From an uncultured Clostridia bacterium (GTDB lineage: Bacteria; Bacillota; Clostridia; Christensenellales; UBA1242): a DNA stretch of 24,000 nucleotides. The notes below the pieces were generated by a model. The model did not search any database. It saw nothing but the letters and a program-made list of their open reading frames with translations, and had not been told where the DNA came from. The stretch lies in the NCBI GenBank assembly GCA_934747965.1, contig CAKVHI010000003.1, positions 14,850 to 38,849 of the forward strand, in the 5' to 3' direction. Positions 1-24,000 of this stretch are shown one piece after another (the stretch's first letter is position 1; each line of letters starts with the position of its first letter). The translations under genes were made by a program, and so were the position numbers.

Positions 1-25
1 ATTATATATTTTTTAGAGGTGTAAC

Positions 26-1312
26 ATGATAGACATAGAATTAATCAGAAAAAATCCTAATCTTGTTAAGGAAAACATTAAAAAGAAATTTCAAGATGAA
101 AAAATTTCACTCGTAGATAGTGTTGCCAAACTTGATAAAGAAAATCGTGAATATAAGCAAAAAATTGATGATTTAAGGGCAATGAGAAAAAATAAAAGTG
201 CTGAAATTGGAAATTTAATGAAAAATAAAGAACTTGACAAAGCAAATGCTTTGAAAGAAGAAGTTTCAAAAATTAACATTAGCATTGAAGAATTTGAAAA
301 TAAACAGGTTGAACTTGAATCACAGATTAAAAACATTATGATGAAAATTCCAAACATAATTGATAGTAGTGTTCCTGTTGGAAAAGATGACAGTGAAAAT
401 GTTGAAAATGAACGCTTTGGCGAAGCTAAAGTCCCAAATTTTGAAATTCCTTATCATGCTGATATTTTGGAAAGTTTTTGTGGTTTAGACAAAGAAAGTG
501 CTGCCAGAACAAGTGGAAATGGCTTTTATTATTTAATGGGAACACCTGCAAGAGTTGTTACTGCAATGATAAATTATGCTCGTGATTACATGATAGACAA
601 AGGCTTTATTTATTGCATACCACCTTTTATGATAAGAAGTGATGTTGTTAATGGTGTTATGAGTTTTGCCGAAATGAATGCAATGATGTATAAAATCGAA
701 GGTGAAGATTTATACTTGATTGGAACAAGTGAACACAGCATGATTGGAAGATTTAAAGACACAATTTTGAAGGAAAGTGAACTTCCTATAAGAATGACAA
801 GTTATAGTCCTTGTTTCAGAAAAGAAGTTGGCGCACATGGCATTGAAGAGCGTGGAATTTATCGTGTGCATCAATTTGAAAAACAAGAAATGATTGTTAT
901 TTGTAAACCCGAAGAAAGTATGGACTTTTACAACAAAATGTGGTCTTACACTGTTGAAATTTTCAGAAACCTAAACATTCCTGTAAGGACCCTTGAGTGT
1001 TGTAGTGGCGACCTTGCCGACCTTAAGGTTAAAAGTTGTGATGTTGAGGCATGGAGCCCAAGACAACAAAAATATTTCGAAGTTGGCTCTTGCTCAACTC
1101 TTGGCGATGCTCAAAGTCGTAGGCTTGGAATTAGAGTTAAAGGTGCAAACGGCAATTATTATCCTCACACACTTAACAACACGGTTTTGGCTTCAACAAG
1201 AGCTTTAATAGCCTTTCTTGAGAACAATCTTAATGCTGATGGCTCAGTTACAATTCCTGAAGTTTTAAGACCATATTTGGGTGGAATGGAAAAAATTGAA
1301 AAGGTTAAGTAA
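26..1312 (+). CDS. serS: Seryl-tRNA synthetase
   Basis: 428 aa ORF with an N-terminal coiled-coil arm and class II aaRS motifs (TSYSPCFRKEVGAHGIEERGIYRVHQFEKQEM; LNNTVLASTRALIAFLENN). Upstream AGAGGTG ribosome-binding site. Confidence 0.97.
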   Translation: MIDIELIRKNPNLVKENIKKKFQDEKISLVDSVAKLDKENREYKQKIDDLRAMRKNKSAEIGNLMKNKELDKANALKEEVSKINISIEEFENKQVELESQIKNIMMKIPNIIDSSVPVGKDDSENVENERFGEAKVPNFEIPYHADILESFCGLDKESAARTSGNGFYYLMGTPARVVTAMINYARDYMIDKGFIYCIPPFMIRSDVVNGVMSFAEMNAMMYKIEGEDLYLIGTSEHSMIGRFKDTILKESELPIRMTSYSPCFRKEVGAHGIEERGIYRVHQFEKQEMIVICKPEESMDFYNKMWSYTVEIFRNLNIPVRTLECCSGDLADLKVKSCDVEAWSPRQQKYFEVGSCSTLGDAQSRRLGIRVKGANGNYYPHTLNNTVLASTRALIAFLENNLNADGSVTIPEVLRPYLGGMEKIEKVK

Positions 1313-2253
1313 TGGACCAATTAAAGAAAGCAATCATAAATGATTTTGTTAAAGTAAAAAATAAAGAAGATGAAAAAAATTTTAATTTAGTATTAAAAAA
1401 ACTAAATGGTTTTTTAACATTATTTTTTAACAAAACAAAGCAAGAATTTGAAAATAAAATTGATTTTAAAGCCAATTTAATTGGTGACATAAGCATAAAA
1501 TCTAATTACGATTTTTTGGACAACGCTACAATTATGATTGATTATTTCGGAAATAGTGATGATTTGACTTACAGTGAAAGTTACAGCAAAAAGTCTGAAA
1601 TAGGAAAGATGTTGCAAGATAGTATGCATCCAACAAAAATAGCAATTCCTACGACTCAAGATTTGATTTCGAATCTTTATTATTACTTATCATTAAACAC
1701 AAAAGATATGTCATTATTTCAACGCAAAAATGGCATATCCTTAAAGTTTTTTGACTTTAAATTCTTCATTTTTTTTACTTTTGCAAGTCAAAACAATAAT
1801 AACCAAGAATTTGAAATTAAGGGTAAATCTTATAATTTTAATTTTGAATTATTGCATAAAAATTTGCTACAAAAAAACAAAGAAACTAAAGGTAAATTCT
1901 TTGATTTGGTCAAATTTTTTAAGATAATTGAGCGAGAGTTATCACTACTTAGCAAATTAAATTTAAACGCCTCAAAAAACCTTTATTTTTATGAAAATTT
2001 ATTATATAGTTTGGATAATAAAATTTTTGAAGGTGAATATATTTATGATATTTTTCTTAAAATCTACGATTATTTATTCAAAGTTTATAAGTATGAAAAT
2101 TTTGACAATTTAAAAAATGCTGAAAATAACCCCTTGTTTTTAGATAAGGAATATAAACTATTCGCAAAATATTATATTACAAAATATGACCTTAAACTTG
2201 TTTTAAAGCAAAGTAAAATTTTTATTGATAACATTGATGAAATTATAAAGTAA
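1312..2253 (+). CDS. Uncharacterised 313 aa protein, translationally coupled to serS
   Basis: Long ORF whose ATG overlaps the serS stop (TAATG). No family recognised with confidence. Confidence 0.75.
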   Translation: MDQLKKAIINDFVKVKNKEDEKNFNLVLKKLNGFLTLFFNKTKQEFENKIDFKANLIGDISIKSNYDFLDNATIMIDYFGNSDDLTYSESYSKKSEIGKMLQDSMHPTKIAIPTTQDLISNLYYYLSLNTKDMSLFQRKNGISLKFFDFKFFIFFTFASQNNNNQEFEIKGKSYNFNFELLHKNLLQKNKETKGKFFDLVKFFKIIERELSLLSKLNLNASKNLYFYENLLYSLDNKIFEGEYIYDIFLKIYDYLFKVYKYENFDNLKNAENNPLFLDKEYKLFAKYYITKYDLKLVLKQSKIFIDNIDEIIK

Positions 2254-2465
2254 AAGAAACAAGATACATTAAAATTCAAGTGATATTGCAAACATAATTT
2301 ATAAAACAAGTAAATCTTTTCATTATATAAAGTTTAATGTTTTATTACTATGCAAAAATATTTAGTAATTTGTTATTTATGTTTTATACCAAATTATAAA
2401 AAATTTTAATATAGATTATAAAAAATTTAAAAAGTTATAAATTTTTGTTAAATATTTACCTTTTT

Positions 2466-2491
2466 ATTCGCAAAATCTGTATTTTGCGAAT
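2466..2491. repeat. 11-bp perfect inverted repeat (hairpin) in a long intergenic region
   Basis: ATTCGCAAAAT-CTGT-ATTTTGCGAAT. No immediate U-tract on the + strand, so the terminator role is uncertain. Confidence 0.6.
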
Positions 2492-2769
2492 AGTTTTATA
2501 AATCAATTTTTTAATTCTCTACTCTACTATTCACAATTTTTATAATAAATTATCTAAAAATTATGTTATTCATTCCAAAAAAATAGGTATTAACCACAAA
2601 AATTTCAAACTTGTTAATCAACCATTGAAAGCGTATTTTTTGTGTCTGTAGAGCTATAAAGCTTCTGTCATACATTTTGTCCAACCTGTTTAATTTACCA
2701 AACCACTGTATATAGTTAGTTAAAAATCAAAATTCAAAATATTGAGTTTAAATTATTTTAACTTTCCTT

Positions 2770-3447
2770 TTAAATTAGTAAATTAAGTAAAAAGCCACAT
2801 TTTTTGAGTTGCTGTTGCATAACTTTATGGTTAGGTTCAACTCGTTTTAATTCCATATAAAAGTTTTCACTATGATTTAATTCAACTAAATGTGTTAATT
2901 CGTGAAATATAACATGGTCAATTAATTCATGAGATAAAAACAAAAGTTTATAATTCAAAAATATATTTTTTTTGCTGTCACACATTCCCCATTTTGCTTT
3001 GCTGTTTATTATAGAAACACTTTTACAGTTTAATTTCATAAAGTTAAGCAATTCTTTTGTTCTGTCTATCAAAATTATTTCAGCATTTTGTATGTAAAAC
3101 TCTTTCAATGCTTTAATTAGCCTTGAAGTTGAAAAATTGAGTTTTTGAGGCAAACATAAGGCATTATCAGTTAATTCGATTTCAGCTTGATTTTTAATAA
3201 AGATAACTGGGTATTTTTTACCTAAAAACAAGACTTCTTCATAATTTAATAAATTTTGATTTATCTCTAGAGTGCTTTTAATTTGAGTTTGCTTTTGAGT
3301 TATCCACTTCTCTTTTTCACATATAAAATTAAAAACTTTGTTTAAGTCAACATCTTTTGGTGCAGAAACAATTAACTGCCCACTTTTATTTATTTTAAGT
3401 GAAATATTTTTTCTGTTGCTCAAAATCAATTTATCGGGTTTTATCAT
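2770..3447 (-). CDS. YgjP-like (DUF45 / M48-related) metal-dependent hydrolase
   Basis: 225 aa with HELTHLVELNH zinc motif and downstream PNHKVMQQQLK, typical of the YgjP-like metallopeptidase domain. Confidence 0.88.
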   Translation of the reverse strand: MIKPDKLILSNRKNISLKINKSGQLIVSAPKDVDLNKVFNFICEKEKWITQKQTQIKSTLEINQNLLNYEEVLFLGKKYPVIFIKNQAEIELTDNALCLPQKLNFSTSRLIKALKEFYIQNAEIILIDRTKELLNFMKLNCKSVSIINSKAKWGMCDSKKNIFLNYKLLFLSHELIDHVIFHELTHLVELNHSENFYMELKRVEPNHKVMQQQLKKCGFLLNLLI

Positions 3448-3492
3448 GTATTAATTTTATCATATTTTGCAAAAAAATAAAACAAAATTAAT

Positions 3493-3515
3493 ACTATGCA
3501 AAATTTGCATAGTAA
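3493..3515. promoter_or_regulatory. 23-bp palindrome, candidate operator of the PadR-like gene
   Basis: TACTATGCAAA-A-TTTGCATAGTA, perfect 11-bp arms, 6 bp upstream of a -35 element. Confidence 0.55.
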
Positions 3516-3521
3516 TTATAT

Positions 3522-3549
3522 TGACAAATTTTTTATTATTTTATATAAT
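3522..3549 (+). promoter_or_regulatory. SigA-type promoter for the PadR-membrane fusion gene
   Basis: TTGACA (3522-3527), 16-nt spacer, TATAAT (3544-3549), 26 bp upstream of the ATG at 3576. Confidence 0.75.
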
Positions 3550-3575
3550 AAAAACAAATTAATGGAGTTATTCAA

Positions 3576-5501
3576 ATGAAAAGTAGCGTTGTTAGCGGTG
3601 AAAACCGTGGTAGTGTGAATGAAATTTTGTTAAAAGCCCTTCAAAGTGGCGATAAGTATGGTTATGAAATTAATAAAGAAATAGAAATTAAGAGTGCTGG
3701 TAAGTTTTTTTTGAAAGAAGCAAGTTTATATTCTGGATTGAAGCGCTTAGAAGCTGGTGGTTTTATTTCTTCTTATTGGCAAGATGGTGATCTTGGAATT
3801 AGAAGGCATTACTACTCTATAACTCAAAAAGGTCTTAATAAACTTAATGCTTCTAACTTCACTTGGGATAGTTCAAAAGAATTTTTAGGAGAAATGTTTA
3901 AAAATCAAAAATTGGAAGATATAAAAACTAATTTTTCAAATGAAAAAGTTTCTTTAAGCAATTCATCAAATGTTGCACAAGCAGAAAATACTGAAATGAA
4001 AAAAAATCCTTTTCAAATTGAAGTGAGCCCTTTTCAACAAAGTTTTTTTGATTTTAATTCTGAAAATCAAGAAAATAAAAATCAAAATGCTGATAATAAC
4101 AACCAAAACGCTATTAACAACAGCCAATATCTTCAACAAGAACAAATAAACTCAAATGTATGCGAAGAAAAAGTTGAAAGCCAAGTTTCTGAAAATGAAA
4201 ATTTAAAACCAAATGCACAATCTTTTGAACCTAAACAAACAGAAATAGAAAAACAAAAAGAGAATTTTGATGAAAACTTCCTAAATATTGTTAATCAAAA
4301 AGAATTAGATAATAAAGCCGATGAAGTGAACAATAATTTAAGTTATGAAAAACTTATAAACAACTACGAAAATAATAATTACACTACTTCCCTTCAAAAA
4401 GAAAATGTGATTGATATTTCAAATTTGTTTAACTCTAAAATAAATGAATCAAGCATAATTATTAACAAATCAAACGATAATAAGCAAGAAAATGAAGGAA
4501 ATCAAAGTGGCAAAATTTTAGAAAACGATAATAAAAATAATGATGAGATTCTGTCAAACTCTGACATTAAAGCCAAAGAACAAGTTAGCCTAGAAAACAA
4601 AGTTGATGAAAATTCTGGCAGTGATAATTCTGTTGCAAACAAAGAAAATTCGCTTGATTTTAAAAACATTTTTGGCTCACTGCTTGCTGATGAAAATAAA
4701 GAAGAAAAGGTTATTTCTGGGCAAATTGAAAATGATGAAACTTTAGAAAAAAAGGTTGAAGAAACTGTTGAATCTCCAAAGCCTGAACTTCCAAGGATAA
4801 ATGTTGATGATGATGTTAATGTTATGTTAAAAACAGAAAAGAATTTCTATAACAATGATTACTCAAAAAATCAAATTCAAAGCCGAAGTTATCAAGACAA
4901 AATTGTTCAGAGTAACGACAACAGCAAAGGTGTTAAGCAATACATAAACAATGTTCACAAACAAACGTTAATTTCTAGGGCAACAAAAATCACTGAAGAA
5001 GTTAATTTGGAAGGAATAAATATAAGAGAATATTCAAAAATGAATAACAAACTTATTAGAAATTCAAACTATATTTATTCAAACAAACTAAATTTTGTTT
5101 TAGCAATAATTTTGTCGTTGTTAATTGTTACTGAAAGCATTATTTCTTTTGTTGTTCTAAGCAAATTTAACCTACTACAAACTTTTGAAATTGTTATTTT
5201 CACGCTAAGTTTACTTGCAGGATTGTTAATTAGTTTTATTTATTCTTTAAAGTTTTTTAAAGACAAATTTAAGGTTGACACAAAAAAATACAATTTTAAA
5301 ACACAATTATTTTATTTTTGCTTAATTTTTGTTGTAAGTTTTGTTTTGATTTTATGTATAAACATATTTGCAGGCATGAACGTCAATAATTCGTTTGATT
5401 TTAAAATGAAAATTATTATGGAAACATTGATGCTTTCAAATTTTATTGCCTACCCTTTGATTAAATTATTACTTTACAAATCAAAATATTTTTCAAACTA
5501 A
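3576..5501 (+). CDS. PadR-family transcriptional regulator fused to a long Asn/Glu-rich linker and a C-terminal multi-TM membrane domain
   Basis: N-terminal winged helix (YGYEINKEIEIKSAGKFFLKEASLYSGLKRLEAGGFISSYW...GIRRHYYSITQKGLNKL) is PadR-like. A ~380 aa low-complexity linker follows, then about four hydrophobic helices in the last ~150 aa. Confidence 0.85.
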   Translation: MKSSVVSGENRGSVNEILLKALQSGDKYGYEINKEIEIKSAGKFFLKEASLYSGLKRLEAGGFISSYWQDGDLGIRRHYYSITQKGLNKLNASNFTWDSSKEFLGEMFKNQKLEDIKTNFSNEKVSLSNSSNVAQAENTEMKKNPFQIEVSPFQQSFFDFNSENQENKNQNADNNNQNAINNSQYLQQEQINSNVCEEKVESQVSENENLKPNAQSFEPKQTEIEKQKENFDENFLNIVNQKELDNKADEVNNNLSYEKLINNYENNNYTTSLQKENVIDISNLFNSKINESSIIINKSNDNKQENEGNQSGKILENDNKNNDEILSNSDIKAKEQVSLENKVDENSGSDNSVANKENSLDFKNIFGSLLADENKEEKVISGQIENDETLEKKVEETVESPKPELPRINVDDDVNVMLKTEKNFYNNDYSKNQIQSRSYQDKIVQSNDNSKGVKQYINNVHKQTLISRATKITEEVNLEGINIREYSKMNNKLIRNSNYIYSNKLNFVLAIILSLLIVTESIISFVVLSKFNLLQTFEIVIFTLSLLAGLLISFIYSLKFFKDKFKVDTKKYNFKTQLFYFCLIFVVSFVLILCINIFAGMNVNNSFDFKMKIIMETLMLSNFIAYPLIKLLLYKSKYFSN

Positions 5502-5520
5502 ACAAATTTGTAAATTAATA

Positions 5521-5549
5521 TTTACATCTTTATTATGTTGTGCTATAAT
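5521..5549 (+). promoter_or_regulatory. SigA-type promoter of the ABC transporter genes
   Basis: TTTACA (5521-5526), 17-nt spacer, TATAAT (5544-5549). Confidence 0.7.
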
Positions 5550-5567
5550 TTTTTATTAGGAGTTTAA

Positions 5568-6515
5568 ATGGAAAAAAAATCAAATTGCGTTTTGTCTGTT
5601 CAAGGTGTTACAAAAATATTTGGAAAAGAAAGAGCGGCAGTAAATAATGTTTCTTTTAACATCTTTGCAGGCGAAATTTATGGCTTGATAGGTCAAAATG
5701 GTGCTGGAAAAACCACTATTATAAGGGTTATTACTGGTCTTGCTAAAGCCACTAGCGGAAAAGTTTTTATTTGTGGTTATGATATTGAAAAAGATTTTCA
5801 AAAAGCAATTAAAAATGTTGGCGGAATAATTGAAAACCCTGAATTATATTCTTACATGAGCGGAATGGATAACCTTAAATATTATGCTTCTCTTTATGGA
5901 AAGGTTGACAAGAATGAAATTGATAAAATAGTTGGCATGCTTGGAATGGAAAATCGAATAAATGACAAGGTTAAAACCTATTCCTTAGGCATGAAGCAAA
6001 GAGTTGGTATCTGCCAAGCCCTACTTCATCATCCTAAGTTGTTGATTTTGGATGAGCCAACAAATGGACTAGACCCAAATGGCATAAAAGATATGCGTAT
6101 GTTTTTAAAAAAACTTGCAAAAGAACAAGGAATTGCAATTTTAATATCAAGTCATATTCTTGCGGAAATGGAATTAATTTGTGATAGAATTGGCATTATT
6201 GACAATGGAATGATTATAGAAAACAAAACAATGGAAGAATTGCAACAGGGCTTAAATTCTAAACTTCAAGTTTCAATAAAAGTTGATTATCCAAATTATG
6301 CTGGAAAAATTTTATTAGATAAATATCCTGATGCTTCTGTGTTCTGCATAGGAAATCGAGTTATTATTGAAACTAAAAATGAGCAAATTCCAATAATTAC
6401 TTCTGTTTTGATAAATAAAGGCATTTCTATTTATGGAATAAGCACAGTAACTAGAAGTTTGGAAGATATATTCCTTGACATCGTACACAAAGGAAAAGAA
6501 CAAAATATTTTATAG
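5568..6515 (+). CDS. ABC transporter ATP-binding protein (BcrA/CcmA-like)
   Basis: Walker A GQNGAGKTT, signature YSLGMKQR, Walker B LLILDEPTNGLDP. RBS AGGAG. Confidence 0.95.
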   Translation: MEKKSNCVLSVQGVTKIFGKERAAVNNVSFNIFAGEIYGLIGQNGAGKTTIIRVITGLAKATSGKVFICGYDIEKDFQKAIKNVGGIIENPELYSYMSGMDNLKYYASLYGKVDKNEIDKIVGMLGMENRINDKVKTYSLGMKQRVGICQALLHHPKLLILDEPTNGLDPNGIKDMRMFLKKLAKEQGIAILISSHILAEMELICDRIGIIDNGMIIENKTMEELQQGLNSKLQVSIKVDYPNYAGKILLDKYPDASVFCIGNRVIIETKNEQIPIITSVLINKGISIYGISTVTRSLEDIFLDIVHKGKEQNIL

Positions 6516-6532
6516 TTTTTAAAGGAAATTTT

Positions 6533-8296
6533 ATGGGAATTTTTAGATTAACCAAAGGCGAATTAAAGAAAGTATTTTTAAAACCGGGCATTTTTGTTGT
6601 AACTGCCCTTCTTGTTGTTGTTCTAACATTATCAGCACTTTTGTTTAAGCCAGCAACTCGTCAAAACAGTGGTTTGGTGAATTTAACAGGCTCTACTGTT
6701 GGACAAATGTATGACCGAAGTTATGGCTCTACAGACACAAAAAATACACTTTCAAAAGATTATATTTCTTCAAATCATATCATTCCGTCCACAAATATTA
6801 TTGATTTTTATTTGAATGAAATAAATAATAACACCAACTCTAAAAAACAAGAATTGTTAGATAAAATCAAAGAGATTAAAACATTTTTTGTTGATTATCA
6901 AAGAAATTCAACAATAAACAATCCTTCGAATGAAATTAAAAATTTGTTAAATGAGCAAAGGGCGGAATTAAAAACAAAAATTACTGAATTTCAAAGTTTG
7001 TATAACAAATATATCAATGGTTTAAATGGTTTTTATTATTTGCTTTTAGAATCAACTACAAAAAATGACATAGATGTTTATTTGTCAAAATGTTTAACTA
7101 CCCCATTTTCTGGCGAAATGCCTCATTCAGAAACGGTTAAAACAATTTATTATGACCTTGATATGTTTAACACTTTAACAAACTATGTTGAACAAATGAA
7201 AACTTTTTTACCCGAAAAACAAGCACTTGAAAATGCAAAAACTAACCTTGAAGATGCAAAAACTAAAATATCTGAAATTGAAACTGATATTCAAAACTTT
7301 AAATCTGAATATTCTTTAAGTGATAAACTTGAGCATAAACAACAATTCAGAACATTAATCACAAGATTTCAACAGGCCAATGAAAATGCCTATAACCTAA
7401 CATTGCACACTATCAACGCTTCTGCATTAAGTGATTTTAGCGATGATTATATTCAATCATTATATCAAAACTTTCAATTCAAAACTAAATATACCATAAA
7501 TGAGCAAAAAAACATTTGTAAATTTTATTTAGATAACAATAAATATGCCTTTGAATATGCAAGCCCATTAAGTTTAAACGCAACAAGCAACACAGAGCCT
7601 AATGTGTATGATTTTATGTTTTTTGCCATTGAATTTTGCAGTTTTATTGTTGTAATATATGTTGTATTTTTAGGTGCAACCATGATTGCTGGAGAATACT
7701 CAAATGGAACAATGAAATTGCTTGCAATAAGACCTTATTCAAGACGCAAAATCTTATTTAGCAAACTTCTTGCTACTATTTTGATTGGCTTAATTTTCTT
7801 GTTTATGTCATTTATTGTAACTTATATCATTGGTGCTATACTTTATTCTACTGCATCCCTTCCAATATTAGTTATCTTTAATGCTGGAAATTGCACAGCA
7901 GTTAGCCCTATTCTTATAATTTTATTACTATTCTTATGCAAAATGGTAGAATTAATTTTTTACGCAATATTTGCTCTTTCTATTTCAACATGGTTTAAAT
8001 CAAATGCTGGATGCATAGTTGTAAGTTTGCTTCTATACTTTATTTCATTTGTTTTAACAATGTTCACCCCAAGTTTGGGAATAATAAAATTCTTACCTTT
8101 TGTCAACACAAATTTATTTGGTTATTTTGGCTCTCATCTTATTTCAACAACATCAAGCAATATATTTGTAACTATGTTCAGCAAAGTTATTGCAAATGAT
8201 ATGAATTTCTTTATTAGCTTTTCAATAATAACTTTCTTCTCTGTTATAATTTATGTTGTTACAAGTGAAATTTTTGCAAAACGAGATATTAAATAA
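6533..8296 (+). CDS. ABC-2 type transporter permease with large extracytoplasmic coiled-coil insert
   Basis: One N-terminal TM, ~330 aa polar/coiled-coil region, then multiple TMs with MIAGEYSNGTMKLLAIRPYSR, typical of ABC-2 permeases. Confidence 0.9.
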   Translation: MGIFRLTKGELKKVFLKPGIFVVTALLVVVLTLSALLFKPATRQNSGLVNLTGSTVGQMYDRSYGSTDTKNTLSKDYISSNHIIPSTNIIDFYLNEINNNTNSKKQELLDKIKEIKTFFVDYQRNSTINNPSNEIKNLLNEQRAELKTKITEFQSLYNKYINGLNGFYYLLLESTTKNDIDVYLSKCLTTPFSGEMPHSETVKTIYYDLDMFNTLTNYVEQMKTFLPEKQALENAKTNLEDAKTKISEIETDIQNFKSEYSLSDKLEHKQQFRTLITRFQQANENAYNLTLHTINASALSDFSDDYIQSLYQNFQFKTKYTINEQKNICKFYLDNNKYAFEYASPLSLNATSNTEPNVYDFMFFAIEFCSFIVVIYVVFLGATMIAGEYSNGTMKLLAIRPYSRRKILFSKLLATILIGLIFLFMSFIVTYIIGAILYSTASLPILVIFNAGNCTAVSPILIILLLFLCKMVELIFYAIFALSISTWFKSNAGCIVVSLLLYFISFVLTMFTPSLGIIKFLPFVNTNLFGYFGSHLISTTSSNIFVTMFSKVIANDMNFFISFSIITFFSVIIYVVTSEIFAKRDIK

Positions 8297-8302
8297 CATT
8301 AC

Positions 8303-8333
8303 AAAAAAGTGAAACTAAATGTTTCACTTTTTT
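8303..8333. terminator. Bidirectional intrinsic terminator between convergent genes
   Basis: AAAAAAGTGAAAC-TAAAT-GTTTCACTTTTTT, 13-bp stem between the permease gene and trpS. Confidence 0.9.
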
Positions 8334-8358
8334 ATACTTAATTTTATTTGATTTTTTA

Positions 8359-9360
8359 TTATTTACACAATTTAACGCCAATCGCATCTTTAACCTTTTC
8401 TAAGGTTTCCTTTGCAACTTTTCTGGCTTTTTCTGCCCCGATTTTAAATATTTCGTCAACTAATTGTCTGTTGGCTTGATAGTAGTCATATTTTTCTCTC
8501 ATAGGAGTTAAAACTTTGTTCATAGCATTAAATAATTCTTTTTTTGCATCCCCCCAACTCATGCCACCTAAAAGTTTGTTGCAATATTCTTCATAACCTT
8601 TTTCATTTGAAAACAATTTAAAAAGTTTGCACAAAGTGTTGTCTGTGTCTTTAGGTTCGCCCGGAAGCCTTGAATCAGTAACAATTTTGTTTACGGTCTT
8701 TTGAAGTTGCTTTTCACTGCAAAACAATTCAATGGTATTTTTATAACTTTTGCTCATTTTTCTGCCGTCTAACCCAACAATTTGACAAGTTTCATCTTCT
8801 ACAACACTTTCAGGAAGAGTAAAGACTTTGCCGTATCTGTTGTTAAAACTGTTAGCTATATCTCGAGCAATCTCAACATGTTGAGTTTGGTCTATTCCAA
8901 CAGGAATTTTCTTTGCGTTAAATAGCAAAATATCAGCTGCCATAAGGATAGGATAATTATACAAGCCCATATTAACACCAATATCTTTATCTTGACCTTC
9001 AGCTTCATTTTTTTCAACAATAGCCTTGTATGCGTGAGCCCTATTCATTAAACCTTTGCTTGTTAAGTTGCACAAAATCCAAAAAAGTTCACAATCTTCA
9101 CTTACATCACTTTGCTTAAAAAAAACAACTTTATTTGGGTCTATTCCACAAGCAAGCCATGTGCAAGCAATGTTATATGTGTTTTCAATCATTTCTTGTT
9201 TGGTTTTTACTGTGGTCAAAGCATGATAATCAGCAATAAAGTAATAACATTCAAAATCATTACTGCTATTTGCAAAATCAACTGCCTGTTTAATTGCACC
9301 AAAATAATTACCAATATGAGCAATACCTGTTGGTTTTATGCCTGTCAAAACTCTCTCCAT
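8359..9360 (-). CDS. trpS: Tryptophanyl-tRNA synthetase
   Basis: 333 aa with GIKPTGIAHIGNYFGAI and GRKMSKSYKNTI (KMSKS motif). Confidence 0.97.
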   Translation of the reverse strand: MERVLTGIKPTGIAHIGNYFGAIKQAVDFANSSNDFECYYFIADYHALTTVKTKQEMIENTYNIACTWLACGIDPNKVVFFKQSDVSEDCELFWILCNLTSKGLMNRAHAYKAIVEKNEAEGQDKDIGVNMGLYNYPILMAADILLFNAKKIPVGIDQTQHVEIARDIANSFNNRYGKVFTLPESVVEDETCQIVGLDGRKMSKSYKNTIELFCSEKQLQKTVNKIVTDSRLPGEPKDTDNTLCKLFKLFSNEKGYEEYCNKLLGGMSWGDAKKELFNAMNKVLTPMREKYDYYQANRQLVDEIFKIGAEKARKVAKETLEKVKDAIGVKLCK

Positions 9361-9444
9361 AATTTCTCCCCATAATTAAAAGCAAAACTAGGCTTTCAAA
9401 ATTTAGATTTGCTTTTTTATTAACAATATATAACTATAAATACA

Positions 9445-9473
9445 ATTATAATTTTATTACACTTTTTTGTCAA
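9445..9473 (-). promoter_or_regulatory. SigA-type promoter of trpS
   Basis: Minus strand TTGACA (9473-9468), 17-nt spacer, TATAAT (9450-9445). Confidence 0.75.
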
Positions 9474-9494
9474 AGAAAAGTTGTTATAATTTTA

Positions 9495-9530
9495 AAAAGC
9501 ATACTTTAAAATATTTTAAAATATGCTTTT
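9495..9530 (-). terminator. Intrinsic terminator downstream of argR
   Basis: Near-perfect 18-bp inverted repeat AAAAGCATATTTTAAAAT/ATTTTAAAGTATGCTTTT (minus sense) running into U residues. Confidence 0.75.
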
Positions 9531-9551
9531 CACTTTATCTGGAATATTAAA

Positions 9552-10001
9552 TTATATAATATTAATCAATTTTTCATAAACACTTTCAGCATCCATATTT
9601 GTTTCTGTGATGCACATAACAGTGTCATCGCCATAAACAGTACCCATAAGATTTTCTATATTCATTTTGTCTATGTAACTTGAAATTCCGCCAGCAAAGC
9701 CTTTAAGAGTTTTTACAACCACAAGGTTTTGAGCAGTTTTTACAGATATAACAACTTCTTTATATATACCCACAACTTTGTTAGAGATTTGTTGCTTTTC
9801 AGTTTCTACATAAGCATATTTATATTTTTTGCTGTCAGACATAATCTTGATTAAACCAAGTTCTTTTATATCTCTTGAAACTGTTGCCTGAGTTACATCA
9901 TAATTTAATGCACGCAAAGCATTCACAAGTTCATCTTGCGTTTCTATTTCATTTTTTGCAATAATTTCTAAAATCTTACTTTGCCTTAAAGACCTAGCCA
10001 T
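9552..10001 (-). CDS. argR: Arginine repressor ArgR
   Basis: MARSLRQSKILEIIAKNEIETQDELVNALRALNYDVTQATVSRDIKELGLIKI. The track starts at 10049, but the AAGGAG RBS supports the ATG at 10001. Confidence 0.93.
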   Translation of the reverse strand: MARSLRQSKILEIIAKNEIETQDELVNALRALNYDVTQATVSRDIKELGLIKIMSDSKKYKYAYVETEKQQISNKVVGIYKEVVISVKTAQNLVVVKTLKGFAGGISSYIDKMNIENLMGTVYGDDTVMCITETNMDAESVYEKLINII

Positions 10002-10021
10002 AAATTTCTCCTTTGCAAGTA

Positions 10022-10038
10022 TTGAATAATTATGTAAA
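10022..10038. promoter_or_regulatory. Putative ARG box 1 (over the predicted argR TSS)
   Basis: TTGAATAATTATGTAAA resembles the TGAATwwwwATTCA consensus. Confidence 0.6.
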
Positions 10039-10040
10039 TT

Positions 10041-10069
10041 ATTATACAACGCTTTTTATTTTTATGCAA
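10041..10069 (-). promoter_or_regulatory. SigA-type promoter of argR
   Basis: Minus strand TTGCAT (10069-10064), 17-nt spacer, TATAAT (10046-10041). Confidence 0.75.
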
Positions 10070-10075
10070 GTGTTT

Positions 10076-10092
10076 TTGAATATTTATGCAAA
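10076..10092. promoter_or_regulatory. Putative ARG box 2
   Basis: TTGAATATTTATGCAAA. Confidence 0.5.
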
Positions 10093-10130
10093 AAATTTTT
10101 TATATTTATTCAAAAAATTGAATATTGGTT

Positions 10131-10147
10131 GTGAATATTTATACAAA
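10131..10147. promoter_or_regulatory. Putative ARG box 3
   Basis: GTGAATATTTATACAAA. Confidence 0.45.
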
Positions 10148-10295
10148 CACAACATATTGTGTTGTAAAAAGAGTGCATAATACTACATATTGTGATTAAA
10201 ATTTTAAATAAAAAAGAGAATTTTTAAACAAATCCCCTTACATTTATAAATTTATGAATTTTTTTGAAAATTTAAGAACAAAACTTAAGCCAAAA

Positions 10296-10913
10296 TTACT
10301 TTGTTTCACCATTATTTTCTTTTTTGTCTTTGTCTTTCTTTTTAGATTTATCAGATTTTTTTATTTTAAAGAAACTTAAAAATTTTCCTACCCTTAAAAT
10401 TATTTGGTCAGAATTGTTTACCGCTACCCCCTTAAAAATTGCCTTTCCAAAAACGGTTAGCGAGGTAACAACACTGCTGACAAGCGCAGGAATTAATATT
10501 GCCAAAAATCCACTTTCACCTGAATAAATAAAAACTGCCAAACTAGCACCAACAGCACCCGATAATATTCCACAACTATCGCCAACTATATCGCAACAAA
10601 AACTCGAGATTTTTTCTGCATTTTTTATTAATTTTATACTTTCCTTTGCACCATTTTCTTTTTTTGAAGCCCTTGCCAAAAATGGCTCAATGTTTCCAGC
10701 GGTAACTGCAACACCTATCATATCAAACAAAATTGATATCCCGACAAAAACAATCAAAATTAAAATAGAAATAATAAGTCCAACACCAGAAAGCACTGCC
10801 TCACTTGAAATGTTAAGCACCAAACTTAATGAAAGTGTTATCAGCAACACCCTAATTGGATAAGCCCATGCAATTTTGGTTTTTTTCGGCTTAGATTCTT
10901 TTTCTTCTTTCAT
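10296..10913 (-). CDS. oapA: OLE-associated membrane protein OapA-like
   Basis: 205 aa, ~4 hydrophobic segments. Central region FDMIGVAVTAGNIEPFLARASKKENGAKESIKLIKNAEKISSFCCDIVGDSCGILSGA and highly charged C-terminus. Immediately downstream of the structured noncoding gap after xseB, the known OLE/OapA position. Confidence 0.82.
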   Translation of the reverse strand: MKEEKESKPKKTKIAWAYPIRVLLITLSLSLVLNISSEAVLSGVGLIISILILIVFVGISILFDMIGVAVTAGNIEPFLARASKKENGAKESIKLIKNAEKISSFCCDIVGDSCGILSGAVGASLAVFIYSGESGFLAILIPALVSSVVTSLTVFGKAIFKGVAVNNSDQIILRVGKFLSFFKIKKSDKSKKKDKDKKENNGETK

Positions 10914-10952
10914 TTCCTTTCGACCTTTTTATTTTAGATAAATTATTAATAT

Positions 10953-11481
10953 AAAAAAAATTAGAGAAAATCTTTTGAGTAAACCTTGCAACTTAGGTTC
11001 GGTTGGATTTCCCCACTAAACACACACCGTCGCCGAATGTGTCATTTCTGCTTTGGTTTAGCGCCATAAGGTACCGAATTGCCACTTAGATTACACTATA
11101 ATCCCCAAAAGATATTCTGCCTAGAAGATTTCCTTAACACAAAAATTGTTTAACTAGTCTATTTTGCAAACAATGTTTCAAACATTATGTATTATCCGCA
11201 ATTATTCACTCAAAACAGGCTACTCTGTACATAGCTTTTTGTTCGCCACATAGCAGGTTTAATCCCGATTAGTAGTTAATTTGTCATTATCCACCTTTCA
11301 GGTCTCCACGATAATTGGGTCGGGTATTATATGCCGTTATAATGCGCCCAAAAATCTTAACTTCCAGCATCTGCCCCAGTTTGGGCAACCAAAGCAAACA
11401 CCAGAAACTTCATCGATATGCCCTTCAACGCTATTAATCGTTTTCATTAAAGTTTTTGCGACTAGGATACAGTTTCTCTAA
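10953..11481 (-). ncRNA. ole: OLE RNA (ornate large extremophilic RNA), compact ~530-nt representative
   Basis: Minus-strand promoter just upstream. Complementary termini (TTAGAGAAA at 11481-11473 with TTTCTCTAA at 10969-10961) followed by U8. ~12-bp long-range helix 11398-11387/11058-11047 and several hairpins. Synteny xseB-[RNA]-oapA. No database match run. Confidence 0.83.
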
Positions 11482-11488
11482 CAACATA

Positions 11489-11517
11489 ATTATATCATAT
11501 ACAATATTTTTATGCAA
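11489..11517 (-). promoter_or_regulatory. SigA-type promoter dedicated to the OLE-like RNA
   Basis: Minus strand TTGCAT (11517-11512), exactly 17-nt spacer, TATAAT (11494-11489), located right after the xseB stop. Confidence 0.85.
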
Positions 11518-11529
11518 GAGGTTTCTAAA

Positions 11530-11736
11530 TTATTTGTTTTCATCAAAATTAATTTGATTTAGATCCTCAGTTATTTCAATAATCTTACCATCGCATTTTT
11601 TAATAGATTCATAACAATCTTTTATAATCTTTCCAGCCTCTTCATACTTTTCAACGCTTCGTTCTAAGCCTGTGCTTGAATTTTCAATTTCATTAAGAAT
11701 TTTTTCTAATCTCTCCAAATTTTCTTCAATCGTCAT
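11530..11736 (-). CDS. xseB: Exodeoxyribonuclease VII small subunit
   Basis: MTIEENLERLEKILNEIENSSTGLERSVEKYEEAGKIIKDCYESI. GGAGG RBS supports the ATG at 11736 rather than the track start 11799. Confidence 0.93.
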   Translation of the reverse strand: MTIEENLERLEKILNEIENSSTGLERSVEKYEEAGKIIKDCYESIKKCDGKIIEITEDLNQINFDENK

Positions 11737-12904
11737 CTTGTTTAACCTCCAAAATTTTTGCACAAAAACTTCCGCCATTAAGATAAATTTTAATCTCATC
11801 CCCAGCCAAAACTTTGCCTATATTTTCAACTCTTTCCCCGTCTTTTTCAACCACAGCAAAGCCTAAGTCTTTATACAACAAAGGATTTAACATTTCTTGC
11901 CTTCTTGCATAATCTTTTATAAAATTTTTAAGTGCTTCTTCTTTTTTTTGCAAACAAATTTTAAAATTATTCTTTAAACTTTCAAGTTTAACAACGTCAT
12001 TATTTCTTTTAACAATCAAACTTCTGTTATCTTTTATTTTAAATTTTAAGCAGTTTAAGCAATTATCTTTTTTTGCCATGACCGCTTTATAAATTTGACT
12101 GTAGTAAAAATTCAACAAAGACTCATAATTTTTGCTTTCTTTAACCGCAATTTCCGCCGCAACAGAAGGCGTTGACGCCCTAACATCTGCAACCAAATCA
12201 ATCAACGTATAGTCAGTTTCATGCCCTACAGCCGAAATAATTGGCTTTTCACACTCAAAACAAGCCTTGGCAACAGTTTCGCTGTTAAAAACATTCAAAT
12301 CTTCACTGCTTCCCCCGCCACGAGCAACAATAATAACATCAACTTCTTCAAAATTCGCGAAAAAATTTATACCTTTACAAATTTCTTTTTCAGCATTTTC
12401 CCCTTGCACTTTTGAAGGAAAAACATAAATATTTACATTAGGATTTCGCCTTTTTGAAACCGAGATAATATCCCTTATCACAGCACCCTTATTTGAAGTT
12501 ACAACACCAATGCTTTTAACAATTTTGGGAAGTTCTTTTTTATTCAAAAAATAGCCTTCACTAGCTAGTTTTTCCTTTAACTCACAAAATCGTTTGTAAA
12601 TATCCCCGTTTCCAAAACTTAATATATAAGTTACATTAAAATTAAGTTTTCCACCTTTAACATAATAATTTGGCTTTCCTACAACTTTAACCTTTTCGCC
12701 AATTTTATAATCTTTGTCAGGGCTAAACCACACACAATTTAAACTTGCGAATTCATCTTTAATAACAAAATATGCAACATTACCAGTAATCTTAAAACTT
12801 GAAATTTCTCCAACAACAGCACAGTTATAAAGCATTTCTTCACAATCTAAAATGTTTTTTATAATGTTGTTAAATTCGACCACACTTAAATTATTAAACT
12901 GCAT
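11726..12904 (-). CDS. xseA: Exodeoxyribonuclease VII large subunit
   Basis: OB-fold N-terminus plus VIIVARGGGSSEDLNVFNSETVAKACFECEKPIISAVGHETDYTLIDLVADVRASTPSVAAE. Confidence 0.97.
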   Translation of the reverse strand: MQFNNLSVVEFNNIIKNILDCEEMLYNCAVVGEISSFKITGNVAYFVIKDEFASLNCVWFSPDKDYKIGEKVKVVGKPNYYVKGGKLNFNVTYILSFGNGDIYKRFCELKEKLASEGYFLNKKELPKIVKSIGVVTSNKGAVIRDIISVSKRRNPNVNIYVFPSKVQGENAEKEICKGINFFANFEEVDVIIVARGGGSSEDLNVFNSETVAKACFECEKPIISAVGHETDYTLIDLVADVRASTPSVAAEIAVKESKNYESLLNFYYSQIYKAVMAKKDNCLNCLKFKIKDNRSLIVKRNNDVVKLESLKNNFKICLQKKEEALKNFIKDYARRQEMLNPLLYKDLGFAVVEKDGERVENIGKVLAGDEIKIYLNGGSFCAKILEVKQDDD

Positions 12905-13286
12905 CTATCACCTTTGCAAGCAAGCCATTCACAAATTTGTAACTATTATCTAAAGAGTACTTTTTGCTTAAATCAACTGCCTCATTAACAACAATTTTTA
13001 CAGGCTCAGACAGAAATTTTAGTTGATATATTGCCGTTATCAAAATAGCCAAGTCTGTTTTGCAAATCCTGTCCAATTTATAATTAACCAAATTTTTTTC
13101 AACAATTTCAACAATTTCATCATAATGAAGTTTAATACCTTCAAAATTTTGGTTTATATATTCTTTATCTTCTTCGCTTAGATTTTTGTCTTCTAAAAAT
13201 TCATCTTCATCAAAATCACAATTCTTTTCAAAATTATAAGAAAAAACCATTTGCATAAGATTTTCTCTTGCCGAAATTCTACTCAT
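12894..13286 (-). CDS. nusB: Transcription antitermination factor NusB
   Basis: 130 aa; SRISARENLMQMVFSYNFE...ILITAIYQLKFLSEPVKIVVNEAVDLSKKYSLDNSYKFVNGLLAKV. Confidence 0.96.
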   Translation of the reverse strand: MSRISARENLMQMVFSYNFEKNCDFDEDEFLEDKNLSEEDKEYINQNFEGIKLHYDEIVEIVEKNLVNYKLDRICKTDLAILITAIYQLKFLSEPVKIVVNEAVDLSKKYSLDNSYKFVNGLLAKVIDAV

Positions 13287-13656
13287 TTGCTTCTACCCCA
13301 AATTCAACGCCCATAACATGAACATTTATACTGTTAACTTTAATATCAATCATAGATGAAATGCCGTTTTTAACATTTTCTTGCACTCTATGTGCAACAT
13401 CAGAAACGCTATAGCCATAATAAATGTTAAGATAGATGTCAACAGTTATACCATTATTTTCATACGCAACTTTAACACCATCGCTAACATTGCTTGAAAA
13501 AATCCTTTTCAACCCACTATAAAAATTACTACACAAACCTTGAACACCCGAAATTTCTTTCGCAGCCAAACTTATTATAGAAAGCAAAACCTCTTTATTG
13601 CAATTAACCTTACCTTTATTTTTGTTGCCAGAATCTTCGCCAATTTGATAATTCAT
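13279..13656 (-). CDS. Asp23/Gls24 family (YqhY-like) envelope stress protein
   Basis: VLLSIISLAAKEISGVQGLCSN...IDVKVNSINVHVMGVEF-type Asp23 fold, in the usual position between spoIIIAH and nusB. Confidence 0.9.
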   Translation of the reverse strand: MNYQIGEDSGNKNKGKVNCNKEVLLSIISLAAKEISGVQGLCSNFYSGLKRIFSSNVSDGVKVAYENNGITVDIYLNIYYGYSVSDVAHRVQENVKNGISSMIDIKVNSINVHVMGVEFGVEANE

Positions 13657-13692
13657 AACTTCCCCTTAATTAGTATAAATTAAATATAATAA

Positions 13693-13722
13693 ATTATAAT
13701 AGAAAAATTACGCTTTTGTCAA
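13693..13722 (-). promoter_or_regulatory. SigA-type promoter for the asp23-nusB-xseA-xseB operon
   Basis: Minus strand TTGACA (13722-13717), 18-nt spacer, TATAAT (13698-13693). Confidence 0.75.
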
Positions 13723-13806
13723 TCTAATTTTTAAATTAATTTTTTTGTTTAAAAAAACTTTAAACAAACTTCTAATCTGCTTAAAGTTTTAAAATCATTT
13801 TTGTTT

Positions 13807-14280
13807 TTATTCCACAGGAATAACCTTTATATTGTCAAAACTTGTGCCTGTTTGCTCTTTAACAATAGAGAAAATCTTTTTAATTTCAGCTTTTCCAAGT
13901 TCGCCAGATTTGATAATAACATTTACAGTGTTAGCTGAAGTTGTTACGATACAATCTTCAAATCCTTGAGCTTTTATTAGTCCTTCTGTAACAAGTTCAG
14001 TTTCCATAGCAGAAATTAAACTTAATTTTTTGCTTTCAGCAAGATTTTTTGAGTCGGCACTTGAAGTTTCACTGTTCAAAATCGCATCATAGTATAACAA
14101 TTCCTGATCTCTTGTTGTTTGCCTGTCTGTTCTGTATGTTACAAAGAAATTTCCTGTTGTAACTGTAGTTGAAGTGTTAGACGCTGTTAAATTATTGTTC
14201 AAAACAATGTTTAAAACCCCCGTTACAATAAGCAAACACATCATAACGCTTAAAATGATAATTTTTTTCTTTTTACTCAT
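13807..14280 (-). CDS. spoIIIAH: Stage III sporulation protein AH
   Basis: MSKKKKIIILSVMMCLLIVTGVLNI...YRTDRQTTRDQELLYYDAILNSE...IKAQGFEDCIVTTSANTVNVIIKSGELGKAEIKKIFSIV. RBS AGGGGTG supports the start at 14280. Confidence 0.93.
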   Translation of the reverse strand: MSKKKKIIILSVMMCLLIVTGVLNIVLNNNLTASNTSTTVTTGNFFVTYRTDRQTTRDQELLYYDAILNSETSSADSKNLAESKKLSLISAMETELVTEGLIKAQGFEDCIVTTSANTVNVIIKSGELGKAEIKKIFSIVKEQTGTSFDNIKVIPVE

Positions 14281-14293
14281 AATACACCCCTTT

Positions 14294-14875
14294 TTATTTT
14301 CCTGCAAAAACTTGGATATTTTCGCTAGGAATAGATACTATTGCTTCTACGGCTTTCAAGATGTTAAGTTTAACATTAATATCTTCAGCCCCACCAGCAA
14401 CAACCAAAACTCCGTTAACTTTTGGCAAAATCTCCATCAAAATTATGGGTTTGCTTGTCCCGTTCTCTGTAACAATAATCGGAGTTTTAACAACTGTTAC
14501 ATTTTTTCCTTTTTCGTTTTCCACTGTTTTTTCCTCAACATTGTTAGCAATCACAACTTCTCCACCACTTGAAACACTAACCACAACAGCAACATTTTTA
14601 ACACCTTTCAAACTACTTAAAGTCGAAGTTAGTTTTTCTTCCAAAAGTTTGGCGTATTCACTTGAACTTGTAACCAAAACTTGGGAAGAAGATTCAGCAT
14701 TTGTTTTTGTACTGCTTTTTTGAGGACTGAAATTTACAAAATAGATAACAAGCAGTAAACTAATAAATATTATGCAAATTATTATTTCAATATGCTTAAC
14801 ATTTTTAAGTTTTTTGAACAACGGCAATTTAAAAAGATTTTCAACTAATTTTCCATCTTTTTTATTCTCACTCAC
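14294..14875 (-). CDS. spoIIIAG: Stage III sporulation protein AG
   Basis: N-terminal TM, YAKLLEEKLTSTLSSLKGVKNVAVVVSVSSGGE..., GVLVVAGGAEDINVKLNILKAVEAI, in spoIIIA order. Confidence 0.93.
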   Translation of the reverse strand: MSENKKDGKLVENLFKLPLFKKLKNVKHIEIIICIIFISLLLVIYFVNFSPQKSSTKTNAESSSQVLVTSSSEYAKLLEEKLTSTLSSLKGVKNVAVVVSVSSGGEVVIANNVEEKTVENEKGKNVTVVKTPIIVTENGTSKPIILMEILPKVNGVLVVAGGAEDINVKLNILKAVEAIVSIPSENIQVFAGK

Positions 14876-15359
14876 TTATCACCACCTTTTCACTTTCTAT
14901 CCCCAAAACAGAAATAATGATTGATTTTATTTCCTGATATTTATCTATATGCAAGCCATTATTATTGATAACTAAATTTTTCAAATTAACATTAACTTTT
15001 TCAATTTGAAATCTCTTTGTCGACAAATTCAAACCAATTTCTACTTTACCCCCCCAAAAACCCTTACTATTAAGTTGTTCTACACAAACTTTTTCCAAAT
15101 TTTCTTTATATGAATTATTATAATTTTTTATATAATCTTCATTTATTTCAACACTTGATTGATTGTAAATAAACTTATTAAAATCTATATCATTTATATT
15201 TATTTTAAGAACAGGTGAAATCATAACAAACACAACAAAAACAGAAAAAATCGCTTTTATATATTTTTGCATTTCACCTTCAGGCAATATCAAATCAACA
15301 AGCACACTAATAATAACAATCCCAACAACAGACAAAAGCCATCCAGAAATCAAACTCAT
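14868..15359 (-). CDS. spoIIIAF: Stage III sporulation protein AF
   Basis: Two N-terminal TMs (LPEGEMQKYIKAIFSVFVVFVMISPV), in spoIIIA order. Confidence 0.92.
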   Translation of the reverse strand: MSLISGWLLSVVGIVIISVLVDLILPEGEMQKYIKAIFSVFVVFVMISPVLKININDIDFNKFIYNQSSVEINEDYIKNYNNSYKENLEKVCVEQLNSKGFWGGKVEIGLNLSTKRFQIEKVNVNLKNLVINNNGLHIDKYQEIKSIIISVLGIESEKVVISE

Positions 15360-15362
15360 TCT

Positions 15363-16559
15363 TTACCCCCAATAAACATTACCTGAAGTCATTAAAAGTC
15401 CAACAGAAATAAGATACATAAGAGCGACACACAAAATTGACGCAATAAGCATATTTATTGCCTTAGAAACCGAAAACAAAAAGTTTGAAATTTTGTCATC
15501 CATCATAGGCTCAAGAACAGCCGACAATAGATGAAGAGCCCATTTAAACACCAAAATCGTAACTATAGGCGACAAAATAGACAAAATAATAAGCAATAGT
15601 CCTGCAGTGCCAACAGCATTTTTAATCAAAACCGAACTTGCCATTATAAGGTTAAAACCATCACTTAAATAACCCCCAACAATAGGAACATAAGTCTTTA
15701 AAGCATATTTTGTCGTTCTTATTGAAACACTATCAAAACTTCCGGCGCTTATACCTTTTATAGCCATAGTGCCGGTAAACACAGTAAAAACAATGCCTAT
15801 AACCCATTTAAAAACATCATTTAATAAACTAGAAAATTTGTTTAATTTAACATTATTTGATAAATTTCCAACGACCGAAATAACAAAACTTACCAAAAAA
15901 ATAGGCAAAACAATGTAACTAAAAACATTTATAATCAGCCCACTAAGCATAGCCATTATCGGCTGGTAAATTCCAACACTTACGGTATTCCCAACAGAAG
16001 CCATAAGAGTTAAAATTATTGGAAAAATAACTTCCATTTGGTTTTGCATAGATTTTATAGAAGAAGTTGCAATATTTACCAAGTTTGTAATGCTTGCACA
16101 AACAATTATAATAACTGCCGAATAACAAACAAAGTGAACAATACTAGACAAATTTTTGTTGCCTTTTGTTTTGAAATGTCCAACAACATTTGAAAGTATT
16201 GCCAAGGCAAAAACCGAAGCCAAAAGCGGAATTATCTTTTTAAAATCAGACAAAAAAGTTTTTAAAAAGGAAGAAAACAAATCTTTAAAATCAAATGAAT
16301 ACTCGCCACTTATAAGCTTTTTAACCTTGTCTAAAAAACTACTTGCCCCAAAGTTTTCCGAGTTTTCTAGTTTGCTTAATTCATCATCTAAATCTTTAAA
16401 ATCAAAGAAACCGAGTTTATCGTCCGTTTCTTTTTGTAAATCTTCTTCAATAGATATTGAATAGTTAAGCCCTTCACTTTTACAATCTTTGTTAAAACAA
16501 ACAAAACTACAAGAGATTAAGGCTATTATAAATACCAAAATCAAAAAACGCTTTTTCAT
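15363..16559 (-). CDS. spoIIIAE: Stage III sporulation protein AE
   Basis: Polytopic protein with signal-like MKKRFLILVFIIALISC. ATG at 16559 overlaps the spoIIIAD TGA (ATGA). The track start at 16616 is probably too far upstream. Confidence 0.93.
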   Translation of the reverse strand: MKKRFLILVFIIALISCSFVCFNKDCKSEGLNYSISIEEDLQKETDDKLGFFDFKDLDDELSKLENSENFGASSFLDKVKKLISGEYSFDFKDLFSSFLKTFLSDFKKIIPLLASVFALAILSNVVGHFKTKGNKNLSSIVHFVCYSAVIIIVCASITNLVNIATSSIKSMQNQMEVIFPIILTLMASVGNTVSVGIYQPIMAMLSGLIINVFSYIVLPIFLVSFVISVVGNLSNNVKLNKFSSLLNDVFKWVIGIVFTVFTGTMAIKGISAGSFDSVSIRTTKYALKTYVPIVGGYLSDGFNLIMASSVLIKNAVGTAGLLLIILSILSPIVTILVFKWALHLLSAVLEPMMDDKISNFLFSVSKAINMLIASILCVALMYLISVGLLMTSGNVYWG

Positions 16560-16942
16560 TTTATAATACCCACAATAGTAGTTATCATTGAACTTATTAT
16601 CGGAAGAGCCAAACATAAAATTATTACCTTCCCAGCAAGCAAAACCTTGTCAGCGACCGAACTGTTTCCCGTATCTTGGCAAACATTTGCGCCAAATTCA
16701 GTTATATAACCAACACCTACTATTTTTAATACGCTAGAAAACAACGCAAAATCAACTTTTGTTTTACTCACAATTTGGACAAACGAATTAACAATTTGCC
16801 CTAAATAATTTACTAAACTTATCAAAATTATAATTCCGCCAGCCAAAGAAACCAAAATCGACAATTCTGGTTTAAATTGCTTTAGAACAATAGTAGCAAC
16901 ACAAGTAACAACTCCTATAATAATAATTTTGATTATATCCAC
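16556..16942 (-). CDS. spoIIIAD: Stage III sporulation protein AD
   Basis: VDIIKIIIIGVVTCVATIVLKQFKPELSILVSLAGGIIILI. A GTG start at 16942 fits the family better than the track start 17011. Confidence 0.92.
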   Translation of the reverse strand: MDIIKIIIIGVVTCVATIVLKQFKPELSILVSLAGGIIILISLVNYLGQIVNSFVQIVSKTKVDFALFSSVLKIVGVGYITEFGANVCQDTGNSSVADKVLLAGKVIILCLALPIISSMITTIVGIIK

Positions 16943-17056
16943 ACCGCCCCCATAAGAAAAATAATAAGTTAGCACAAGCCTTGTTACAAATAAAATTAGC
17001 ATTACAAACACGGATAAGTAAAGTTATATTTTAATAACATTAAAACTCAAATCCAC

Positions 17057-17254
17057 TCAAAACAAGGTAAACAAATTTTTAACTGTTGTAAACAACTCGT
17101 TAATAAGTTTTACCACCATTAAAAGTACAATTATTAACCCAGACAAAGTTGTAAAAGTTGCAATTTCATCCTTTCCTGCATATTTTAAAACTTGATTTAC
17201 GACCGCTGTTAAAATTCCTATTCCCGCTATCTTAAAAATTATTTCAACACCCAT
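17057..17254 (-). CDS. spoIIIAC: Stage III sporulation protein AC
   Basis: 65 aa, two TMs: MGVEIIFKIAGIGILTAVVNQVLKYAGKDEIATFTTLSGLIIVLLMVV. Confidence 0.95.
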   Translation of the reverse strand: MGVEIIFKIAGIGILTAVVNQVLKYAGKDEIATFTTLSGLIIVLLMVVKLINELFTTVKNLFTLF

Positions 17255-17275
17255 TTTTACCCCTTTTGCATAGTA

Positions 17276-17309
17276 TTTTGCATAGTACTATGCATAGTAC
17301 TATGCAAAA
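17276..17309. repeat. 34-bp perfect palindrome built from two overlapping GCATAGTACTATGC palindromes
   Basis: TTTTGCATAGTACTATGCATAGTACTATGCAAAA. An extra GCATAGTA lies at 17269-17276. Confidence 0.9.
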
Positions 17310-17780
17310 CTAAATTAAGATTATACAAACCAATATTGCCACCAAAATTGACAGTTTTTTGTACATACTTCCTTGCTTATCATTATTCAATTTTGCCTGT
17401 TTCAACAAACTATCAAAGATTTCAAGATTTTTATCGATATACTCTTTTTGACTTTCGCAATCGCTTTTTCCCAAACCTTTAAAAAAATCTTTTAATTTGT
17501 TGTTTTCCTCTTTAGAAATCAAATTCAAATCAACAAATTCTTTATCTTGCAAACTATTTTTATAATTCAACAATAACTCTGTCAAGTCAGTATTTTTCGT
17601 TTTGTAATTGTCAACAATTTCAACAATATCCCTTTCAAAAAAACCTATTTCACTTTTAAGATAAATTAAAAAATTTTTAAATTCATAGTAAAATTTTTCT
17701 TTTTTCTTAAATTTGTTTCCTATATTAAAACCTAAAACACAAATTGACCCGAAAATTAAACCCAAAATTAAGCTTTTCAT
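17310..17780 (-). CDS. spoIIIAB: Stage III sporulation protein AB
   Basis: N-terminal TM, FKNFLIYLKSEIGFFERDIVEIV, in spoIIIA order. Confidence 0.9.
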   Translation of the reverse strand: MKSLILGLIFGSICVLGFNIGNKFKKKEKFYYEFKNFLIYLKSEIGFFERDIVEIVDNYKTKNTDLTELLLNYKNSLQDKEFVDLNLISKEENNKLKDFFKGLGKSDCESQKEYIDKNLEIFDSLLKQAKLNNDKQGSMYKKLSILVAILVCIILI

Positions 17781-18697
17781 AACAACCTGACTAAATTCTC
17801 ATCAAAGATACCTTCAAGCGTTCCTGCCCCATTTTTTTTGCTTAAAACAACATAGCGTTTAAATACCTTTTTTGTAAGAATTTCATTAAATAATTTTTTT
17901 TCTTTCAAATCATTAATATCTTTTGAATGTGTAGTGGCAACAATATTAACTCCACTATTACAAGCATAAATTAAACTATCAACATCATCTTTGTTGCAAA
18001 TTTCATCTGTTATAATAACATTAGGGTTCATTGTTCTTATCCCATTTTCAAAGCCTGTTTTTTTGTTTCCAAACTGAATTATGTCTGTAAATTTCCCCAC
18101 ATCCATGCCGGCTTCGCCTTTGTTTAAACTCGAAATCTCATTTCTTTCATCCAAAATTAATAAATTTATGGGATAGTTTCGTTTACCAATTTGATAGCAT
18201 AAATCTCTTATAAAAGTCGTTTTTCCACTTCCAGGGCTCGAAATGATTAATGTATTCAAAACTTGTCCTGCTTCGACAATGAAATTTAATGAATTTAAAC
18301 TACAATTTCTAACTTCGTGAGGAAATCTTATATTCAAACTATTAAAGTTTTTAACGGTTTTTATGTAGCCATTTTCTTCAACCACTTCGCCACACAGTCC
18401 GATTCTTATTCCGCTGCTTAAAGCGATAAATCCTCTTTTTAAATCTTCATTTACACTATAAAGTGAATAGTTGCTTGCTTTCATAACTACGCTATCAATC
18501 AAATTTCTTGTGCATATTATAGCATTTTCCTCATCATTGCAAAGACCTTCCGGGCTTAAAAAATAAAGTTTGCTTCCATAATTAATAACAATAGGCTTTG
18601 AAATTCTTAATCTAATTTCAAACAAAAAACTATACTTAACTGTTTTTGCAATAAGTTCATACAAGTCTGTTGGCAAAATTTTATCTAACATATACAA
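17777..18697 (-). CDS. spoIIIAA: Stage III sporulation protein AA (ATPase)
   Basis: LIISSPGSGKTTFIRDLCYQIG (Walker A), LLILDERNEISS, GIRTMNPNVIITDEI. TTG at 18697 or ATG at 18691 may be the start. Confidence 0.95.
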   Translation of the reverse strand: MYMLDKILPTDLYELIAKTVKYSFLFEIRLRISKPIVINYGSKLYFLSPEGLCNDEENAIICTRNLIDSVVMKASNYSLYSVNEDLKRGFIALSSGIRIGLCGEVVEENGYIKTVKNFNSLNIRFPHEVRNCSLNSLNFIVEAGQVLNTLIISSPGSGKTTFIRDLCYQIGKRNYPINLLILDERNEISSLNKGEAGMDVGKFTDIIQFGNKKTGFENGIRTMNPNVIITDEICNKDDVDSLIYACNSGVNIVATTHSKDINDLKEKKLFNEILTKKVFKRYVVLSKKNGAGTLEGIFDENLVRLL

Positions 18698-18728
18698 TTC
18701 CTTTTTACTATAAATATTTATAAAAAAA

Positions 18729-18747
18729 GCCTATTATTACAATAGGC
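18729..18747 (-). terminator. Intrinsic terminator (second of a tandem pair) between efp and spoIIIAA
   Basis: Minus sense GCCTATT-GTAAT-AATAGGC followed by TTTTTTT. Confidence 0.85.
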
Positions 18748-18753
18748 AAATAA

Positions 18754-18784
18754 AAAACACAAGATTACATTTTTCTTGTGTTTT
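18754..18784 (-). terminator. Intrinsic terminator downstream of efp
   Basis: Minus sense AAAACACAAG-(11 nt)-CTTGTGTTTT continuing into T's. Confidence 0.85.
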
Positions 18785-18797
18785 CGCTATTAAATTA

Positions 18798-19352
18798 TTA
18801 TACTCTTTCCATATATTCGCCAGTTCTTGTGTCAATTCTAATTCTGTCATGATTGTTAACGAATAGTGGCACTCTTAATTCTTTTCCAGTTTCAACTTTT
18901 GCCATTTTAGAAGCACTTGTAGCAGTGTTTCCTGCAACTGCTGGGTCACATTCAACAATTTCAAGTTCAACAAAAAGAGGTGGTTCAACTGAAATAATTT
19001 TTCCACTAGCTGAAACAACTGTGCACATCAAGCCATCCATTAGATAATCAAAAATAGCTGTGCAATCTTTGCTGTTTACTGGAAGTTGTTCATAAGTTTC
19101 TGGATCCATAAAATAATAAATTTCACCATCATTATAAAGATATTGCATTTCTTTTCTTTCAACTTGTACGGCTTCAACTTTTTCGTTAGTTTTGAAGTTT
19201 CTTTCAATTACTTGTCCAGTTTCAACATTCTTGATTTTTCCACGAATGAAAGCAGCAAGCCTAGGTTGACAAACATGTTGCCATTCAATAGCTTGATACA
19301 ATTTTCCCTCCCATTCAAAAGTTGTTCCCACTTTAACATCTGCTGTTAACAT
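18798..19352 (-). CDS. efp: Elongation factor P
   Basis: KVGTTFEWEGKLYQAIEWQHVCQPRLAAFIRGKIKNVETGQVIERNFKTNEKVE...RIRIDTRTGEYMERV. Confidence 0.97.
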   Translation of the reverse strand: MLTADVKVGTTFEWEGKLYQAIEWQHVCQPRLAAFIRGKIKNVETGQVIERNFKTNEKVEAVQVERKEMQYLYNDGEIYYFMDPETYEQLPVNSKDCTAIFDYLMDGLMCTVVSASGKIISVEPPLFVELEIVECDPAVAGNTATSASKMAKVETGKELRVPLFVNNHDRIRIDTRTGEYMERV

Positions 19353-19364
19353 TATTATTCCTCC

Positions 19365-20210
19365 TTATAAATTATTATATATATTTTTAAGTTTAAGGGC
19401 ATCTGTCGCCATTTTGCCCTTAGACTCACAAATAACTGTTGGATTTAGTTTATATTCCTTAATCACTTTCGCCAAATTTTCAAAATCAGGCCCAAACTTT
19501 GTGTCCGACAAATCAAGATGTTTTAATTCTCCTTTTTCTGAATAAGCGATTTTAGAAAAATGGATATGAACATTTTGAGTTTTATTTATTCCAAGTTTTT
19601 TAATTGAATAATCAAAAATCTTTCTAAAATCATCTTCGGTTTTCAAACCACCTTGCATAACACAATTAATATGTCCAAAATCAAATGTAGGAATTAGGCA
19701 CTTATCAAGAGTGCATAAATCAATAATTTCTTGATAACTTCCAATCTGTGAATATTTACCCATAGTTTCTGGACAAATTATAAAATTATTTAAACCTTTT
19801 TCGTACACTTCACAAAGCAATGCATCATAACCTTGATATAAAACTTTAAGTGCTTCACTTCTTGTATTTTCTAAATTTGTTCCGCTGTGAACAACCAGCT
19901 TTTTGCCACCAAACAAATTCAAAATATTTAGACTGTTTAAAACATAATTTATAGATTTTTGCCGTGCTTCCAAACTAGGATTTGCAAAATTAATAAAATA
20001 TGGAGCATGAACACTAACTTCAATATTTTGCTTTTTTGCTTCAGCACCCAAAAGGCTAGCCGATTCAGGTTTGATTGTTATTCCATTTCCTAGCGAATAT
20101 TCAAACAATTCTAACCCCAAATTGTTTAGCCATTCAAAAACTTCAATAGTTTTTTTATGTCCTTCACTATAAAACAATTCATCATTTCCACTTGGACCAA
20201 ATTTAACCAT
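19365..20210 (-). CDS. AP endonuclease family 2 / deoxyribonuclease IV-like TIM-barrel protein
   Basis: VKFGPSGNDELFYSEG...VSVHAPYFINFANP...VVHSGT...ICPETMGK...TFDFGHINC...HIHFSKI...ICES. Start moved from 20255 to 20210 to avoid overlap with truB. Confidence 0.85.
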   Translation of the reverse strand: MVKFGPSGNDELFYSEGHKKTIEVFEWLNNLGLELFEYSLGNGITIKPESASLLGAEAKKQNIEVSVHAPYFINFANPSLEARQKSINYVLNSLNILNLFGGKKLVVHSGTNLENTRSEALKVLYQGYDALLCEVYEKGLNNFIICPETMGKYSQIGSYQEIIDLCTLDKCLIPTFDFGHINCVMQGGLKTEDDFRKIFDYSIKKLGINKTQNVHIHFSKIAYSEKGELKHLDLSDTKFGPDFENLAKVIKEYKLNPTVICESKGKMATDALKLKNIYNNL

Positions 20211-20212
20211 AT

Positions 20213-21070
20213 TTATACCTGCAAATTTGTTTTGATTGAAAGCAAATTGGCACAAACACTGCCAATCCCTATTAACTTATTTTGACAATAAACAACAAGA
20301 TTGTTGGCGTTTTCATGTTCAACTTTAACTTTAACCCCATTAGAAACTTTAAATAACAAATTATCATCTAAAATCAATTTTTGATAGTCTTTAAGCAAAG
20401 TATCTAACTCAGTAATTTTATCAGAAAAGTTGGTATTTGTCAAACTTTTGTAGTAGGTTGAATTTAAAATATCAAATTTTCCGCTTTCAACCCTTATTAA
20501 AGCACTCATAAAAGCACAAGAATTAGTTAATTTCCCCAAATCTCTTGCAAGACTTCTAATATAAGTTCCACCCTCACAAACAATATTAAACAAAAAACTA
20601 CTTTCGTTTATTTTGCAAATTAATTCAAAATTCTCAACCACAACTTCCTTAGGCTTAATTTCAAAACTTTTACCACTTCTTGCAAGTTCGTAAGCCCTTG
20701 TTCCATTAATGTTTTTTGCACTGAAATTTGGCGGAATTTGACTGATTTTTCCAACAAGTTGTTTTAATGCAATTTTTAACTCTTCTTCAGTAGGAATTTT
20801 TTTGCAAGTTTTAATAACTTTTCCTTCACTATCAAGAGTATCCGTTTCTTTTCCAAAACAAAATATTGCTCTATAGACTTTCTTTTTGCTCAAATAATAA
20901 TCAAAAAGTTTTGTTCCCTTATTAACCATAACAGGCAAAACACCACAAGCCAAGGGGTCAAGAGTGCCTAAGTGCCCTAATTTTTTTATGTTTAAATTTC
21001 TTTTGAGATTAGTCAAAACATAATTACTAGAAATTCCACAAGGTTTATACACATTTATTATTCCGTGCAT
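20213..21070 (-). CDS. truB: tRNA pseudouridine(55) synthase
   Basis: GIINVYKPCGISSNYVLTNLKRNLNIKKLGHLGTLDPLACGVLPV (catalytic GTLDP). Confidence 0.96.
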   Translation of the reverse strand: MHGIINVYKPCGISSNYVLTNLKRNLNIKKLGHLGTLDPLACGVLPVMVNKGTKLFDYYLSKKKVYRAIFCFGKETDTLDSEGKVIKTCKKIPTEEELKIALKQLVGKISQIPPNFSAKNINGTRAYELARSGKSFEIKPKEVVVENFELICKINESSFLFNIVCEGGTYIRSLARDLGKLTNSCAFMSALIRVESGKFDILNSTYYKSLTNTNFSDKITELDTLLKDYQKLILDDNLLFKVSNGVKVKVEHENANNLVVYCQNKLIGIGSVCANLLSIKTNLQV

Positions 21071-22014
21071 TTAAGATATTCCTTTGCTTTTTCAATAATT
21101 TTTTTCTTTACACTGTTTTTGTTGCCATAAATTTTGCACCCAGAAGCAAATTTATGTCCTCCACCGCCAAAAAGACGGGCAAAATTACAAACATCAGTAT
21201 TTGCACTTCTAAACGAAACCCTAAACACGCCTTCTTTTTCTTCACAAATTACGCAAATAATTTTGTAGTTTTCAAGCCCAGATAACGAAAAAATAATGCA
21301 TGGTGTATAGTCTATTTCAACATCGTACTTTTGTAAATCTTTTTGCAAAATATAGGTTAATGCCAAACTATTGTCAAAAAAACTTTCAAGCCTTTGTATT
21401 GTTTCTGCTGTTAATTTTAATTGATTTAATTTCTTTTCCCTAAACAATGTGTAATTAATTTTTTCTATCTCTTCATTTATATCCTTACAAAGGTTTTCAG
21501 CAACCTCATATAAGTTGTTTGTTATGTTATACAAAAAACACCCACTATCCGTTGCTAAACCCGTGTAAAGCGAAATTTTAATGCTTTTTGTGAAATTTAT
21601 TTTTAATTCTTTTAAAAAATAATACAATATTTCACATGTAGAGCTTGCATCACTATTAACAACCTGAAATTTAGTAAAATTTTCATTATTTAAATGATGG
21701 TCAATATTTATGATATTTTCGCAATTTTTTAATACTTTTTCCATCGTGCCTATTCGTTTAATTTCACCACAATCAAGCACAAAGGCTAGGTCATATTTTT
21801 TGTTTTGACACTCAGTTTTTATTTCATCAGTTTTCAAAAACCACAAACGGTCGCCAATTTCGTCTTGAGAAAATACATCAACATTTTTTCCAAGTTGTTC
21901 CAAAGCTTCTTTAAGTGCCAAACTAGACCCTATAGCATCGCCATCTGGATTAATATGAAAAAATATTGCAATATTTTTTGATTTTTCAATTAAAGTTTTA
22001 ATCTCTTTTGTCAT
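21058..22014 (-). CDS. nrnA: DHH/DHHA1 phosphoesterase (bifunctional oligoribonuclease/pAp phosphatase NrnA-like)
   Basis: FFHINPDGDAIGSSLAL, NIDHH, DSGCFLY, GGGGHKFASGC motifs, next to rbfA/truB. Confidence 0.92.
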   Translation of the reverse strand: MTKEIKTLIEKSKNIAIFFHINPDGDAIGSSLALKEALEQLGKNVDVFSQDEIGDRLWFLKTDEIKTECQNKKYDLAFVLDCGEIKRIGTMEKVLKNCENIINIDHHLNNENFTKFQVVNSDASSTCEILYYFLKELKINFTKSIKISLYTGLATDSGCFLYNITNNLYEVAENLCKDINEEIEKINYTLFREKKLNQLKLTAETIQRLESFFDNSLALTYILQKDLQKYDVEIDYTPCIIFSLSGLENYKIICVICEEKEGVFRVSFRSANTDVCNFARLFGGGGHKFASGCKIYGNKNSVKKKIIEKAKEYLKCTE

Positions 22015-22351
22015 TATTAAGCCCTTTTAAAAGTTCATTTATGCGGTTTTCATTATTTATTCCTTCATCCAAAGAAAAAACAAGTTCTGGAGTTATCCTT
22101 AATTTAACATTTTTAGCAATTTCACGCCTTAAAAACGGAATGCTATTTTTTATTATATTAAAACTCATCTCTTTTTTGTCATCAGGGAAAATGCTTAATT
22201 TTATTTTTGCATGGCTTAAATCTGGTGAAGTATCAACATCAAGAACAGACACAAAAACTCCTTGCAATCTTGGATCAGAAAGTTTAAAAGATATAAGTTT
22301 TGATAATTCTTTTTGAATTTCACTGTTTATTTTTAAAATTCGATTTGACAT
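21998..22351 (-). CDS. rbfA: Ribosome-binding factor A
   Basis: NRILKINSEIQKELSKLISFKLSDPRLQGVFVSVLDVDTSPDLSHAKIKLSIF. Confidence 0.95.
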   Translation of the reverse strand: MSNRILKINSEIQKELSKLISFKLSDPRLQGVFVSVLDVDTSPDLSHAKIKLSIFPDDKKEMSFNIIKNSIPFLRREIAKNVKLRITPELVFSLDEGINNENRINELLKGLNNDKRD

Positions 22352-22361
22352 AACACCACCT

Positions 22362-24000
22362 CTAAAAAACTACTCTTTCCAAATTATATGCACTAATTTT
22401 GTCGCCAACTTCAAATTTTTCAAAGCCCTCAAGCTTGATACCACATTCAAAAGTTACACCAACTTCTTTAACATCATCCTTTTTGATTTTCAAACTTTCA
22501 AGTTTATATGCTCCAATTTCTTCGCCATTACGAATAACCTTACACAATGCCCCTCTTTGAATTTTCCCATCAAGAACGATGCTTCCAGCAACAATGCCAA
22601 TTCCAGTAATTTTGTACACCATTCTAACTTCAGCAGAGCCTGTATAAATTTCGTTAAATTTAGGTGCAAACATACTCTTCATTTTATTTGTTAAATAGTC
22701 TATAACATCATAAATAATTTTTGAATAATAAACTTCGATTTTTTCTTTTTCGATAATATCTCTTGCCTTGTTATCTGTTTTTGTGTTGAAGCAAATAATA
22801 ACCGAATTTGTTGTTTTTGCAAGATTTGCATCAGTTTCATTAACATTACCAACAGAGCTTGAAATAACATTAACTTTAACTTCTTCACTTTGAATAGCCA
22901 AAACACTTTGTTTTAGTGCTTCACTAGAGCCCTGAACATCGGCTTTTATGATAACATTTAATTGCTTTTTCATATTGTCTTCGGCTTTATGGAACAAATC
23001 TTCTGCCGAAACGCCAGATGAATTAGAAATTCTTTCTCGTTTCAAATTTGTTTTTCTTTCTTCAATTAGTTGTTTAGACATTTTTTCATCAACAACATAG
23101 GCTTTATCCCCTGCTTGAGGCACTGCATCCAAACCTAAAACCGATATAGGCATACTTGGTCCAGCAGATTTAACATTTTTACCATTTTCATCAATCATTG
23201 CTCTTATTCTTCCAAGTGCAAGACCAACAACCATAGTATCTCCAACATGAAGCGTTCCGTTTTGAATAAGAATTGTTGCAACCGGACCTTTACCTTTGTC
23301 TAGTTTAGATTCAATAACAGAGCCTGTTGCTTTTTGAGTTGGATCGGCTTTTAAATCTAACACATCGGCTTGTAACAAAACCATCTCAAGCAATTTATCA
23401 ATATTTTGATTTTGCTTAGCACTTATTGGCACCATAATTGTATCTCCGCCCCATTCATCGCTCAAAACATCATGGTCAGCAAGTTGTTGTTTTACTTTTT
23501 CTATGTTTGCAGTTGGTTTATCAATTTTGTTAATTGCAACAACCATTGGAACATTTGCATTTTTTATGTGTTTAATTGCTTCCAAAGTTTGAGGCATCAA
23601 TCCGTCATCTGCCGCAACAACCAAAATAGCAACATCTGTAATATTTGCACCACGCTCACGCATTGCCGTGAAAGCAGCATGACCCGGAGTGTCAATAAAA
23701 GTTATCATTCTATTGTTAATCTTAACTGTATAGGCTCCGATATGTTGTGTTATACCGCCCGCTTCTCCGCTTATAACATTTGTTTTTCTTATTGCATCCA
23801 AAAGAGAGGTTTTGCCGTGGTCAACATGGCCCATAACCGTAACAACTGGTGCACGCCTAACCAAATTACCCTCAACGGTTTCTCCGACCATTTTGCTTAA
23901 TTTTTCCTCAAAAGTTTCAGGTTTTTTATATTCAAGACTAACTCCAAGTTCACTGCAAACAAGTTCAGCCGTGTCAAAATCAATAGAGCTGTTAATAGTG
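22362..24000 (-). CDS. infB: Translation initiation factor IF-2 (5' end beyond window)
   Basis: [45 protein letters not shown] GTPase domain. The reading frame stays open from 23891 to the window edge ([36 protein letters not shown]...), so the track start at 23891 is internal. Confidence 0.97.

Follow-up and report, generated by a model that had tools for sequence, protein, structure and literature searches.

A compact OLE RNA gene upstream of oapA in an uncultured gut Clostridia

Introduction

Full-length OLE RNAs (Rfam RF01071) measure about 600 nt in H. halodurans and 577 nt in C. acetobutylicum. In the Bacillota, 2,822 OLE matches have been reported, and non-extremophilic anaerobes as well as gut metagenome lineages are well documented as hosts (PMC11332333). 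Cryo-EM revealed that the RNA dimerises through an A-A helix at L4, L5.1/L6.1 kissing loops and a palindromic L9.3 kissing loop, the last being bridge B3 of full-length OLE; the statements made below on the dimer, the OapA sites and the phenotypes go back to the same reports (PMC12265935, PMC12286853, PMC11332333). Mapping in H. halodurans located an OapA site at P4a; one OapA-binding palindrome was placed in or near P2, and a P3/P3.1 helix of roughly 12 bp was proposed to cross the membrane (PMC12265935).

Two shortened forms were distinguished in 2024: variant 1 has shorter P7, P8 and P9 stems, while variant 2 has neither P7 nor P8 (PMC11332333). Variant 1 comes mostly from the TANB77 gut clade (Fernando and Breaker 2024; PMC11332333) and is frequently, although not obligatorily, devoid of the P13 tip, which is the OapB site (PMC11332333).

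The window analysed here, a stretch of 24,000 nt, contains a 616-nt spacer that is very probably a functional OLE RNA gene of compact, variant 1-like form, paired with oapA in an uncultured spore-forming gut Clostridia (Christensenellales-like).

An OLE RNA gene downstream of xseB

A first-pass annotation of the window had described a non-coding gap between xseB and a membrane-protein gene and had assigned it to OLE RNA. The gap measures 616 nt, from the xseB stop (11530) to the start of the next gene (10913), and its only two ORFs of at least 40 aa, of 66 and 40 aa, both lie on the (+) strand, antisense to the genes. When the whole window was submitted to Rfam cmscan, the single match was OLE (RF01071, 11494..10948 on the (-) strand, 332.2 bits, E 2.4e-94), against a gathering score of 50 bits, which bears out the assignment. 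The match runs end to end over model positions 1-616 of 616 and is not truncated, and neither another Rfam family nor a tRNA gene was found in the window. The limits first given to the RNA, 10953-11481, proved near-exact, since 11481 is the first base of P1 and 10953 the last U after the P1 3′ strand.

The copy is identical to the Rfam consensus at 197 of the 241 upper-case positions (82%), and all named motifs of the near-invariant junction and loop blocks are present. Across 12 sequences, the 160 modelled pairs (23 helices, including P1, P2, P3 and P3.1, which have no Rfam annotation) are 91.6% paired, as compared with 41-44% for slid partners. Sixty-five of these pairs changed on both sides, in an alignment dominated by one clade and hence of modest covariation depth; the observed values were reached by none of 500 shuffles. 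The predicted fold is also more stable than that of shuffled sequences (z -2.79; 0 of 100 equally stable), and the GC content of the OLE stretch is 0.35-0.37, as against about 0.20-0.24 in the oapA-argR spacer.

From its P1 to its P15 region the RNA shares its architecture with full-length OLE, as it does the junctions AAGGGCAnAUCGAUGAAG, GUUAAG, CGUGGAGACC, GGAUUAAACCUG, GUAGCCUG, GCAAAA, GGGGAUUAnAGUG, CUAAGUGGCAAU, GGGAAAUCC and ACCUAAG, the L5.1 and L6.1 loops, the GNRA loop of P13, a proximal promoter and an oapA gene immediately downstream (Table 1). P1 is a perfect 9-bp complement, a covariant version of the GUGGUG/CACCAC pairing of the Rfam consensus, and appears in the MFE fold as well as in the centroid fold; in relatives it is 96% paired with compensatory changes. 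The pairs of P2 are all paired (helices 2-3), one of them having changed on both sides. P3/P3.1 is 91-96% paired with changes on both sides in 10 of its 14 pairs, and this 14-bp helix corresponds to the one proposed to cross the membrane. The L5.1 loop GCCCA and the L6.1 loop GGCAU are invariant in the alignment of relatives, and the complementarity of the former to the GGC of the latter is the published dimer bridge. In P13, 4 of the 8 pairs changed on both sides while the loop of relatives always stays GNRA (GCGA, GUGA or GCAA).

The loop of P4 departs from this conservation: AUUAAUAG is A-rich and stands where full-length OLE has the canonical CUAAAAAU, and the L4 loops of related Christensenellales-like OLEs are similarly variable and A-rich. 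The possibility that AUUAAU in L4 replaces the A-A bridge by a self-complementary Watson-Crick kissing loop was considered and rejected, as most clade members carry AAUAAU, which is not palindromic.

Table 1. Coordinates of the OLE locus and its neighbours within the window
Feature	Position	Strand	Description
nusB	12894-13286		upstream of xseA
xseA	11726-12904		upstream of xseB
xseB	11530..11745	(-)	Pfam Exonuc_VII_S and TIGR01280; upstream of OLE
-35 element TTGCAT	11512..11517	(-)	nearly invariant in 9 compact-clade loci
Extended -10 TGaTATAAT	11489..11497	(-)	TG 11497-11496, TATAAT 11494-11489
OLE RNA gene	10948..11494	(-)	Rfam match boundaries, 547 nt
Likely OLE transcript core	10953-11482	(-)	about 530 nt
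P1 5′ strand UUAGAGAAA	11473..11481	(-)	pairs with 10961-10969
P2 5′ strand	11462..11472	(-)	pairs with 11117-11124; contains CUAG palindrome
P3 and P3.1 5′ strand	11446..11460	(-)	pairs with 11138-11154 (8 + 6 = 14 bp)
P4 hairpin, loop L4 AUUAAUAG	11427..11442	(-)	cmscan alignment and helix 6
AUCGAU palindrome, P4a region	11412..11417	(-)	candidate OapA site within conserved AAGGGCAUAUCGAUGAAG; matches Rfam consensus
P5/P5.1 hairpin, loop GCCCA	11361..11407	(-)	20 pairs, 98.8% paired
P6/P6.1 hairpin, loop AACGGCAU	11310..11356	(-)	helices 8-9
P7 hairpin	11264..11302	(-)	39 nt vs 44 in model; tip variable; helices 10-11
P8 hairpin	11225..11256	(-)	not shortened; helix 12
P9, truncated	11157..11216	(-)	4-bp stem and CAUAA loop
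P10 hairpin AAG-GAAAU-CUU	11125..11135	(-)	invariant, 100% paired
3′ domain (P12-P15 region)	10970..11113	(-)	helices 17-23, 89-100% paired
P13 hairpin, intact	11022-11042	(-)	GNRA loop GCGA at 11030-11033
P1 3′ strand UUUCUCUAA	10961..10969	(-)	closes whole RNA
U8 run	10953..10960	(-)	directly after P1 3′ strand
oapA	10296..10913	(-)	205 aa, 21.9 kDa; starts 34 nt downstream of OLE match
argR	9552..10001	(-)	Pfam Arg_repressor N and C domains, TIGR01529; downstream of oapA

Promoter and predicted transcript ends

OLE of B. halodurans is transcribed from an active proximal promoter of its own, and the 5′ ends of the RNA lie at the start of P1 (PMC3413148). The xseB-ole spacer of the window likewise holds a predicted sigma-A-type promoter conserved across the clade, in which the -35 element and the -10 box are 17 nt apart, and transcription is predicted to start near 11482, 1-2 nt ahead of P1. 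All nine compact-clade loci and the relative L107 retain the TGnTATAAT element, while L015 has TGTTATTAT; the alignment shows TTGACA-like versions of the -35 element in both L107 and L015. A generic consensus scan for promoters and terminators missed the OLE promoter, which is seen only by aligning relatives, because its -35 element matches TTGACA at just 3 of 6 positions. The same scan called no canonical GC-rich terminator after P1. A U-run is present in all compact-clade loci and in the Rfam consensus, and the U8 run of the window could possibly mark the 3′ end or act as a weak terminator.

A compact form that has lost the outer part of P9

The RNA had been described as shorter than typical, and it is: 547 nt, set against a model of 616 positions and 578-668 nt in 13 ordinary relatives, or about 50-120 nt less than full-length OLE. 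Most of the shortening comes from stem P9, which lacks its outer part. Here cmscan aligns 5 nt to the 44 nt of P9.2/P9.3 and the palindromic kissing loop in the model, so that, compared with full-length OLE, an arm of about 39 nt is gone together with L9.3. The cmscan alignment also shows smaller reductions in the 3′ domain: the small P11 hairpin is absent, and the short hairpin after AAUUCGGUA went from 15 to 2 nt.

Close relatives were found by exact-protein look-ups; a metagenome scan with the single OapA protein gave 15 loci, mostly distant, and in a scan of genome contigs the matches listed did not include the window's own species, the best OapA among them being 70% identical. Gut MAGs under the names Clostridia, Christensenellales or Christensenella supply the closest loci among those listed. 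Together with the window, nine distinct related loci, which have OLEs of 530-552 nt and the common order xseB-OLE-oapA-argR, make up a compact clade, and the outer P9 insert is absent in all 10 distinct sequences, whereas L107 and L015 keep it with a GGCC loop. Clade members have a P9 span of 47-58 nt, as against 73-214 nt in 61 other OLEs, and the OLE of this clade is the shortest among the sampled forms that contain P7 and P8.

With P9 truncated, L9.3 is absent, and of the dimer-bridge elements there remain L5.1 and L6.1 as well as a non-canonical L4. Any dimer must hence rest on L4 and on the GCC/GGC kissing contacts of L5.1 and L6.1, and because bridge B3 is absent and L4 departs from the A-A bridge former, dimerisation in the clade is uncertain. 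The truncated P9 loop was screened as a new kissing loop and discarded: it contains none of twelve 4-nt palindromes, and its sequence is not conserved among clade members.

Similar to variant 1, the window OLE is a shortened RNA from an uncultured gut Clostridia, with a P9 about 39 nt and a P7 about 5 nt shorter. Its 332.2 bits were obtained with the Rfam model and lie numerically within the variant 1 band of 310-390, which was set with another covariance model. Unlike variant 1, however, its P8 is not shortened, and its P13 stem and GCGA tetraloop are intact and covarying, in contrast to the frequent variant 1 state. NCBI records list the host under the name Clostridia/Christensenellales. Variant 2 (RF39-type) is a reduced OLE of reduced-genome gut bacteria which, as in the window, has oapA downstream, but the window OLE keeps P7 and P8. 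The variant-2-like loci of the comparison set have shorter RNAs with lower scores (L096, 487 nt and 247 bits; L079, 499 nt and 235 bits; L088, 501 nt and 237 bits; L030, 540 nt and 282 bits), small forms ranging over 235-282 bits and ordinary relatives over 355-466 bits. Because such still smaller OLEs (487-540 nt) exist, among them the comparison loci of 487-501 nt, the window OLE is not a minimal core, and the expectation that it would help to define one has to be given up.

The downstream gene and its neighbourhood

The first-pass annotation took the adjacent protein of about 22 kDa, with several transmembrane segments, to be OapA-like, and the comparison supports an OapA homolog: it has the published features of four helices, a DxxxD motif and a CNNM/CorB-like predicted fold lacking CBS and CorC domains. 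Its sole Pfam match is CNNM (PF01595), a weak one (30 bits for a cut-off of 28.4); no NCBIfam model names the 205-aa protein and a PDB sequence search with it found nothing. The DxxxD motif, cited as distinctive for OapA (PMC11332333), reads DIVGD (D108-D112), and its two aspartates do not vary among 38 homologs. Maxima of hydropathy fall at about residues 17-41, 29-75 and 123-157, and AlphaFold predicts four long helices (17-43, 46-72, 99-129 and 136-166; pLDDT 78). The top PDB matches of this model in Foldseek are MtCorB 7M1T/7M1U (TM 0.54, rmsd 3.0 A, 138 aligned columns). Lysines and arginines are clustered (6 within residues 1-20, 7 within the loop 75-105, 13 within the C-terminal tail), and these clusters may correspond to the basic ones published for the cytoplasmic face of OapA.

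The protein thus resembles the CNNM/CorB/MpfA Mg2+ transporters in its weak PF01595 match and in a fold nearest to the MtCorB transmembrane domain, in agreement with the published CNNM/CorB resemblance of H. halodurans OapA. OapA proteins also differ from true CNNM domains by the absence of a conserved proline. Unlike the transporters, the protein of the window has no CBS pair or CorC/HlyC domain, carries the OapA-specific DxxxD and is only 205 aa long. OLE stands directly upstream of an OapA homolog in about 90 of 107 comparison loci.

The gene order of the window is asp23, nusB, xseA, xseB, OLE, oapA, argR and trpS, the start of argR, which gives a 149-aa protein beginning MARSLRQ as in relatives, having been chosen by comparison with these. 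Neither folD, ispA nor dxs lies between nusB and argR, unlike in the neighbourhood of full-length OLE, which agrees with the streamlining first reported. A spoIIIAA-AH operon upstream in the window likewise sustains the description of the host as a sporulating Firmicute. The host is an anaerobic member of the Bacillota, if judged by the gut habitat of the closest loci.

Proposed function and alternative interpretations

The RNA has the published OLE fold, in which P1 closes it, P2 and P3/P3.1 lead into domain 1 (P4 to P9), and P10 with the P12-P15 region makes up domain 2. By analogy with the OLEs of H. halodurans and Clostridium, the palindromes near P2 and P4a would bind the CNNM/CorB-like, four-helix OapA, and the RNA would be held at the membrane, probably dimerising. 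It would there scaffold a ribonucleoprotein that responds to stress (Mg2+, alcohol, cold, carbon source), and oapA is probably co-transcribed with ole. Further partners of OLE are OapB, OapC (YbxF) and bS21, and an anticorrelation with MpfA has been reported. Beyond the conservation of sequence and structure, the roles proposed here for the RNA follow those known from H. halodurans and from two species of Clostridium.

A role in cis, in which the RNA is a long structured 5′ leader controlling oapA rather than a stable trans-acting RNP scaffold, would account for two genes on the same strand, 34 nt apart and almost always adjacent, with no canonical terminator and no separate oapA promoter called between them. 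However, OLE in H. halodurans is a single, very stable and abundant RNA (PMC3413148) that works with OapA as a membrane RNP (PMC12265935), a U8 run follows P1 here with a similar run across the clade, and an RNA of 530 nt and about 25 helices would be much larger than known leaders. A mainly cis-acting leader is hence very improbable, though cis-leader and trans-RNP roles are not mutually exclusive. That the gap instead encodes small proteins, the RNA match being incidental, can be given next to no credence: the (+) strand does hold ORFs at 11281-11481 (66 aa, TTG start) and 11315-11437 (40 aa), but they are antisense to the operon with TTG starts, the substitutions of relatives follow base pairing and not codons, and a covariance-model E of 2e-94 cannot be incidental.

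The missing parts raise the question of whether the RNA is a decaying, non-functional relic that is shedding the P9 arm, P11 and small hairpins, with complete loss to follow, as might be suggested by the OLE of the clade being the shortest P7/P8-containing form sampled and by a lineage nested in the clade (L108-L110) that has removed ole entirely. Decay would nevertheless be hard to reconcile with 82% of the conserved positions kept, with pairing upheld, in and around the clade, by two-sided changes in 65 pairs, with a conserved promoter, and with an intact P13 GNRA loop and no junction motif lost. The deletions are moreover confined to peripheral hairpin tips and common to all 10 distinct clade sequences, which implies long-term retention of the RNA after P9 was truncated. 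A relic is therefore very unlikely, and a functional, compact OLE RNA remains the reading to be preferred.

A possible reduction series of OLE in gut Clostridia

In the lineage L108-L110, which is nested in the compact clade, ole and its -10 box are cleanly deleted while a conserved oapA is kept. Its grouping with L104 as sister has 100% support (200 bootstrap replicates), and the window groups with L099, L081 and L101 at 98%; the reading of the tree is limited to these two groupings, the bootstraps of deep nodes not being meaningful owing to a rooting mismatch. The deletion of ole with retention of oapA implies that OLE is dispensable in at least one close relative. It is conceivable, albeit on balance doubtful, that these loci form a reduction series within one gut Clostridia lineage, from a full P9 with GGCC loop (L107, L015), through loss of the outer P9 with all other conserved elements kept (the window clade), to excision of ole with oapA kept (L108-L110).

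While the first-pass interpretation stood (OLE, OapA, neighbourhood and shortness), the significance attached to it was overstated, as non-extremophile hosts and shortened OLEs were already documented. The window OLE by itself adds little, since the class, the neighbourhood, hosts that are non-extremophilic anaerobes and shortened variants are all published, and its modest value is comparative. For annotation, a 616-nt "empty" spacer becomes ole and the downstream hypothetical membrane protein becomes oapA. The ten distinct sequences indicate that the outer P9 arm and its kissing loop are removable while the other conserved elements are still under selection. If the reduction series is true, and not already catalogued, the P9 arch would be dispensable; dimerisation of OLE would either survive on two bridges or not be required, and OapA could have a role without OLE. 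The ole-less, oapA-positive lineage offers a natural control for what OapA does alone.

Identification of an OLE RNA gene

The genes surrounding the spacer, named by Pfam and NCBIfam, follow one another on the minus strand as infB, rbfA, a DHH phosphoesterase, truB, an AP-endonuclease-2-fold protein, efp, spoIIIAA to spoIIIAH, asp23, nusB, xseA and xseB, then OLE, a 205-aa membrane protein, argR and trpS; as the first-pass annotation had noted, folD, ispA and dxs do not occur between nusB and argR. In this otherwise tight row, 616 nt separate the xseB stop (11530) from the next gene start (10913). The only two ORFs of at least 40 aa in the spacer (66 and 40 aa) lie on the opposite strand, and a protein-coding spacer was rejected for negligible coding potential. 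The initial description of about 530 nt devoid of a credible ORF in a packed operon, between xseB and the gene of a ~22-kDa multi-TM protein, thus holds.

OLE (RF01071) is the sole Rfam match across the 24 kb, on the minus strand from 11494 to 10948, scoring 332.2 bits (gathering score 50; E 2.4e-94) with all 616/616 model positions covered, which bears out the proposed OLE class. At the upper-case (strongly conserved) consensus positions, 197/241 (82%) are identical. With a GC content of 0.35-0.37, the stretch is richer in GC than the spacer between oapA and argR close by (about 0.20-0.24), and it folds more stably than its own shuffles (z -2.79). The extent first assigned from the sequence alone, 10953-11481, was very good, P1 opening with base 11481 and the U-run behind its 3' strand finishing at 10953. 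The spacer is hence confirmed to hold an OLE RNA gene paired with oapA; compact forms like this one have been described before.

Features of the OLE locus; for helices, RNA position n corresponds to coordinate 11495-n
Feature	Position	Strand	Basis or remark
nusB	12894-13286	-	Pfam/NCBIfam
xseA	11726-12904	-	Pfam/NCBIfam
xseB	11530-11745	-	Pfam/NCBIfam
-35 TTGCAT	11517-11512	-	nearly invariant in 11-locus alignment
extended -10 TGnTATAAT	11497-11489	-	17-nt spacer after -35
P1	RNA 14-22 with 526-534	-	UUAGAGAAA/UUUCUCUAA
P2	RNA 23-26/375-378 and 30-33/371-374	-	includes CUAG palindrome
P3	RNA 35-42/350-357	-	long-range helix added
P3.1	RNA 44-49/341-346	-	long-range helix added
P4	within P3 (hairpin 11427-11442)	-	loop AUUAAUAG
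P4a region	within P3	-	AUCGAU palindrome
P5/5.1	within P3	-	loop GCCCA
P6/6.1	within P3	-	loop AACGGCAU
P7, P8, P9	within P3	-	cmscan alignment
P10 and 3' domain	after P3	-	P13 intact, GNRA cap GCGA
U8 run	10960-10953	-	directly after P1 3' strand
oapA (205-aa membrane protein)	10296-10913	-	Pfam CNNM
argR	9552-10001	-	Pfam/NCBIfam
trpS	8359-9360	-	Pfam/NCBIfam

The partner protein OapA

The 205-aa, 21.9-kDa product has a single, just significant Pfam match, to CNNM (30 bits, cut-off 28.4); no NCBIfam model names it and a PDB sequence search gave no match. Both aspartates of its DIVGD motif (D108 to D112) are invariant across 38 aligned homologs. Its AlphaFold model (mean pLDDT 78) has four long helices, and the best PDB folds are those of MtCorB, an archaeal CNNM protein (7M1T, 7M1U; TM 0.54, rmsd 3.0 A, 138 columns). 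The same properties are published for OapA: four TM helices by prediction, a DxxxD motif, PF01595 matches that as a class come next after those of MpfA, and resemblance to CorB 7M1U (PMC11332333; PMC12265935). The neighbour was rightly called OapA-like. By nhmmer, about 90 of the 107 comparison loci have OLE directly upstream of their OapA homolog, those without a match being mostly cut off upstream.

Transcription and fold

Alignment of the region upstream of OLE from 11 loci revealed a promoter whose TGnTATAAT is retained everywhere except in L015, a relative outside the compact clade, where TGTTATTAT stands. Transcription should therefore start near 11482, 1-2 nt ahead of P1, as predicted from these elements. 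This mirrors B. halodurans, in which a proximal promoter increases OLE expression by a factor of over 100 and 5' ends were mapped to the start of P1 (PMC3413148). A U-run similar to that following P1 is found in all members of the compact clade and in the Rfam consensus; no canonical terminator was called after OLE in the promoter/terminator scan of the window. Because oapA starts 34 nt past the end of the Rfam match, read-through co-transcription of ole and oapA is likely.

Base pairs were modelled from Rfam via the cmscan alignment, with the addition of long-range helices that Rfam does not annotate. P1 departs from the consensus GUGGUG/CACCAC by covariation, and the 14 bp of P3 and P3.1 combined agree with the ~12-bp helix that Lyon and Breaker proposed to span the membrane (PMC12265935). 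In an alignment of 12 OLE sequences, pairing over the 160 modelled pairs amounts to 91.6%, and sliding the 3' partners by 1-3 columns lowers it to 41-44%; 65 pairs have changed on both sides, and 0/500 column shuffles equalled the observed pairing. P1, P2, P3 and P3.1 all hold up, with compensatory changes in P1, the outer segment of P2, P3 and P3.1. Covariation thus clearly supports the OLE fold, at a depth limited by the close relationship of 10 of the 12 sequences.

Such compensatory changes, together with the conserved promoter and intact junction motifs, make it unlikely that the window OLE is a decaying relic. That the RNA would be purely a cis-acting leader of oapA is improbable, as this conflicts with the biology of the OLE family and with the U-run following P1.

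What is directly seen is that promoter and fold are conserved and that oapA adjoins. By homology, a functional OLE would be transcribed from its own promoter, with P3/P3.1 connecting domains 1 and 2; the palindromes close to P2 and P4a would serve as binding sites for OapA, with the RNA at the membrane, where it may scaffold a stress-response RNP. The OLE RNP of H. halodurans influences how well cells tolerate alcohol, cold, excess Mg2+ and poor carbon sources (PMC12265935).

Compactness and dimer contacts

Relative to the Rfam model, the outer part of P9 has lost ~39 nt (5 nt vs 44), the small P11 hairpin is gone, a small 3'-domain hairpin has lost 13 nt and the P7 tip ~5 nt; P8 is unshortened and P13 intact. 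At Rfam boundaries, the compact clade (window, L099, L101, L081, L106, L104, L102, L097 and L103) has OLEs of 530-552 nt (309-344 bits), whereas those of 13 ordinary relatives measure 578-668 nt (355-466 bits), in agreement with the early remark that this RNA is shorter than typical. Its suggested use as a minimal core fails, since four loci (L096, L079, L088 and L030) carry forms of 487-540 nt (235-282 bits). The window OLE therefore shares its compact form with a whole clade and is not the smallest known.

The P9 insert with its GGCC loop is kept in L107 and L015, both outside the compact clade, and is missing from 10/10 distinct compact-clade sequences. Anchored on GUAGCCU and GCAAAA, which are recognisable in 73 OLEs, the P9 span measures 47-58 nt for compact-clade members and 73-214 nt for the remaining 61, the majority of which have an L9.3-type palindrome. 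In cryo-EM structures, the L9.3 loop (GGCC, GAUC or AGCU) is a symmetric kissing loop forming dimer bridge B3, and the P4 loop forms an A-A bridge (PMC12286853; PMC12265935). Lyon and Breaker regarded P7 and P8 as losable, making no dimer contacts, and treated the long P9 arch as conserved, its extra function unknown (PMC12265935). The compact clade shows that the P9 arch, too, is losable.

The P4 loop reads CUAAAAAU in most OLEs and varies among Christensenellales-like members (AUUAAUAG, AAUAAUGG, AUACAAAAAG, AAGUAAUAG and others), so that bridge B1 may not be conserved in that group. In the window, as in many such relatives, L4 is A-rich and non-canonical; the GCC-GGC loops of L5.1/L6.1 are invariant. 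With B3 missing, any dimer would use L4 and the L5.1/L6.1 contacts.

Fernando and Breaker (2024) found 2,822 Bacillota OLE hits in GTDB and split them by bit score into the predominant full-length form (390 bits or more), variant 1 (310-390 bits; P7, P8 and P9 shorter, OapB site at the P13 tip often absent, mostly TANB77) and variant 2 (235-310 bits; without P7 and P8, mostly RF39), both variants coming from uncultured gut lineages with reduced genomes (PMC11332333). The score of the window OLE falls within the variant 1 band, but by the Rfam model instead of theirs. Resemblance to variant 1 in structure is partial: P9 is shorter and P7 slightly so, but P8 is full and the P13 tip is retained.

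Gene neighbourhood

Exact protein look-up showed the same spoIIIA-to-trpS order in L081, whose OapA is 86% identical to that of the window; related records, among the matches listed, are MAGs from the gut that bear the names Clostridia, Christensenellales or Christensenella. Relatives L102-L104, L106 and L108 carry recN after argR, and the longer flank of L108 continues with spoIVB, spo0A, a 207-aa gene, a PBP5-type carboxypeptidase and an ABC-2 transporter/PadR block. The recN-to-carboxypeptidase block (about 5.7 kb) is missing after argR in the window and L081, with trpS in its place, and in L097 the transporter directly abuts argR. Judging from these gene orders, the post-argR junction looks like a rearrangement hot spot.

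In the AT-rich oapA-argR spacer (10049-10296, 247 nt, GC about 0.20), no terminator was called, and the one promoter-like site (10228-10201, minus strand) is weak. Unpublished evidence for ArgR binding to OLE RNA was mentioned by the Breaker laboratory (PMC12054373, PMC12265935). On the plus strand, 3576-5501 encodes a 641-aa protein with an N-terminal PadR domain and ~550 C-terminal aa without a Pfam match; genes for an ABC ATPase and for an ABC-2 permease of 587 aa follow downstream (5568-8296). This trio also lies beside the ole neighbourhood in L081, L097 and L108. A 313-aa ORF immediately 3' of serS (1312-2253, plus strand) matches no Pfam family at E <= 0.001.

Apparent loss of ole with retention of oapA

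An OapA 66-68% identical to that of the window, P0028, was found in three independent samples (the L105/L108/L109/L110 lineage), on contigs that retain DHH, truB, efp, spoIIIA, asp23, nusB, xseA, xseB, oapA, argR, recN, spoIVB and spo0A. Only 28 nt separate xseB from oapA there (in L108, xseB ends at 9972 and oapA starts at 10001), and Rfam finds no OLE within the 20.6-kb locus. Neighbour-joining of XseB, OapA and ArgR paired this lineage with L104, a compact-clade member with a 530-nt OLE and a 76% identical OapA, in 200/200 bootstrap replicates (100%). Aligned to L104, the deletion begins in the promoter spacer and extends up to the ATG of oapA; no obvious ribosome-binding site precedes oapA at the junction. 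By these comparisons, ole appears cleanly deleted at the locus, with oapA and synteny kept, in a lineage nested within the compact clade.

The Lachnospiraceae MAG locus L033 is another example of oapA lacking a neighbouring ole, with a 44% identical OapA homolog and a full upstream flank; neither Rfam nor nhmmer matched OLE within its 12.5 kb.

Tentatively, and with rather less than even confidence, these loci may represent a natural reduction series, in which the P9 arch would be lost first and ole afterwards, while oapA stays.
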